Shown piece after piece: positions 1-64,000 of a stretch of 64,000 nt of DNA (positions within the stretch are counted from its first letter, which is position 1; each line of letters opens with the position of its first letter). A program made the translations under genes and the position numbers. This DNA is from a virus. The notes beneath the pieces were generated by a model that was given only the letters and a program-made list of their open reading frames with translations, made no database searches and had not been told where the DNA came from. Location of the stretch: IMG/VR virus record IMGVR_UViG_3300045988_010351, one strand, 5' to 3'.

Positions 1-60
1 ATATGTTTAAGTAAGGAAGGATGCCAGAAGAACAATATTAGTCTTGCTGAGGCCCTTTTA

Positions 61-594
61 ATGCTTGCCATCCATAATAATGCTGACCTTGATGCAGCTC
101 AAAAGGGGCTAATCAAGAAAGGCTATATAACTGCTAACAGGGATGACCTGTTTCAGCAGGTTGGATGGAGACTCACTAATAAAGGTACTGAGGTAATAGA
201 TTCTGTAATTGTAGACTCTGATAAGAAACAAGAACCTAATGATAGGTTGGTTCAGTTGGCTACAAGACTCAAGGAGATATTTCCTAAGGGCAAGAAAGAT
301 GGTACTAACTATTATTGGGCAGATGGAGTGGCTTTGATTGTACGAAGATTGAAGCTATTCTTTAAGAAGTATGGAAATACTTATACTGATGAGCAAATCA
401 TACAGGCAACCAGTAAGTATGTGGAGGGTTTCAATGGGAACTATACATATATGAGGTTATTGAAGTATTTCATATTCAAAGAGAAAGTTGGTGCTGCTGG
501 TGAGGTTGAAGGAGACTCAGAATTGATTAGTTATATTGAGAATGCTGGTCAGGAAGAAACTCTTAGAAATGACTGGGCTACAACATTAAGATAG
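61..594 (+). CDS. hypothetical protein (177 aa)
   Basis: Complete ORF, first gene of a co-directional compact + strand block. No recognisable motif. Confidence 0.45.
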   Translation: MLAIHNNADLDAAQKGLIKKGYITANRDDLFQQVGWRLTNKGTEVIDSVIVDSDKKQEPNDRLVQLATRLKEIFPKGKKDGTNYYWADGVALIVRRLKLFFKKYGNTYTDEQIIQATSKYVEGFNGNYTYMRLLKYFIFKEKVGAAGEVEGDSELISYIENAGQEETLRNDWATTLR

Positions 595-595
595 T

Positions 596-1810
596 ATGAA
601 GGAAAGTATAAGTTTAAGAGAAAGAGTTATTGCCAATCTTGAAGAAAGAAGGCAACGAATCCTAGATGGGCAGCTTAATTGCATCCCATCTCCTTTCAAA
701 AGATTCAGTGAAGATTTCATTGGTATTGAGCAAAGTTGCTATTATACCATAACTTCTTTCACTAAGGGAGGTAAATCTCAATTCACTTCCTACACTTTTA
801 TCTACAAGCCTCTCATGTTCTGCTATTTTACTAAGGCAGATATTGACATCAAGATATTGTATTTTCCTTTGGAGGAGACTCCTGATAGGATTATGCAAAG
901 ATTTATATCTTGGTTACTATTTGACTTCAGTAAGGGCAAGATAAGAGTTAGTCCAAGAGAGTTAAGGAGTACTACCTCTCCAATATCTGAGGAAGTCTTG
1001 GATATAATCAACAGCGAGGAAATCCAAGACATACTTGAGTATTTTGAGGAGCATGTAATCTTCCCTGAAGAAGCTGCAAATCCTACAGGAATATATAAGT
1101 ACTGTAAGAATTATGCAGAGGAGCATGGCACAGTATATACTAAGACTGGTCAATATAAGGATGAGCTTGGCATAGTACAGAACAGACAAGTGTTTGACAG
1201 GTATGAGCAAGATAATCCTAATGAATACAGGCTGGTCATAGTAGATACCATCAATCTCATAGATACTGAAAGAGGAATGACTCTCAAGCAATCTATGGAT
1301 AAGCTGAGTGAGTACTGTGCCAAGTATCTCAGAAACAGGTATAACTATTCTCCTATCATCATTCAACAGCAGGCATTTGACCAAGAGGGCAATGAGGCTT
1401 TCAAGATTGGCAGGGTAAGACCTTCTGTTGCTGGATTAGGAGATAGTAAGTACACTTCAAGGGATAGCAATGTAGTTCTTGGATTGTTTTCACCATTTAG
1501 ATTTGCACTAAAGGAGTATGAGGGATATGATATATCCAAGTTTAAGGATAATATCAGATTTCTTGAAATGATAGTGAATAGAGATGGTGAGATGGGTGGG
1601 CTATGTCCATTATTCTTTGATGGCGCAGTATGCCAATTTGAAGAACTTCCAAGGCCAGACAACAAAGGTGAAATAGCTAAAATATATGACTATTTGAAGC
1701 ATATAAGAGGTGCAGCAGCTAAGTCATTTTTTAGTTATGGAATAAAGAAAAAGAATAAGAGCTTGCGTAATACTGGATTATTTAGTAAATTCGCAACTCT
1801 TTTCAAGTAA
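596..1810 (+). CDS. DnaB/RepA-like replicative DNA helicase (RecA-fold, SF4)
   Basis: Walker A-like SFTKGGKS. Walker B-like hydrophobic stretch ending in D (LVIVDTINLID). Downstream IIIQQQ...SRDSNVVLGLF resembles the DnaB C-terminal RecA-like domain. Start is 1 nt after the previous stop. Sits next to a primase, typical of phage replication modules. Confidence 0.6.
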   Translation: MKESISLRERVIANLEERRQRILDGQLNCIPSPFKRFSEDFIGIEQSCYYTITSFTKGGKSQFTSYTFIYKPLMFCYFTKADIDIKILYFPLEETPDRIMQRFISWLLFDFSKGKIRVSPRELRSTTSPISEEVLDIINSEEIQDILEYFEEHVIFPEEAANPTGIYKYCKNYAEEHGTVYTKTGQYKDELGIVQNRQVFDRYEQDNPNEYRLVIVDTINLIDTERGMTLKQSMDKLSEYCAKYLRNRYNYSPIIIQQQAFDQEGNEAFKIGRVRPSVAGLGDSKYTSRDSNVVLGLFSPFRFALKEYEGYDISKFKDNIRFLEMIVNRDGEMGGLCPLFFDGAVCQFEELPRPDNKGEIAKIYDYLKHIRGAAAKSFFSYGIKKKNKSLRNTGLFSKFATLFK

Positions 1811-1834
1811 AAGTAACATTATAAAACAAAAACA

Positions 1835-2605
1835 ATGGCAAAAATTCTAGTTTTAGCAAAATCAGGCTTCGGAAAAACTACCTCCTATTGTGGTAGAGAG
1901 AAGTTGGGAATTAAGGGGCTTGACCCAAAGGAAACCTATGTCATTCAGTGCATTGGCAGAGGTGTTCCTAACCCTAACTTTAAGCTGATTGAGGGCAGTA
2001 TTGGAGTAGAGAATGTAGGTAAGCCTACACAGAAACTTGTAAATGCAAATGCTCTTGGTACAGGCAATAGAGTGCAGGTAGATAGTCTTACAGGTCTTGA
2101 TAGGTTCGCAGTGATTGCAGAACTCATAAATATGCTAAAGAAATCTCCTTTCAAGAATATTGTAATTGATGACTTCAATTATCTTGCACAGGATTTCTAT
2201 ATGGCAAATGCCATGAAAGGTGGATGGGATACTCCTAAGCAGATTGGCTATGGAATGGGTCTCATCTTTGATGCTTTCAAGGGACTTCCTGAGAATAAGA
2301 ATATCATCTGCTGTGCCCATTATGAGGAGTATAAGGATAAGAATGGTGACTCCATTTCCTATAAGTTCAAAACCACTGGAAAGATGGTTGATGACTATAT
2401 TACTCCTGAGGGTAAATTTGATATTATCCTCTTTGGCAAGGTAGGATATGATGCAGAAAACAAGAGACCTATCAAGCACTTTGTCAAGGAGTTTGATGGA
2501 GAGTATCCTGCTAAAGACAGTCTTGGTGCATTGGATGACCTTCCTGATGAAATTCCTAATGATTTGTCTATAGTAGTAGACAAATTGAGAGAGATTTATG
2601 GATAG
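1835..2605 (+). CDS. RecA-like P-loop ATPase, AAA_24 / Sak4-like (putative recombination mediator or annealase)
   Basis: N-terminal MAKILVLAKSGFGKTT Walker A. Walker B KNIVIDDFNYL. Size about 256 aa, typical of core-only RecA-like phage ATPases. Confidence 0.5.
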   Translation: MAKILVLAKSGFGKTTSYCGREKLGIKGLDPKETYVIQCIGRGVPNPNFKLIEGSIGVENVGKPTQKLVNANALGTGNRVQVDSLTGLDRFAVIAELINMLKKSPFKNIVIDDFNYLAQDFYMANAMKGGWDTPKQIGYGMGLIFDAFKGLPENKNIICCAHYEEYKDKNGDSISYKFKTTGKMVDDYITPEGKFDIILFGKVGYDAENKRPIKHFVKEFDGEYPAKDSLGALDDLPDEIPNDLSIVVDKLREIYG

Positions 2606-2882
2606 GAATGAGACTGTAGAATTATCAAGGTTGGCTGCCTTTGGTGAGGTGCCTATACACAAGGCACTTAAAGCAATCACAGACTATTGTCTTGAAAAGG
2701 GTAAGTCAGATATTGACACCTCAGTACTTAGAGAGTACTTGGAGAGGGATGTTACTATGCTGAGTTCCTGCCTAAATCAAGCCTTAGAATACTTTGAAGG
2801 AAAGTTTATGATATGCAAGCTATGGAGTGCTCCTAATCCATTAAGTAATGCGGGGCAAAGAAAGTTATTACAAATCTTTTAA
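2598..2882 (+). CDS. hypothetical protein (94 aa)
   Basis: ORF overlaps the previous stop by 8 nt. No motif. Confidence 0.35.
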   Translation: MDRNETVELSRLAAFGEVPIHKALKAITDYCLEKGKSDIDTSVLREYLERDVTMLSSCLNQALEYFEGKFMICKLWSAPNPLSNAGQRKLLQIF

Positions 2883-2894
2883 TAGTAAGAAAAT

Positions 2895-3344
2895 ATGAAA
2901 ACATTGACAGTAAGACAGTTTGCAGGTGTAAAGAGAATTGCACAGAATGTTAATCCTTTGGTAGTGAAGAAGAATAAGATTGCTGCCAAGATTGATGAAC
3001 TCAATGCAGAGTATAATGCTCTGACTGAGGAGATTGAGGGACATGAGATGGGTGTCAAGTCTTTGACAGGTGGTCTCACAAGTGAAGACTTGGTTGTCAA
3101 GAAGGTAGAAGATACTGGTAAGGTTGGTAAGGATGGTAAACCTGTAAAGGTTACTAAGTATGAACCTAAGGCTGGTGTAGTAGTATTCAATGAAGAGGCT
3201 AGTGTATATGAGATTCATGTAGAAGAGCCTGAGGTTGAAGATGTTGCTCCTGAGATGGTAGATGACACTGAGAAGGCACCTGAGACAGAAGTAAAGGCTG
3301 GTGAAGAGTCTCCTATTAATTTCGGAACAAAAATTGTTGATTAA
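2895..3344 (+). CDS. hypothetical protein (149 aa), acidic C-terminus
   Basis: ORF only. Glu/Val/Lys-rich C-terminal half. Confidence 0.45.
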   Translation: MKTLTVRQFAGVKRIAQNVNPLVVKKNKIAAKIDELNAEYNALTEEIEGHEMGVKSLTGGLTSEDLVVKKVEDTGKVGKDGKPVKVTKYEPKAGVVVFNEEASVYEIHVEEPEVEDVAPEMVDDTEKAPETEVKAGEESPINFGTKIVD

Positions 3345-3369
3345 CTAAAGTTTTTAATTTCAAATAAAA

Positions 3370-3645
3370 ATGCTACGTAGGGAAATTAAACACTCTGAGG
3401 TAGAAGAACAGTATACCAAAGAGAAATTAAATGATTTTTATAATAAAGCAAAGCAGGAGCTTATAAAAGAATTATTTGATAATCCTTATGATGAGATAAG
3501 TCTAAGCAATTATTTCTATATAGATGATAAAGGGTACCCTGTTCCTCCTGAATTAAATAATGTAATGGAGACAATACAAGAAAAGGAGTTCCAAGAATCT
3601 ATAGTAAGAGTGTTTGATTACTCTGTAATAGAAGATTTAATATAA
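3370..3645 (+). CDS. hypothetical protein (91 aa)
   Basis: ORF only. Confidence 0.4.
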   Translation: MLRREIKHSEVEEQYTKEKLNDFYNKAKQELIKELFDNPYDEISLSNYFYIDDKGYPVPPELNNVMETIQEKEFQESIVRVFDYSVIEDLI

Positions 3646-3647
3646 AA

Positions 3648-3672
3648 GATATAATATAAAGGATATAATATA
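3648..3672 (+). repeat. tandem direct repeat GATATAATATA x2 (period 14 nt) abutting the start codon
   Basis: Seen at 3648-3658 and 3662-3672. Contains two TATAAT hexamers. Confidence 0.5.
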
Positions 3673-4601
3673 TGAAAAAGACAAATTTTGCATTTATGGC
3701 ATTTGCTGCTGGTAAAGTATCTACTGAAGGCAATGCAGTGAAGAGATATGTAGGTGTAGCACCTGTATTTGTACTTAGTGTAAATCCTAGCAAAGCAGAG
3801 CTTGAGAAGCTGTATAATACCCAACTTGAAAATGACCCTGAGTATCTGGGTGAAGTTGAGGTAGGTGAGGATAAGCATAAAGTACAAAATGTCAGACTTG
3901 ACTTCATTGTTAAGACTGATGCTGAGAAGTGTGGTGGTATAGAGTTTATTACCAAGGTAGCCTTCTTCCTTAGAAAGGAATACAGATACAATAGAGACCA
4001 GACTAAGGTACAGGTAATTGATAAGTATGGTAGAACTGCTTGGGTTACTGTAGAGCAGGCTAAGGCACATGAGATTCCTATGTATAAGAATGGCCCTGCC
4101 AACATTGATAAGGACTACAGACCTGCTTATCATGGTGAGGAAGAGCTTACTAACTTCATCAAGGCATACCTTAACATTCCTAATGTAATGAAGTATGTCA
4201 ATGAGAAATGGGTTATGGTAGATAAACCTGAGGATTGTGAGGCGAGACTTGAGAGTATTGCTGAGTACTTCAAGGGTAACTTCAAGGAGCTGAAAGATGT
4301 TATTGCATTGCAGCCTAATAACAAGGTTAAGGTGCTGTTTGGTGTAAGAACCACTGATGATAACAAGCAGTATCAGGCTGTTTATAATCAGATGTTCTTG
4401 AAGAACAACATTACTGACTACAGTAAGTTGGATGCAAATTTGCAAGAAAGGAAGGCATCTGGTGCATATTCTACTACTGAGTTTACTGTGTGTGACTTGA
4501 AGGAGTATAATGTTGAAGCTACTAACTTCAGTAACTCTGGTTCAAGTGATATGCCTTTCCCCAAGGCAGAAGAGTCCAATCCTTGGGATTTTGGAAAATA
4601 A
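3672..4601 (+). CDS. hypothetical protein, possible ssDNA-binding protein
   Basis: Sits between the helicase/ATPase and the primase. The C-terminus ends in an acidic/aromatic tail (SDMPFPKAEESNPWDFGK), reminiscent of SSB C-terminal tails. Upstream is a tandem direct repeat GATATAATATA x2 and an AAGGA element. The functional call is weak. Confidence 0.5.
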   Translation: MKKTNFAFMAFAAGKVSTEGNAVKRYVGVAPVFVLSVNPSKAELEKLYNTQLENDPEYLGEVEVGEDKHKVQNVRLDFIVKTDAEKCGGIEFITKVAFFLRKEYRYNRDQTKVQVIDKYGRTAWVTVEQAKAHEIPMYKNGPANIDKDYRPAYHGEEELTNFIKAYLNIPNVMKYVNEKWVMVDKPEDCEARLESIAEYFKGNFKELKDVIALQPNNKVKVLFGVRTTDDNKQYQAVYNQMFLKNNITDYSKLDANLQERKASGAYSTTEFTVCDLKEYNVEATNFSNSGSSDMPFPKAEESNPWDFGK

Positions 4602-4625
4602 GTAGTAATCTCTCAAAAAAAAAGC

Positions 4626-5672
4626 ATGGCTGTCAGCAAAGGTAAATCTTCTGTTACTTTAAGTGACATCCTAGAAAAGACAACAGAGGCAAATATTCTG
4701 TCATTTTATCTAGGAGTCACTGAAATTCCTTGTATTATACATAGTCCTCTTAGGAAAGATAACAAGCCATCATTTGGTCTGTACTCTCCTAATGGAAAGA
4801 GGATATATTTTGTGGACTTTGCAACCAAGGATAGGGGAGGTGTATTTGACCTCCTTTGTCAGATGTGGGGGTGTAACTACAGGGAAGTCCTAACAAGGAT
4901 AAGCAAGGACATACCAAAGCTCTGCTCTATAGGAACACCTAATGTTCATAAACATATTCCATGTGCTGTGAGAAGTACCATTGAATGCAGAAAGAGTACT
5001 GACTTACAGTGCAAAGTCAGAGATTGGACATCTTATGATGTTGAATATTGGAAATCCTATGGAATAAGTCTTGATTGGCTGAAGTATGCAGAAGTTTATC
5101 CCATATCACATAAGATTATCATAAAAGATGGTCATAGATATGTGTTTGGGGCTGACAAATATGCCTATGCTTATGTAGAACACAAGGAAGGTAAAGTTAC
5201 TCTAAAGATATACCAACCTTTTAATAAGAATGGTTATAAATGGAGTAACAAACATGATAACTCTGTAATTAGCTTATGGACTAAAGTACCTGAATATGGG
5301 GAACAGATTTGCATTTGTTCTTCACTGAAGGATGCTTTATGTCTATGGGCTAACACAGGTATTCCATCTCTTGCCATTCAAGGTGAGGGATATAGGATGA
5401 GTGATACTGCAATTAGTGAACTGAAAAGAAGATATAAACAAATCTTCATTTGCTTGGATAATGATGAGCCAGGATTGAAAGATGCTCAGAAGTTAGCTGA
5501 GGAAACAGGGTTTACTAATGTAGTATTACCACCCTTTAATGAAGGGAAAGATATTTCAGACTTGTATAAGGCTAAGGGCAAAGATGAGTTCCTTAGAATA
5601 ATCAAGCCTTTATTTATCTCTTCAAGACAAGAGGACAATGATTGGAATGATTTGCCCTTTCGCATAGATTAA
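4626..5672 (+). CDS. DNA primase, TOPRIM domain (DnaG-like)
   Basis: TOPRIM signature IFICLDNDEPG (DxD) followed by a conserved D (KDISDLY). Cys/His-rich N-terminal region (CIIHSPLRKDNKPSFGLY). Preceded by an A9 tract then GCATG. Confidence 0.65.
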   Translation: MAVSKGKSSVTLSDILEKTTEANILSFYLGVTEIPCIIHSPLRKDNKPSFGLYSPNGKRIYFVDFATKDRGGVFDLLCQMWGCNYREVLTRISKDIPKLCSIGTPNVHKHIPCAVRSTIECRKSTDLQCKVRDWTSYDVEYWKSYGISLDWLKYAEVYPISHKIIIKDGHRYVFGADKYAYAYVEHKEGKVTLKIYQPFNKNGYKWSNKHDNSVISLWTKVPEYGEQICICSSLKDALCLWANTGIPSLAIQGEGYRMSDTAISELKRRYKQIFICLDNDEPGLKDAQKLAEETGFTNVVLPPFNEGKDISDLYKAKGKDEFLRIIKPLFISSRQEDNDWNDLPFRID

Positions 5673-5712
5673 AGTTTCAATAAGTTCAATTTTATAAAAA
5701 AAAAGTGAAAAC

Positions 5713-6432
5713 ATGGAAGCAAGAAAAATTACAGTCGTACAGACTAAGAATCAGAAGAAAAGTGTTATTATGTCAGCAGCCACGACCCTTGCTGAGTTGA
5801 AGAGTGACTTGAGAGCCAATGGTATTGACTATGATGGTATGACCTTCTTTGAAGGTACATCAAAGGTTGAATTGAAGAATGATGCTTCAGTTCTACCACA
5901 TGATGTTCCTTACAAGGGAACTATCACCAATGAGTTGGTTTTCATGCTTACTAACACCAACAAGAAAATCAGAAGTGGTGCTGTTGCAATGAGTAGAACT
6001 GAGGCATACAGTGCTATCAAATCTATGGGTTTACAGGATGCCTGTGTAAAGAAGTTTGGCAAGAACTTCACTATGTGTAAGACTGCTGACCTTATTGCAT
6101 TGGTACAGAGCAATAGTGCTGCAAAGCCTGCTCCTGCTGCTCCTAAAGCTGAGGCTAAGAAGGAGGAAACACCTGTAAACACTCCTGTAGCACCTGCAAG
6201 TAATGGAGGTGAGTGTGTTGATGCTGTAGCAAGGACTGCTATCAGCAAGTTGGTGGAAATCCTTGAGGAAAATGGCACAATTAAGGATTATGAGAAAGAG
6301 GAAGTGATTGATATTCTTGGAGGTAAGGTTGCAGTAAGTGATGCACCTTCTGAGGAGTATAAACCTAAGTCAGCTTCTCCTTACTCTGATGATGAGATTG
6401 ATGATATGTTCGCAGGAATGGGTGTCAATTAA
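5713..6432 (+). CDS. hypothetical protein with Ala/Pro-rich linker; N-terminal region with ubiquitin-like (beta-grasp) sequence pattern (speculative)
   Basis: The N-terminal roughly 85 aa (KITVVQTK...SVIMS...TLAELKSDLRANGIDYDGMTFFEGTSKVELKNDASVL...ELVFMLT) alternates in a way that resembles the ubiquitin beta-grasp pattern. No C-terminal Gly-Gly. PAPAAPKAEAKKEETP linker. Followed by terminator 6449-6489. Confidence 0.45.
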   Translation: MEARKITVVQTKNQKKSVIMSAATTLAELKSDLRANGIDYDGMTFFEGTSKVELKNDASVLPHDVPYKGTITNELVFMLTNTNKKIRSGAVAMSRTEAYSAIKSMGLQDACVKKFGKNFTMCKTADLIALVQSNSAAKPAPAAPKAEAKKEETPVNTPVAPASNGGECVDAVARTAISKLVEILEENGTIKDYEKEEVIDILGGKVAVSDAPSEEYKPKSASPYSDDEIDDMFAGMGVN

Positions 6433-6448
6433 CAAAGGTAAATAACAG

Positions 6449-6489
6449 TAGGTAAGGAGGTTAGAAATATCCCCCTTACCTATTTTTTT
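6449..6489 (+). terminator. intrinsic terminator
   Basis: Stem TAGGTAAGG(AGG) 6449-6460 pairs with (CCC)CCTTACCTA 6471-6482; 9 perfect bp plus a partial extension. Followed by a T7 run at 6483-6489. Confidence 0.6.
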
Positions 6490-6497
6490 ACAGTAGT

Positions 6498-7799
6498 ATG
6501 AGTAAAGAAGTAATTAAATTAATTGAGGAGAAGATAGAGGAATTATATAACTCCTTAATGGACAAGCCACTCCGAGTATTAGGCATATTCAATGACTTCT
6601 TTGGAGAAGATAAAGTTGATATGCAAGGATATTGGAGTTTGGACAAGTTCAAATCTTGGATGAATATAGAGCCTTTATCTACCTATATTCCTAGTGGTGG
6701 TATTGTAAGCATGAATAGTAATGACTGGAGCATGTATAAAGCATATGCTATTACTGATTTACCTGAAAACCAGGTAGAAAAGGTTGTTAATGTGCTTACA
6801 AATACTACGGTAAAGGAGAAAATTGGTTATATCAAGTTCAATGGTATATTCATCCTTGTACATTTTCCTCATGTAAGGGTAACTAATGAGCATGACAGAT
6901 TTGTGGATATTAACCATCTGTGGGCTAAGATGAGAGTAATGTATAATGGCACATTGAATGGAGGATTCACACTTAACAGGTCAGAATATACACTGCTTCA
7001 CTTCAGAAGTCGTTATATGCACAGTCATATTAGTAGTATCCCTACAAATGATTTCACCCAATTCAAAAATCCTTGTACAGGCAGTGGTCCTATTAATGGT
7101 ACTATTAGTGTCCTCAATAGGGATTATGATGAGGATATGTGGAATATGTTCTGCCTTGAACTGAGTAAGTATGTAACTGTAGAATCTGTTGCTGGAACAC
7201 CCTATCATTACTTGGAGAGGTTAGGTACCGATGGTATGGAAGCAGGTATGGATAGATTCACTACATGCCTGTCTCCTAATCACTATAGAGGTGCCATTAC
7301 TCATGATAAATTCAAGGAGTTTGTGAGGTACTTTATTAACTCTAAGAAACTCAAATTTAACTATGTCAATGGCTCTTATTCTATTGGAATGTCATTTATT
7401 GAATTTATTGTACTCATTAGTAATGAGTTCATTAAATGGTATAATGACCAGTTCAATAAAGAGGAACTAACTGCTAAGTTTGCAGATTTGAAGAGACAGG
7501 ATATTTTGAGAGAGTGTATCATAGACAGTGGAAAGATTTACTATGATAGAGGCAGGAATAATGTAAACAACTATGCTCAGTATATAGGCAAGAAGGTCTG
7601 TGTATTCAAAGGGAGAGAGGTAACTGTAGATATTACAGATGTTGCAGAAGTGAGGAATGAGAATAAGAGTATAATTCTTGATATTCAGACTGCATTATAC
7701 ATATTAACAACAATACTCAAAGTATTAAATTACAGATATGGAAGAAACAAAGCAATCCACGAAGGCAATCAGCTTGGTACAGAAGTCAGGTACTTATAA
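6498..7799 (+). CDS. hypothetical protein (433 aa)
   Basis: ORF only. Its 3' end overlaps the JAB gene by 62 nt in another frame. Confidence 0.5.
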   Translation: MSKEVIKLIEEKIEELYNSLMDKPLRVLGIFNDFFGEDKVDMQGYWSLDKFKSWMNIEPLSTYIPSGGIVSMNSNDWSMYKAYAITDLPENQVEKVVNVLTNTTVKEKIGYIKFNGIFILVHFPHVRVTNEHDRFVDINHLWAKMRVMYNGTLNGGFTLNRSEYTLLHFRSRYMHSHISSIPTNDFTQFKNPCTGSGPINGTISVLNRDYDEDMWNMFCLELSKYVTVESVAGTPYHYLERLGTDGMEAGMDRFTTCLSPNHYRGAITHDKFKEFVRYFINSKKLKFNYVNGSYSIGMSFIEFIVLISNEFIKWYNDQFNKEELTAKFADLKRQDILRECIIDSGKIYYDRGRNNVNNYAQYIGKKVCVFKGREVTVDITDVAEVRNENKSIILDIQTALYILTTILKVLNYRYGRNKAIHEGNQLGTEVRYL

Positions 7800-8946
7800 T
7801 TATAAGCTGATTATCCCAGCAGAAGTGGAAAGAAAGATAAGGTTTGCCTGTCAGAAGGTATGGAGTACTGAATGGTCAGGTACACTATTCTTTACACATG
7901 AAGGTTCATTTGAAAACAATGACCTTGTAATAAGATGTGTGGATATTTACATCATGGATATTGGAACTCAAGCCTATACGGAGTTTGATATGAATCCTGA
8001 TGTGATAGCCTATATGTGTGAAAATCCTGAGCTACTTGATTGTCAGATGGGTCTTATACATTCCCATAACAATATGAGTACTTTCTTTAGTGGAACAGAC
8101 ACTGCTACTCTAAAGGAAGAAGGCAGGGACAGAAATAATTTTGTATCTCTCATTGTGAATAATGCAGGTTCCTATACTGCTGCAATCACAAGGAGAATCA
8201 AGTCAAAGCAGGTCAAAGAGTCTGTATCTTATGAGTTCTTTGGTGATGGTGAAAAGCATGATACTAAGGAATATGTAAGTGATGCAGATGAGATTGAATG
8301 GTTCTATCTTAAAATAGAGAAAGAAGACGAGAATTATTCCTTTCCAGACATGGCAGCAAGGCTTGAGGAAATCAAGCAAGCTAAAGCAGAGAAGGTCAAG
8401 AAAGCTCAGACACCTGTATATCAAGGTGGTTACAAGCCTGTTATTGCTAACTCTTATGGTACAAAGGCAGATCCAGCAAATCTTGTCAAGAAGGAGACTA
8501 AAAAGCCTAAGGTAGTTCAGACATCTCTCTTTGATGATGTAGATGATTTGCCATTTGAAATGGGATATGACATACCTTATGGTCAGGTAACATTTGATAA
8601 AGTTACTTTGAAATCTCTTGTACTTCAATTGATTACAGGCAGCATTATTATCTCTAATGATAGTAAGATTGATATTACCAAATGGGCTAGGTCAATGCCT
8701 GCATTATATGAAAAGAGATTTGGCAAAGGTAAAGAAGGCATGAAAAATTTCAAAATATGGGCAGATACCTATGCAGAATATCTGACATGGTATGTGACAG
8801 ATGAGAAATTAGAAGAGCTTGGCTTTGATGAAACAGAAATTTGTGCTATTTGTGCCCATGATATGATAGAGGAGCTTACAAAACTTCCTGAAAATGATTA
8901 TATCAAAGGGTATATTGATGCACTTCAAAAGTATTTAATATTATGA
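7738..8946 (+). CDS. JAB/MPN+ (JAMM) family metalloprotease with about 250 aa C-terminal extension
   Basis: Canonical JAMM motif HSHNNMSTFFSGTD (H-x-H-x7-S-x2-D) at 8059-8100. Upstream conserved Glu in PAEVERK and an EWSGTLFF element like the JAB N-terminal E..G.L.G. Its stop overlaps the start of the E1-like gene (ATGA). Confidence 0.7.
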   Translation: MEETKQSTKAISLVQKSGTYNYKLIIPAEVERKIRFACQKVWSTEWSGTLFFTHEGSFENNDLVIRCVDIYIMDIGTQAYTEFDMNPDVIAYMCENPELLDCQMGLIHSHNNMSTFFSGTDTATLKEEGRDRNNFVSLIVNNAGSYTAAITRRIKSKQVKESVSYEFFGDGEKHDTKEYVSDADEIEWFYLKIEKEDENYSFPDMAARLEEIKQAKAEKVKKAQTPVYQGGYKPVIANSYGTKADPANLVKKETKKPKVVQTSLFDDVDDLPFEMGYDIPYGQVTFDKVTLKSLVLQLITGSIIISNDSKIDITKWARSMPALYEKRFGKGKEGMKNFKIWADTYAEYLTWYVTDEKLEELGFDETEICAICAHDMIEELTKLPENDYIKGYIDALQKYLIL

Positions 8947-10076
8947 ATGAAGGAACAACCCCACAAGGAGCAGCTGAAGCTTATAATTCCCTTATGGAAA
9001 GTACCAATGAGGATAATATTCGTGAATATAATGAGGTGGGATATGCCGATCTTAGTACACTCAATACTGTCCTTAATAGTATTAGAATGGGCCTCATTAC
9101 CTCTCTTAACATTATTAGTTTGAATGGTGTACCTAATACCTATAAAGTTGCATATTGTAGCACTAGTAATACAACAGGTAGAATCTTTATCAATGAACAT
9201 TTCAAAAGTTTAGTTGAAGAAACTTGGGCTATAAGGACGGGTAACTCTGTAGAAGATGGTAGTGACAGCATTGGCTTTGAACTTTCAGAGGAGGAGCAAG
9301 CTATCCTTGACCAAGCTGTAGAAGATGCACATCAAGAAATACCTACAAACTCTGCAACTTTGCTTGTGGATGAAGCTACAAGTAGGTTTAGTTCTGCCAT
9401 TTGGTATGAGAACATTCAGAAGAAGACTATTATTTTGGCAGGTGTAGGTGGTATTGGTAGCTATGTAGGCTTCTTATTGGCAAGAATGAAGCCAGCTTCT
9501 ATGTTTATTTATGATAATGACATAGTGGAAACTGTCAATATGTCAGGTCAGTTATATGGTCAGTCTGATTTAGGTAGACTTAAGGTATCTGCACTGGCTG
9601 AGATGATTAGGAACTATGCTGGCTATAGTAGTATCTTTGCAATAAGTGAAAGATTCACTGATGAATCTGAGGCATCAGACATTATGATTTGTGGCTTTGA
9701 TAACATGGCAGCAAGAAAACTCTTCTTTAATAAGTGGTTGAGTCATGTTCAATCCAAACCAGAGGAGGAGAGAAAGAATTGCTTGTTTATTGATGGTAGA
9801 TTAGCAGCAGAAGAATTTCAGGTATTGTGCATCAAGGGAGATGATGAGTACAACATCAATAGGTACAATAATGAGTTCCTATTCTCTGATGCAGAAGCTG
9901 ATGAAACTATTTGCTCCTATAAACAAACTACCTTCTGTGCAAATATGATTGCATCCTATATGGTCAATCTGTTTGTAAACTTCTGTGCTAATCAGTGTGA
10001 GCCTCTCATTGACAGAGACCTGCCATTCCTTACCACATATAATGCGGAAACAATGTATCTCAAAACTGAAGTATAA
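8943..10076 (+). CDS. E1-like adenylyltransferase (ThiF/MoeB/HesA fold) with about 150 aa N-terminal extension
   Basis: Rossmann motif ILAGVGGIGSYVGFLLA (GxGxxG, 9436-9465). This is followed by IYDNDIVETVNMSGQLY (the D.D.V..SN..RQ element of E1/MoeB), then GRLKVSALAEMI, then DIMICGFDNMAARKLFFNKW, then IDGRLAAEEFQVLCI. All are in MoeB/E1 order and spacing. The N-terminal extension contains a Cys in KVAYCSTSN. Confidence 0.7.
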   Translation: MNEGTTPQGAAEAYNSLMESTNEDNIREYNEVGYADLSTLNTVLNSIRMGLITSLNIISLNGVPNTYKVAYCSTSNTTGRIFINEHFKSLVEETWAIRTGNSVEDGSDSIGFELSEEEQAILDQAVEDAHQEIPTNSATLLVDEATSRFSSAIWYENIQKKTIILAGVGGIGSYVGFLLARMKPASMFIYDNDIVETVNMSGQLYGQSDLGRLKVSALAEMIRNYAGYSSIFAISERFTDESEASDIMICGFDNMAARKLFFNKWLSHVQSKPEEERKNCLFIDGRLAAEEFQVLCIKGDDEYNINRYNNEFLFSDAEADETICSYKQTTFCANMIASYMVNLFVNFCANQCEPLIDRDLPFLTTYNAETMYLKTEV

Positions 10077-10840
10077 TGGAATTTAACCCAAGATTTGCAC
10101 GTAATGTAAGGAGTGTTTTCATTAGCAGTGATTCTGCTGGCCCAAGCCAGCTTGAAATGAATCTATCTCTTGATAGTAACAATGTATTTAGGAGAAGTCT
10201 TATCATTGAAGTAAATGATGATGAGGTAGAGATTCCTGTGATTGCAAGAGGATACTTGGAGAGCTTAGTGTTAGAGAGGATACATTATCCATCATCTATA
10301 GGAACTAAGAGGATAATACTGCCATTGTATGATAATGCACCAAGTCAGGAGAGAAGAACCTTTGATAGTATTATAACTCAATTATTTACTAATGTAAGAT
10401 ATAGTAAAAGATTGCAGAAGATAACTACCAGCAAAGGTGAAGTGTATTATGGAGGCAAAGGTATTATCTTTGATGAAAGCTATGCTCCATTGCTGTTATG
10501 TACACTAACTGCAAGAAAGGTACATACAGAAGAAGGTGACGATAATATGGTCTATTATAGACCTGTATGCCATGTTAGTCCTAAAGTATTCTTAGAGTCT
10601 GACAAGTTGATTAACAAAGGTATTATTAAGAAACTTATTCCTTTCTATACAAGTAGAGAAGTAAGTCTTCCTGATTACAACTTTGGTGCCAACCCAGAGA
10701 GTAAAAAGGTAAAAGTTGTAGTAGATAATTTTGATAAGTTCTTTATAGAACCTATTAAACCTACTCCATCTGCCACTACTAATGATGCACTGAATGAATG
10801 CCTTATTGACAATATGGATGACATAATGATGTTGATATGA
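10076..10840 (+). CDS. hypothetical protein (254 aa)
   Basis: ORF, start overlaps the E1-like stop. Contains an internal YYGG. No assignable motif. Confidence 0.45.
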   Translation: MEFNPRFARNVRSVFISSDSAGPSQLEMNLSLDSNNVFRRSLIIEVNDDEVEIPVIARGYLESLVLERIHYPSSIGTKRIILPLYDNAPSQERRTFDSIITQLFTNVRYSKRLQKITTSKGEVYYGGKGIIFDESYAPLLLCTLTARKVHTEEGDDNMVYYRPVCHVSPKVFLESDKLINKGIIKKLIPFYTSREVSLPDYNFGANPESKKVKVVVDNFDKFFIEPIKPTPSATTNDALNECLIDNMDDIMMLI

Positions 10841-11514
10841 CATTAGATGAATACTTTGGAGATTGGATGAAAGTAATTGATAGGGCAGAGCTAAACAATG
10901 TAATGACTAAGGTTGGACAAGAATATAGGAGGAAGCCTCTATGTCCTGCCCAACCTGATGTATTCAGAGCATTTGAGCTTTGTCCTCTCAAGGACTTAAA
11001 AGTAGTTATGTTAGGTCAAGACCCCTATCCACAAAAGGGAGTTGCAACTGGCATACTATTTGGAAATAGGGCTGATGTGCAAGAGAAAAATTTATCTCCA
11101 TCTCTACAAATTGTTAAAGAGGCAGCTATAAATTTTGAAATTCCAAAAAATAGTTGTATCTTTGACCCCACTTTAGAAAGTTGGGCTAAACAGGGAATAT
11201 TAATGTTAAACTCTGCACTCACAGTAGAAATGAATAAAGCTGGTTCTCATGTAATGTTATGGAGGCCGTTTATAGCTGCTTTATTAAAACACTTATCAAA
11301 ATATGAAACTGGCATTATTTATGTTCTATTTGGGAGGCAGGCTCAGACATTCAAGCCCTACATTAACAAACAATTCAATGACATTCTTGAAATTGAGCAT
11401 CCAGCATACTATGCAAGACTTAATAAGAGGATGCCATCTGAACTGTTTGCTACTATAAGTAATATGTGTAAAGATAAATATGGGGTACCAATTAAATGGT
11501 ACCAAGAGTATTAA
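10837..11514 (+). CDS. ung: uracil-DNA glycosylase, family 1 (UNG)
   Basis: VVMLGQDPYPQKG matches the UNG water-activating loop GQDPYH. SPSLQIVKEAA matches the UNG PPSLxNIxKEL region. C-terminal EHPAYYA matches the region of the HPSPLS motif. Confidence 0.7.
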   Translation: MTLDEYFGDWMKVIDRAELNNVMTKVGQEYRRKPLCPAQPDVFRAFELCPLKDLKVVMLGQDPYPQKGVATGILFGNRADVQEKNLSPSLQIVKEAAINFEIPKNSCIFDPTLESWAKQGILMLNSALTVEMNKAGSHVMLWRPFIAALLKHLSKYETGIIYVLFGRQAQTFKPYINKQFNDILEIEHPAYYARLNKRMPSELFATISNMCKDKYGVPIKWYQEY

Positions 11515-11538
11515 ACAATAAAAACAAAAACAAAAGAC

Positions 11539-12105
11539 ATGGAAAAATTTTATTTGAAAAACGGAAAAGAAGTACAGATTGGAGACACTATTGTCAAGGT
11601 ATTTAAGATTAAACACCCTCTGTTTGGCAAAGGTCCTGTGATAGAAAGTACACTGGTTACCGAGGCAGCTTTGCCTAAACTGATTAGAGCAGGTATTATT
11701 ACTGTCTCACCTGGTTCTGACTTTGATATAGATAAAGTGCTTAAACCTACTGAAATACCTATGGATCTTAATTACTATATTGAAAAGTTGGCAGAAAGGC
11801 TTGGCTGGAAGGTAGAAAAGGTATATAATTATCTCAATACCATTGACAGTGTTTATCCTGCTGCTGCATTCTCTATGGTACTTAGAGAAGTAGCCATTGA
11901 ATTGGACAAAAAGTATAAGGACCATATTGAGAAGAGTCCTGAAATATATGTAATTTCTATGTTTGATGGAAGGATTACCAAGGCTAATAAAGCACACATC
12001 AAGAACTATAGGAATTTTGCAGCATTTAGGACTGTTGAAGATGCCAAGACTGCTTGCAGCATTGTAAGAGACATACTCAAGGAATTGTTTAAGAATAATG
12101 GTTAA
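11539..12105 (+). CDS. hypothetical protein (188 aa)
   Basis: ORF only. Confidence 0.45.
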   Translation: MEKFYLKNGKEVQIGDTIVKVFKIKHPLFGKGPVIESTLVTEAALPKLIRAGIITVSPGSDFDIDKVLKPTEIPMDLNYYIEKLAERLGWKVEKVYNYLNTIDSVYPAAAFSMVLREVAIELDKKYKDHIEKSPEIYVISMFDGRITKANKAHIKNYRNFAAFRTVEDAKTACSIVRDILKELFKNNG

Positions 12106-12613
12106 TAAGAAAATTAGAAATGCTACTATCTGTAAAGGTAGTAGCATTACTTTTAAGTCTCAACTAGAAAAAACTATTTATAATACTTTAGTAGAACAAG
12201 GATTTATTCCTGAGTATGAGCCTAAGAGGATTGTATTATTGAATTTTGAGCCTTGTACTGTCCCTTTTTATGATAAGGAGACTGACACTCAATATAAGAA
12301 GAGGATTGATGAAGGTGGAAAACCTCCAAAACTTCTTAATCTTAAAAGTAACACAATGCTTCCAATTACATATACTCCAGATTTTTACATCCGACATAAT
12401 AATGTAGATGTTTGGATAGAGGCTAAAGGAATGGAAAATGATGTGTACTATCTAAAGAAAAAGCTGTTTAGGAGGTATTTAGAAGAACAATCTAAGCAAG
12501 GTGTAAAAAGTATTTTCTTTGAGATTTATAGTAAGAAACAATTGTTACAAGCTATAGAAATATTCAAACAATATGCAGAAGAATGTAATACAAGAACTGA
12601 TAAAGGAAGCTAA
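12098..12613 (+). CDS. T7 endonuclease I-like Holliday-junction resolvase (PD-(D/E)xK)
   Basis: YTPDFYIRHNNVDVWIEAKGMENDVYYLKKKLF parallels the T7 endonuclease I catalytic segment YTPDF...VETKG...DDRKKHLL. Confidence 0.55.
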   Translation: MVNKKIRNATICKGSSITFKSQLEKTIYNTLVEQGFIPEYEPKRIVLLNFEPCTVPFYDKETDTQYKKRIDEGGKPPKLLNLKSNTMLPITYTPDFYIRHNNVDVWIEAKGMENDVYYLKKKLFRRYLEEQSKQGVKSIFFEIYSKKQLLQAIEIFKQYAEECNTRTDKGS

Positions 12614-12770
12614 TAAAAGTCCTACACTTGAGTATAGTGATAATATTTTAATTTTCAAGGATAATCTCAAAGATACTATAAAGGCAGTTAAGAGAAGGCT
12701 TGGTATCTTGCAAACTTTGGAAATGGAGATAGACTATGAATTAACTATAAGTCATGTAGAAGATGAATAG
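12573..12770 (+). CDS. small hypothetical protein (65 aa), overlapping neighbours
   Basis: ORF overlaps the end of the resolvase gene and the start of the nuclease gene. Uncertain. Confidence 0.2.
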   Translation: MQKNVIQELIKEANKSPTLEYSDNILIFKDNLKDTIKAVKRRLGILQTLEMEIDYELTISHVEDE

Positions 12771-13812
12771 AAAAAGCTTAAAGGATATATCTTGGGATGT
12801 ATCTGAAGAAACATATAGGGCAGACCCAGCACTAAGTTATTCAACTCTTGCAAGATATGAGAGAGAAGGATTCAATAACTTGGATAAATTATTTGACAGG
12901 ATAGAAACACCCTCTCTTACTTTTGGTAGTGCTGTAGACAGTATTATCACAGGTGGTCAAAAAGAGTTTGATGAAAGATTTATGGTTGCTGAATTTCCTT
13001 CTACTCCAGACTCTATTACAAAGATAGTAAAATCTTTGTTCAGTCAGTATGGAGATTCTTATAGGAGTCTTATTACAATTCCTGATGATGCAATCATTAA
13101 GGAGACTGAATGTCAGAGTTATCAAATGAACTGGAAGCCTGAGACAAGGGCTAAGGTTATCAAGGAGAAAGGTGCTGACTATTATAACCTATTATTCATA
13201 GCAGGCAGTAGGACTATACTTGATACTCAGACCTATCAAGATGTGTGCAATGCAGTAAGAGCATTGAAAGAAAGCAAATCCACTCAGTTCTACTTTGCAG
13301 AGGATAACCCATTTGAACCAGATATTGAAAGATTATATCAGCTGAAGTTCAAAGGAGAGTTTCGTGGTATAACCTACAGAAATATGGCTGACTTAATTAT
13401 AGTCAATCATAAAGAGAAGTGGGTAAAGCCAGTAGATTTGAAAACAAGTTCTCATACAGAGTGGGATTTCTATAAATCCCTTGTAGATTGGAGATATGAT
13501 ATTCAAGCCAGACTGTATTGGGCTATTATAAGGCAGAATATGGATAAGGATGAGTATTTCAAAGACTTCAAGCTGCTTGACTATGATTTTATTGTGGTCA
13601 ATAAGAGGACTTTAACCCCTCTTGTATGGTATTGCCCCTTTACAAGAGCACAAGGTACATTGAAGTTTGGAAAGAATGACCAAATAGAAATGAGAAGTCC
13701 TTTTGTAATAGGAGAAGAACTTAACTCTTATCTCACTTCAAGACCTAAAGTGCCTATGGGAATTTCAGATACAGGAGTAAATGATTTGAGAGAATGGCTA
13801 AATACTTTATGA
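12763..13812 (+). CDS. PD-(D/E)xK nuclease of the RecB/Cas4/YqaJ-like family (putative recombination exonuclease)
   Basis: GITYRNMADLIIVNHKEKWVKPVDLKTSS...DIQARLYWAI carries the D...(D/E)xK...QxxxY motif set of RecB-family nucleases. Confidence 0.55.
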   Translation: MNRKSLKDISWDVSEETYRADPALSYSTLARYEREGFNNLDKLFDRIETPSLTFGSAVDSIITGGQKEFDERFMVAEFPSTPDSITKIVKSLFSQYGDSYRSLITIPDDAIIKETECQSYQMNWKPETRAKVIKEKGADYYNLLFIAGSRTILDTQTYQDVCNAVRALKESKSTQFYFAEDNPFEPDIERLYQLKFKGEFRGITYRNMADLIIVNHKEKWVKPVDLKTSSHTEWDFYKSLVDWRYDIQARLYWAIIRQNMDKDEYFKDFKLLDYDFIVVNKRTLTPLVWYCPFTRAQGTLKFGKNDQIEMRSPFVIGEELNSYLTSRPKVPMGISDTGVNDLREWLNTL

Positions 13813-13813
13813 T

Positions 13814-16027
13814 ATGCAAGTAATAAAAAGAGACAGAAGCAAAGAAGAATTTGACATCAGTAAGATTAACAGGGCTGTAAAGAAAGCCTTTGAGTCTTGT
13901 AATAAGAAGATGCCTCAATATCTTGGGGATATGATTTATGCCCTATTTAGTACCTTGGAAGGAGATACAATAGGTATTGAAGAAATCCAAAATAAAGTTG
14001 AGGATATACTTATGAATGAGAAGCACTTTGATGTAGCAAAGGCTTATATTATCTATAGAAATAAGCATGAGGAGTCTAGGTTCATTAGAGAAAGGATTGA
14101 TTATATGTCTAACTATGCAGATTCTGATGATAATGCTGCTAGTTCTTCAGAGACTGACCCTAATGCTAATGTAACTCAGAAGAATGTTGCCAATCTTGAT
14201 GGAGAAGTTTATAAGACAAAGAATAGAATTATTCAGAGACAGAGGATGAAGGATGAACTTAATATTCTTTATCCAGAGGTAGCAAAGCAGTATGAAGTAG
14301 ATGTTGAGAATCATATAATCTATCCTCATGATGAAGCTAGTGTACCTACTCTAAAGTTCTATTGTCAAGCAGATACTCTTTATCCACTTATGACAGAAGG
14401 TGTAGGTAATATTGATGGTGTAACACCAGGCCCTCCTAATGATTTACAATCATTTAGTGGACAGATAACTAATCTCACCTTCTTGCTTTCTTCTCAATGT
14501 AAAGGTGCAGTAGCCTTTGGAGAATACTTCATTGCTCTAAACTATTACATCATTGCAGAGTTTGGAGATAAGTGGTATGAGAATCTTGATTGTGTTGTAA
14601 CAAATTCTCATTGTAAGGTTCAAAGGACAGTCAGAGATTTCATAGAGAAAGCTTTCAAACAGTTTATCTATGGTATTAATCAACCAGCAGGAAACAGGAG
14701 CTACCAAAGCCCATTTACAAATGTATCTTATTATGACCATACATACTTTAGTTCATTGTTTGGAGAGTTTTACTACCCTGATGGAACTAAGCCTGAATGG
14801 GCTGCAATTAATGTTCTTCAGAAGATGTTTATGAAGTTCTTCAATAAACTTAGAACTAAGCAGATTTTAACCTTCCCTGTTGAAACATTAGCAATGGTAC
14901 ATGATGGCAAAGATATTATAGATAAGGAATATAAGGACTTCTGTGCAGAAATGTATGCAGAAGGACACTCATTCTTTACCTATATTTCAGATAGTGCTGA
15001 TAGTCTTGCATCATGTTGTAGATTGAGAAATGAGTTTACAGAGAATACATTTAATCCTACATCAGGTCTTACTGGTGTTATGACTGGTAGCTGTCATGTT
15101 ATCACTCTTAATATCAATAGGATTGTGCAAGATTGGTTCAAAGGAGAGTGCATAGATGGATTCAGTACTAGGTTTATTGGGAGTTCTACAGATTCTATAG
15201 TCGGAATCAAGACTATGAATAGAAGAATAGATTATACTGGCTTTGAAGAGTATCTTACAAATATCCTTGAAAGAGTCTACAAGTATCATATTGCTTATAA
15301 GACTATGCTCTATGAGCAAGAAGAGAAAGGTATGTTTGCAGCTTGTAATGGTGGCTATATACACATGAACAAGTTGTATAGTACCATTGGTATTAATGGC
15401 TTGAATGAGGCAGCTAAGTTCTTAGGTATGACTGTTAGTAACAATAAGGAGTATATTGAGTTCTTGCAGTTGGTTCTTGGTACTATTAAGGAAGCAAATA
15501 AAAAGCACTCTATCCATGACAAGAAGAGACCTTTCTTGTTTAATTCTGAGGTAGTTCCTGCTGAATCTCTTGGTGGTAAGAATTATAGATGGGATAAAAA
15601 GGATGGTTATTGGGTTCCTGAAGATGAAAATCTTTATAACTCATATTTCTTTGATGCCCATGATGATACTTCAGTACTAGATAAGATGATTCTGCATGGA
15701 AGGCAGACAGCACAATATTGTGATGGAGGCTCAGCCTGTCATATTAATCTTGTAGACCATCTTAGTAAGGAGCAATACCTCAAGTTGATAGACTTTGCTG
15801 TAGCTAATGGAACCAACTACTTCACATTTAATATTCCTAATAGCAAGTGTGATGATTGTGGTTACATTACTAAGCATCCTATTACTGAATGCCCAAAGTG
15901 TCATAGTAAGAATATCACCCAATACACAAGAGTGATTGGTTATCTTAGACCTATTAAGGCTTTTGGCAAAGATAGACAAATAGAGGCAATTAAAAGAGTT
16001 TATAGTAAAGATGTTGAAGTATGTTGA
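13814..16027 (+). CDS. nrdD: anaerobic ribonucleoside-triphosphate reductase, class III (NrdD) with N-terminal ATP-cone
   Basis: N-terminal ATP-cone (MQVIKRDRSKEEFDISKINRAVKKAFE). C-terminal Zn ribbon CDDCGY...CPKCHS followed by the glycyl-radical region TRVIGYLRPIKAFGKDRQIEAIKRV. Length 737 aa. Confidence 0.85.
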   Translation: MQVIKRDRSKEEFDISKINRAVKKAFESCNKKMPQYLGDMIYALFSTLEGDTIGIEEIQNKVEDILMNEKHFDVAKAYIIYRNKHEESRFIRERIDYMSNYADSDDNAASSSETDPNANVTQKNVANLDGEVYKTKNRIIQRQRMKDELNILYPEVAKQYEVDVENHIIYPHDEASVPTLKFYCQADTLYPLMTEGVGNIDGVTPGPPNDLQSFSGQITNLTFLLSSQCKGAVAFGEYFIALNYYIIAEFGDKWYENLDCVVTNSHCKVQRTVRDFIEKAFKQFIYGINQPAGNRSYQSPFTNVSYYDHTYFSSLFGEFYYPDGTKPEWAAINVLQKMFMKFFNKLRTKQILTFPVETLAMVHDGKDIIDKEYKDFCAEMYAEGHSFFTYISDSADSLASCCRLRNEFTENTFNPTSGLTGVMTGSCHVITLNINRIVQDWFKGECIDGFSTRFIGSSTDSIVGIKTMNRRIDYTGFEEYLTNILERVYKYHIAYKTMLYEQEEKGMFAACNGGYIHMNKLYSTIGINGLNEAAKFLGMTVSNNKEYIEFLQLVLGTIKEANKKHSIHDKKRPFLFNSEVVPAESLGGKNYRWDKKDGYWVPEDENLYNSYFFDAHDDTSVLDKMILHGRQTAQYCDGGSACHINLVDHLSKEQYLKLIDFAVANGTNYFTFNIPNSKCDDCGYITKHPITECPKCHSKNITQYTRVIGYLRPIKAFGKDRQIEAIKRVYSKDVEVC

Positions 16028-16484
16028 TACTAAGGTAGTCTTTGCGGAGATACCTAATGAAATAACTCTTGCTATCAATATAAGTGGCTGCCCTTGTAAT
16101 TGCAAGGGTTGCCACTCTTCTTATCTAGCAAAGGATATAGGAGAACCCCTTGATTTACAACACTTGACTAATTTGATAGACTCTAATAAAGGTATCTCTT
16201 GTGTATGTATTATGGGAGGTGATGCTAATCCAAGTGAAGTAGATGATATTGCACAGGACATTAAGGAGTACTATCCAGAATTGAAAGTTGGATGGTATAG
16301 TGGCAGGCAAGAGCTTAGTAAGGATATTGAACTTGGTAATTTTGATTACATAAAACTTGGGCCATATATTGAAGAATTTGGCCCACTTAACAGTAAGACT
16401 ACCAACCAAAGATTCTATAAGGTTAGTGATGGAGAGTTGGTAGATATAACAAGTAAATTTTGGAAACATGAAACTGAAAATTAA
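16011..16484 (+). CDS. nrdG: anaerobic RNR activating protein (radical SAM, NrdG)
   Basis: CPCNCKGC (CxxxCxxC) near the N-terminus. 157 aa, the size of NrdG. Overlaps the nrdD stop. Confidence 0.8.
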   Translation: MLKYVDTKVVFAEIPNEITLAINISGCPCNCKGCHSSYLAKDIGEPLDLQHLTNLIDSNKGISCVCIMGGDANPSEVDDIAQDIKEYYPELKVGWYSGRQELSKDIELGNFDYIKLGPYIEEFGPLNSKTTNQRFYKVSDGELVDITSKFWKHETEN

Positions 16485-17007
16485 AGTAAAAGTATTGACT
16501 GGGGGCTGTATGCCCAGTGTTATTGAGAAGGGTGACTGGATTGACCTTATCTGTGCTGAGGATGTAATTCTTAAAGCTCCTCAATCAGGTGTACTTAGAG
16601 AAAAAAAGAATGAACATGGGGTAATTTCTAGAGTAAGAAATGTAGAAGCAGAAGTAACTTATATTCCTCTTGGAGTTGCAATGGAACTGCCCAAGGGATA
16701 TGAGGCTATTGTTCTTCCTAGAAGCAGTACTCCTAAGAGATTTGGAATAATATGTGGTAATTCAATGGGAGTTATTGATAATAGTTATTGTGGTAATGAA
16801 GATGAATGGAAATTCCCTGCTGTAGCTATTAGACCTGCTTCTATTGAGAAAGGTACTAGGATTTGCCAATTCAGAGTACAATTATCCCAAAAAGCCACTG
16901 TATGGCAAAAAATCAAATGGTTGTTTACATCAGGTGTTAAACTTGTAGAGGTAGATGACTTAGGTGATGATAACAGGGGTGGATTTGGAAGCACTGGAGT
17001 AAAGTAA
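16468..17007 (+). CDS. dut: dUTP pyrophosphatase (dUTPase)
   Basis: dUTPase motifs: VLPRSSTPKRFG (motif 2), GVIDNSYCGNEDEW (motif 3), RGGFGSTG (motif 5). Confidence 0.8.
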   Translation: MKLKIKVKVLTGGCMPSVIEKGDWIDLICAEDVILKAPQSGVLREKKNEHGVISRVRNVEAEVTYIPLGVAMELPKGYEAIVLPRSSTPKRFGIICGNSMGVIDNSYCGNEDEWKFPAVAIRPASIEKGTRICQFRVQLSQKATVWQKIKWLFTSGVKLVEVDDLGDDNRGGFGSTGVK

Positions 17008-17029
17008 TAACAAAAAAAAAGCATGAAGC

Positions 17030-17527
17030 ATGGTATTAGAAATAATTGGTATTATGCTTGCAGTAATCATTCTATCTATTATCATTAATGGTGTAGAAGG
17101 TTATTGCAAGCAGAGCAAAAGGGTAAATATGTCTTTCAAAGAGGCTATGGATTTGGTAGAGTTGCCTGTGGTAACATTCTATAATGGAGATAAGAAACTT
17201 AACTTCTTGTTGGACACTGGGAGTAATATCTCCCAAATCAACAGCTCTATTCTTCCTCTTCTTGACCACAAGAAGATAGAGGAAAAAGACATGGATGTAA
17301 CAGGAATTGAAGGTAATAAGGTGAACACTGAGTTCTGTGAAATGACAATCACTTATAAAGGACAAAAGTTTGTAGGTGATTTCTGCATTCATGACTTGGA
17401 TGATGCCTTTGCTATTGTCAAGGAGGAGTCTGGTGTACAGATTCATGGTATTCTTGGTAGCCTGTTCTTCCAAAAGTATAAGTATGTCTTTGACTTTGAA
17501 AGTCTTATTGCTTATTCTAAGAAATAA
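17030..17527 (+). CDS. membrane-anchored retropepsin-like aspartic protease domain protein
   Basis: N-terminal TM helix (LEIIGIMLAVIILSIIING). NFLLDTGSNISQI gives hydrophobic-hydrophobic-D-T-G-S, the clan AA retropepsin signature. C-terminal GILGSLFF resembles the retropepsin hLGxDFL flap/dimer region. An A9 GCATG element lies upstream. Confidence 0.45.
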   Translation: MVLEIIGIMLAVIILSIIINGVEGYCKQSKRVNMSFKEAMDLVELPVVTFYNGDKKLNFLLDTGSNISQINSSILPLLDHKKIEEKDMDVTGIEGNKVNTEFCEMTITYKGQKFVGDFCIHDLDDAFAIVKEESGVQIHGILGSLFFQKYKYVFDFESLIAYSKK

Positions 17528-17796
17528 TGGAAGATATTATAAAACTTAAGTCCAGATATAGAGCTAAGAACTATCTCAAGAAAATGCCTAAACCTGATGG
17601 TACTGATTCTAAAACTTATGTACTTAAAACTGATGTGCCCACATTAAGAGTAGGTGAAGTTCAGGGAGGAAATAAGTTTATTGACCCATCAGGGGGTCCA
17701 ATGATTGTGGTAGGATATGAGCTTGAAGAAGCCAAGGCAGTTGTCAAATCTATAGACTTTGTTGAAGGTTATGGATGGACTATAACATTTGAATGA
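17527..17796 (+). CDS. hypothetical protein (89 aa)
   Basis: ORF only. ATGA coupling with neighbours. Confidence 0.4.
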   Translation: MEDIIKLKSRYRAKNYLKKMPKPDGTDSKTYVLKTDVPTLRVGEVQGGNKFIDPSGGPMIVVGYELEEAKAVVKSIDFVEGYGWTITFE

Positions 17797-20105
17797 TGAT
17801 ATATTTTGTTACTGGTCAGGGAGAACTATTTGAGTTTCCTGATGCTAGGTATAAGTGTATCTCTGTAGAGGAGTCTCTTAAAATATTAGAGCCTCTTCGA
17901 GTGGTAGGTTTAGATACTGAAACTACAGGTACAGAGATATGGCAGGGTAAATTGCTTACTCTTCAGCTTGGTAATAAGGAAAATCAAGTTGTAATAGATT
18001 GTATGACTATTGATGTCAGGCAGTATAAGGATTATCTTGAAAGTGACAGATTATTCATTATTCATAATGCAAAGTTTGATTTAAGATGGCTGTATAAGGA
18101 ACATATTGTAGTCAGAAATGTCTATGATACTTATTTAGCTGAAAAGATTCTATTTCTTGGATTCCCACCTGGTATTGTATCTCTCTCTTTACAGGCTTGT
18201 TGTGATAGGTATTTACATATCTATCTTGACAAGACTGTGAGAGGACAGATACATGCAGGTATGACAGAAGAGGTTATAGTCTATGCTGCAAATGATGTTG
18301 TACATCTTGAGGATATTATGAACTTGCAGCTTATTACTATCAATGCAAGAGGTCAGAAAGTGGCACTTGATATTGAGAATGAGTTTGTAAGAGTCCTTGC
18401 ATACATTGAATATTGTGGCATTAAACTTGACCCTATTAAGTGGAAGGCTAAGATGGATAAGGATGCTGAGAGGTTAAGAGTTGCTGAGCAGAAACTCAAT
18501 GATTGGGTAGTGGATTATGTAATGAAAAAGAATGACCCTTCCCTCATTGCAAGAAACTATGATACCCATAAGAAAGGCAAGTCAGCCAAACTTGCAGATA
18601 ATGTGTATGTAGTAATACCACAGCCATCATTATTTGCTGAGTTTGATACTGGGCCTCAATGTATCATTAACTGGAATAGTTCTAAGCAGGTAATCAAATT
18701 GTTTGAGGAACTTGGGTTTGACCTATTAGTCAAAGACAAGAAAACAGGCAAGATGAAAAAGTCTGTAGAGTCTAAGTTTATAGAGTTGCAAGCAAGTAAG
18801 AGTAGTATTGTTCCTTTATACTTGGAGTATTCAGCAGCTTTCAAGGTAGTGACATCTTTTGGTCAGAACTTCCTTGATGCCATTAATCCTGTTACACAGA
18901 GAATCCACCCAACATTCAATCAAATGATGGATACAGGTAGGTTATCTTGTGGTTCAGGAGGAAAGGGTAAAGGAGGTAAGACTAAAGATGATGATATTGC
19001 AGAGGAGGCAGATGAGAACAAAGACACCCCTACACAAGCAAATAATAAGAGTGTTAATGTTCAACAACTGCCAGCCACAGAAGAAACAAGGGCAGCATTT
19101 GTACCTGAAAAGGGTCATTTGCTTGTAGATTGTGATTATGGAGACCAAGAGGGCCATGTATTCACTGAACTATCCAATGATAGGGAATGGATTGCATTTT
19201 ATAATGACCCTGCCCAAAGAGATGGACATTCCTTTGTAGCCAAGATGTGTTTCCCTAAAGACCTTGATGGTGTAGAGGAGAAAGATGTCAAGAAGGTAAG
19301 AAAAGACCTTAGAGATTTGGCTAAGAAGGCAAGGTTCTGTTTCAATTATAATGGTCAGGCTCCTACAATGGCAACTAATTGTAACATCCCTGTGGACTTT
19401 GCAACTGAGATTTATAACAACTATTTCAAGAGATTTAATGGTATAGCAAGCTATTTCAAGGTACAAAAGAGAGATATGTGGAATAGAGGCTATATCCTAA
19501 TCTCAAAGATAACTGGACTAAGGGCATACATCTATGACTATCCTATACTAAAAGGTATTGAAAGGAGAAAGAATGGTATGGAAGATTTCTGGGATATATA
19601 CAAAGCTGCAAGAGATAGTGGCAGAGTAATATCTGAGATTCCACCATCTGTCATGCAAGAAATTGCAAAGAAGTTTGCCCAAGGTGTTCCTATTGAAGAA
19701 ATAGCTGTTAGGTATTCATATAAGGTTAAAAAGGCAGGTAAGGTAGAAGAAAGATTCATTGATATTAACAGGGAAACTGTATATGTGTCAGTGATGAAAC
19801 ACTTATGGAAGAGAAAGAGTGCATCTGATAATCAGTCATGTAACTATCCATCTCAAGGAACTGCTGCTGCAATGACTAAGATAGCAGGTATCAGGTATTT
19901 CAATCACTTAGTTAATGATGGGCTTATATTTAAGGTCCTTATTCCTAATGATGTGCATGATGAATACTTGATAGAGCCACCTGAAGAAATTGCAGAGCAG
20001 GAAGCTAAGAAGTTAAGTGAGTGTATGGAATATGCGGCTAATATCTTTTGTAAGAAAGTATCTATTAAAGCTGTGCCAGAAATTGCCCCTTGTTGGGTAC
20101 ATTAA
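17793..20105 (+). CDS. DNA polymerase, family A (Pol I-like) with 3'-5' proofreading exonuclease
   Basis: Exo I VVGLDTETTG, Exo II IIHNAKFDLRWL, Exo III YAANDVVHL. Pol motif A-like DCDYGDQEGHVF, motif B-like RDLAKKARFCFNYNGQ, motif C VHDEYL. Low-complexity Gly/Lys/acidic insertion around 18950-19090. Confidence 0.85.
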   Translation: MMIYFVTGQGELFEFPDARYKCISVEESLKILEPLRVVGLDTETTGTEIWQGKLLTLQLGNKENQVVIDCMTIDVRQYKDYLESDRLFIIHNAKFDLRWLYKEHIVVRNVYDTYLAEKILFLGFPPGIVSLSLQACCDRYLHIYLDKTVRGQIHAGMTEEVIVYAANDVVHLEDIMNLQLITINARGQKVALDIENEFVRVLAYIEYCGIKLDPIKWKAKMDKDAERLRVAEQKLNDWVVDYVMKKNDPSLIARNYDTHKKGKSAKLADNVYVVIPQPSLFAEFDTGPQCIINWNSSKQVIKLFEELGFDLLVKDKKTGKMKKSVESKFIELQASKSSIVPLYLEYSAAFKVVTSFGQNFLDAINPVTQRIHPTFNQMMDTGRLSCGSGGKGKGGKTKDDDIAEEADENKDTPTQANNKSVNVQQLPATEETRAAFVPEKGHLLVDCDYGDQEGHVFTELSNDREWIAFYNDPAQRDGHSFVAKMCFPKDLDGVEEKDVKKVRKDLRDLAKKARFCFNYNGQAPTMATNCNIPVDFATEIYNNYFKRFNGIASYFKVQKRDMWNRGYILISKITGLRAYIYDYPILKGIERRKNGMEDFWDIYKAARDSGRVISEIPPSVMQEIAKKFAQGVPIEEIAVRYSYKVKKAGKVEERFIDINRETVYVSVMKHLWKRKSASDNQSCNYPSQGTAAAMTKIAGIRYFNHLVNDGLIFKVLIPNDVHDEYLIEPPEEIAEQEAKKLSECMEYAANIFCKKVSIKAVPEIAPCWVH

Positions 20106-20116
20106 AAAAAAATAAT

Positions 20117-20365
20117 ATGAAACAGAATATTGACAATGTTAATCATCCTCCACATTACACATGGCTTAAAGATAAGTGTGGAATTGAAGTGATTGATATA
20201 ACAAGACACATGGACTTTTGCTTAGGCAATGCTATTAAGTATATACTTAGAGCAGGGCATAAACAAGATGCAAGCCTTACAGATAATCAGAAAGAGATTG
20301 AAGATTTGAAGAAGGCTATATGTTATATCAATGACAGGATAAAACAATTAGGTGGTGAAGTATGA
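20117..20365 (+). CDS. DUF3310-like phage protein
   Basis: NVNHPPHYT...IEVIDI...GNAIKYILRAGHK...DLKKAICYINDRI matches my recollection of the widespread phage DUF3310 pattern (HY, GN.iKY, DL.KA..Y). Start placed at the ATG after the polA stop and an A9 tract rather than at the overlapping upstream ATG. Confidence 0.45.
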   Translation: MKQNIDNVNHPPHYTWLKDKCGIEVIDITRHMDFCLGNAIKYILRAGHKQDASLTDNQKEIEDLKKAICYINDRIKQLGGEV

Positions 20366-20505
20366 CATTTATAATTCATTTTAAGGATGGTCACAGAGAG
20401 ACCTACAGTAACAGGTATGACGAGGATGATGAACATGAAAGGGATGCTGCATGGGATGATGTCTATGCAGCATTCCCTAATGCTGATTATATAGAAGAGT
20501 ACTAA
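20362..20505 (+). CDS. small acidic protein (47 aa)
   Basis: ORF MTFIIHFKDGHRETYSNRYDEDDEHERDAAWDDVYAAFPNADYIEEY. ATGA overlap with the upstream stop. Confidence 0.3.
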   Translation: MTFIIHFKDGHRETYSNRYDEDDEHERDAAWDDVYAAFPNADYIEEY

Positions 20506-20506
20506 T

Positions 20507-20668
20507 ATGAAAAAAGCAATTTTAGTAGCTATAGTATATATTATAATATTTGCTATGGAAATACTAGTGTACTGTATATCTAAAGAAGGTGCTATTTACT
20601 ATTTTGGTCTTATGACACTAATTGCATTTGTAATTACTTTTGGTGCTTCTTTAGATGAGAATGATTAA
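20507..20668 (+). CDS. small membrane protein (53 aa, two predicted TM segments)
   Basis: ORF MKKAILVAIVYIIIFAMEILVYCISKEGAIYYFGLMTLIAFVITFGASLDEND. Below the 60 aa cut-off of the ORF track; read directly from the sequence. Confidence 0.35.
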   Translation: MKKAILVAIVYIIIFAMEILVYCISKEGAIYYFGLMTLIAFVITFGASLDEND

Positions 20669-20680
20669 ATCAATTATAAT

Positions 20681-20863
20681 ATGAGTAAAGAGAAATTTAA
20701 TATAATCTATAAGTACTTTGCAAAACCTATTGCTAATATGAAAATAACTTATAATAATAGTGCATTGACTATAGAAGCTGGAGTGGTAAATCCTAAAGTA
20801 AGCAAGTGTTTTCAAGCTCTAATGGATGCGTTAAATGAACAACTAGATAGTTATAGAAAATGA
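20681..20863 (+). CDS. small hypothetical protein (60 aa)
   Basis: ORF, overlapping ATGA with the next gene. Confidence 0.35.
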   Translation: MSKEKFNIIYKYFAKPIANMKITYNNSALTIEAGVVNPKVSKCFQALMDALNEQLDSYRK

Positions 20864-21288
20864 TAATAGCAGTAGACTTTGATGGCACTTGTGTTACACA
20901 TGAGTTCCCTAAAGTAGGCAAAGATATAGGAGCAGTTCCTATCTTGAAGGAGTTAGTAGAGAAAGGTCATAAGATTATTCTTTACACTATGAGAAGCCAT
21001 CCTGATAAAAATAATCATGGTAAAACTATTAGTGGAAAGATTATATCTAATGATACTTTACAAGATGCTATTAATTGGTTTAAGAAGAATGGAATATCTT
21101 TATGGGGAATAAATGAGAATCCTAACCAAAAGAAATGGACATCATCTCCTAAGATACATGCTAATATCTATATAGATGATGCAGCACTTGGAACACCACT
21201 AAAATATGATAAAGATGGTGCATTATCTAGACCTTATGTAGATTGGGACAAAATGAGAATTTTATTAAAAATTAAAGGAGTTTTATAA
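20860..21288 (+). CDS. polynucleotide 3'-phosphatase, HAD-like (T4 Pnk phosphatase-domain homolog)
   Basis: MIIAVDFDGTCV is the HAD motif I DxDGT, and parallels AVIFDVDGTL in the T4 Pnk phosphatase domain. A later IYIDDAALG parallels the T4 AIDDRTQ motif. Confidence 0.65.
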   Translation: MIIAVDFDGTCVTHEFPKVGKDIGAVPILKELVEKGHKIILYTMRSHPDKNNHGKTISGKIISNDTLQDAINWFKKNGISLWGINENPNQKKWTSSPKIHANIYIDDAALGTPLKYDKDGALSRPYVDWDKMRILLKIKGVL

Positions 21289-21289
21289 T

Positions 21290-21748
21290 ATGGCTAAAAT
21301 AATTTTATGTAGAGGCATTCAAGGTAGCGGTAAGACTACATGGGCTAAACAATGGGTACTTGAAGACCCAGAACATAGAGTAAGATTCAATAATGATGAC
21401 ATCAGAAATATGTTAGGCAAGTATTGGGTTCCAAGTAGAGAAGATTTAGTAAAGGGCTTGAAAGATACTTTTCTATGTAGCTCTATGTACTATGGTTTTG
21501 ATATTGTTATTGATAATATGAATCTTAATCCTAGGGAATTAGAGTACTATAATAAAGTGCTTGATAATTGGAATAATCCTAAAGGAGCAATATCTGATAT
21601 GGTTAGACGAAAGTATGACCTTGAATTTAAGAACTTCTTTATACCTCTTGAAGAGTGTATAGAAAGGGACTCAAAGAGACCTAATCCTATAGGAGAAGAG
21701 GTTATAAGAAAGACTTATGAAAAGTATAAAGACATTTTGAAGGTATAG
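21290..21748 (+). CDS. pnk: polynucleotide 5'-kinase (T4 Pnk kinase-domain homolog)
   Basis: [22 protein letters not shown] versus T4 Pnk [31 protein letters not shown] versus [20 protein letters not shown] versus ISDTNLNPERR. C-terminal [25 protein letters not shown] versus [32 protein letters not shown] lies 12 nt upstream of the ATG. Confidence 0.75.
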   Translation: [152 protein letters not shown]

Positions 21749-21749
21749 T

Positions 21750-21953
21750 ATGAGACAGTATACATCAAGAGAGTTCATAAAGATAGTGGAATTTAATAGT
21801 TTCTATTATAGCAGACATAATGGAGACCATGCTATCTATGTGAATGATAAGGGAAAGCATATCAGCATACCCAAGAATCTTGAATGTGTAATTGCTCGAA
21901 GACTGATTAAAGAAAATAACTTGATAACAGACATTAAAAGAAAGAAAAAATGA
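21750..21953 (+). CDS. hicA: HicA-like mRNA interferase toxin domain protein
   Basis: Compare E. coli HicA MKQSEFRRWLESQG...GSNHLKLRFHGRRSVMPRHP...KAILKQLGL with this ORF: MRQYTSREFIKIVEFN...NGDHAIYVNDKGKHISIPKNL...RRLIKENNL. They share length, the conserved His, and spacing. Confidence 0.65.
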   Translation: MRQYTSREFIKIVEFNSFYYSRHNGDHAIYVNDKGKHISIPKNLECVIARRLIKENNLITDIKRKKK

Positions 21954-22294
21954 CTGAAAGTGGATATTACCCCCCAGGGGCAGAACATGACCCTAATGCA
22001 CCCTGGAATCAGGTTGATAATCCTGAAAGGGAAATTGAGGTCACAGTAAGTGTCACCCTTAGTAAAACTGTAAAGATTAAGGTATCTGACTATGAGATTA
22101 CTGACTCTGGAAAGGATGAAGATGGTGAGTATTTTGAGGATATAGATTATTCAAACTGTGACCTTAAAGATGCAGTTGAAGAGCAGATTGCATTGCCTCA
22201 AAATGCTTATATATATGTTAAGAGCAAGCCAGAAGTACATGAGGATTTAAGTAATTGGTGTGTTGATGATTTTGAAGTGAATTTGGAGGAATAA
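21950..22294 (+). CDS. acidic hypothetical protein (114 aa), translationally coupled to hicA-like gene
   Basis: ATGA overlap with the hicA-like stop. Strongly acidic. No HicB-like (RNase H-like N-terminal domain, RHH/HTH) pattern recognisable. Confidence 0.45.
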   Translation: MTESGYYPPGAEHDPNAPWNQVDNPEREIEVTVSVTLSKTVKIKVSDYEITDSGKDEDGEYFEDIDYSNCDLKDAVEEQIALPQNAYIYVKSKPEVHEDLSNWCVDDFEVNLEE

Positions 22295-22296
22295 TT

Positions 22297-22455
22297 ATGG
22301 AAAGATTAGTTGTAATGGACTTCTCTGATAGCAGTGTAACTATATATGAAAATCCTGAAGATAAGAGTACAGAAGAATTACTTAAAGAAAGAGGACATAA
22401 TATAGATGAATGTAGTGTTATGTTTTGTGAAAGTGTAACTATAAATTTGAAATAA
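22297..22455 (+). CDS. small hypothetical protein (52 aa)
   Basis: ORF MERLVVMDFSDSSVTIYENPEDKSTEELLKERGHNIDECSVMFCESVTINLK, read directly; below the ORF-track threshold. Confidence 0.3.
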   Translation: MERLVVMDFSDSSVTIYENPEDKSTEELLKERGHNIDECSVMFCESVTINLK

Positions 22456-23462
22456 TGAAATTGATTAAACCTTATTTTGAAATATGGGAACAACCTGCTG
22501 GTCTTGAAGGAGTTTATAAACAGATTGAGAAGGTAGGTAGAGTATGTTATAAGTCTGAGGATAAAATAACAGAAGGTTCTGCTAAGCCATTTGTAGATAG
22601 GATGATTAAAAGTGGCCATGGTGCTATGTTGGAACATGGTACAGTATATTTACATCAACATCAGACTTATCACTATGATGGCATGTATGGAGATGATAAA
22701 TATCCAGATAGAGAATTTCTTTCTAAATATGCGCAAAATAAATATTCCGAATATGTTAGAATAGGTGATGAGCATTATGCAACTACTAATATGAGAGTAT
22801 TGGTAGAGAATGGCTGGCTTGATGACTTGAAGTATATCTGTGAACCTACAGAGTATCATGAGAGAAGAGTTACTGTACACTTTGTCTGTGATAGGGGTGT
22901 GTCCCATGAATTTGTAAGGCATAGAGTAATGTCTTTTGCTCAAGAAAGTACTAGGTATTGTAACTACTCCAAGGATAAATTTGGTAATGAACTTACCTTC
23001 ATTATTCCTTGTTGGTTAGATATACCAGAAGGAAGAGCATATTTCCATGATGGTATAAATTACAGAGTTGGAGCTACAATGGAGAACCCATTTGGAGAGT
23101 CTGTTAACTTCAAGGCTTGGGTAAATAAAAAGAGTAATTATGTAGAAGTACATGATTACATTCAAGCATTAGATAGTGCTGAGGAGGCATATTTTAGGTT
23201 GATGGATAAATGGGAAAATAGAGTTGCTGATAGAAGATATATTACAGGATTCAAAGGTAATCCATGGACACCTCAGCAAGCAAGAGCTGTTTTGCCAAAC
23301 TCCTTAAAGACAGAATTGGTTGTAACTGGATTTACATCTGATTGGAATCACTTCTTTGACCTAAGAGCAAGAGGTACTACAGGTGCTCCACATCCTCAGG
23401 CCAAGGAATTAGCAGAACCTTTAATGAGGGAATTTGTTACAAGGAAGTATATTAATAACTAA
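22455..23462 (+). CDS. thyX: flavin-dependent thymidylate synthase (ThyX)
   Basis: ThyX signature RHRVMSFAQES (RHRxxSxxxxS). Length 335 aa. Confidence 0.85.
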   Translation: MKLIKPYFEIWEQPAGLEGVYKQIEKVGRVCYKSEDKITEGSAKPFVDRMIKSGHGAMLEHGTVYLHQHQTYHYDGMYGDDKYPDREFLSKYAQNKYSEYVRIGDEHYATTNMRVLVENGWLDDLKYICEPTEYHERRVTVHFVCDRGVSHEFVRHRVMSFAQESTRYCNYSKDKFGNELTFIIPCWLDIPEGRAYFHDGINYRVGATMENPFGESVNFKAWVNKKSNYVEVHDYIQALDSAEEAYFRLMDKWENRVADRRYITGFKGNPWTPQQARAVLPNSLKTELVVTGFTSDWNHFFDLRARGTTGAPHPQAKELAEPLMREFVTRKYINN

Positions 23463-23473
23463 AAAAAAAGATT

Positions 23474-24103
23474 ATGGCTATTGAACAAATAAATCAGTTA
23501 AAGCAAGGTTCCATTATTAGTGAGAGTTCTCACTATATTGTGAACAGAGTGTCAGGTTCTAATGCTTGGCTTACTCACTTTGAAAGTGGTGAAGAGGTCC
23601 AGATTGGTATGAGCTATCTAAAGAACTATACTAATTCTGCTGACCTTTATGATACTACAGTGGAAGTGACTAAGGAGGATAAAAAAGATGGTACTCTTGG
23701 CATTAGAAGTATATGGGAGAACATCCATTCTGGCCAAGTATTTACTGTATGCTTCAAGAAGCAGGATAAACCTAAGAGTAAGAGAAAGTTACAGGAAGAG
23801 ATTGATGCTATTGTAGAGCAGTTCTCAAATAGCATTGATACAGTTAAGAACAATAAGAAAGGTGTTGCAAATGCAGCAAAGAATCTTGTTACTGAGCTGG
23901 TTAATAATCCTGTACTCCCTTATGAGGAGGGTGAAGATAGAGTCCTTAGAGGCTACAAGATTCAATTTGAATCTAGGGATGGCAGATATGATTGTGTGGA
24001 CATGGATATTGTCAGGACTGATAAAGAGTCTGGCATTAGACCTGTTAATATAAACACAATCAAATGGCTTATATTTAATGGTGTAAAATACATTGTTAAA
24101 TAA
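23474..24103 (+). CDS. hypothetical protein (209 aa)
   Basis: ORF preceded by an A9 tract. Followed by a strong terminator. Confidence 0.5.
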   Translation: MAIEQINQLKQGSIISESSHYIVNRVSGSNAWLTHFESGEEVQIGMSYLKNYTNSADLYDTTVEVTKEDKKDGTLGIRSIWENIHSGQVFTVCFKKQDKPKSKRKLQEEIDAIVEQFSNSIDTVKNNKKGVANAAKNLVTELVNNPVLPYEEGEDRVLRGYKIQFESRDGRYDCVDMDIVRTDKESGIRPVNINTIKWLIFNGVKYIVK

Positions 24104-24114
24104 GTCAATTGATA

Positions 24115-24156
24115 AGGGAGGATAAGTTAAGTGCTTATTCTCCCTCTAGCTTTTTG
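24115..24156 (+). terminator. intrinsic terminator
   Basis: AGGGAGGATAAG (24115-24126) pairs with CTTATTCTCCCT (24134-24145): 12 bp with one G-U. 7-nt loop. Then CTAGCTTTTT. Confidence 0.7.
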
Positions 24157-24164
24157 AATAAAAG

Positions 24165-24203
24165 CTTGTGTACTACAATTAAATTCCTTACCTTTGCACA
24201 AAT
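24165..24203 (+). promoter_or_regulatory. Bacteroidetes-type sigma-A promoter (-33 CTTG, -7 TACCTTTG)
   Basis: Perfect TAnnTTTG at 24189-24196. CTTG lies 20 nt upstream (24165-24168). Predicted TSS about 24203, giving a 15 nt leader to ATG 24218 with no SD. Confidence 0.5.
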
Positions 24204-24217
24204 AATACTTTTAATAT

Positions 24218-27200
24218 ATGAGTACAAATCCAACTTGTTTAGTAGTAACTCCTAAAATAAGGGAGTTGGCAGCAAAATTTCCAAATGAGACAGTAGAATC
24301 TGTAAAGAATCTTGTATCATTATGGCAAGCTAAAAATAATAAGTCTACTGAGGATATTCCAATGGGATATGAACTCAATGCTTTTATTCAAGAAATAAGA
24401 AAGGCAGTTCCATCTAAATGGGCAAGAACTGCTGAAAATGGCTATGAAGTTTCTACAAGAGGAGATAAAAGATTTTCTGCTCTTGTAGCTACCTTCAAGA
24501 AAGGCACTGTTATAGATGGTGTTGATGTAGGTGGTAGAACTATTGAAGATGTGTATCAATCTGTCATTAAGAAGAGCAGAAAAGGCCAAGCTCCCTCTAA
24601 AGACTCTAAACTGTATAGAACTTCAGTGAGCAGCTATACTGGAGATATTACTCCAGACGCAAATACTATATTTGTATTTGGTAGTAATCCTGAGGGTAGG
24701 CATGGTGCTGGAGCTGCTAAAATTGCAAGAAAGCAATTTGGAGCTATCTATGGTCAAGGAGAAGGGCTGCAAGGTAGTGCCTATGCTTTACCTACTAAAG
24801 ACCTTAGAGTAACTGAAAATAGAGGACTAAGGAGCATCTCTGAGTCTCAAATCATTGAAAATATCAAGAAACTCTATGAGACTGCAAGACAAAACCCTGA
24901 TAAACAATTTAAGGTAGCTTATAGAAATACTGATAGAGCATCTCTTAATGGCTACACAGGGTTAGAGATGATAGATATGTTCTTGAAAGCTGGCTCTATC
25001 CCCACTAATATAGTATTTAGTAAGGAGTGGGTAGATACTGGAAAGTTCAATCTATCAAGAGATGAACTTGAAGATTTCTCTTACACTGAAGGTTATTTAC
25101 CCTTATGGCAAGAATGGGCAAAGCAAAATCCTGAGTTAATAGATGAGCTTAGAATAAAAGCTAAAGGTAAAACACTTACTGACCAATTTGCTAATACAAG
25201 AGTAAGTCAGGCAAGAGCTTTAGCTGAAATACTCAATAGTCAGAGTGGTAGAGTTAAAGCTACTACTCTTGATGAAGCACTTAGCAGTTCTTTTGATACT
25301 CCAAGGATTACTTCTGTTGAGGAGCAGCAAAAGGTGGACCTACTCTTTGACCCAAAAACAAGAAGAGATAGAGTAACCCTTATTGCAAGATTCTTCAGTA
25401 ATGAAGTTGATAATGCCTTGCAGGAAATGACTGACTCTTTGAAAGGAAGAATTGATGGTGCCAGTGGTGTAGAGAGAGAAGAATTACAGACTGAACTTAA
25501 TAGCTTGGATAGATTCTCTGTTATAAAAAAGTACACTCCTGCTGGTATATTTAAGAGAGTAGCTAACATCTTCAATTCTTATGTACAGGATACAGAGGAG
25601 GGCAGAGTACAGCAAGAACTTAATAAGATTAATGCTGAGGAAAATGCTCTTGTTGAAGCTGGAGAAATAGATGAATCTGAAAGATTTTCTGATGAAGAAA
25701 AGCTGGAAGCAGCCAAGAAGAAAGCTGCTTATAAGAATCAGGAATATAAGAAGATAGTTGGCGACTCTTATGTCTACAAGGCTCTTGCTGAGGAAGCAAG
25801 TACTTTGCTTGTAATGACTGAGGGTATTAGGATAGACCCTAACTACATTGCACCTGCTGATGCAAATCTCAATGATGATGACCCTGAGGGTAACAGTGAG
25901 GTAGATAATGAAGCAGAGGATTGGAAACAAGAAGAGGCTTATAAGGATGGGTGGATGACTAATTTCAGACAAGTAAGTTCACATGAGTCTTTGTCGCAAG
26001 CTGTAAGAAAAGTAATCAGACAAGTACCTAAACTTGATTATGAAGGAATGTATGAAGAGGATGATTTAGGTTTTACAAGATACCTTGATGCTGACTATGT
26101 TCATGCTACTCTTATAGACAAGTTAAGGAACATGATTAACTCTGATGACATGATTCCTTTATTGGAAAATGTGGCTAAGATTAAACCTTGGGTTAATCAA
26201 GTAATAGAATTACTTCAAGGTGATGAGACTTTGTTCTCTCAGTTCTATCAAGACTTCAGAAAGGACTTTATGCCTTACTGGATTCAAAAGAAGAAGATGA
26301 TGCCTGATGGTACTTTCAAGATGGAAACTATTGCCATCAATAAGCCTGAGGGTGTATATTATCTCCTTAATGCTTGGAGAGACAACTATGAGAATGGAGT
26401 ACAACTTGATGATGATAGTGTATATGAGAAGAATGGAGAAATAAATAAGGATAATGCAGTTAAGGGTTTAGAGTGGACTGAATCCTTGAATAATATGTTT
26501 CAAAACCTTGATACAGAGTCCAGACTTCAACTCTTGGAGAGAGAAGATGTATGGAATACCATAATGAAGTTGCTTCATATGTTAGGTATTGATGCCAATC
26601 CTTCTGTATTAAAGACTGCATTAACTGATATAAAGACAGCTCCAGGTATCACATTTACTGACCCAATTATGCTTCTTTTACCACAATTGAATATTATATT
26701 TAGTGGTATTAAGAAGGGAGAAATCAAGTCTGAGACAAGAGAGGATGGTACTGAGAAGAGAGGAGACCTTATCAATACTTTTGGCTCTGCTTACAATATG
26801 ATTGCAAGTATGATGGCAGAAGTAACTGAGGATGCTATTGAAAGTAGTGTTAGAGAAAATGATAAGTCTTACTATTCTCATGTTACTCCTAACTACTTAG
26901 GTAAACTTATTAAGAATCTCAAGAATGTTATGAATGACAAGGAGAGATTTGAACAGTTTATGCAGACTGAGTTCAAAGACTATGAATGGTTCTTTAAGGA
27001 TGGTCATTGGAGAAATGACTGGCTAAGACAGCTTGCAGAGTCTGATGAATTGAGAAAGGGTCTTAATCATAAGGTAGTACTAAATTCTGACAAAGTAGAC
27101 TACGCTAATTGGGATGATTTGGATTATACTTTAGTTCTTCTTACAGAATATTGGGGAGACCCTGACTCTGCAAAGTCAAGTATAAAGTATGCTTGGTATC

Positions 27201-30200
27201 ATGTTCCTATTCTTTCAGATAGCCCTTCTGCTGAATTTATCAGATTCAGAAAGTACACAACAGGTGATGTGCTTGATGAGAATGGTAAGAAGAGAACCTA
27301 CGATGATGTTATCCTTGACAAGCTAGTAGACTTGGTTAATCAAGAGTATGACAGAATCATGCTGGTTAGAGAAAGGGATGAGGCTTATCAGAGTGGAGAT
27401 AAGAGTGTGGAACCTATTGCAAACTATGATATTGTCAGAAAGAAAGATGGTAGTATAAAGAGTATGGGAGGTGCAGAATTTAAGTTCCTTCCTGCACTTA
27501 ACAACCTTAGATATGACAATGGAGAGACATTCATTGATAGGTTAAGCAGACTTAAATCCAAAGGTACTGGTGCTGAACTCAGAAACTTCCTAAGAACTAC
27601 TCTTAATGACATAATGGAAGATGGTTTTGAACAAACCTACAAAGATTGGGTAAGGGTAGGGCTTTTAGATGAACTTCCTAACGGCAAGTACAAGTATCTT
27701 CCTTTTGAAGGCCAGTCCAAGCAGAATGCAATAACTGCAAAGGCACTCATTAAGGCTAAGGATGCTTTAGGTTCATTGTGGAATACCAATATGGGACTGA
27801 TGCTTAGAGCCTATAACAATAATAGTGCTTTTGATAGCAGAGAAGCTAATATTCTAATGGAGCAAATCAAGTCATTACTTACAGATAAGGCAACAAGAGG
27901 TGAGATGGAGTTGAAAGATGCTCAGTCAATCTCAAGAAGTCTGTTTGTTAAGAATAATGCTAAGGATGCACTTAGGGAATACTATTGGAACAGTAAGTTA
28001 GCTACTTCACAAATTATCCAGCTTACTACTACTGACCTTGCTTTCTATAAGAACCTTGAGGACTTTCAGAAAAGATATAAGGAGGTTCATGCTCCTGCTC
28101 TTAGACTGAACACTAAGGCTACTTATAAAGGTGAGAGAATTGGTAGAGATTGGGAAAGAACTATCTACTTGAAGGATGATGAGATAGTATCTTCTGTGCT
28201 TGAAGACATCAAGACTGTACTTGATGAAAAAGTCAAGAAAGGTGAGATGACAAAGATGGACAGAGACAACATCATTTATAAGTTCAAGAAGGTGAATGTG
28301 GCAGATGCTCAGGCATATAGAAGTTTGAGTTCCTATAGGGCAATACTTGGTATGTCAGGTCAGTGGACAGATGATATGGAGCAAGCATATAACAACTTCA
28401 AGAATGGAGATTGGAATATCAAAGACTTCAATATCATTTGGCAGACTAAGAAGCCTTATGTTTATACACAAGTTAATAATAACAGTGGCATTGAAGGTCA
28501 TACTGGAATTAAGACTCCTGTACAGCATAAGAACTCAGAGTTTCTATTACTTGCTATGCATGAGCTAATTGCTGGTCCTTTAGGAAGGTCAAGTAAATTG
28601 AGAGCCATAAATAAGTTTATGGAGGATAATCAGATTGATGTAGTTCAGTTTGAGTCTACCACTAAGGTTGGTAAACAAGGTGTGATAAACTTGAATGATA
28701 AGCTCAATATGACTTCTGAAGAAAAAGCAGAGTTAGATACTAAGTTAAATAATGGAGAAATCAGTAAAGATGAATATGATAAAATTATAGAAGAAAATAC
28801 TGTTCCTGTTACTTCTTATAAAGATACTATGGAGATACTCAAGGAAACTACAGGTATTGGATTTGGTAATGAGAATCCTAATGTAGTACATAAGGTATCT
28901 TATGAAGATTATGGTATTCAGACTGCAACTCCTGAACATGCTATTGATGCAGTTCAGTTGGTAGGTACTCAGATTAGAAAGCTAATTACTGCTGACATCT
29001 CTGATGATACAATCATTGATGTTAATGGTAAAAAGAAGACTAAGAAAGAGTGGCTTGACCTGTATAATGCTATTAATACTGAGAATATTCTTCAAGCATT
29101 TGCTGATGTAGATAAGATATTCAAAGACCCAAAGAAGGTAGAAGAAATTTTACTTGAAGAGATAAGAGGTAATCAAAGATATGGTATAGAAATGATGAGG
29201 GCTTGTACTCTTGATGAGAACAATAACTTCAATATACCTCTCTTTGACCCTGTACAATCTCAAAGAGTGCAGACACTTCTTAATAGTATAATCAAGAGTA
29301 GAATTACTAAACAGAAGATTAGAGGTGGAGCTTTAATTCAGGTATCTGATTATGGCTTGACTGATGAACTTCATGTAGTATTTGAAGGTGAAGGTGCTAA
29401 CAAAAGGATTAAGTATCTTGAATGTTATATGCCTGCATATAGTAGAGAGTTCTATGAGCCTCTTATGAACCCAAATACTCACCAGCTTGATATAACTAAA
29501 CTTCCTGAGGATTTGAGAAAGTTGATTGGATATAGAGTTCCAACAGAGGATAAATATTCAATGGCTCCTCTGTATATTAAGGGATTTCTTCCTCAACAGA
29601 ATGGTTCTGCAATCATGCTTCCTGCTGAGATTACTACTCTATCAGGTTCTGACTTTGATGTGGATAAGATGTATATCATGTTACCTGAGTTTAATATTAA
29701 GAAACTATATAATATCAAGGGAGCTTGGGATGATTTCTATCTTAATAACCCAGATATTGTAGATGAGATTGATAGAAACTTAGGTGAGGCACTTACACAA
29801 TTTATTAAAGAGCAGACTGAAGATTGGGATGAGGCAGCAGACTTGGATGATATAGAAGATATAACAAAAGAGTTTAAGGAATGGTTAAAGAAAGAAGGTA
29901 TTAAAAGATACCAATTCTCTGAAACTGCACAGAAGAGATTCTCTGAATGGTTCAGAACTAATAAGAAGAATTACTTCATTAGGGAAAATATAGAAAAGAT
30001 AAAGTATGACTTCAACAAGTCTCCACAGGAGAATAGTCTTAAAGCAAGAAATAACTTGCTGATAGATATGATGTATGGAGTTCTGACTAATGCAGATACA
30101 GCTTCAAAGATTCTTAACCCAGGTGGCTTTGATTATCAGAAGAAAGCTGCAAGAATTATGACCATTCTCAATGATTCTTATGAGGGTGACTTGGCTCAAG

Positions 30201-32590
30201 CATTAAAGGATGTAGGTGTAGAACTTAATAAGACTGTACAGAAAGGTGAAAAGTCTTATCCTAAGTCTATTGCCTCATATCTATTTGACTTAGACCTTGA
30301 TACTCTTGATAAGTTGGCAGAGAAAACAAAGGTCAAGATGGACCCATTATCACCAAGAACTCAAGTAATGTTACATCAACAAAATATGACTGGTGCTAAG
30401 TTGATTGGTATTTATGCCAACCATAATGCAAACCATGCTTTGATGCAACATACAGCATCCAATGAAGATAAAGGCTTGGCTCTTAGTGAAGAAAATGGCT
30501 CATTTGTATTGAATGGAAAGAGACTTACATCTCTACATGATATTATGAATGGTGACAAGGAATTTATCTCAAAGAATAATGCTGGATTTTTGGCTGCTTC
30601 TGTGGATAATGTTAAAGACCCTGTGCTTGCAGCACTTAATCAGAATACTTTCACTGCTGATGCTTCTATGCTTCTTTCAAGATTAGGTTATAATCCTATT
30701 GAGATAGGTCTGTTAATGATGCAGCCTATAGTTCAAGAGATTACTCAGACCTATTTTAGAGAGAGTAGAGAAGGCAAAGACAAGGATACTATCATAAATG
30801 AAGTACTGGATAAGTATGAGAAGAAGGCTGCTATTAATAATGACTTGGCTTATGATGACTACAAGAAAGATAACTTCTACATTGAAGACCTTGCAGACAA
30901 TATAATGCTTGCTAAGGAAGCTGTTACTGACAGTTCTCAGACTTCTGATTTTAGGAAGATTGAGTTCTATCCGAGACAAGTTGCAGTTGGATATTTGTTC
31001 AAGAGGGTTATGAACTCTGCTGAGGCTTTGAAACAAGTAGTACAAGCTACTAGGGCTGATACTCAAAATGGTGCTGCTGGTCCTACTATTGCAGATACAG
31101 AGTTGAAGATACAGAAAGTGAAAGACCTGCTAGACCAGATAGAGAATAATGACAAATTCCCGTTGGAGAATGCAAATGTTATCAGTGATTCTATTAGTGT
31201 GGATATGTCTATAGAGGATGAGGAGGAGAGAATGAATACTATCAGGAAACAATTACTTGACAGTAAACTTCCTTTCTTGCAGGCATTCTATACATTAGGT
31301 CTTAAAATGACAGAAAACATACTAGGTTCTTACTTCCCTCAATATACTGAATCATTCAGAGCTGTAATTGATAACCTTAGAGACATGACTAAGACAGGTA
31401 AACTAGATGTAAAAACTATGAACAGTGTTTATAATGATTTGCTTGCCTACATCATGTCAAAGAGTAATTTCTTTGGTTCTGAATTGATTGTAAACCCAAA
31501 CTCAGAAGTGGGTGATACTGTTATAACTTCTTCTAATAAGAGAAAGAGTTTTATCAATAGTTTCCCTGAGTATTTCAAGGAAGTAGTTACAGATAATAAG
31601 GATATAGCTGACTTTGAATTTATTAAGAGACTCAAAGTAATTAGGGCAAATGATAATAATCCTGTAGATACAATAGTATTTAAGAATGTAGGCCAGTTAA
31701 GTTCCACTTTGAGAGAAAGATATATGAGAGACTGGGCATCTTTATTATATATGAGTAACCCAGAAGGTCAGAAACTTGCTCTTAACTTATTCAGGTACAG
31801 CTATTATAGGAATGGCTTTGCATTTGGGCCTTCAACCTTTATCCATTTGGCACCTGTAGTAGTAAGAAGAGTTATCCCAGAGTATATAAGTACATTGAGA
31901 ACTCTCTTGTCATCAAGTGATGACTATAGTCAATTTGTAGACCAGTATGTCTATAACCACTTGGATAATAGAAAATTGGTTCCTGAAATCCCTGATACAG
32001 CCTCTGTCCAGTTCATAGGAGAGGATAATGAAGTTAAGGATAAAGTTACATTTGTGATTGATGGTAATGCTACCTTTGGAGATAAGAAAGTTATCAAGAA
32101 AAGGACAGATACTCCTGATGGCCCTGTTTATGATTTCTTTAAGTATATAGGTAGAAGAATCAGAGGAAGTTATGTCTATTACAAACTGTATTCATCAGAT
32201 ACTGAACAAACTAATGTTGCAACCTATGAAAGGATTGAACCATTGGGTTTCAGAAACAGCTTCATTGAATATGAATATGGCAAGGATGTAGAAGAGGTAG
32301 AAACTGTGATTAACAAGAACAAGAAAGATTATGATCCTAATGCTGATACCTTGGCAAGATTTAGTTATGGAGACGATACAACTGATTATGATTCTATGCC
32401 AAATGAAAGTTTGCCTAAAGAGTATTGGGATTCTCTCACAAAAGCAGCTATAGATGCTTTTCATCAAGGATATGGAATTTCTCTTGATACTTCTGACCCA
32501 AAGGCTGATGATGTAACAGCTATCCAGCCTAATACAGAGTATAAGGATGAGAATGGTGATAGTATTTGTGGTGCTCCAACATTATTATAA
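24218..32590 (+). CDS. giant virion-packaged protein (2790 aa), putative crAss-like virion RNA polymerase (beta'-like DPBB catalytic motif)
   Basis: An uninterrupted 8.4 kb ORF. SGSDFDVDKMY at 29650-29664 resembles the NADFDGD-type Asp triad of DPBB RNA polymerases and the DxDGD motif reported for crAss-like vRNAP. The N-terminal region (24677-24718) has an unassigned FGSNPEGRHGAGAA motif. Preceded by its own promoter. Confidence 0.55.
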   Translation: MSTNPTCLVVTPKIRELAAKFPNETVESVKNLVSLWQAKNNKSTEDIPMGYELNAFIQEIRKAVPSKWARTAENGYEVSTRGDKRFSALVATFKKGTVIDGVDVGGRTIEDVYQSVIKKSRKGQAPSKDSKLYRTSVSSYTGDITPDANTIFVFGSNPEGRHGAGAAKIARKQFGAIYGQGEGLQGSAYALPTKDLRVTENRGLRSISESQIIENIKKLYETARQNPDKQFKVAYRNTDRASLNGYTGLEMIDMFLKAGSIPTNIVFSKEWVDTGKFNLSRDELEDFSYTEGYLPLWQEWAKQNPELIDELRIKAKGKTLTDQFANTRVSQARALAEILNSQSGRVKATTLDEALSSSFDTPRITSVEEQQKVDLLFDPKTRRDRVTLIARFFSNEVDNALQEMTDSLKGRIDGASGVEREELQTELNSLDRFSVIKKYTPAGIFKRVANIFNSYVQDTEEGRVQQELNKINAEENALVEAGEIDESERFSDEEKLEAAKKKAAYKNQEYKKIVGDSYVYKALAEEASTLLVMTEGIRIDPNYIAPADANLNDDDPEGNSEVDNEAEDWKQEEAYKDGWMTNFRQVSSHESLSQAVRKVIRQVPKLDYEGMYEEDDLGFTRYLDADYVHATLIDKLRNMINSDDMIPLLENVAKIKPWVNQVIELLQGDETLFSQFYQDFRKDFMPYWIQKKKMMPDGTFKMETIAINKPEGVYYLLNAWRDNYENGVQLDDDSVYEKNGEINKDNAVKGLEWTESLNNMFQNLDTESRLQLLEREDVWNTIMKLLHMLGIDANPSVLKTALTDIKTAPGITFTDPIMLLLPQLNIIFSGIKKGEIKSETREDGTEKRGDLINTFGSAYNMIASMMAEVTEDAIESSVRENDKSYYSHVTPNYLGKLIKNLKNVMNDKERFEQFMQTEFKDYEWFFKDGHWRNDWLRQLAESDELRKGLNHKVVLNSDKVDYANWDDLDYTLVLLTEYWGDPDSAKSSIKYAWYHVPILSDSPSAEFIRFRKYTTGDVLDENGKKRTYDDVILDKLVDLVNQEYDRIMLVRERDEAYQSGDKSVEPIANYDIVRKKDGSIKSMGGAEFKFLPALNNLRYDNGETFIDRLSRLKSKGTGAELRNFLRTTLNDIMEDGFEQTYKDWVRVGLLDELPNGKYKYLPFEGQSKQNAITAKALIKAKDALGSLWNTNMGLMLRAYNNNSAFDSREANILMEQIKSLLTDKATRGEMELKDAQSISRSLFVKNNAKDALREYYWNSKLATSQIIQLTTTDLAFYKNLEDFQKRYKEVHAPALRLNTKATYKGERIGRDWERTIYLKDDEIVSSVLEDIKTVLDEKVKKGEMTKMDRDNIIYKFKKVNVADAQAYRSLSSYRAILGMSGQWTDDMEQAYNNFKNGDWNIKDFNIIWQTKKPYVYTQVNNNSGIEGHTGIKTPVQHKNSEFLLLAMHELIAGPLGRSSKLRAINKFMEDNQIDVVQFESTTKVGKQGVINLNDKLNMTSEEKAELDTKLNNGEISKDEYDKIIEENTVPVTSYKDTMEILKETTGIGFGNENPNVVHKVSYEDYGIQTATPEHAIDAVQLVGTQIRKLITADISDDTIIDVNGKKKTKKEWLDLYNAINTENILQAFADVDKIFKDPKKVEEILLEEIRGNQRYGIEMMRACTLDENNNFNIPLFDPVQSQRVQTLLNSIIKSRITKQKIRGGALIQVSDYGLTDELHVVFEGEGANKRIKYLECYMPAYSREFYEPLMNPNTHQLDITKLPEDLRKLIGYRVPTEDKYSMAPLYIKGFLPQQNGSAIMLPAEITTLSGSDFDVDKMYIMLPEFNIKKLYNIKGAWDDFYLNNPDIVDEIDRNLGEALTQFIKEQTEDWDEAADLDDIEDITKEFKEWLKKEGIKRYQFSETAQKRFSEWFRTNKKNYFIRENIEKIKYDFNKSPQENSLKARNNLLIDMMYGVLTNADTASKILNPGGFDYQKKAARIMTILNDSYEGDLAQALKDVGVELNKTVQKGEKSYPKSIASYLFDLDLDTLDKLAEKTKVKMDPLSPRTQVMLHQQNMTGAKLIGIYANHNANHALMQHTASNEDKGLALSEENGSFVLNGKRLTSLHDIMNGDKEFISKNNAGFLAASVDNVKDPVLAALNQNTFTADASMLLSRLGYNPIEIGLLMMQPIVQEITQTYFRESREGKDKDTIINEVLDKYEKKAAINNDLAYDDYKKDNFYIEDLADNIMLAKEAVTDSSQTSDFRKIEFYPRQVAVGYLFKRVMNSAEALKQVVQATRADTQNGAAGPTIADTELKIQKVKDLLDQIENNDKFPLENANVISDSISVDMSIEDEEERMNTIRKQLLDSKLPFLQAFYTLGLKMTENILGSYFPQYTESFRAVIDNLRDMTKTGKLDVKTMNSVYNDLLAYIMSKSNFFGSELIVNPNSEVGDTVITSSNKRKSFINSFPEYFKEVVTDNKDIADFEFIKRLKVIRANDNNPVDTIVFKNVGQLSSTLRERYMRDWASLLYMSNPEGQKLALNLFRYSYYRNGFAFGPSTFIHLAPVVVRRVIPEYISTLRTLLSSSDDYSQFVDQYVYNHLDNRKLVPEIPDTASVQFIGEDNEVKDKVTFVIDGNATFGDKKVIKKRTDTPDGPVYDFFKYIGRRIRGSYVYYKLYSSDTEQTNVATYERIEPLGFRNSFIEYEYGKDVEEVETVINKNKKDYDPNADTLARFSYGDDTTDYDSMPNESLPKEYWDSLTKAAIDAFHQGYGISLDTSDPKADDVTAIQPNTEYKDENGDSICGAPTLL

Positions 32591-32607
32591 CAATTTATAT
32601 AATAAAC

Positions 32608-35600
32608 ATGGCAAGAAGTTGTGCAATTATTCCAAAGGTAAAGAATAGGAATGGTCAAGTAGTGGATAGCAAGTTATTTAAGGACTTGCTATCCTTCACT
32701 TCAAATAACAGAAGTGAAGCTATAAGACTATATCTTATCACAAAAAGCAATCAGTTCATAAAGGACTGGCAACCAAGATTAACATTAGATGAAAACAATG
32801 AACCTACATTGAGAAGTCTACTAAAGCAGACTAATATCAGTGAAGTTATTCCAGAAACTAAAGTACTTGAAAGGCTTAATAGAGAAATAGGGTACTATAA
32901 GAAAGGAATGGACAGACCAGCCCTATGGGAAAACAATGATGAAAATTATCAAAAGTTGAAACAAAGGGCTATAGCCTTTAATCAAAACTCAGAGTATAGG
33001 GATGATTATGTGGCTAATATAATCAAGATACAAGATTCTGAATCTCCAAGAGTATTCATTGGAGTAAAGGTTGAGAAAAGAAATAGGCTTAACTCTGTCA
33101 ATGCGGATAAGATGGAATACAATGAAAACCTTAATAATAGGTTGAGAGGTATTCTTGAATCTCATGGTATAGGGATAGGTGCTTTGACTGACCTTGAAAG
33201 GAGAATGGGTATTCATGGTGTAACTGATTTTGATGTTGCAAGAAATGCAGCAAATGGTCTTGTTGAAATGATTAGGCTTGCTAATGGTATTCAAGGTGAG
33301 AGAGCACTTCCCGAGGAATTTGCACACTTTGCCATTGAAGCTATGGGAGATAATCCACTTATCAATAGACTTATCAATAACATATCTTCCAATGGACTGG
33401 CAAGAGAAATTATAGGTGAGGACTATGATACCTATGATACTCTATATCATAGTGATGAGGCTAAGTTGGCAAAAGAAGCTGCGGGTAAACTACTTGCAAA
33501 GCATCTTCTTCAAGGTGAGAATATTCCATCTGCTCCTTATAAGAATCTGCTGCAAAGGGTGATTCAAGCAGTCAAGAATTTCTTTAAGAATATTAATGCA
33601 AGTCCTATACAAAGAGCCATAAGGGAGGCTGACAAGAACTTTGGTTCTTTAGCACAGCAAATACTTAATGGCAGCATGGATGAGGTTATTGACATTGGCA
33701 ATATTACCTCAAGTGGAGTGTTTTATAATACCTCAGAGAGAGTGGCAAGAGATAAAAAGCTGCTTCAAGGAGTCATTGAGAATGAGTTAAAGAGGTTGAA
33801 GATTTATGAAAAGAGAAATCCTAATAGCCAGTTTAGTGTTAATCAAAGGTTACTCATTGATAGATTGGAGACTGAATTAGCTGATAACAATGAGATTGAG
33901 GGTATTTATGTTTTTGTTGAGAATGCTCTTGAAGAATTAACCAAGGTAAATAACAGACTTACTATGTTACAGAATACTCCTGCTACTAATGTCAATGAGA
34001 GAGCTGGTGTTCTAAGAGATGTCAGAAACTACTTGTACAGTTATAAGCATATTACTGATGATATTAGGAAGGCTCTTATTGATGAAGAGAGATATGCAGA
34101 CAATAGATATGGTCAGAGAGTAAGGGTAGTATTAGACAACACAACTACACTACTTGGAGACTTGTTTGTCAGATACAACAATGTAGCAATGCCTCTTTTT
34201 GTTGATTTCATTAAGCCTTTTGTGGGAGAGAGTATAACTGTTCCCTTTGGCAAGTTCAAGGGTAAGACTATGACTGCTGAAAGCTTGGTGAAGGTAGCTG
34301 ATAAGGACATATCTTTCTTTGACAGATGGCTTGATTCTATGGCAGACTCTTCAGATTATATGCTGAAAGTTATGGACCAAGCTGTCAAGAAGAGTAAAGA
34401 AAATGCAAGGTTAGAGACTATCAATGTTATGAAGGAGCTTCAAGCTGCTACCATTAAGTTAGAGCAAGCTGGAGTTAAGAACACTGATTGGATGTTTGAA
34501 AGAGACAGTAAAGGTAATCTTACAGGTAATTATATCTCTGAGATTAACCAGGGTCTATTCAAGGAGAAAGTCAGGGAAATGTTCAAGTCTCTCAATGAAA
34601 AATATGGTAAGAATCCTGTAGGAGATAATGCAGAGAAGTACAGAAAAGAGAGACAAGCTTGGTTTGATGCTAATATGGAAGTAGTCAATGGAAAGAAGCA
34701 ACCTAAAGTATCAATCTATGGCAATAAGGCTTATCAGAACTTGAGTCCTGTTCAGAAAGAATACTACAATAGGATTATGGAGATAAAAGCCAAGCTGGAT
34801 TCATACCTTCCTGACAAGTACACTACCTTAACTAATGCAGTTAAAATCAGAAAGGACTTACTTGAAAGAGTAAAGGCTTCTGATGGTGTAAGGTCAGGTA
34901 GTACACAAGTATGGGAAGCTGTTAAAGACCAATTCATTAGAAGGACAGATGACACTGAGTTTGGAGATAGGGCTACAGTAAAGGACTTTGAAGGTAAAGA
35001 GGTACAAGTACTTCCTATCTACTATACTAAGATGAAAGAGGGTGAAAGTCCTAATGACCTATCTACTGATATAGTATCTACTCTCACAGCTTATGCAGCT
35101 ATGGCTAATGACTTCAATGAAATGAATAAAGTAATTGATGTTCTTGAGCTTGGTAGGGATATGCTAAAGGAGAGGGAGATTATACAGACAAGGGGTGGTA
35201 AACCACTGGTTGAAAAGTTCAAGTCTGTAGGTAGGAAAGTTGAATCTACTCTCACTAAATCTGGTGATGAAACAAGGTTCATGCAGAGACTGAATGACTT
35301 CTTTGAAATGCAAGTCTATGGTAGGTATATGGCTGATGAGGGCACATTTGGTAATACCAAGATTGATAAAGGAAAGGTAGCTAACTTTGTTAATAGAATT
35401 ACTTCTCTTAATATGTTAGGTCTAAACCTGTTAAGTGGTATATCAAATGTTACTACTGGTAAAATTATGATGAGAATTGAGTCCTTTGCAGGTGAGTTCT
35501 ATAATGAATCTAATACCTTAATAGCTGACAGGAATTATGGTAAAGCATTGCCAGAGTACTTAGCTGAGATAGGTAACAGAGTTAAGACAAGTAAACTTGC

Positions 35601-36663
35601 TCTGTGGGATGAATTGTTCAATGTGTTACAGGAGTATGAGACTGACGTTAGAGAAGTAAACTTTGACAGGAAGACTTGGTTCAGTAGAATGTTTGGTACC
35701 TCTGCTTTATTCCTTATGAATAATGCTGGTGAGCACTGGATGCAGAATAGAACCTCATTAGCACTTGCTGATGCTTATAAGATGAAAGCTCCTGATGGTA
35801 AAATAGTTTCCTTGTGGGATGCTATGGAGGTGGTTCCTATAGATAAGAACAACAAGAAGTTAGGTGCTAAATTGCAGTTAAAACAAGGTTATACTAAGGA
35901 AGACGGTTCTGCATTTACAAGGGATGATATTATAGCATTCAGTAGGAAATCTGCTGCTATAAATCAGAGAATGCACGGTATTTATAATAAGGCTGATAGA
36001 AGTGCAGTGCAAAGATTAGCTGTAGGTAGAATGGGAGTTATGTTTAGAAAGTGGATTAAACCATCTCTTAACAGAAGATTCAAGTCTGCCACATATAACT
36101 ATGATTTGCAAGCATGGACAGAAGGTTATTATAATACTACAGGAAGATTTATGTGGCAATTAGCTAAAGAGTTGAAGGAAGGTCAGTTTGCAATAGCTGC
36201 TAATTGGAATAATCTTACAAAGACAGAAAAAGCCAATATTAAAAGAGCTGCTACTGAAGTAGGTCACTTCTTAATTATTGCTGCATTCTTAGGTCTCATG
36301 GATTGGGATGATAATAAGAATAGACCTTGGTTACAGAAGATGATTGAGTATCAAGCAAGAAGACTTTATACTGAAATTGGTACTCAGGTTCCAGGCCCTC
36401 AAATGGTAGGAGAGGCTCTTAAAATCTTAAAGTCTCCTGCTGCTGGTATTAATACTGTGGAAAATGTTTTGGATATGGTTGGATTGTTGAATCCTATGAA
36501 CTATGAAACTTTTGCAGGTGAAGATGCCATCATTCAGTCAGGTAGATTTAAGGGGGATTCAAGAGCCACAAAACTATGGTTTGAGTCACCACTAATTCCT
36601 ATGAATAAAACTATATATAGAGGATTACATCCAGAAGAAAGTATTCCATTCTTCAAACAATAA
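32608..36663 (+). CDS. large virion protein (about 1351 aa), possibly a further vRNAP or ejected-protein subunit
   Basis: Long ORF. The ORF-track start at 32566 overlaps the upstream stop; the ATG at 32608 (MARSCAIIP) lies just after stop 32588-32590. No catalytic motif recognised. Confidence 0.5.
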   Translation: MARSCAIIPKVKNRNGQVVDSKLFKDLLSFTSNNRSEAIRLYLITKSNQFIKDWQPRLTLDENNEPTLRSLLKQTNISEVIPETKVLERLNREIGYYKKGMDRPALWENNDENYQKLKQRAIAFNQNSEYRDDYVANIIKIQDSESPRVFIGVKVEKRNRLNSVNADKMEYNENLNNRLRGILESHGIGIGALTDLERRMGIHGVTDFDVARNAANGLVEMIRLANGIQGERALPEEFAHFAIEAMGDNPLINRLINNISSNGLAREIIGEDYDTYDTLYHSDEAKLAKEAAGKLLAKHLLQGENIPSAPYKNLLQRVIQAVKNFFKNINASPIQRAIREADKNFGSLAQQILNGSMDEVIDIGNITSSGVFYNTSERVARDKKLLQGVIENELKRLKIYEKRNPNSQFSVNQRLLIDRLETELADNNEIEGIYVFVENALEELTKVNNRLTMLQNTPATNVNERAGVLRDVRNYLYSYKHITDDIRKALIDEERYADNRYGQRVRVVLDNTTTLLGDLFVRYNNVAMPLFVDFIKPFVGESITVPFGKFKGKTMTAESLVKVADKDISFFDRWLDSMADSSDYMLKVMDQAVKKSKENARLETINVMKELQAATIKLEQAGVKNTDWMFERDSKGNLTGNYISEINQGLFKEKVREMFKSLNEKYGKNPVGDNAEKYRKERQAWFDANMEVVNGKKQPKVSIYGNKAYQNLSPVQKEYYNRIMEIKAKLDSYLPDKYTTLTNAVKIRKDLLERVKASDGVRSGSTQVWEAVKDQFIRRTDDTEFGDRATVKDFEGKEVQVLPIYYTKMKEGESPNDLSTDIVSTLTAYAAMANDFNEMNKVIDVLELGRDMLKEREIIQTRGGKPLVEKFKSVGRKVESTLTKSGDETRFMQRLNDFFEMQVYGRYMADEGTFGNTKIDKGKVANFVNRITSLNMLGLNLLSGISNVTTGKIMMRIESFAGEFYNESNTLIADRNYGKALPEYLAEIGNRVKTSKLALWDELFNVLQEYETDVREVNFDRKTWFSRMFGTSALFLMNNAGEHWMQNRTSLALADAYKMKAPDGKIVSLWDAMEVVPIDKNNKKLGAKLQLKQGYTKEDGSAFTRDDIIAFSRKSAAINQRMHGIYNKADRSAVQRLAVGRMGVMFRKWIKPSLNRRFKSATYNYDLQAWTEGYYNTTGRFMWQLAKELKEGQFAIAANWNNLTKTEKANIKRAATEVGHFLIIAAFLGLMDWDDNKNRPWLQKMIEYQARRLYTEIGTQVPGPQMVGEALKILKSPAAGINTVENVLDMVGLLNPMNYETFAGEDAIIQSGRFKGDSRATKLWFESPLIPMNKTIYRGLHPEESIPFFKQ

Positions 36664-36667
36664 GATT

Positions 36668-36748
36668 ATGGGTTTATATTTGATAATATTGATTGTTGGC
36701 ATACCTTTATGTATACTGGCATTAGGATTTCTAAATAAAGAAGATTAA
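36668..36748 (+). CDS. possible micro-ORF, 26 aa single-TM peptide (MGLYLIILIVGIPLCILALGFLNKED)
   Basis: Read directly. Lies between the stop of the 1351 aa gene and the bidirectional terminators. Hydrophobic core. Confidence 0.15.
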   Translation: MGLYLIILIVGIPLCILALGFLNKED

Positions 36749-36767
36749 TTTGTTAATTGTTAATAAG

Positions 36768-36814
36768 AAGGGGGAGTGAGTAGATTAAGTTCTACTCCTC
36801 CCCTTATTTTTTTT
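36768..36814 (+). terminator. intrinsic terminator for + strand giant-gene operon
   Basis: Stem GGGGAGTGAGTAGA pairs with TCTACTCCTCCCC (one bulged nt). Loop TTAAGT. Then a T8 run 36807-36814. Confidence 0.65.
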
Positions 36815-36820
36815 ATTTCC

Positions 36821-36860
36821 TACAAAATAAAAGGGAAGTAACATTTCTGTTACCTCCCTA
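36821..36860 (-). terminator. intrinsic terminator for - strand (end of 2634 aa gene)
   Basis: Hairpin AGGGAAGTAACA / TGTTACCTCCCT (36832-36859; 12 bp, one mismatch; loop TTTC). On the - strand it is followed by TTTATTTTGTA (the complement of 36821-36831). Confidence 0.55.
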
Positions 36861-36882
36861 ATAAAAAATTTCATCCTACTGA

Positions 36883-39800
36883 CTAAAAGGCTATACATTT
36901 AACAGCTTGGTCTCTCTCTTCTTGGGAGATTGAATCAAACTTCTCTGCTGTCCAACCTTTCTTCAATAAATTCTCTTGCATAGAATCACTTAAAGTATTG
37001 AATGATGTAGTAGTTGAAGTAGTACCTCTCAATTCACTGATAGTAGGAACTTTGAATGTGCTATCTGCATATTTACCCTCATTAATTCTTCTGTAGTAGT
37101 CTATCAAGGAAGGTCTAAAGTTATTCCAGTTAGTAACCTTAGTAAAGAGTTCCTTGAAGAAATCAAGTATTCTCTTGCCTAAGCCTCTATTCTGTCTTGT
37201 CATTACATACTCTCTGAATCCCTCTGCCATGTCTTCCTCTAATGAGAGGTTATCTTTTTCACCATATAATTTCTTTGCTTCATCATATAGTGCTTGTCTT
37301 TCACCATTGTCAAGAAGGAGATTAAATACGGCATGGAAAGCTTCATGGTATGCAGTACCTTCAGCAGCTATGTCAGACAATGTGATTACACCTTTATCAA
37401 ATTGACCCCAAGCTAAAGTACCTCTTTTACCTACTTTGATAAGACCTTTTACTACTTTTACTCTATCTGGTTCACTTAATTGGGGAAGTACCCTACTTAA
37501 CCATTTAAGTTCTTTTTTCTCATCCCACTTTTCATAATCAAGTGATTTTACTTTTCTTAATTTATGTCTTGTTCTTGAGGCTTTCTTATTGTTTATTGCC
37601 TGTTCCTTTTGAACAGTATAAGCAGCACCTGTCTGGGTATTACCTTGATTAATAGTTGCAGGAGTTTCTACAGTAGTGATAGCATCATAATCTGACATAG
37701 AAAGTTGAGTAAATTTAATATCAAACCCTGCAAGAGCCTCATCTAACTTAGTAGTATTATTTCTCACATCCTCACTATGAAGTTTTTCTGCTTTTCCTGA
37801 CTCAAACAAATCTGTAAATTTCTTATTCAAGTTCTCATGTACAAACTCCCTTATAGTGTCAGGTGTCATGTTGAAATCCATAATAGTATCCTTGACTCCT
37901 TCAGGAGTTAATATAAGCATTCTCCATCTCTTTCTATCATTGTCCCACTCTATTTGAGCAGTATTATTATTGGGGGTTTTTACATATATAACAGGAATAA
38001 GATTTTCCGTATTATATAAATAACCAGTAACATTTTTACCCACCTTTGGTAAAGGCATTTTCTTAGTATTAACAGAGGCAGTACTTACAGTAGGTACTGT
38101 GTCAGGGTTAAACAATATAGTTTTTTCATTAGCCATGTCTTTAACCCTTTGTGGATTACCTCTAAGCATTTTGCTAATAGTTTGTTCAATCTGTACTTGA
38201 GAATATCCTCCTTGTACAGAGTTATTTCTTATTGCTAAGAATGTTTTACCATTAGGAAATACTGCATAGTAATTATTTGAAGCCACATGGGCTGCTTCTC
38301 CCTGTCTGCCAAATCCCTCTGTAATATTAGGAACTTTAGTAAGATATACTTCTACTCCATTAATTGTAGTAAGTGGTGTAACATATCCCTTATGTAATTT
38401 ACCATCTATTTCAAAGTAACCTACTTTATCTTTATCAGTAGATTTGTGTTCAGGTGTTAAGTCCTCAATAGGATTCTGTATCTCTAATGAAGTTTCAAAG
38501 ATAGGTAATACTGTCTGAGCTTGTGCTGGAGTAGCAGGAGCTTCTACAGGTTTATCTACTTTAACATTACCTACTAAAGGCACATTAACAGCAGGATTAT
38601 ATGTAATAGGAATACCCTTTTCACTTTGTACTGCTGATACCTTCTCCTTATCATAACTCAATACAAATGGCATTACAGCTAACTTAGTAACTGGTACACC
38701 ATACTGAGATTCAAATAGGTTCTTGTAAGCAGAAAGTTGTAAAGTATAGTAATCCTTTGTACTCATTCTTTGAGTAGCAGATGGATTATTAAAGTAGTTA
38801 ACCTTACGACCATATCTGTCTATAAAGTCATAGAAGCTGTATCTACTTGTCTTTACATCATAAATCTTAAAGTTACCTTCCTTATCAACAGAGAGAATAT
38901 CAACTTCACCTGCAACTCTTGTACCATCAGAATATTTCTGAAATAATACAATATTATCAGCAAGGAATCTTTCTCCCATTAACTCCATGTTTGACTTAAC
39001 ATTATTAAGAGTAGTAATCAAATCTATGAAAGCATTCTCTGACATATTGGATGGCTTCACTATCTTAGACACGTCTCTTATAGTAAAATACTGTCTGATG
39101 ATACTATCTACTGCTGAACCAGCATCAAGTGCCCTTTGTGAATTAGTACCAGACATCTTGTCTCTTACTATATTCACAATAGTATCTCTACTCTTGGCAT
39201 CAGTCTTACCTCTGTAAGCAGTCAAGTCTACCTTAAACTTGTTCTCCAAGTATTTCAGATAGTTCTCATACTGAGTAGGATTATCTACAAACTTGCTAAG
39301 ATTAAATCTTGCTGATTCAAGAGCACTTGTCTGCTTGTCAGATATTATCCAATTAGAGCCTAATCTGCTATGTACTCTACTGTACTGATGATATTCACCA
39401 TCATCTTCAAGTACATAATAGAACTCACCATCAGTTCTTGTCTTGTCTACTCTCTTTTGGTTCTCATATATTTCACTGATAACCTCCTTAGACTTGGCAA
39501 CTCTATCCTCTCTTTCCTTCTTTCTACCTGCAATAGTATCCTTTACATCTTGTGCCTCCTGGTCACTGAGATATACTTGCTTACTTCTGTCAAGTACCTT
39601 ACCATCAGGAGTAAGAACTTTGTTATCTACCATCATTGAAGAGTTAGCAGAATCCCCAAAGTTATCTTGTGCCCAAGCTAAATCAAATAATATTCTATTA
39701 TCATTAGTAATTGTTACACTTTTACCTTGGTCATCCCTAATAGTATTTGTCTTTAAGTCCACATAGTATGGCTTGTTTGAGAATACAGATGTTATCCTTG

Positions 39801-42800
39801 TACCACTTATAGCACCTTCAGTGCCACCCACAGGTGTCTCTATCTTCCTCTTAGGCTGAGGAGCTACAGAAGCTGGGCTTATAGCCTGATGCAGATTACC
39901 CTCATTATCAAAGTAGTCAGTTGTAAACCAAGTACTTCTTACTGAAGCCTCAGTAATATTTGAAGTAAGGATATTAGAGTTTATCAATCTGTTGTTGTAT
40001 GCACCTTCATTTATTCTTCTTGTGCTGACCTGTAAAGGAAGATTGAATTTGATGAGGTGTCCAAGTATCTCATTGTATATATCCTCAGGATTCTTGATAG
40101 TCCTTTGGAATCTCTCATCATCATTTGCTTCTTTAGCAACATCTTCACTAAGTGCAAATTCTAAGCCACTAATAACAGTACTTTTACCAAAGTTAGAGAA
40201 ATATACATCATACTTATCCTCCTTGATTTGCTCTTTTCCTTCAATGATTACTTTTTCATAAGTACCATCTGGCTTTCTCACTTTCTTACTAATAACAACA
40301 CCATTACCTGTTCCACTATTGAACCAAGTAACCATAACATCTTGCATATACAAGTCTTGAGCTAAGTCTTGCATAGCAGCAGATACATCATCTTGTGATG
40401 TAGCAGTTGATAACTTAGTAATGGCATTCTTTATATCTTCACCAATAGGAGAAGAGCTTACACTGCTGTCACTTAGATTAAACTCTTTACTATTAAAGTG
40501 TTTAACTCTTACAGCAGCAGGAGAATATTTACCAGCTCCATTAGGTATAAGCAGATATAATCTACCCTCTTTCTGGCTCATATCCACTGGTTTAATAATA
40601 AGACTGTCATCAATCTTATTATTGGTAGTAAGTACACCATTCTTTATAATACCAAAGACAGGTTTTCTATCAGTTGAAGATACATTAGGAATATCTTTAA
40701 GACTTCTTTCAGTATTGCCATAGGGAACTCTACCTACCATTATCTTAGAAGCTCTTGTAGTAGGTGTGGCAATGAACTTGCCTTTAGATTGAGCACTTGA
40801 CTTATCACTGTGCATTACATTGTCTACAAAGTGAGCTAAGTCAGTAGGTGTAGTATATTTGCCTTCCCATAAATAGTCTAGAATTTGCTTTGATTCACTA
40901 GGAGTTAGCTTTCTCCAAATATTGATGCCTAGTCCATCATTTCTATCAAATACTTTATTGTTTTTATCACTAAAGTAGGTTATAGTAGAAGTCCCATCAG
41001 GATGCTCTATATAGGAATTTTTTCTTCCAAGAGTTCTTGGGTCAGCAGGACTTGTTCTCCAAAAATTAGAGGCTCTATCATTCTTAGTTCCTTGTTTATT
41101 TGGATTATACCCAAATACTTGGCCCACTCCTTTGCCTCCTAAGGAACTATGAATAATAATTCTCTCTTCTATTGTAGAAGGCTCATTTTTATTAATATTG
41201 GAAGTAGATGCTTGAGTAGTAGTTCTGCTGGCATACTCTCTTCTTATCTTCTCTTCAAGACTCTTCAGACCCTCATACCTTGAAACACTATAGTCAGATT
41301 CATCTAAACTACCTACTACTTGACCATTCCTTTTATCTATAATAAATATAGTGTGGTCATTAAATGAAGGGTCAATCATAAAGCCAAGCTCATCACCTAC
41401 CTTTAAGTTGCCTTCATTTAAGTATCTAAATGCTCCACTATCTCTTAGATAACCATAAATGCCAGAGAAGTCTACACCCTTTTCTCTCTCACCTACTACT
41501 ACATCAAATGGTCTGAAGTCTCCTTCCTTGCTTGCTTCTATATGCAATTCAGGTATAGCAGGTCTATAGAATTGATTAGAGGTATCTCTACTTGGTCTTT
41601 GTGGAGTTTCTACCCTTTCATTGGCTTTCTTATTCTCCTCACTGACCATCTCAGCAGTTATATTACCTACAGGTAATTCTACTGTAGGCAAAGCCCCACT
41701 ACTTGTTACAGTAGGAGTAGTTGCAGTTCCACTATCTCCTGTATCAGTCCTATCATCACCTCTTACAGTTCCCCCTCTCTTTTCTACAGGCTTCTTATAT
41801 TCAGGTGAGAATCTGTCCTTGAATCTATTGTCATTGTTTACTTTTGACATTGCATTCTGCAAGGCATATTGAGCTTCTTGGAATCTTGTTGCAGACAGCT
41901 CAACATCACCCTCAGAATCTTCATCAAAGGCATTCTCATTATTAATATAGATTGAGTTAGGATTAGCTAGGTACTCCAAACTATCAGAGTTATTGAACTG
42001 GTCTTGAAAGAGCTTCATAGCATCTTGTTTAACCTGTGGTTCTGCATCTGACTCATTAAGGACTCTTCTTACTTCATTATTATATTGTGAAGTTTCTCTG
42101 TAGTTTTTAGCCATTTCACTACCTCCATCCTCAAGTTCTTTTAGAACTTTATCTCTATTCTCTGTATCATCTTGGGCATCTATTATACCTCTAAACTCTT
42201 GCAAGTTCTGTGCAGCATTCAAAGATGCTTTCAAGTCATCAGACTTCTTCTTAATCTCTTGTTGTACAGCTTGCTCATCAGCTCTTGCATGGTCTTCTGC
42301 TTGCTTTTGAGGGTTCTCAAGGTACTCTTTTAACTTTGCATTATATGTCTTTGAAGCATTGCCCAACTTAACAATATCATTCAGCTTAGTTGTAATATCT
42401 GCTTTCTCATCTGCACTAAGTACAGTTTCATCTACCTCATTAATATCCTTAATAAGACCATCTACAAACTTAGGATTAGTTGCTAATGTATGAGCCAGTA
42501 CACTGTCATCTTGACCTCTAACCATATTAAGGGTGTTGATAGCACCTTCAATGTCTTTTACATTCTTATCTGCTTGTTTATATCTCTCTGTTATATCTGC
42601 ATGATGTTGACCTTCAAAATCCCTAACTTGTTGATTGAATCTAAGAAGTGAATCTAAGTTACCTATTACATTACCAATAGCTGACTTTACCTCTCCAGAC
42701 ATAGATGTTGCCCTTTCAGCCCAATTGCCTATCTGAGACTTCATCCATGTCAATTCTTCAAGCTGTTCATCTGATAATTGCTGACCTGTTCTAAGAATAA

Positions 42801-44787
42801 GTTCATCCTTTATATCTTGATACTCCTTTATTGTATTAAGAATGTCTTCCTTATTCTTGTTTATTTTGGAAGCCATCTCATTCATAGCTTCTTCAGTTCC
42901 AAAATTGGCTATTATATTGCCATTATCATCTTTAGAAGCATATTGGGAAAATGGTCCAATTAAATCACCCTTTTCATCCTTTGAGGTGGTATTAACCACT
43001 ATAGACTCTAAATCTTCTTGTGAAGTTCCTGATGCCTCATTTATAGCAGATTTTAAGTCTTCTATCTTCCCTGCTTGGTCAAACATTACAATATCAGATA
43101 CTAACTGAGCATGTTCTGCATTCTTAAAGTTGAACTCATCACCCTGTTCAGCAGCTTGATTCATATCATTCTGATACTTATTATGCCTGATAAGACCCTG
43201 ATAATAGTTTTTGAACTCTGGAGAGTTAACTCTATTATTCATGTAGTTAGCAATTTCATTCTCTCTTGCTATCTTATTCCTATAATCTCTCCACTTATTT
43301 ATGGCACCCTCTTCAATAGTAATAGGAGATTGTAGTGAACCTGACTCACTTCTAATTCCTCTAAACTTTGGCATACCTAAAGCACCTGTAAGAGCACCTA
43401 TGAAAAACTCTTCCCAAGATGAAGCATCATTTACTGTCTCATTAATTCCTTCAGCAAATGCTTTGGTCCAACTCAAAGTCTCTTGTGCAGCCTTTGGGTC
43501 AGTCTTTGACTTATAGAAATTATTTACATTAGTTTCATAATCAGTTTCATAATATTTTCCTGCTATAGTTGAAGCAGCTTTTTGAGAAATTTCTTCAGTA
43601 CCTTCAGATAATGCGCCCTTTGTTATCGCAGTAGCAGCACCTAATTTTGTAGTTCCAGCTTTGTATTCACCTGGCCTACCTAATATATTATAAGCTTTCC
43701 TAGATGTTTTGAATCCATTGGCATACAATTTACCAAACTGAATTATATTAGATGCAGTAAGGATAGGTATATTCATAAGTAAGTCCATATTACCCATCTT
43801 TAATCTATCTTCATTCAGTTTACCAAGAGCTGCATTATATAATTCTCTTTCTTTTGCAATAGCTTTTTGGTAATTTAAGTAAGCTGGGTCTACAAGCTGA
43901 GTACCATCTACACCACTTTTTATAAATTGTCTTCCTGCATTAGCATTATATTCAGCTTGTATTGCATTTAACCTTTCTCTTAGCTTGTCATCAAGCTGTG
44001 CTTTATGGAGTTCAAACCAGTCTTTACTATTATTAAGTGCTTCAATTCTACCCTCATTAACAGCAGAGGTAACTGAACCTAAGCCAGTTGCAACTATAGA
44101 AGATGCTTTACTTATGCCCTTTAGAGTTTTAATCCCAGCACCTAATCTCTTAGCACCAGCCATAGCTAATTTACCAAGACCTTTAACACCAGCAGCTTCT
44201 AAACTACCACTATAGAAAGCACCTACTGTGAAACCTAAGTTCTTGATAAACTTATCACCTAAGAAATTGGCAGTGAAGATATTTTCATACCAAGGTTGTT
44301 CTTGCTCTGCTTTTGTATAATAGTTAGGCAATGCTTGTTCAGACCACTCATTAAAAGACTGCATAGCCTTAGAGAAGTCATTATCCCAAAGACCAGACCA
44401 CCTATCTTCATTTATTGCAGTTCCTGCTCCAAATAATAATCCTATAGTACCATCAAGAAAAGTAGTACCTGCAAGTATAGCACCTTTAGCAAGACCTGCT
44501 CCTATTTGTGCATACCAAGGTTGGTTTTCAGCTCTTATATCTCCAAGATTTTGAAATTGTTCTTCAGTTGAAGTAGGCTCATCAAACATGCTCTCACCCC
44601 AAGGTGTAGTAGTCCCAGCTAAGGGACTACTAACCCTTTGAGGGGCTTGTCTATTTATATCATACTGTGATATAGTTTGAGGTCTTACACTTGCAAAAGG
44701 GTCATTGTTTGCATCTTGAAGCTGCCTAAAGGTCATTGGACCACTCTTAGTAATATCTATATCCTTTACTTTAGTTTCTTTTTCCAT
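36883..44787 (-). CDS. giant virion protein (2634 aa) with internal RecB-family nuclease-like motifs and C-terminal HExxH
   Basis: 8 kb ORF. Gly/Ala-rich N-terminal region, long coiled-coil-like middle, Thr/Pro-rich linker. GEVDILSVD...IYDVKTS...YYTLQLSAY (D / D-x-K / QxxxY; + coords about 38700-38960). TAYHEAFHAVF zincin-like HExxH (about 37335-37349). Confidence 0.6.
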   Translation of the reverse strand: MEKETKVKDIDITKSGPMTFRQLQDANNDPFASVRPQTISQYDINRQAPQRVSSPLAGTTTPWGESMFDEPTSTEEQFQNLGDIRAENQPWYAQIGAGLAKGAILAGTTFLDGTIGLLFGAGTAINEDRWSGLWDNDFSKAMQSFNEWSEQALPNYYTKAEQEQPWYENIFTANFLGDKFIKNLGFTVGAFYSGSLEAAGVKGLGKLAMAGAKRLGAGIKTLKGISKASSIVATGLGSVTSAVNEGRIEALNNSKDWFELHKAQLDDKLRERLNAIQAEYNANAGRQFIKSGVDGTQLVDPAYLNYQKAIAKERELYNAALGKLNEDRLKMGNMDLLMNIPILTASNIIQFGKLYANGFKTSRKAYNILGRPGEYKAGTTKLGAATAITKGALSEGTEEISQKAASTIAGKYYETDYETNVNNFYKSKTDPKAAQETLSWTKAFAEGINETVNDASSWEEFFIGALTGALGMPKFRGIRSESGSLQSPITIEEGAINKWRDYRNKIARENEIANYMNNRVNSPEFKNYYQGLIRHNKYQNDMNQAAEQGDEFNFKNAEHAQLVSDIVMFDQAGKIEDLKSAINEASGTSQEDLESIVVNTTSKDEKGDLIGPFSQYASKDDNGNIIANFGTEEAMNEMASKINKNKEDILNTIKEYQDIKDELILRTGQQLSDEQLEELTWMKSQIGNWAERATSMSGEVKSAIGNVIGNLDSLLRFNQQVRDFEGQHHADITERYKQADKNVKDIEGAINTLNMVRGQDDSVLAHTLATNPKFVDGLIKDINEVDETVLSADEKADITTKLNDIVKLGNASKTYNAKLKEYLENPQKQAEDHARADEQAVQQEIKKKSDDLKASLNAAQNLQEFRGIIDAQDDTENRDKVLKELEDGGSEMAKNYRETSQYNNEVRRVLNESDAEPQVKQDAMKLFQDQFNNSDSLEYLANPNSIYINNENAFDEDSEGDVELSATRFQEAQYALQNAMSKVNNDNRFKDRFSPEYKKPVEKRGGTVRGDDRTDTGDSGTATTPTVTSSGALPTVELPVGNITAEMVSEENKKANERVETPQRPSRDTSNQFYRPAIPELHIEASKEGDFRPFDVVVGEREKGVDFSGIYGYLRDSGAFRYLNEGNLKVGDELGFMIDPSFNDHTIFIIDKRNGQVVGSLDESDYSVSRYEGLKSLEEKIRREYASRTTTQASTSNINKNEPSTIEERIIIHSSLGGKGVGQVFGYNPNKQGTKNDRASNFWRTSPADPRTLGRKNSYIEHPDGTSTITYFSDKNNKVFDRNDGLGINIWRKLTPSESKQILDYLWEGKYTTPTDLAHFVDNVMHSDKSSAQSKGKFIATPTTRASKIMVGRVPYGNTERSLKDIPNVSSTDRKPVFGIIKNGVLTTNNKIDDSLIIKPVDMSQKEGRLYLLIPNGAGKYSPAAVRVKHFNSKEFNLSDSSVSSSPIGEDIKNAITKLSTATSQDDVSAAMQDLAQDLYMQDVMVTWFNSGTGNGVVISKKVRKPDGTYEKVIIEGKEQIKEDKYDVYFSNFGKSTVISGLEFALSEDVAKEANDDERFQRTIKNPEDIYNEILGHLIKFNLPLQVSTRRINEGAYNNRLINSNILTSNITEASVRSTWFTTDYFDNEGNLHQAISPASVAPQPKRKIETPVGGTEGAISGTRITSVFSNKPYYVDLKTNTIRDDQGKSVTITNDNRILFDLAWAQDNFGDSANSSMMVDNKVLTPDGKVLDRSKQVYLSDQEAQDVKDTIAGRKKEREDRVAKSKEVISEIYENQKRVDKTRTDGEFYYVLEDDGEYHQYSRVHSRLGSNWIISDKQTSALESARFNLSKFVDNPTQYENYLKYLENKFKVDLTAYRGKTDAKSRDTIVNIVRDKMSGTNSQRALDAGSAVDSIIRQYFTIRDVSKIVKPSNMSENAFIDLITTLNNVKSNMELMGERFLADNIVLFQKYSDGTRVAGEVDILSVDKEGNFKIYDVKTSRYSFYDFIDRYGRKVNYFNNPSATQRMSTKDYYTLQLSAYKNLFESQYGVPVTKLAVMPFVLSYDKEKVSAVQSEKGIPITYNPAVNVPLVGNVKVDKPVEAPATPAQAQTVLPIFETSLEIQNPIEDLTPEHKSTDKDKVGYFEIDGKLHKGYVTPLTTINGVEVYLTKVPNITEGFGRQGEAAHVASNNYYAVFPNGKTFLAIRNNSVQGGYSQVQIEQTISKMLRGNPQRVKDMANEKTILFNPDTVPTVSTASVNTKKMPLPKVGKNVTGYLYNTENLIPVIYVKTPNNNTAQIEWDNDRKRWRMLILTPEGVKDTIMDFNMTPDTIREFVHENLNKKFTDLFESGKAEKLHSEDVRNNTTKLDEALAGFDIKFTQLSMSDYDAITTVETPATINQGNTQTGAAYTVQKEQAINNKKASRTRHKLRKVKSLDYEKWDEKKELKWLSRVLPQLSEPDRVKVVKGLIKVGKRGTLAWGQFDKGVITLSDIAAEGTAYHEAFHAVFNLLLDNGERQALYDEAKKLYGEKDNLSLEEDMAEGFREYVMTRQNRGLGKRILDFFKELFTKVTNWNNFRPSLIDYYRRINEGKYADSTFKVPTISELRGTTSTTTSFNTLSDSMQENLLKKGWTAEKFDSISQEERDQAVKCIAF

Positions 44788-44790
44788 ATC

Positions 44791-46611
44791 TTAATATCCA
44801 TAAGGATTAAACTCTTGTTCATTTGTCGTATTCTGTACTCCTAATTGAGAATGGAATAAGTAAGCTTCTTGAAGTGCCCTATTGTATTCATTTTGGACTT
44901 TCTCAGGAGTAGCAGTTATAGTTGTACCTATAGGTATGTTATTTAATCTTGCATAACTATCAGGTATTCTTATTCTACCTCCTCTCCTGTTGTTCTGTAA
45001 TACTTCAATCCACTTCATTCTTGCATCCCTATTCTGCTCATTAGTTGTATTAATACCAGCAGGCATTCTATATCTCCTTACATTACCCTTATCATCTTGT
45101 ATCATTACAGTACTACCATAAGGACTAAATCTTGTAGCAGTTACTTTATACTTGTCACTCTTCAAGTCTTCCATGGTAATTTCCTTACCTGTATCCTTGA
45201 ATCTCTTAGATTTACTATCATAATCAACTTCTTTAAGAGTAGTTCCTCTACCAGCAGTCATAATAGCATCCTTCATATCACCCTGTTGAGTACCTGCAAT
45301 AGTATAATCATACTCAGTAACTTTTGTAGCATCATATTTTGCAGTTTTTGCACTTGGATTATTTGCCACGTAGTTACCCCATAGTCTACCTATTCTTGAT
45401 GAGTCCCATCCAGACCCCTCTTTCATATTCATATTACCACCTATACTATCAAGGAATTTCTTAAAGTTAGTAGGAGTAAATTTTTTATTATTAGTTGCTA
45501 CCTGAGTTTCTGCATTTAGTAATCTTGCAGTACCTCCTCCTGAACCTGTTACTCTTATATTTGGAGTAGCATTTCTTCTATATTCTGCTAGACCTGCTGT
45601 TGTAAGTCTTACTCTACCCTTTGCATCAGTATAAAAATACTTAGAGTATTTCTTTATATTATCCTTATAGTCTTGCTCAGCCTTACTTAGTTCTCTATTA
45701 CTGTAAATGTTCAAAGGATTAATGGCAAGACTATTTAGGTTAGCTTGTTTTTGAGCTTCTGCTGCTCTCTTCTCTGCTCTAATCTTCATAGCCTCCTCTT
45801 CAGCCATCTTAGCTCTCCAGTTATCAAGAACTTGGTATTGAGTTTCACCAACTGCACTCCATAGACCTTGTTTAGCATAGTCAATAGCTCTTGCAATAGT
45901 AGCTTGGTCTCCCCAGTTTCTAACACCACTTGAATTAATGGCATCTTCAACAATCCTTGTAAGTTGAGGAGCAGCATTAGGATTATCCTGTATAGCCTGT
46001 AATACTGCTTGAGAACTAAAGCCTTTCTGCATCATAGATTCATAATATGAATTACCTAAAATATTTCTCCACTTCCTTGGTTTCTCTTGCATTTCCTTAG
46101 CCAATGCAGATGCAGCTTGTGCAGCTTGTGCAGTAATTAACTTACCTGAATATGCTTCATAAGCTAACTGTGGATTCTTTATATAATCATCAAGACTTGT
46201 AGTTGAGGCTCTTCTACTTAGCATCAATGTTGGGTCTTGAAGAAGTGCTTGTTGTTGTTGCTCTGCTTGCTTTTGTCTTGTTGCATAGGCTTGTTCAATA
46301 GGAGTTATCTCCTTACTGTACCTTGCTTTCATATTAAGCATATCCCTTCTACTTGTAGCATTAAGTCCTTCCCTTGCTAACTGACCAGCTTGCTCTTCGA
46401 GGTCATTTGCATAGGTCTTATACATTTTGTAAGCATAAGGGTCAGTCTGTTCATTAGCCATTTTATCCCATATATTTGCCTTAGTAGAGAGTTCCCCATA
46501 TTGGTCCTCTAATGCTTGATGAGCTTGGGTAGCCATCAAGGTTGGAGCCAGCATTTCTTGATAAGAGAAGGGCTTGAATTGCGAATTTATAATTAGTGAA
46601 TAGTTAGCCAT
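44791..46611 (-). CDS. virion protein (606 aa), alpha-helical/basic, putative internal or ejected protein
   Basis: ORF tightly packed between the giant gene and the Gly-rich protein gene. Gln/Ala-rich helical segments. Confidence 0.5.
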   Translation of the reverse strand: MANYSLIINSQFKPFSYQEMLAPTLMATQAHQALEDQYGELSTKANIWDKMANEQTDPYAYKMYKTYANDLEEQAGQLAREGLNATSRRDMLNMKARYSKEITPIEQAYATRQKQAEQQQQALLQDPTLMLSRRASTTSLDDYIKNPQLAYEAYSGKLITAQAAQAASALAKEMQEKPRKWRNILGNSYYESMMQKGFSSQAVLQAIQDNPNAAPQLTRIVEDAINSSGVRNWGDQATIARAIDYAKQGLWSAVGETQYQVLDNWRAKMAEEEAMKIRAEKRAAEAQKQANLNSLAINPLNIYSNRELSKAEQDYKDNIKKYSKYFYTDAKGRVRLTTAGLAEYRRNATPNIRVTGSGGGTARLLNAETQVATNNKKFTPTNFKKFLDSIGGNMNMKEGSGWDSSRIGRLWGNYVANNPSAKTAKYDATKVTEYDYTIAGTQQGDMKDAIMTAGRGTTLKEVDYDSKSKRFKDTGKEITMEDLKSDKYKVTATRFSPYGSTVMIQDDKGNVRRYRMPAGINTTNEQNRDARMKWIEVLQNNRRGGRIRIPDSYARLNNIPIGTTITATPEKVQNEYNRALQEAYLFHSQLGVQNTTNEQEFNPYGY

Positions 46612-46612
46612 A

Positions 46613-48883
46613 TTACTTCTTCTTAATAGTTAAATAACCACCCTTAGCTTTCTTATTCTTAGCTTTACTAGCTTTATTAGCTTCTTCTCTTACTGTGGCC
46701 TTTTCAGCTTCACTAAGGTCTTCATAACCATTCTTATATGTAATCTTACCCTTGTTATCAATAGAATAGTATAAAGCAGGATTACTCATAATCATATTTC
46801 TGCTATACTCTTCTCTACCAATATCTCCAAGAGAATTAAAGAGGTTAGTAAGGTTAGCACTCATACTTGCAACTCTTCTTGCATCAACAGCATCTCTTAC
46901 TGTCATAGCCTGTGCAACACCACTTAGTCTTGAACTTCTTGCCTTTAAGGCAGCTTCTTGATTTGCCATTGCAGCCTTGAGTCCCATCTCAGCATTAGCT
47001 TGATTAGTGCCCCTATTAAATTGTTCAACAGCTTGTCTTTGTGCTAAGTTATACTCCTCAGCTTGTCTTGCAAGGTCTCCTAATTTACCCTGTGCATTGT
47101 AATCAGCAGCTAATAGACCAGCCAGTGCTGTTGCTCTGTTTCCTGCACTTTGATTTACAATAGCTCTTCTAGTAGCACCAGATTGTGCATTAAGTTTATT
47201 TATATAATAGTTCCTATCAAATGGTTGGTAGGTTAAATAATCACCCAATGGATTAAACCCAATTGGGGTATATCTTCCTGCTTCATTAGCTGCATTAAGT
47301 ATAGCATCTGAACTTGAATAGTCAGGCTTACTGAATATATTTTGTCCAAGACCTATTGCAGCACCTACTACAGGAGCATATCTCAGTGCAGTAAGGTCAA
47401 ATTTTTTATCATTAGGTTTATCATTAGTTTCTTTATTAACAGTAGATTCTGCTGTTTGTATATCCTCTATAGGTACTCCTAAATGTGAAGCTCTGGAGTA
47501 TGTTAAACCTTCAGGGGTAAGAATACCATTATTATCATATATAGGTGTAGGAACAGTTTGGTCAGGAACACTGGCTCCAAAAAGATGTGCATCTCTAGAA
47601 AGATTTAAGAAATTATCATCTGGCCCAGGGCCATCAAATAATGTACCCATTCTACCACCATGTGCATATTGTATTCCTTCTTGACCTACTTGATTCTGTT
47701 GTCTTATAGCTTCTTGAGCTTGCTGTAATTTTGACATAGCACTCATGAGGCCCCTCTTACTTATTGGGTCATTAGGTCTTTCCTCACTTTCCTTTTGTAA
47801 TTTCTTTGCAGCTTTTGCAAAAGTAAGGTTCTTACCTTTACTCAAACCTAGAGAACTCCTTATACTATTGGGAACATTCATTCTATCACTAAATACATAA
47901 TCATTAAAGATAACTTCTCCCTCTTCAACAAGGTTAGGAGTTCCTTGGTCATCTACACCCATTTGTACACCCTCCATAGGGTTTTCTTCATGAGTGCCTC
48001 CATTACCTATCATAATAAGGCCATTACTAAAATCTCCCCCATTAGTATTAAGGTCTCCACCAAAAGCATGTTTCCATTTCCTAGCATTAAGAGCAAAGGT
48101 AGCCATCTTCCTTTGTTCAGGAGTACCATGCTCTTTATACCAAGTAGAAGATTTTCCTGTTCTCTCTTTTAATCTAGTAAATTTACCTCTATTTTCAGGT
48201 TTAATATGTATATTACCACCATCAGCAAAAGTATTACCAAAGGGTGACATTGTTCCTGTATATCTCATAGTTAGTGGTCCTCCATATGCTGCATAGTTAG
48301 CAAGAGCATTTAAGTCATTTTGTGTATCAACATTCTCAGCAGTAGCCCCAAAGTTAGCTATAGCTTGTTGGTTAGCTCTCTCTCTTTGCCTATTAAGCTC
48401 TGCTGTAAGATTCTTAGCCTTGTCACTAAACCAACCATCCTTACCAATATCAGACCTGTTTATATTACCTAACAGACCAAAGTTAGACTGGTCTAATAGG
48501 TCTGTCGTATTTGAGGCAGCAAACTGCATATTGCTCTGTTGTGTATTAGCAGCTTTGGCTTCTTGCACTGCCTGTTCATTTATTTGACTGCCAAAGGCTT
48601 TATTTACCAAGCCTCCAACTATATTAAGTCCAGCTCCAGCTATAGCACCCCAAGGGCCAGGAATAGCACTAGCTATGCTACCTAATCCTTGCATAGCATT
48701 GCCTACTCCAGAGGATAGTCCTCCTGAAATACCTTGACCTGCCATAGAACTAGCAGCACCTACAACACTATTAAGTGCTCCACTATTAAAGGCATTACCT
48801 AAGTTTTTTCCAAAACTTAAATTTTTATCCCAAACAGGGCCACCATTATAAAAATAGTTTGCTTTTCTTTTTTTCTTAGTCAT
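46613..48883 (-). CDS. Gly-rich virion protein (about 756 aa)
   Basis: N-terminal G/S/A-rich repeats (GQGISGGLSSGVGNAMQGLGSIASAIPGPWGAIAGAGLNIVGG). Lys-rich C-terminus. The track start at 48907 is TTG and overlaps the -7 box of the promoter; the first ATG (48883) fits a leader of about 15 nt. Confidence 0.5.
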   Translation of the reverse strand: MTKKKRKANYFYNGGPVWDKNLSFGKNLGNAFNSGALNSVVGAASSMAGQGISGGLSSGVGNAMQGLGSIASAIPGPWGAIAGAGLNIVGGLVNKAFGSQINEQAVQEAKAANTQQSNMQFAASNTTDLLDQSNFGLLGNINRSDIGKDGWFSDKAKNLTAELNRQRERANQQAIANFGATAENVDTQNDLNALANYAAYGGPLTMRYTGTMSPFGNTFADGGNIHIKPENRGKFTRLKERTGKSSTWYKEHGTPEQRKMATFALNARKWKHAFGGDLNTNGGDFSNGLIMIGNGGTHEENPMEGVQMGVDDQGTPNLVEEGEVIFNDYVFSDRMNVPNSIRSSLGLSKGKNLTFAKAAKKLQKESEERPNDPISKRGLMSAMSKLQQAQEAIRQQNQVGQEGIQYAHGGRMGTLFDGPGPDDNFLNLSRDAHLFGASVPDQTVPTPIYDNNGILTPEGLTYSRASHLGVPIEDIQTAESTVNKETNDKPNDKKFDLTALRYAPVVGAAIGLGQNIFSKPDYSSSDAILNAANEAGRYTPIGFNPLGDYLTYQPFDRNYYINKLNAQSGATRRAIVNQSAGNRATALAGLLAADYNAQGKLGDLARQAEEYNLAQRQAVEQFNRGTNQANAEMGLKAAMANQEAALKARSSRLSGVAQAMTVRDAVDARRVASMSANLTNLFNSLGDIGREEYSRNMIMSNPALYYSIDNKGKITYKNGYEDLSEAEKATVREEANKASKAKNKKAKGGYLTIKKK

Positions 48884-48897
48884 AGTATACTTATTAA

Positions 48898-48935
48898 TTT
48901 TTTGCAAAGATAATAAATCATTTTTGAATATGAAA
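48898..48935 (-). promoter_or_regulatory. Bacteroidetes-type promoter (-33 TTTC, -7 TATCTTTG)
   Basis: On the - strand, TATCTTTG (+ coords 48905-48912) is a perfect TAnnTTTG. TTTC lies 19 nt upstream (+ 48932-48935). ATG at 48883. Confidence 0.45.
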
Positions 48936-48940
48936 GACTT

Positions 48941-48990
48941 ATATGAAAAAAGTAGTGGTAGACAAATTAAATAACTTATCTACCACTACT
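48941..48990 (-). terminator. intrinsic terminator after the 1565 aa gene
   Basis: Perfect 12 bp stem AGTAGTGGTAGA (48951-48962) / TCTACCACTACT (48979-48990). 16-nt loop. On the - strand it is followed by a T6 run (complement of 48945-48950). Confidence 0.45.
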
Positions 48991-49002
48991 ACTCTTGTTT
49001 AT

Positions 49003-52000
49003 TTAGATATAATAAGTAACTGCCAAATCATATAACCTTACTTCAGTGTCACTATTACCTACCATTGTAATTTTAGCCCAAGGATTTCTTACTCTGTCTC
49101 TACTATTAGTGTTTCTACCAATTTGCCATCTCCAAGTTCTAAACTTTTTCTTTAGAGAACTTGTAGTAGATATTGCTGTCTGGTATTCATTTGTAGTAAC
49201 TAGAGAATTGAAAGGGTAACTATCAGCTTTCCAGTTAATGAAATGTTCTATGCCATTAGTCCTAAACTCTACAGTATCAAATATCTTATCAAGCTGGAAC
49301 TCAGGATTAGCTATAACAGCAAGAGAGTATCCTTTATTTTCTCCAAAGAAAATACCATAGTCTTTTCCTCCCTGTAACTTCCAAATCTTATTTCCTTTTA
49401 TCTGATAAGTATTACCTTCAACATTGAACATCCACTCTACCTTACCATAGTCATAGAATGAAGAGAATGCACCTAACCTTTCACTGAAAGCCAGTGAGTC
49501 TGTACTTGTTGTGAAGTAAATATCACTGTTGTTCCTGTCATAGAATGTTCTAATAGCACCATAGTCTTCAAGATTCCATGAATCTAAAGATACATTATTA
49601 TTTATCCAAGAGTACATGTTCTTGGTATATGCAAGGTCTACTATGTTCTGTCCATTAAAGGATAAGATACCTTGATTTAGGTCATCTACAAAATACAACC
49701 CACTAGGTGTCTCTGCTATAGACCATTTATTTTGGCATCCATACTTGTCAGTCAGATATACTTTACCATCTACTTTACCACTATTAGCAATCTCAATAGG
49801 TACTCCATCTGAAGCATTTATCTGCACTCTAGGATTAAAGATGACTTTACTGATACCTGTATCTTGGAAAGCATATATGTCATTATTAAACCTTCTTAGT
49901 GCCTGAAGTCCACCCTTATCCCCATCCAAGTCCATTACATTAGCAGCATTGATATTAGTCCAAGAATCTATATCTTCTCCTAATGTCTTAGTTTTAGACC
50001 ACATTATCTGATTTGGGAATCTAATAACAGATGTATCATCCTCTCTCAGATAAGCATAATTGAAGAAAGTATTCCTTTGGGAATATACCTTGTTGAACAA
50101 GTTGAAGTTAGTAGGAGAAACAGCCAAGTTATTTTTATTACCCCTATTTCTGTCATACCTACCATCTACATTTATCCTAGTTTCACAGCAAAAAGATACT
50201 ATATCAACTATTCTATTGACATTATCATTAGCTAATGGATAAGTCTTTAAGTGGTCATATCTCCCCAAGAATGTATCTCCTTGATTTCCGTATAGTGTAA
50301 CAGTACCACTATTAGTAAAATATACAATGTCCCCACAAGGACACCAAGTGTTATTAGCCTTAGCTTGTTCTGAAGTACCTCCAAACCTGTTGGTTACATT
50401 ATCCCTGTATAATTCTCCTACTATAAAGTAATAAGCAGCGTCATCATTTGTATCATCAATTGTTCTATGTTGTAGATTAAAATTCAACAAATCAGATGTA
50501 GTTCTTATCTCCTTTTGATAAATACCTGTATACGAATTAACTTCATCTTTTGATAACCATGCTATTGGTAAATAGGCACCATCTTCATAGAATGGGTATC
50601 CTACTGTTTCATTGTCATAGTCACCATTTGATATATTTGGAAGTATTTCATATCTCCCTGCATATTCTCCCTTTTTGACCTTATCAAATGCAAATACTGC
50701 ATGTCCCGTTGATTTATATTGTATTGGTATAGGGTCTGAACTATAAATATTTCTTGGGGATATAAAGCCTCCAAGGTTTCCTATCTTATCAACTTTCGTA
50801 TACTTATAATTACTTTCTCTAGGATATTGTAAGTCTAATGGAACATCATTATATGGGTTAGTATTATAGTACCAATTTTGGACTCTTATTTTATGCTCAT
50901 CATAATTTCCATCTCCTTCACAAGTGAGTATTTTATCTATATTTCCTCTATATATAATGCCAGTAGAAGTTCCCCACATATCCTTAGTATTTAGTACTTT
51001 TATGGCACTATTAGTATCTGTATCATTCCACAGTTCTACATTAGAAATATTCATATTATATTCTTCACCTAAGTATACAGAGGGTAAACATATCCTTAAA
51101 GAAGACATGACTTTAGTCTTTAGTAGAGACTTTCTATTTTCAGAGGAATCTGTTTTACCTTGATTGGATAAAGAACCATTTCTATGCCAAGGATATATTG
51201 GATAACTTGCTGCTCCCATTATACCATCTTTATTACCTGGGTAAGTCTCATTAGTACCAAGAGCTATGCCATCTATCCACATAGGGTAATTAATCAGAGA
51301 ATATCCTGATATATGAGAAGGAGATGCACTAGGGGATTCTATATTATCATTATATAATCCACTATAATTAGGAACAAATGGATTTGTATAGGAAACATCT
51401 ATATCTGATAATGTGGTCTTTACAGGAGCAAATCCAACTACTCTAAACTTTACTCCACTCAGTGATATATTCTGAATATCATCATTGAAAGAATCATCTA
51501 ATTCTGGAGAGTGCAGAGTTACTACCCTTTTTTCAACCCCAAAGGCATTCTTAAAATTATCAGCAATATCTTCTCTAGTAGGCGTTCTTAAATAATAATC
51601 TGTTGCTTTTGGAGTATTCACAACCCCAAATATTTCAGAGTTAAAACATTCTGAGTCAGGTAATCCAATAACAGCATCTTTATATTTGTAATTTTCCTTA
51701 ATAGATTTAGATACCATCCTATATTCCAAAGGTGCTCCTCTCTGTAAAAGAGACTCAGTACTTTTATCTGACATATAGGCTGTACCAAATTTATTGTATC
51801 TAGAATAAGATGGTCTAGCAAACCAAGAAGATTGCACATAAGGAGAGTTATCATTTCTATCTCCTAAGTTATATACTGTAGGACATACTATACCTTGGCA
51901 TAATACATTTCTGTCATAGATAGTAGGATATACACATACTAATCTTGCTGCAATATATTCCTTTGTTATACCCTCAGGAATATAGACCTTTGCTTTCATA

Positions 52001-53700
52001 ATTGGTCTTTGTCTTATACCATCGTTGTATGTATTAGGAACTACTCTAAGGGAATTTTCCTTGTCTCCTAAATATACTACTTCAGACCATACTCCTCTTT
52101 TTGAGAGGAACTGTACTCCAAATCTGTAGACTTCTCCTTTCTGAAAGAATGTAATATCCTTGCTACTTCTTAATAAATTGCTGTTAGTATTCCATTGAAT
52201 ATCTAGATAAGAGCTATCATCACTATTATCAGTGACATTCTCTAATATATATTCCAGAGTACTTTTGGCTTCCACCTTATCCTTATCTGTATCTTCTATA
52301 AAGGACTTCTCTGTGCTTATGTTACCAAGAAACAGAGTGCCATCCTTATGTGACAAAGTACCTGCTATTAACTCTGTGCCTCCAAGATATAATAATTCTG
52401 ATGGGTCTACAGCAGTTCCTGTAGTCCCTGTATCATATATTACAGTTCCACTTATAGTTTTTTTACCTATGATTGGTTCTACACCCGATTCACCTAATGG
52501 ATTATCACCATCTGCTATAGTCAATTGGTATTTCTTTTCTACTCTTTGGTCATTAGTAATAGTTGGCCATAGCATCTTTGCAGACTTATTGGCTGGTATA
52601 GTGTATGTTATACCTGTGCTTCTATCTGTTATATAGAAAGGCTCATTTGTATCAACATCTATTGGGCTACTACCTAGTTGTACTCTTGGGTTTACTATAG
52701 CACAATCATATTGCTGTGTTACTAAATCTGTACCTCTGTACACTTTAGACTCTTGCCCAAGTCTCAATATATTATCAATAAGACCTGAACTAATAGGGTC
52801 ATTATCACCATACCTTAATAAGAAAGGATTGCTTACATTATTTGTCAATGAAAATGCAGAATACTCTTCATCATAACTTGACTCAGTTTTGAAATCTCCT
52901 ATATATTCCACAGAGGGAGTAGCATCTATAGAGGTTCTCATTATTCTATAAATTCTACAATAATCAAAACTATTACTAAGATTTTTGATTACTAGCTTAA
53001 ATGCAGATGCTGACTTCTGTGTACCATCAGGGTTTAACCCTCTACCATTATCAGAAGTATAATATAGTGCAGACTGATATATTGCAGGAGTTTCTTGACC
53101 ATGCTTATTAAAGTAAGCAATTGCATATTGCACTACACCACCATCAAATACAGCATTAACTCCAGGTGCTATACTCACTTCCAATTGTATAGGAGAGACT
53201 TTGCTATCACCTACTATTTTGGGAATGAAATCAAATTGAGTATCATTTCCTTCGTTATAACTATTGCATATATTTATTAGTCTGGGCTGATTTTTACCAT
53301 CTACCCAATATACTTTCTGAATCTCTTCATTCTCATATATGCCTATACTTTCTATAGGATGGCCAGTATCAAAGCCTAAATTTCCTCTATATAACTCAGA
53401 CTCCTTCTGTAGTTTACCATCAATACTTGCTATCTTATAAATTGCATCTGGCTTATCTTCTCCTAAACCAGTTACAAATAGGATAGCATAGTTATTGATT
53501 ACTTGAGTGCCAATAACAGTACCTTGTATTGTGAGTACTTCGGAATTGCTTTTCTCATTGACAAGACATAATGAGGTATTATCACCAGTAGTAACTACCC
53601 TCATGTTCCTAATGGTATATGCAGCATTAGCAGGAAATTGACTAACTGCCAAATCCTGCTGCATACTTTTAGGTATTATGGATACTTGCTTCTTTTGCAT
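49003..53700 (-). CDS. large virion/tail structural protein (1565 aa)
   Basis: 4.7 kb ORF. Repetitive Asn/Tyr/Gly/Thr-rich beta-type composition typical of tail hub/fiber/spike proteins. No catalytic motif recognised. Confidence 0.55.
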   Translation of the reverse strand: MQKKQVSIIPKSMQQDLAVSQFPANAAYTIRNMRVVTTGDNTSLCLVNEKSNSEVLTIQGTVIGTQVINNYAILFVTGLGEDKPDAIYKIASIDGKLQKESELYRGNLGFDTGHPIESIGIYENEEIQKVYWVDGKNQPRLINICNSYNEGNDTQFDFIPKIVGDSKVSPIQLEVSIAPGVNAVFDGGVVQYAIAYFNKHGQETPAIYQSALYYTSDNGRGLNPDGTQKSASAFKLVIKNLSNSFDYCRIYRIMRTSIDATPSVEYIGDFKTESSYDEEYSAFSLTNNVSNPFLLRYGDNDPISSGLIDNILRLGQESKVYRGTDLVTQQYDCAIVNPRVQLGSSPIDVDTNEPFYITDRSTGITYTIPANKSAKMLWPTITNDQRVEKKYQLTIADGDNPLGESGVEPIIGKKTISGTVIYDTGTTGTAVDPSELLYLGGTELIAGTLSHKDGTLFLGNISTEKSFIEDTDKDKVEAKSTLEYILENVTDNSDDSSYLDIQWNTNSNLLRSSKDITFFQKGEVYRFGVQFLSKRGVWSEVVYLGDKENSLRVVPNTYNDGIRQRPIMKAKVYIPEGITKEYIAARLVCVYPTIYDRNVLCQGIVCPTVYNLGDRNDNSPYVQSSWFARPSYSRYNKFGTAYMSDKSTESLLQRGAPLEYRMVSKSIKENYKYKDAVIGLPDSECFNSEIFGVVNTPKATDYYLRTPTREDIADNFKNAFGVEKRVVTLHSPELDDSFNDDIQNISLSGVKFRVVGFAPVKTTLSDIDVSYTNPFVPNYSGLYNDNIESPSASPSHISGYSLINYPMWIDGIALGTNETYPGNKDGIMGAASYPIYPWHRNGSLSNQGKTDSSENRKSLLKTKVMSSLRICLPSVYLGEEYNMNISNVELWNDTDTNSAIKVLNTKDMWGTSTGIIYRGNIDKILTCEGDGNYDEHKIRVQNWYYNTNPYNDVPLDLQYPRESNYKYTKVDKIGNLGGFISPRNIYSSDPIPIQYKSTGHAVFAFDKVKKGEYAGRYEILPNISNGDYDNETVGYPFYEDGAYLPIAWLSKDEVNSYTGIYQKEIRTTSDLLNFNLQHRTIDDTNDDAAYYFIVGELYRDNVTNRFGGTSEQAKANNTWCPCGDIVYFTNSGTVTLYGNQGDTFLGRYDHLKTYPLANDNVNRIVDIVSFCCETRINVDGRYDRNRGNKNNLAVSPTNFNLFNKVYSQRNTFFNYAYLREDDTSVIRFPNQIMWSKTKTLGEDIDSWTNINAANVMDLDGDKGGLQALRRFNNDIYAFQDTGISKVIFNPRVQINASDGVPIEIANSGKVDGKVYLTDKYGCQNKWSIAETPSGLYFVDDLNQGILSFNGQNIVDLAYTKNMYSWINNNVSLDSWNLEDYGAIRTFYDRNNSDIYFTTSTDSLAFSERLGAFSSFYDYGKVEWMFNVEGNTYQIKGNKIWKLQGGKDYGIFFGENKGYSLAVIANPEFQLDKIFDTVEFRTNGIEHFINWKADSYPFNSLVTTNEYQTAISTTSSLKKKFRTWRWQIGRNTNSRDRVRNPWAKITMVGNSDTEVRLYDLAVTYYI

Positions 53701-53702
53701 AG

Positions 53703-54401
53703 TTATTGTAGTTTAATATATTCTCTTCTTCCCAATTGTTTCATGCCTTTACTATGCTCATTATTTCTTTGCAATAACTGAGTCCACATATTACTGATGG
53801 ACTCCATTTGGTCTATAGTAGGCATAGTTAAATCTCTTTGGGCTTGACCAACTGCCCAAGCATATTCTTGCTGAGTATTCTGTAATACTGCATTATTAAT
53901 TTTACCTTGGTCAAAGAGAATAGTAAATACTTTTTTCTTAATATAAAGTTCTAATGCTTGTATAAAGCTACTATTTTCAGGTATCATAGGATAACCTTCT
54001 TTATCAACTTTAATTGCATGATAAGCTATCTCTATAGTACCCTCTTTAATAGAAGTATAAATAATACTATTTTGTAACTTGTAGGTTAAATCCCAAGTAT
54101 CTGAATCTCCTTTCTTAGGACTATGATGGAAACTATCTGTAGTATATCTAAATACTCTAGGACAATATTCTCCCTCCTTATAAGTTCTTACCTGTATCAT
54201 ATCATAGTAATCACAAGGTAAGCACCCTCTGTAATCCTTTATGTCAATCAAGGCTGTCTTTTCTTCAAACTCATTAGGCACTCCTACAATTTGTAAAAAG
54301 TGTACAGTATAATTTACTACCCTTTCAAAAGATAGGTCTTGCAGTAGAGGATGCTCTAACAAGTCATCTAATGCCTGTTTTATACTTATATAGTTAACCA
54401 T
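53703..54401 (-). CDS. hypothetical structural-module protein (232 aa)
   Basis: ORF; its stop is 2 nt from the next start. Confidence 0.45.
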   Translation of the reverse strand: MVNYISIKQALDDLLEHPLLQDLSFERVVNYTVHFLQIVGVPNEFEEKTALIDIKDYRGCLPCDYYDMIQVRTYKEGEYCPRVFRYTTDSFHHSPKKGDSDTWDLTYKLQNSIIYTSIKEGTIEIAYHAIKVDKEGYPMIPENSSFIQALELYIKKKVFTILFDQGKINNAVLQNTQQEYAWAVGQAQRDLTMPTIDQMESISNMWTQLLQRNNEHSKGMKQLGRREYIKLQ

Positions 54402-56944
54402 ATTCTTCTATCTCTTTGTTTTGGTTGTTTTGGTTGTCTTATCTGATTTATATAGTTTACATAATCAAAGAACCCAGGAGTATAATAAGACTCTTTCTGA
54501 CTTTCAGTATTAAATGCTAATGGAAGAGTTTCAATGTTGTCTTGTATTACTGGATTACTTTCTATAATAGGTTGAACTGCTGGAGTTATATCTAAAGGGG
54601 TAGCTAAAGGAGTAGTCTCTTGTACAGGAACATAAGCCCCAAGCATAGACCTTTCTTTCTTTCTTCTATTAGCTAATCCTCTATACTTCTTATCTCCAGA
54701 AGCCCACATAGTACCTTTAACATCTTCAATAGTTGCATTACCTTGTAGATACTTAGCTAATGTAGGAGCAGTTCTTGTCTTAAATCTTCCTGTTCCAACA
54801 TTATAAGCAAAACTATATAATCCATCTAATTGCTCTTGACTTAGTTTCTCTAAAGCACCTTCAGGGAGTACTTGATTAAACATAGTATCCATTCTATCAA
54901 AAGGAACATTAGTTCTCATAGTAGAGCCTTCCCAAGTAGATATTTGTTTTCTAATATTGCTTGATGACCTATATCTAGTTGCTTTTTTACCTCCATCAGC
55001 AAATAAATTACCACCTAATGCTTTTTGATTTCCTTCATAACGATTTACATAATCATAATTAAAATCATCAAATCTTCCAGCTCTATCTCTATACATCCAA
55101 CCTGTACCTAATTCATTTGGAATAAGTTCTGTATGATTACCATTTGGAGTAACTGTTATTTCAGGTAATTGATAAGCACCATCATACATAACTTTTGTTG
55201 CTCCTCTATTATAGTCTAAATCTGAACCTAAATAATCTAATACTCTATCTGTGTTTTCAGGTACAGCTTGTCTTGCAGACATATTAAATATTTTATCATT
55301 ATTAAGCCAAGAATTAGCGCCTAAATCAGGATAAGTAGCATGATTTGGTGTTTTATAAATACCACTTCTACCTTCATCATCAAAATGACCATGCCCTCCT
55401 TTTTCAATAGACTCTAGTTGCCTATAAGCTCTATCTGGATCATCATTATAATACTTTTGATAATCATAATTATCTTGACTTAAATCTTGATTACCCCATG
55501 CTTTAGATAATCTAGTAGAAAAATCTTTATATGATTTTTTAAGTGGTCCTCCCCCTTTCCTAATCCTTTTCCAATTATGTGCGGCATTTCTATCAAAAAT
55601 AGAAAAACTTTGTGGAAATTTTTCTAATGGATTACTATTAGGATATTCACCTACACTATAACCATGCGAAGATAAAAAGTCACTGACTTGCTTATTTACC
55701 CAAATATTATTATTATCAACATCCTCTATAGATAATGGGTATTTACTCCTAGCATTTACTTTTTTATCTATTCCAGCATTAACTATTTTTCTTAGGTCTT
55801 CTTTGAAAGCACTACTTTCATTTGGAAATATTAAATCTATAGCATCAACATTGTTATCTGTACCAAGACCAAATTTAAGTACTTTATATTTTCTAGTATA
55901 TTTACCAGGAACACCTTGTACATCTGAGCCAGTTAAAGGAGTAAATTTCAGTTTCTTTAGAGATTTAGGAGAATATGCAGCTTTCAAGTATCTCTCTGTT
56001 AATGGGCTATCAATTTTTAATAAACTCATAGGGTCTCCTTTGCCAATAGGAGTAAACATATTATATCCATTACTACCCCTATCAAAAAATTCAAAACTAG
56101 GTCTTTTAACATACCCTTTATAAATAACATTTCCGAAATTAGAATTATAATCAGGATAGGGAGATACATGTAATCCTGCATCATTTTTAGTAGCTACATT
56201 AAAATTAGCTATATCAAATGGTTCAGGAGAATGATGATATACCTTCATATATCTTGGGTCTAGTTCATATCTTAAATCTGAATTTAGTAGTCTTTGTCCA
56301 AGAACTTTACCTCCCTTTAATATATAATTAAAGGCCGCATCCCCCAAAGCACTTTCAAAAGCATTGTTTATAGAAGATAAAGGATAACGTGCTCCAAAAT
56401 TTAATTGTTGGTTTGCTATTACAGGATTATAATTAAAACTATTTTGATTCATTGTATATGGGGAACCCATAGCAGCATTTAGAGCCGCAACTTCAAAATA
56501 GTTTTGTTTATTTCTTTCGGCTTCTTCTTTAGAAACAGTAGGTCTATAACTATCATCATAAAATCCAGCTTGTGTTTTCTGCTGTAAGTTATCCTGTGCC
56601 ATCTGTTTCCATACCTCAGCCATTTCTGGATGCTCTTTCTTGAACCTGTTTAACCAAGTTCTTTTACCTGTTACTGTGGCTTCTGATAAACCAATTGCAG
56701 CATCACGGCCTACAATTTTACCATTACCATCTATTGCAAAACCTTCTCCTGTAGATTTGTCTACATGCAAACTAAGTTTAGGAAGAGTCTTATCAGAGCC
56801 TTTTAATTCTTCATTCCTAGTATCTCCTCCCATTGCAAATTTATTATATATCCCTCTAATAGTATCTAAATCAGTAATACCATTCTCAATTCCTAATTTT
56901 ATATAGGAGGCTCTATCTTTCATGGATAAATCATTCCAACTCAT
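54386..56944 (-). CDS. virion-associated protein (852 aa) with C-terminal P22/T4-type lysozyme-like (GH24-like) region
   Basis: LSQEQLDGLYSFAYNVGTGRF...WASGDKKYRGLANRRKKERSMLGAY parallels P22 gp19 LNQNQYDALCSLIFNIGKSAF...WKKAGKD...LLPRRRRERALF. An upstream WEGSTMRTNVPFD may be the catalytic Glu/Asp region, though the TIGxGH segment is missing or degenerate. + coords about 54630-54940. Confidence 0.5.
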   Translation of the reverse strand: MSWNDLSMKDRASYIKLGIENGITDLDTIRGIYNKFAMGGDTRNEELKGSDKTLPKLSLHVDKSTGEGFAIDGNGKIVGRDAAIGLSEATVTGKRTWLNRFKKEHPEMAEVWKQMAQDNLQQKTQAGFYDDSYRPTVSKEEAERNKQNYFEVAALNAAMGSPYTMNQNSFNYNPVIANQQLNFGARYPLSSINNAFESALGDAAFNYILKGGKVLGQRLLNSDLRYELDPRYMKVYHHSPEPFDIANFNVATKNDAGLHVSPYPDYNSNFGNVIYKGYVKRPSFEFFDRGSNGYNMFTPIGKGDPMSLLKIDSPLTERYLKAAYSPKSLKKLKFTPLTGSDVQGVPGKYTRKYKVLKFGLGTDNNVDAIDLIFPNESSAFKEDLRKIVNAGIDKKVNARSKYPLSIEDVDNNNIWVNKQVSDFLSSHGYSVGEYPNSNPLEKFPQSFSIFDRNAAHNWKRIRKGGGPLKKSYKDFSTRLSKAWGNQDLSQDNYDYQKYYNDDPDRAYRQLESIEKGGHGHFDDEGRSGIYKTPNHATYPDLGANSWLNNDKIFNMSARQAVPENTDRVLDYLGSDLDYNRGATKVMYDGAYQLPEITVTPNGNHTELIPNELGTGWMYRDRAGRFDDFNYDYVNRYEGNQKALGGNLFADGGKKATRYRSSSNIRKQISTWEGSTMRTNVPFDRMDTMFNQVLPEGALEKLSQEQLDGLYSFAYNVGTGRFKTRTAPTLAKYLQGNATIEDVKGTMWASGDKKYRGLANRRKKERSMLGAYVPVQETTPLATPLDITPAVQPIIESNPVIQDNIETLPLAFNTESQKESYYTPGFFDYVNYINQIRQPKQPKQRDRRIWLTI

Positions 56945-56945
56945 A

Positions 56946-57530
56946 TTATTTCTTATTTAGTAGGAAGGCATCTATCTTGCCATCCTTAATATTCTTTATA
57001 AGAGCCTTCTTTAATTCTCTATTAACCTTAAATTCATAGAAGACTTGATTATTATATTTTGCTAACTGTTTATTATAGTAGACCTTAAAGATTTCTTTTT
57101 CCTCCACTTTAACCAGTGTTTTTTCCTTATAGGCTTCCTCATCTTCATACCATAATTTAAGAGTTTTATCCCAGTCTATAGGTAAGTTAGTCTTGACTTT
57201 TTCTCCATCAAGACTAACTCTCACATCGTATTTCCTTAGCTCTATTCTACCCATTCTATGTGGCAACTTAATATCATTACCTTGAAGAAAACTATCAGCT
57301 AAGTAATTATTGACTTTCCTTATAATGCTATAGAACTCATGTTCTGTAAGACATTTTCCTATATTAAGCCATCTATTCTTTCTTATCCACTTGTAAGCAT
57401 CATATACCCCCAATGAGTTATTGACTTTAGACTTTCTTGTATTTTTCAGATGTAAAATTTTAGACCTAAATTCTTCATAGGCCATACTTTCATCAACTAC
57501 CTTATTTCTGCTTTCTTCAAGGCCAATCAT
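56946..57530 (-). CDS. basic Lys-rich protein (194 aa), possible DNA-binding (IHF/HU-like?)
   Basis: Very basic. HRMGRIELRKYDVRVSLDGEK is vaguely HU/IHF-arm-like. crAss-like structural modules are reported to contain IHF-like genes. Weak. Confidence 0.4.
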   Translation of the reverse strand: MIGLEESRNKVVDESMAYEEFRSKILHLKNTRKSKVNNSLGVYDAYKWIRKNRWLNIGKCLTEHEFYSIIRKVNNYLADSFLQGNDIKLPHRMGRIELRKYDVRVSLDGEKVKTNLPIDWDKTLKLWYEDEEAYKEKTLVKVEEKEIFKVYYNKQLAKYNNQVFYEFKVNRELKKALIKNIKDGKIDAFLLNKK

Positions 57531-58258
57531 TATTCAAGTGCTTTTGCTAAATTAGACTTTGTATTAAGTTTAAGGAATGTAGCTAAGTCAGCTAAAGCAT
57601 CGTTAGCATCATTGCTATCATCTTTAGGTCTATATTCAGCACCCAATAACTCCTTAACCACAAATTCAATTAGGGGAGGCACTAATGCAGACTCTATAGG
57701 AAACTCTCTATCTAATATATCACATGTTGTATTACCACTTCCATCAGGACATTGTAACTCTGATGCAGCTTTAGGGTCTTCAAATATACCTGTCATTCTT
57801 ACCTTTTCAAGATACAAGTATTGTGGATTGAAAGACTTAAAATATAGATAATTGTCTGGGCCAATAGAAGCATAGATAATATTCTTCAGATATTTATTAT
57901 ATCCTACATACCTCATCCTTTCTCTACTTATATAAGCAATCTCTCCTTGATAATAATCAATTGGATAAATCTTGGGATTGCCTATCTTCATTAGAAAAGG
58001 TATCTGTTCTTTACTTCTTAGATAAGAACCTCCTTCACAGGGTTCACCTGATATAGCAGGTACTTCTACCAAATCTAAGCATATAGTTTGGTAATTACTC
58101 TCAGGTATCTGCTTCTTTATATCTGAGTATTTCTGCTTCAAAAGGAGTGTTCTGTATTTTCCTAATAGGAATATTACGTGTTCTTCAGTATATGAAGCAT
58201 CATCAGAATAAAGCTTCAATTCATCCAAACACATATATACTAATTCTTTATATGTCAT
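57530..58258 (-). CDS. hypothetical structural-module protein (242 aa)
   Basis: ORF preceded by a Bacteroidetes-type promoter. Confidence 0.5.
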   Translation of the reverse strand: MTYKELVYMCLDELKLYSDDASYTEEHVIFLLGKYRTLLLKQKYSDIKKQIPESNYQTICLDLVEVPAISGEPCEGGSYLRSKEQIPFLMKIGNPKIYPIDYYQGEIAYISRERMRYVGYNKYLKNIIYASIGPDNYLYFKSFNPQYLYLEKVRMTGIFEDPKAASELQCPDGSGNTTCDILDREFPIESALVPPLIEFVVKELLGAEYRPKDDSNDANDALADLATFLKLNTKSNLAKALE

Positions 58259-58286
58259 AATTATATTAGTTATGATAAATAATTAA

Positions 58287-58325
58287 AGCACTGCAAATAT
58301 AAATAAAATTTTTTATATTCGCAAT
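58287..58325 (-). promoter_or_regulatory. Bacteroidetes-type promoter (-33 ATTG, -7 TATATTTG)
   Basis: On the - strand, TATATTTG (+ coords 58294-58301) is a perfect TAnnTTTG. ATTG lies 20 nt upstream (+ 58322-58325). The region also forms an imperfect 16 bp inverted repeat (58285-58330). Confidence 0.45.
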
Positions 58326-58358
58326 GCTTTAATCCCCTTTATATATAGATTATAACTA

Positions 58359-58721
58359 TTATATTTTTATCCTAATGTTTGAATCTTCAGTACTTCTAAT
58401 AATAGAGTCCTCAGTAATCCTACACTTTATATACTCTAAGTAGTTAGAATTATAATGAAAAAGAGAATCATATGTAGCATATGATGGTAAGTCAATAAGG
58501 CAATTATTGCCCATTATACAATATAATGCGTTTGTTATTGACTTATAATCACTTTCTGTTATATAGAAAGAAAACTCACTTGTTAGCAATTCTTCTATAA
58601 ATAAAAGAACTAATAACTTAGATACATCATCATAATTTTTATATCCTAACTTAGATAAAGCATTAAAGTATCTCTTTAGAGCCTCTTCTGCAATATTAGT
58701 TATATCATCCATAGCATCCAC
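58359..58721 (-). CDS. hypothetical protein (120 aa)
   Basis: ORF overlapping the upstream gene by 17 nt. Confidence 0.35.
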   Translation of the reverse strand: MDAMDDITNIAEEALKRYFNALSKLGYKNYDDVSKLLVLLFIEELLTSEFSFYITESDYKSITNALYCIMGNNCLIDLPSYATYDSLFHYNSNYLEYIKCRITEDSIIRSTEDSNIRIKI

Positions 58722-59256
58722 AATTTTTAGTAACAGAAGTATTTTTTATTTTAGAGAAATACTTTTTCCAATACTTTATAACTAGAGGGTAATTACCCGT
58801 CTTAATTCCTATTTCTATAGCCTTAAATCTAAGAATAGTATCTATAAATTCTTTTGGAATAGTACAATTTTTTTCTACTTCCCTTATATATGATAGCATA
58901 CTATTATAAGCATCTTGTAAATTTATTACTGTTCCCATTATTTTACTGTTGTCAAATCCACAAGGAGTGTTAGCAGCAGGAGTGCCAGTAGCTATTACAT
59001 AGATAAATAATATATCAGAATGACAATTTATATTGAGAGCATTAATAGGTAACTCAAGTCTTACTTGCTTTTTATTATCTGAGCTGTAAGTATAAATAGG
59101 AGAAGAACTTGGGCCATTAGCAACAAAAGTATCTTGATTATCTATAACAATACTACCAATAAATACATTATCATAATAATCTAGGCTATCTACAGCAGCA
59201 TCAATTAAAAGGTATTTATTATCTTTTGAATACCTTAGCTCATTAAAGTGTAACAT
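58705..59256 (-). CDS. hypothetical structural-module protein (183 aa)
   Basis: ORF. AAAGGA element 8 nt upstream of the ATG. Confidence 0.45.
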   Translation of the reverse strand: MLHFNELRYSKDNKYLLIDAAVDSLDYYDNVFIGSIVIDNQDTFVANGPSSSPIYTYSSDNKKQVRLELPINALNINCHSDILFIYVIATGTPAANTPCGFDNSKIMGTVINLQDAYNSMLSYIREVEKNCTIPKEFIDTILRFKAIEIGIKTGNYPLVIKYWKKYFSKIKNTSVTKNCGCYG

Positions 59257-59272
59257 AGCTTATCCTTTTAAT

Positions 59273-59312
59273 ATTATAAATAAAATAAGGGAGACTTAAT
59301 AGCCTCCCTTAT
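59273..59312 (-). terminator. intrinsic terminator after putative major capsid gene
   Basis: On the - strand: TAAGGGAG-GCTATTAAGT-CTCCCTTA (9 bp stem; + coords 59285-59312), followed by TTTTATTTAT. Confidence 0.6.
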
Positions 59313-59321
59313 AAATCTTGT

Positions 59322-60347
59322 TTATCTTTCAGAAGTATCAAGAGCAGCTATAGTTAAACCTGTTGCAGTATTAATAGCTGTTATAATGCTATTAGCAAGA
59401 ACATTGCTCACATTATTCTTATCACCTACCTTTGGTACTACAAGAGTAATTGTCTTTTCAGACTTCTGAACTGATTCATTACTACCTACATAAGCATAGT
59501 GAATATCAATCACATTATACTTAACAGTTGGGTCTACAAGATAAGTAGTATCAATATTATTGGGCCAACCAATCTTTCTATATTGATCACCTCTCTCACC
59601 CATGCAGAAGTACTCAAGGTCTGCAATCTTCTTACCATTAGCAATAGTGCCAGCAGGCTCAGTATCTTCTACCTTACCCCAAACTCTCTCATCACCATCT
59701 ACAGTAACAGTAGTAGGCTGTACTTCAAAATATACAGGAGTTTGCTCCATGACACCAAGTCTCCAAGGTTGCTCAATCTCATCAATAACAAGTGCCTTAT
59801 AAGTTCCAGTTAAAGCACTCTCTTTAGTATTAGCATCAACAGGAACTGCCTCATCACTAGAATTTGTTAAGACAAACTTAACAAGAGGAACTAACTCTCT
59901 GCTAAAGTTCTTAACCAGTGACAGAGCTAACTTCTTATAGAAATCCGAAGCTGTCATGCCTGCATAAGCATGTACCATACCATACTTGAAGTATTGGTCC
60001 TCATCAGACATACCTACATACTGTCTGAATGCAATTCTAAGTATGTAATCCTGTCCAGCTACAGGAGCACCTGCATTTACTTCATTGTCAAGAGTTACTG
60101 TAACTGCCTTTAACTCGTGTGCCATAGAATCAGCATCAGTAGCCTTAGCATAAAGGATATTCTTGGTGTCAATTAGGTCACTTCTCATCAAGTTGTCAGC
60201 ACCCTTGTATTCAAAATACAGATGATTCTTAGCTTTATCATTCTTTACTGCAATAGAACCAGCAGCATCAGATGCAAGTACATGAGGATTCTTCAATTCT
60301 TTTGCCACATAAAGCTGTCTTACTTGATTTGTACTAAATGTTGCCAT
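59322..60347 (-). CDS. putative major capsid protein (341 aa)
   Basis: Ala/Val/Thr/Gly-rich, no Cys, composition and codon use like a highly expressed structural protein. Immediately followed by a strong terminator. Size compatible with a minimal HK97-fold MCP (compare T7 gp10A, 345 aa). No motif-level proof. Confidence 0.35.
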   Translation of the reverse strand: MATFSTNQVRQLYVAKELKNPHVLASDAAGSIAVKNDKAKNHLYFEYKGADNLMRSDLIDTKNILYAKATDADSMAHELKAVTVTLDNEVNAGAPVAGQDYILRIAFRQYVGMSDEDQYFKYGMVHAYAGMTASDFYKKLALSLVKNFSRELVPLVKFVLTNSSDEAVPVDANTKESALTGTYKALVIDEIEQPWRLGVMEQTPVYFEVQPTTVTVDGDERVWGKVEDTEPAGTIANGKKIADLEYFCMGERGDQYRKIGWPNNIDTTYLVDPTVKYNVIDIHYAYVGSNESVQKSEKTITLVVPKVGDKNNVSNVLANSIITAINTATGLTIAALDTSER

Positions 60348-60377
60348 TTTAATTTAATATTAAATTATACAATAGTT

Positions 60378-61091
60378 TTATTCTTTTCCTGTATTTGGAA
60401 CCTTACTTATTATGGCAAGTTTTACTGCTCTCTCAAGTATAGCTCTATGTATTACAGGGTTTAATTCACATTCTGTTTTTGTACTTATATCATTGATTGA
60501 CAGGTCATCTGCCAAATTAGTTAATATAATAGGAACAGGTCTTGAAAGGTATCTAACAAGATAACTTTCTACATTATATTTTGATACTATCTCTACTACC
60601 TTATTACTTAAATCAAGCCTTAAAGCTTTCCTTTCATTAGCACCTCTAAAGGGATTCTTCCCTATTCTATGGTACTCATCTTGAGTAATTGGTATTACAG
60701 AGATGTCTTCACCACTCATACATCCTAATCTATCATCTTTCAAATTAACTGATTCATAGGTTATGAACCATAAGTCATCAGGTAATTCAAAGAATACAGA
60801 GGATTTGGATAGTCCTGTATATCCTACTTTCTTGTCAGTAGTTGTGTAGGTCTTTATTAAATCACTCAAGTATCTCCTAATTTCCTCAGTCTTCTCAAAT
60901 GAGTCTCCAAAAGGATTCTTACCATTATACAGGTCTATTATTATCTCTTCTTGAGCCTTAGTAAGAAATATTGATTTTTCATACTCATCAAAAGCTAAAT
61001 TATTTTTATCATAACTATCACCAAAAGCATTATTATTAGCATAAGCATTAATCAATACATCAAACTCATTACTAAATTCTAAAGTAGTCAT
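60378..61091 (-). CDS. structural protein, short paralog (237 aa) of the adjacent 405 aa gene
   Basis: N-terminus MTTLEFSNEFDVL...DEYEKSIFLTKAQEE and C-terminus NPVIHRAILERAVKLA align with MTCEEFSNEFDIL...DEYEKSVFLTRAQDD and SAEIHSEILQRAVELA of the neighbour. Confidence 0.5.
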   Translation of the reverse strand: MTTLEFSNEFDVLINAYANNNAFGDSYDKNNLAFDEYEKSIFLTKAQEEIIIDLYNGKNPFGDSFEKTEEIRRYLSDLIKTYTTTDKKVGYTGLSKSSVFFELPDDLWFITYESVNLKDDRLGCMSGEDISVIPITQDEYHRIGKNPFRGANERKALRLDLSNKVVEIVSKYNVESYLVRYLSRPVPIILTNLADDLSINDISTKTECELNPVIHRAILERAVKLAIISKVPNTGKE

Positions 61092-61096
61092 AATTA

Positions 61097-62314
61097 TTAT
61101 CTAGCTCTTTGTGTTTGTTGTGGGTCTACCCCCTGTCCTAGATTAGTAGAACTAATATTTCCTATTTGTATAGTAGAAGATAAATCTCCTGTATAAGCAG
61201 CCTTAGCTAATTCTACAGCTCTTTGTAAGATTTCAGAATGAATCTCTGCACTTAAAGCACAAGTTTGTTGTGTTTTCTGACCATTAATAGATAACCCTGC
61301 CTCAGTTAAATCTGTTAATATAATAGGAGTAGGATGAGCTAAGTATCTTAACTGATATTCTTTGAATATATTATTATACCCAAAAATTAAAACTAATGAA
61401 GTAGTATTATTGTCAGCCTCATTTTGAACTTTCCAAACTTGGTTTTTAGGAGGATTTTTGAAAGGCTTTGACATTACTCTTATATATTCAGTAGAAGTAA
61501 GAGGTACTATCTGCAACAATCTATCTTTATTAAAGACAGTATCATTGACTTTTACTTGGTCATTTATAGGAATAAATATATCAGTACCTTTAGCATAAGG
61601 AATTATAATATTGTTTTTATAATTCTCAGTAGTCCAATACGGAATAAATCTTACAAAATATTCAGTGTCCGAATCTAATTCAAAAGAATGTAGTAATGTT
61701 TTCTTAATCTTATTAGATAATCTACCATTCTTTTCTATAGTGTCTGAAGCCAATACTTCATCAAAATTTGTATAGCTAGCATCTTCATTAGTACTTCCTA
61801 TATACATACCTAAATATAAAACTTCAGTAACAACTCCATCTCCTGCATAATTAAAGGCAGATTCAACAACTTCTTTAGTAGGGATTTTTAAGAATAAAGT
61901 TCTTTTAGTGGTATCAAGATGATAATGTACATTATTATTTACATCTGCATCTCCTTTTGCATTTACATCCTGGTCTGATGTTTCAGTAATCAATTTACCT
62001 AACTCTTTAATTTTCTTTAGGTATCCTATTAAGTAACGAGTTATACCATTAGCTAATTTATTTACCTCACTATCAGAAAGGTACTTATAAATATACTTTC
62101 TATATAAAGTACTAAAGTCAACATTTCTCTTCAAAGAGCTATCGAATCCTTCAAAATCTTTATTACCTTTAGGAGTAAAATATCTTTTAACTATATCATC
62201 CTGTGCCCTAGTAAGAAAAACACTTTTTTCATACTCATCTAACCCAGGAGCTTGATTTGACATTACATTATTATATAGTATGTCAAACTCATTTGAAAAT
62301 TCTTCACAAGTCAT
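61097..62314 (-). CDS. structural protein, long paralog (405 aa) with large central insertion
   Basis: Shares conserved N- and C-terminal blocks with the 237 aa gene. Middle region unique. Confidence 0.5.
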   Translation of the reverse strand: MTCEEFSNEFDILYNNVMSNQAPGLDEYEKSVFLTRAQDDIVKRYFTPKGNKDFEGFDSSLKRNVDFSTLYRKYIYKYLSDSEVNKLANGITRYLIGYLKKIKELGKLITETSDQDVNAKGDADVNNNVHYHLDTTKRTLFLKIPTKEVVESAFNYAGDGVVTEVLYLGMYIGSTNEDASYTNFDEVLASDTIEKNGRLSNKIKKTLLHSFELDSDTEYFVRFIPYWTTENYKNNIIIPYAKGTDIFIPINDQVKVNDTVFNKDRLLQIVPLTSTEYIRVMSKPFKNPPKNQVWKVQNEADNNTTSLVLIFGYNNIFKEYQLRYLAHPTPIILTDLTEAGLSINGQKTQQTCALSAEIHSEILQRAVELAKAAYTGDLSSTIQIGNISSTNLGQGVDPQQTQRAR

Positions 62315-62315
62315 A

Positions 62316-63338
62316 TTACTTCAATTTAGCTTCCAAAGCAAACTTAACTTCTTGATGCTTAGGAGAGTTTAAGTATTTAGCTGCTACATTCAATGTAGGC
62401 TCTTCATTAGCCTCACAAAGTGGAGTATTGTCCTTTCTCAAGTATAGATAATTACCTCTATTAGAAATAAGACCTGCTTCTATAGCTTTCTTAATAAGAA
62501 CCTTTGTAGAAAGCATTGGGTCAGTAATAACCTTCAAGAATATCTTACTATCAGCCTGTATTAAGCTATTAACCTTAGTTTGTAAGAACTCAAGTTTAGC
62601 ATTCTGTGATGTTGGTCTACCATCAATAGTCTCAATAATAACTCTTAGTAGATCAATATTATCTTCAATCTTACCAAATTCCTTATAGCACATCATTGTA
62701 GTGCTCATGTTGTTCTTGGCAACCTTAGTTTCCTCACCTTCAGAAATAATAACAAACTGATAAGTAGCCTTAGGAGTATCTTGCAATGCTTGCAGTGAAG
62801 GAGCAATATAATCTTTGTTAGCTAATAGTATCTTGTATCTGATGTAATCCTCTGGGTCAGATAGATTGAAATAGTTATCCTGCTTTGTCAATCTTACCTT
62901 ATTAATACCATTCTCATTGGAATCATCCCAGAAGTTATCTACCTTCTTATAGATACTTAGTGCATTATATTCAAGGCCCATTATTTCCTCAAGAAATGCC
63001 TTTTCCTTGTCTGTAAGGACATTAACAAACATACCTGAAGATAGTCTTGGTACTACAAATGTTCTAACTGCACCTTCTGCCATACCTCCTGACAATACAT
63101 GCTTAGGGTTATTACCCCACATACCTGTCAGCTTAGGTACATGTCTTACAATAACTCTCTCATTTCTCAGACAACTAACTAAGGCATCATCAGATACCTC
63201 TATTTTCTTCTGTGTCTCCTTAGGTCTTTTTACAATAGCCTCTTCTTTTGGTACTTCCTGTAGTGGAGTCTCTGTATTGTCTATATCAAAGTTAGGTACA
63301 GTATAGTCCACCTTCTCTTCCATTTTCTTTTCTGCCAT
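62316..63338 (-). CDS. hypothetical structural-module protein (340 aa), charged N-terminus
   Basis: ORF. Glu/Lys-rich N-terminal 60 aa. Its position relative to the capsid candidate allows a scaffold-like role, but that is unsupported. Confidence 0.45.
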   Translation of the reverse strand: MAEKKMEEKVDYTVPNFDIDNTETPLQEVPKEEAIVKRPKETQKKIEVSDDALVSCLRNERVIVRHVPKLTGMWGNNPKHVLSGGMAEGAVRTFVVPRLSSGMFVNVLTDKEKAFLEEIMGLEYNALSIYKKVDNFWDDSNENGINKVRLTKQDNYFNLSDPEDYIRYKILLANKDYIAPSLQALQDTPKATYQFVIISEGEETKVAKNNMSTTMMCYKEFGKIEDNIDLLRVIIETIDGRPTSQNAKLEFLQTKVNSLIQADSKIFLKVITDPMLSTKVLIKKAIEAGLISNRGNYLYLRKDNTPLCEANEEPTLNVAAKYLNSPKHQEVKFALEAKLK

Positions 63339-63356
63339 ATCTTCTCTTTAACTTAT

Positions 63357-63398
63357 TGAAATAAAATAAGGGGAGGGAAGATTAACTTTCCTCCCCTT
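63357..63398 (-). terminator. intrinsic terminator after the 196 aa gene
   Basis: GGGGAGGGAAG (63370-63380) pairs with CTTTCCTCCCC (63386-63396): 11 bp with one G-U. Loop ATTAA. On the - strand it is followed by TTATTTTATTTC. Confidence 0.6.
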
Positions 63399-63404
63399 TT
63401 ATCA

Positions 63405-63995
63405 TCAGCCCTGTAGAATTGCAGGGATTAGTGACATAGTTCTTGTTGGGTCAAGAACACAGATACCAAGAGTAGACATTCTGTGAATTACAGCAGAATC
63501 CTCATCAAATGACATGTAAGGATTACCCTTTTGACCTGTGAATGGGTTTCTTAGACCCCATTGATAACCTCTGTATTCATTATCACCCTTAATCTTACAC
63601 TTAAAGATATTAGGTTGGTCCATAGTACCAATGTACATAATATCATATCTGTAAGAGAATGCAACACCTCCATTTGGATGGAGAATCTTGTTTCTTACTG
63701 GGTCATCATAGAATGGGTCTACATCAATCTTAACTCTAACACCATTAGGAGCCTTGTACTCAACAAATTGGAAACCAGCACTCAATGAGTTTTGGTGCAA
63801 CTTAGATTGAGTCTTTTGAATAACACCAATAGAGCTGTTATCAAGAACAAACTGTGTCCAACCTGATACTGTCTTTAGTACTTCCTTATGGAATTGGATA
63901 GCACCTCTTTCACCAGTCTTAATCAAGAAGTATCTGTCTCCAAAGTCCAACTTAGAAGCAGAAAGCTCATATAGAGCATCTTCAAGAAGCTTCAA
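63405..63995 (-). CDS. hypothetical structural-module protein (196 aa)
   Basis: ORF at the window edge, followed by a strong terminator. Possibly a highly expressed small virion component. Confidence 0.45.
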   Translation of the reverse strand: MKLLEDALYELSASKLDFGDRYFLIKTGERGAIQFHKEVLKTVSGWTQFVLDNSSIGVIQKTQSKLHQNSLSAGFQFVEYKAPNGVRVKIDVDPFYDDPVRNKILHPNGGVAFSYRYDIMYIGTMDQPNIFKCKIKGDNEYRGYQWGLRNPFTGQKGNPYMSFDEDSAVIHRMSTLGICVLDPTRTMSLIPAILQG

Positions 63996-64000
63996 ACTAA

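Follow-up and report, generated by a model that had tools for sequence, protein, structure and literature searches.

The adjoining JAB and E1-like genes of the window (the whole stretch of 64,000 nucleotides analysed here, from a gut crAss-like phage, IMG/VR record IMGVR_UViG_3300045988_010351) appear to belong to a ubiquitination-like cascade encoded by the phage, of which they would form the downstream half and whose gene order is that of BilABCD, a reading to which we attach a probability of about 0.55. Both open reading frames, 7738..8946 and 8943..10076, were recovered as described in the initial annotation, including their ATGA overlap and all motifs quoted there. They had been presented as an isolated pair with no obvious small ubiquitin-like protein (Ubl) beside it. 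Taken literally, the statement on the Ubl was correct; a domain of ubiquitin fold is nevertheless located two genes upstream, at the N-terminus of ORF 5713-6432. The pair itself is not isolated: genes for a Ubl fusion and a probable E2-like protein lie directly upstream and co-vary with it. They correspond to ORFs 5713-6432 and 6498-7799, both of which had been rightly suggested as partners.

The product of 7738..8946 (plus strand, 402 aa) is a JAMM/MPN+ metalloprotease, judging from its JAMM motif and family profile, in agreement with the initial assignment. Behind its JAB domain (residues ~30-165) come a Lys/Glu-rich linker and a helical C-terminal region that is conserved (~280-402). The JAMM constellation E82, H108-S109-H110 and S118-x-x-D121 was invariant in ~86 distinct homologues, with identities down to 24%, and the family profile matched CSN5 (0.004), archaeal JAMM1 (0.006) and Rpn11-like chains. 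The match to Pfam Prok-JAB PF14464 (E 3.3e-4, 20.9 bits, below the cutoff of 25) was weak. A 99%-identical protein is named '26S proteasome regulatory subunit [Crassvirales sp.]' in one source, and Gp77 of crAss001 is annotated as 'metalloprotease domain containing protein'.

The second gene of the pair (8943..10076, plus strand, 377 aa) encodes an E1-like member of the ThiF-MoeB adenylyltransferase superfamily, as first proposed; its adenylation fold was recognized by Pfam ThiF PF00899 (E 1.2e-15, 57.7 bits for a cutoff of 28.1, residues 155-263) and by profile matches to PDB chains of MccB, UBA5, UBA7/UBA1, ThiF, MoeB, Cap2 and BubCD. An hhalign comparison with MoeB gave a probability of 96%. 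The conserved core (residues ~140-377, ~235 aa) is devoid of inserted domains and displays the motifs G167xG169xxG172, Y-D191-x-D193, N199, Q203, K214, D253-N-M-x-x-R258, D284-G-R286 and Cys324. Among ~83 distinct sequences, the adenylation constellation (G167, G169, G172, D191, D193, K214, D253-N254 and R258) was invariant or nearly so. Cys324, downstream of the DGR strand, was invariant as well (81/82 aligned sequences); motif order suggests that it belongs to the crossover loop, a region beyond the DNxxxR motif at which alignments to solved E1s end. A catalytic Cys in or near that loop is required in thioester-forming E1s, though not throughout the ThiF family. The N-terminal ~100 residues are hypervariable, with 53-73% gaps over residues 21-100, and this region is absent from the FpV4 and Xanthomonas homologues. 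A minimal E2-like module, which the initial annotation had placed in this extension, was consequently rejected, its Cys72 being kept in three of 84 sequences. Public records label this protein 'thiamine biosynthesis protein'.

ORF 5713..6432 (plus strand) was identified by fold prediction and conservation as a putative pro-Ubl fusion protein of 239 aa. According to the predicted model, its N-terminus is a beta-grasp ubiquitin-like domain (residues ~3-82), prolonged by a flexible low-pLDDT tail ending at Ser88-Gly89 (Gly89 codon at 5977-5979). The tail motif is K-x-[KR]-S-G, with Ser-Gly instead of Gly-Gly; Ser88-Gly89 was invariant in 85/85 sequences and the Gly is internal to the ORF. An invariant Gly that closes a disordered tail immediately behind a beta-grasp domain is what characterizes an activatable Ubl. 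It is followed by a three-helix domain (95-135), a disordered linker, helices 167-206 and an acidic conserved C-terminal motif, S-x-x-E-I-D-D-M-F.

The sole real intergenic gap of the cassette lies directly 3' of the Ubl gene and contains an intrinsic-terminator-like hairpin (6447..6491, plus strand; stem TAGGTAAGGAGG / CCCCCTTACCTA, then T7), which a consensus scan did not pick up. Its folding energy was -20.3 kcal/mol (z -4.05), and none of 200 shuffles was as stable. Hairpins with a U-run at the same position and another stem sequence were encountered in crAss001, DAC15, cr126_1 and FpV4 (z -5.3 to -5.8); the equivalent in bajarodcaudo virus 1 was weaker (z -3.0, 2/200 shuffles as stable). 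Six phages in all thus display a terminator-like hairpin after the Ubl gene, from which we propose that more Ubl than enzymes is produced.

The following gene (6498..7799, plus strand) encodes a protein of 433 aa which is probably E2-like, with a predicted UBC/RWD fold. A helical part (residues 1-113) leads into a core (~103-225) composed of a helix, a four-strand beta-meander, a long loop and two helices, and a C-terminal alpha/beta domain covers 269-412. The long loop carries the invariant motifs Y173-x-H175-S176-H177 and C193-x-G195-x-G197-P198. The H175-S-H177 triplet stands in place of the HPN motif that precedes the catalytic Cys of E2 enzymes (its first His is lost in locus L092). The loop spans 171-198 and connects the meander to helix 199-208; the invariant C193 sits within it.

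A Ubl, a JAB protease and an E1 without E2 make up the arrangement of CysO/Mec+ (PMC1779556). In a sulfur carrier of this or of the ThiS/MoaD-ThiF/MoeB type, the Ubl, exposed by the JAB and adenylated by the E1, would become a thiocarboxylate sulfur donor for nucleotide, tRNA or cofactor modification; a thiocarboxylate pathway had been among the initial hypotheses. Systems of the ThiS/MoaD-ThiF/MoeB type resemble the cassette in that a beta-grasp protein is partnered by a minimal E1 core like that of ThiF, to which CysO/Mec+ adds a JAB partner; ThiF models were the best NCBIfam matches of the E1 (2.3e-18), and the thiamine label of public records points the same way. We nevertheless regard a sulfur carrier as very improbable. 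The ThiF score of 66.6 bits is far below the equivalog cutoff of 159. Matches to two models of the PRTRC (ParB-related, ThiF-related) plasmid cassette, PRTRC_ThiF (5e-8, 32.6 bits for a cutoff of 144.75) and PRTRC_A (0.057, 13 bits for a cutoff of 101.8), were likewise weak, and no ParB neighbour was found in the module. The E1 contains no rhodanese domain, and neither the module nor the crAss001 replication arm includes genes for a cysteine desulfurase, a PP-loop thiolase or a thiazole/molybdopterin synthase. The tail is Ser-Gly rather than Gly-Gly, and such pathways offer no place to the conserved 433-aa protein, with its invariant Cys and probable E2-like fold.

The enzyme genes of the cassette are translationally coupled. 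The E2-like and JAB genes overlap by 62 nt, the JAB and E1 genes at an ATGA (8943-8946 junction), the E1 gene and the next one (10076..10840, plus strand) by 1 nt, and the latter and the UDG gene by 4 nt. This next gene encodes a conserved accessory protein of 254 aa: it was present 3' of the E1 in 81/86 loci, divergent L091 included, and was not detected in FpV4 (HMM) or L092. No match was obtained in Pfam, PHROG, NCBIfam or PADLOC, and the alignment displayed a K-G-x-V-Y-x-G-G-x-G-x-I-x-D motif with no conserved Cys/His set. The protein is a candidate adaptor or substrate.

The order Ubl, 433-aa protein, JAB and E1, with or without the 254-aa protein, was kept in 81 of 86 loci. Besides crAss001-like phages, FpV4 and environmental contigs carry the cassette; all four genes (Ubl, E2-like, JAB and E1) have homologues in Flavobacterium phage FpV4, and L091, L092 and an environmental contig of 91 kb also contain them together. 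In the ~100-kb crAss-like phage genomes it occupies the replication module, with primase on one side and UDG on the other.

Tight coupling of the 254-aa protein and UDG genes to the E1 would suit a scheme modelled on CBASS Cap2-Cap3, in which not the beta-grasp domain but another protein, for example the 254-aa protein, UDG or a host protein, would be activated at its C-terminus and then conjugated and deconjugated by the E1, E2-like and JAB proteins, the 239-aa protein being an uncleaved Ubl-domain adaptor or a DNA-binding factor. Type II CBASS, with Cap2 (E2-E1) and Cap3 (JAB), likewise combines an E1 adenylation domain with a JAB protease, and Cap2 chains were among the PDB matches. In PADLOC the E1 was matched solely by Cap2-type E1-E2 models, of which the E1 half alone aligned (model ~330-460; protein ~155-250). 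Moreover, the Ser-Gly of the Ubl is internal, with no free Gly-Gly, and the Ubl gene, set apart by the hairpin from the genes of the enzymes, could belong to the upstream transcription unit. This scheme is nonetheless unlikely, even if it is the least so of the alternatives weighed here. No lineage has the three enzyme genes without the Ubl gene, FpV4 and L092 included, in which the gene of the 254-aa protein went undetected, and the disordered tail of the Ubl closes with the invariant Gly. Neither the 254-aa protein nor UDG ends in a conserved Gly/Ala tail. Furthermore, the cassette has a dedicated beta-grasp Ubl and lacks the E2-E1 fusion of type II CBASS, and neither CD-NTase nor effector was found in its neighbourhood by Pfam search or in gene annotations.

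BilABCD (bacterial ISG15-like; Type I and Type II, CEHH/6C) is ordered Ubl-E2-DUB-E1, and its JAB trims BilA and exposes its Gly (10.1101/2023.09.26.559546). Provided that the 433-aa protein is correctly assigned as E2-like, the cassette comprises the same four activities in identical order. Both have a single beta-grasp Ubl, the E2 (in the cassette a probable one) is diverged and combines a conserved Cys with a nearby His, and just as the JAB removes the residues beyond the reactive Gly97 of Type II BilA, the cassette Ubl has residues past Gly89 (10.1101/2023.09.26.559546). The differences are considerable. Bil is host-encoded, located in defence islands and anti-phage, whereas the cassette is carried in the replication module of a lytic-type phage. 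Its E1 consists of a variable N-terminus and a minimal ThiF-like core of ~235 aa, in contrast to the multidomain BilD with its inserted CYS domain; its E2-like protein of 433 aa has H-S-H upstream of the Cys, the Bil order being C-E-H-H. In addition, the cassette Ubl bears a 150-aa folded C-terminal extension and there is an extra conserved gene, that of the 254-aa protein. The Ubl, E2-like and JAB proteins gave no match to PADLOC or NCBIfam models and no detectable similarity to Bil, although these libraries may contain no Bil models.

Bub (bacterial ubiquitination-like, 6E/DUF6527) also places the Ubl inside a larger pre-protein, BubAB, which is cleaved by a JAB domain that releases it (PMC11601596). 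The E1 profile matched BubCD (5e-5), and the Ser-His pair of the E2-like protein is a possible nucleophile. Bub operates without catalytic cysteines, through Tyr/Ser oxyesters, whereas Cys324 of the E1 and Cys193 of the E2-like protein are both invariant here. The cassette also lacks the BubE/DUF6527 serine protease, its JAB is not fused to the E1, and the extension that its Ubl bears is not an E2. Phage Ubl domains with a conserved Gly and a C-terminal domain are known from the TAPI (Ubl)-TAPK (JAB+NlpC/P60) module of Lambda/T1, where the adjoining JAB peptidase is predicted to release the Ubl (PMC1779556). That module serves tail assembly among structural genes and has no E1 or E2, in contrast to the cassette.

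We suggest the following course for the cascade. ORF 5713-6432 would be made as a pro-Ubl composed of the beta-grasp domain, the tail to Ser88-Gly89 and the 150-aa extension, as fold prediction and conservation indicate. By analogy with BilC/BilA and with BubCD and the BubAB pre-protein, the JAMM protease would cut behind Gly89 and free the Ubl C-terminus. The E1 would then adenylate Gly89 with ATP and probably load the Ubl onto Cys324, both substrate and thioester being inferred. The E2-like protein would take it over, with either Cys193 or the Ser176-His177 pair as acceptor, the former being our first choice, and pass it to lysines of phage or host targets; the JAB may undo the conjugates as well. 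The location between primase and UDG points to action during genome replication, with replisome control or counter-defence as candidate roles. The Ser-Gly tail counts against this course, and so do the sub-cutoff Pfam score of the JAB domain and the lack of PADLOC or NCBIfam matches to Bil, Bub or Cap for the Ubl, E2-like and JAB proteins. The 239-aa protein might also carry its Ubl domain without ever being cleaved, and neither a target nor an E3 was identified. That the cassette is a complete and autonomous cascade, with pro-Ubl, highly diverged E2, JAB maturase/deconjugase and minimal E1 tagging host or phage proteins during replication, is a more tentative proposal, for which the odds fall slightly short of even.

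Of the three initial hypotheses, a phage Ubl-conjugation system remained the best fit. Another of them, counter-defence, would have the JAB strip host Bil- or CBASS-type conjugates off phage proteins, or the Ubl, E1 and E2-like proteins titrate or misdirect host machinery as decoys, with no dedicated targets. Every bacterial Ubl pathway characterised so far (type II CBASS, Bil and probably Bub) acts against phages, with a phage tail protein as the target of Bil; deconjugating enzymes are common among viruses, and the hypervariable E1 N-terminus could mirror an arms race. A lone protease would suffice for deconjugation, yet all four activities are strictly conserved together, their catalytic residues intact. 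None of the cassette proteins closely resembles host components of Bil or Cap in sequence, and their genes are located with those for replication and not with early anti-defence genes. We hold this as the main role to be improbable, a little more so than the Cap2-Cap3-like scheme; it concerns biological function and is compatible with the chemistry proposed for the cascade.

To our knowledge, the Ubl-E2-JAB-E1 kit has so far been described solely as bacterial anti-phage defence. If the conjugation reading is true, the cassette would be the first Ubl-conjugation pathway used by, and not against, a bacterial virus, and its Ubl and E2 would represent families without detectable sequence relatives among known systems. 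Such a pathway would be carried by crAss001-like phages, which in the human gut are some of the most abundant viruses, and by distant Flavobacterium and environmental phages.

BLAST and HMM searches showed that four genes travel together: ORF 5713-6432 (239 aa), ORF 6498-7799 (433 aa), the JAB gene (ORF 7738-8946) and the E1 gene (ORF 8943-10076), to which Steigviridae add a fifth, ORF 10076-10840 (254 aa). Gene order was identical in 81 of the 86 loci fetched. Flavobacterium phage FpV4 encoded homologues of all four without a change in order (gp53, gp52, gp51, gp50), and the order was also kept on an environmental contig of 91 kb (Ubl 214 aa, then 393 aa, 372 aa and ThiF 245 aa) and on two divergent contigs, L091 and L092, which were found by scanning a genome collection with the JAB alignment; MAG host labels of loci L087-L092 are unreliable. 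The 433-aa gene was detected by tblastn in 45 deposited phages, including isolates on B. intestinalis, B. thetaiotaomicron and B. cellulosilyticus. The matches examined belonged to crAss001-like phages or uncultured crAss-type records; the one exception was Dulem virus 41, where the match was weak and partial.

The source of the window was itself a crAss-like phage, with bajarodcaudo virus 1 as nearest record (80 % nucleotide identity) and a clear relationship to Bacteroides phage crAss001 (Steigviridae, Kehishuvirus). Along window 1-64000, both GC and AT skew changed sign near 36 kb, consistent with two gene arms whose transcription is either divergent or convergent. The 64-kb window held no tRNA genes; crAss001 has many elsewhere in its genome. 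A sigma-70 promoter scan, which carries no information on promoters of Bacteroides or phages, gave chance-level matches only.

The two reading frames of the initial annotation (402 and 377 aa) were present exactly as described, joined by an ATGA overlap, and both enzyme claims held. The E1 product exceeded the family threshold of Pfam ThiF (1.2e-15) and displayed GxGxxG, YDxD, Lys214, D253-N-M-x-x-R258 and D284-G-R286 as invariant motifs among ~83 distinct homologues. ThiF, MoeB and Cap2 models of NCBIfam and PADLOC also matched, all far under their equivalog cutoffs, and relatives in the PDB were MccB, UBA5, UBA7/UBA1, ThiF, MoeB, Cap2 and BubCD. Judged from sequence, the assignment as an E1 is solid. 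Cys324 was likewise invariant and followed the DGR strand in motif order. In ThiF and MoeB, the crossover-loop cysteine is located after the DGR strand. The crossover-loop position of Cys324 is a putative one, because alignments to PDB entries and to MoeB (hhalign) ended at DNxxxR and did not reach this loop. Support for the JAB protein was weaker by HMM, with a Prok-JAB score of 20.9 bits that lies below the cutoff of 25, but its motif was convincing: Glu82, His108-Ser-His110 and Ser118-x-x-Asp121 were invariant down to 24 % identity, and the family profile retrieved CSN5, archaeal JAMM1 and Rpn11-like chains.

The bare pairing of JAB and E1 is already visible in annotation, since public records of crAss001 name Gp77 a 'metalloprotease domain containing protein' and Gp76 a 'thiamine biosynthesis protein ThiF'; 'E1 enzyme family protein' and '26S proteasome regulatory subunit' occur elsewhere. 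In the literature, which was covered incompletely, no paper was found that interprets the pairing or links crAss-like phages with ThiF, ubiquitin or gp76-79, and a prior description elsewhere is possible.

An E2-like module had been proposed in the N-terminal region of the E1 protein. This proposal was rejected, as residues 21-100 were hypervariable and rich in indels (53-73 % gaps among 84 homologues), the cysteine at position 72 occurred in only three of the 84 sequences, and the E1 proteins of FpV4 and the Xanthomonas phage lacked the region. In 20-residue blocks of the N-terminal ~100 residues, identity was 9-26 % and gaps reached 73 %. Indels and substitutions clustered in the corresponding DNA (window 8943-9250) also where E1 cores were 80-90 % identical; a short acidic amphipathic helix (E-E-Q-A-I-L-D-Q-A) directly before the core was retained.

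Also contrary to the initial annotation, which saw no obvious small Ubl next to the pair, a predicted Ubl domain heads the 239-aa ORF, in one cassette with the E2-like, JAB and E1 genes. In alignments of six and then 18 homologues, the N-terminal domain ended at an invariant K-x-[KR]-S-G (Ser88-Gly89); both residues were kept in 85 of 85 distinct sequences, and the very distant homologue on L092 ended this domain with '...LFLQPLDVKSG'. An AF2 model built from 18 diverse sequences displayed the beta-grasp order of elements over residues 4-80 (block pLDDT 72-88), a low-confidence tail at 83-91 that holds the Ser-Gly and a confident three-helix domain at 95-135; listed with the model were FAT10 (8.5), ISG15 and MoaD2 (7.8) and SUMO (7.5). 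Pfam Ubl models matched no member of this family, and searches of Pfam, PHROGs, NCBIfam and PADLOC with single proteins and family members gave no match for either the Ubl or the 433-aa family. The model points to a Ubl made as a precursor, whose C-terminal extension measures 150 aa. Within the extension, the three-helix domain carried the signature K-N-[FY]-T...T-x-x-L-x-x-L and was followed by residues 136-239 (window 6117-6432). Its end was a conserved acidic S-x-x-E-I-D-D-M-F motif, which resembles the C-terminal tail by which bacterial SSB recruits proteins. The post-Ubl fragment, if cleaved free, might serve as a separate factor associated with the replisome.

The 433-aa family (1,474 clusters at 50 % identity) was an orphan by sequence. 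A PDB profile search gave only a chance-level match to YbbR, hhalign against UBE2D2 was not significant and Foldseek of the model against the PDB found no significant match. Invariant residues were N130, Y173, H175, S176, H177, C193, G195, E229, S230, G233 and P235. In the AF2 model (pLDDT 90.9, pTM 0.82), segment ~103-225 was composed of a helix, a four-strand meander, a long loop holding H-S-H and Cys193, and two helices; this predicted topology is that of UBC/RWD domains, with the invariant cysteine where E2s carry their catalytic one. We therefore consider the protein a diverged E2 with a probability of roughly 65-70 %, a rating that takes account of the negative Foldseek and UBE2D2 results. 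The homologue on L092 had lost the first histidine and kept S-H, Cys and GxG. Since it retains S-H and a Ser-His pair is in use in Bub E2s (PMC11601596), Ser176-His177 may be an alternative nucleophile to Cys193. If the assignment is true, the whole family is possibly an unrecognised branch of E2 enzymes.

Cassette junctions were tightly coupled: -62 nt between the E2-like and JAB genes, -4 nt between JAB and E1, -1 nt between E1 and the 254-aa gene and -4 nt between the latter and a uracil-DNA glycosylase (UDG) gene. The first was an out-of-frame overlap of the E2-like gene end and the JAB gene start (window 7738-7799), whose 62-nt length was kept in crAss001 (Gp78/Gp77), cr126_1 and bajarodcaudo virus 1, while it was longer in FpV4 (~125 nt). 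Only the boundary between the Ubl and E2-like genes was non-overlapping. There, directly 3' of the Ubl gene, a strong hairpin followed by a U-run, resembling an intrinsic terminator, was found in six of six phages (window 6447-6491 and comparison loci L001:3006-3066, L002:2468-2540, L003:2522-2592, L004:2563-2625 and L005:2553-2606). Stem sequences differed, so that structure rather than sequence is conserved; z-scores were -4.0 to -5.8 in five phages and weaker (-3.0) in bajarodcaudo virus 1. The built-in terminator scan did not flag hairpin 6447-6491. The conserved hairpin suggests that more Ubl than enzyme is produced, or that the upstream transcription unit ends there.

The UDG gene adjoined the cassette in all lineages examined (window 10837-11514; L003:884-1633; L091:9897-10592; L092:3538-4275), following it in crAss-like phages and L091 but preceding it in FpV4 and L092. 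This linkage, which survives rearrangement, may be functional or a mere consequence of a shared replication module. The 254-aa protein displayed no conserved residues of catalytic appearance and is a candidate adaptor or substrate; FpV4 gp49 was considered as its homologue and dropped, as HMMs did not detect it and the alignment was unconvincing. L091 (JBMNLZ010000002.1) is a 640-kb contig labelled as a Bacilli bacterium MAG, where the five-gene cassette plus UDG, near one end, and the adjoining 1201-aa lysin-like gene (Big_2 + Amidase_2) make up locus 5126-10592 and 10579-14181; its Ubl ORF had an aberrant N-terminus with a Cys-rich repeated 'CFNPCFNGS' stretch. This contig may stem from a prophage or a very large phage, or be a product of chimeric assembly. 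Jumbo phage PhiXhv-15 of Xanthomonas (L006, 2256-5630) encoded a 227-aa E1 homologue (27 % identity) that kept the putative crossover-loop cysteine. Its upstream 892-aa protein matched none of the Ubl, E2-like and JAB HMMs, which ruled out a fusion of the 433-aa and JAB proteins; this phage carries the same E1 clade in a different gene context.

In Type II Bil, a JAB enzyme trims residues beyond the reactive glycine of the Ubl, and in Type I Bub a JAB domain frees the Ubl from the BubAB pre-protein (10.1101/2023.09.26.559546; PMC11601596, respectively). From predicted folds, motifs, residue conservation and co-inheritance we infer, by analogy, chemical steps leading to conjugates: JAB would cut after Gly89, E1 would adenylate this glycine and probably form a thioester on Cys324, and the E2-like protein would accept the Ubl on Cys193 and pass it to lysines of targets; JAB may deconjugate too. 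A Cap2/Cap3-like system working on the C-terminus of another protein is possible but disfavoured by the invariant glycine right after the beta-grasp domain and by co-occurrence of the Ubl gene with the enzymes in all lineages. A sulfur-carrier role is disfavoured as well, given the Ser-Gly tail, the E2-like partner and a module and crAss001 replication arm devoid of rhodanese, desulfurase, thiolase and cofactor genes. A pure counter-defence deconjugase does not explain the strict conservation of all four activities, although counter-defence is a possible biological role of the full conjugation cascade.

Type I and II BilABCD loci display the same order of Ubl, E2, JAB and E1 (10.1101/2023.09.26.559546). 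By analogy the cassette would work like Bil, but by the tests run it does not appear to be a member. Three of its four proteins had no sequence match among PADLOC or NCBIfam models, its E1 is a minimal core while that of Bil is multidomain, and its E2 active-site motif differs. Moreover, a long, folded extension follows its Ubl at the C-terminus, it contains an extra gene, and it is phage-encoded within a replication module beside UDG. Databases list one product as 'Thiamine biosynthesis protein ThiF' and four as 'hypothetical proteins', names that probably mislead or carry little information.

Since the cassette occurs in cultured phage-host pairs (crAss001 with B. intestinalis, DAC15/17 with B. 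thetaiotaomicron, Kehishuvirus and Kolpuevirus with B. cellulosilyticus), assays of cleavage, adenylation and conjugation are feasible now, as is proteomics of infected cells. To our knowledge, the prokaryotic Ubl-conjugation systems that have been characterised all serve hosts as weapons against phages: type II CBASS, Bil and, probably, Bub. A phage-borne system would reverse this picture and raises the questions of what the phage tags, and whether the tag serves replisome control, host remodelling or jamming of Ubl-based host immunity.
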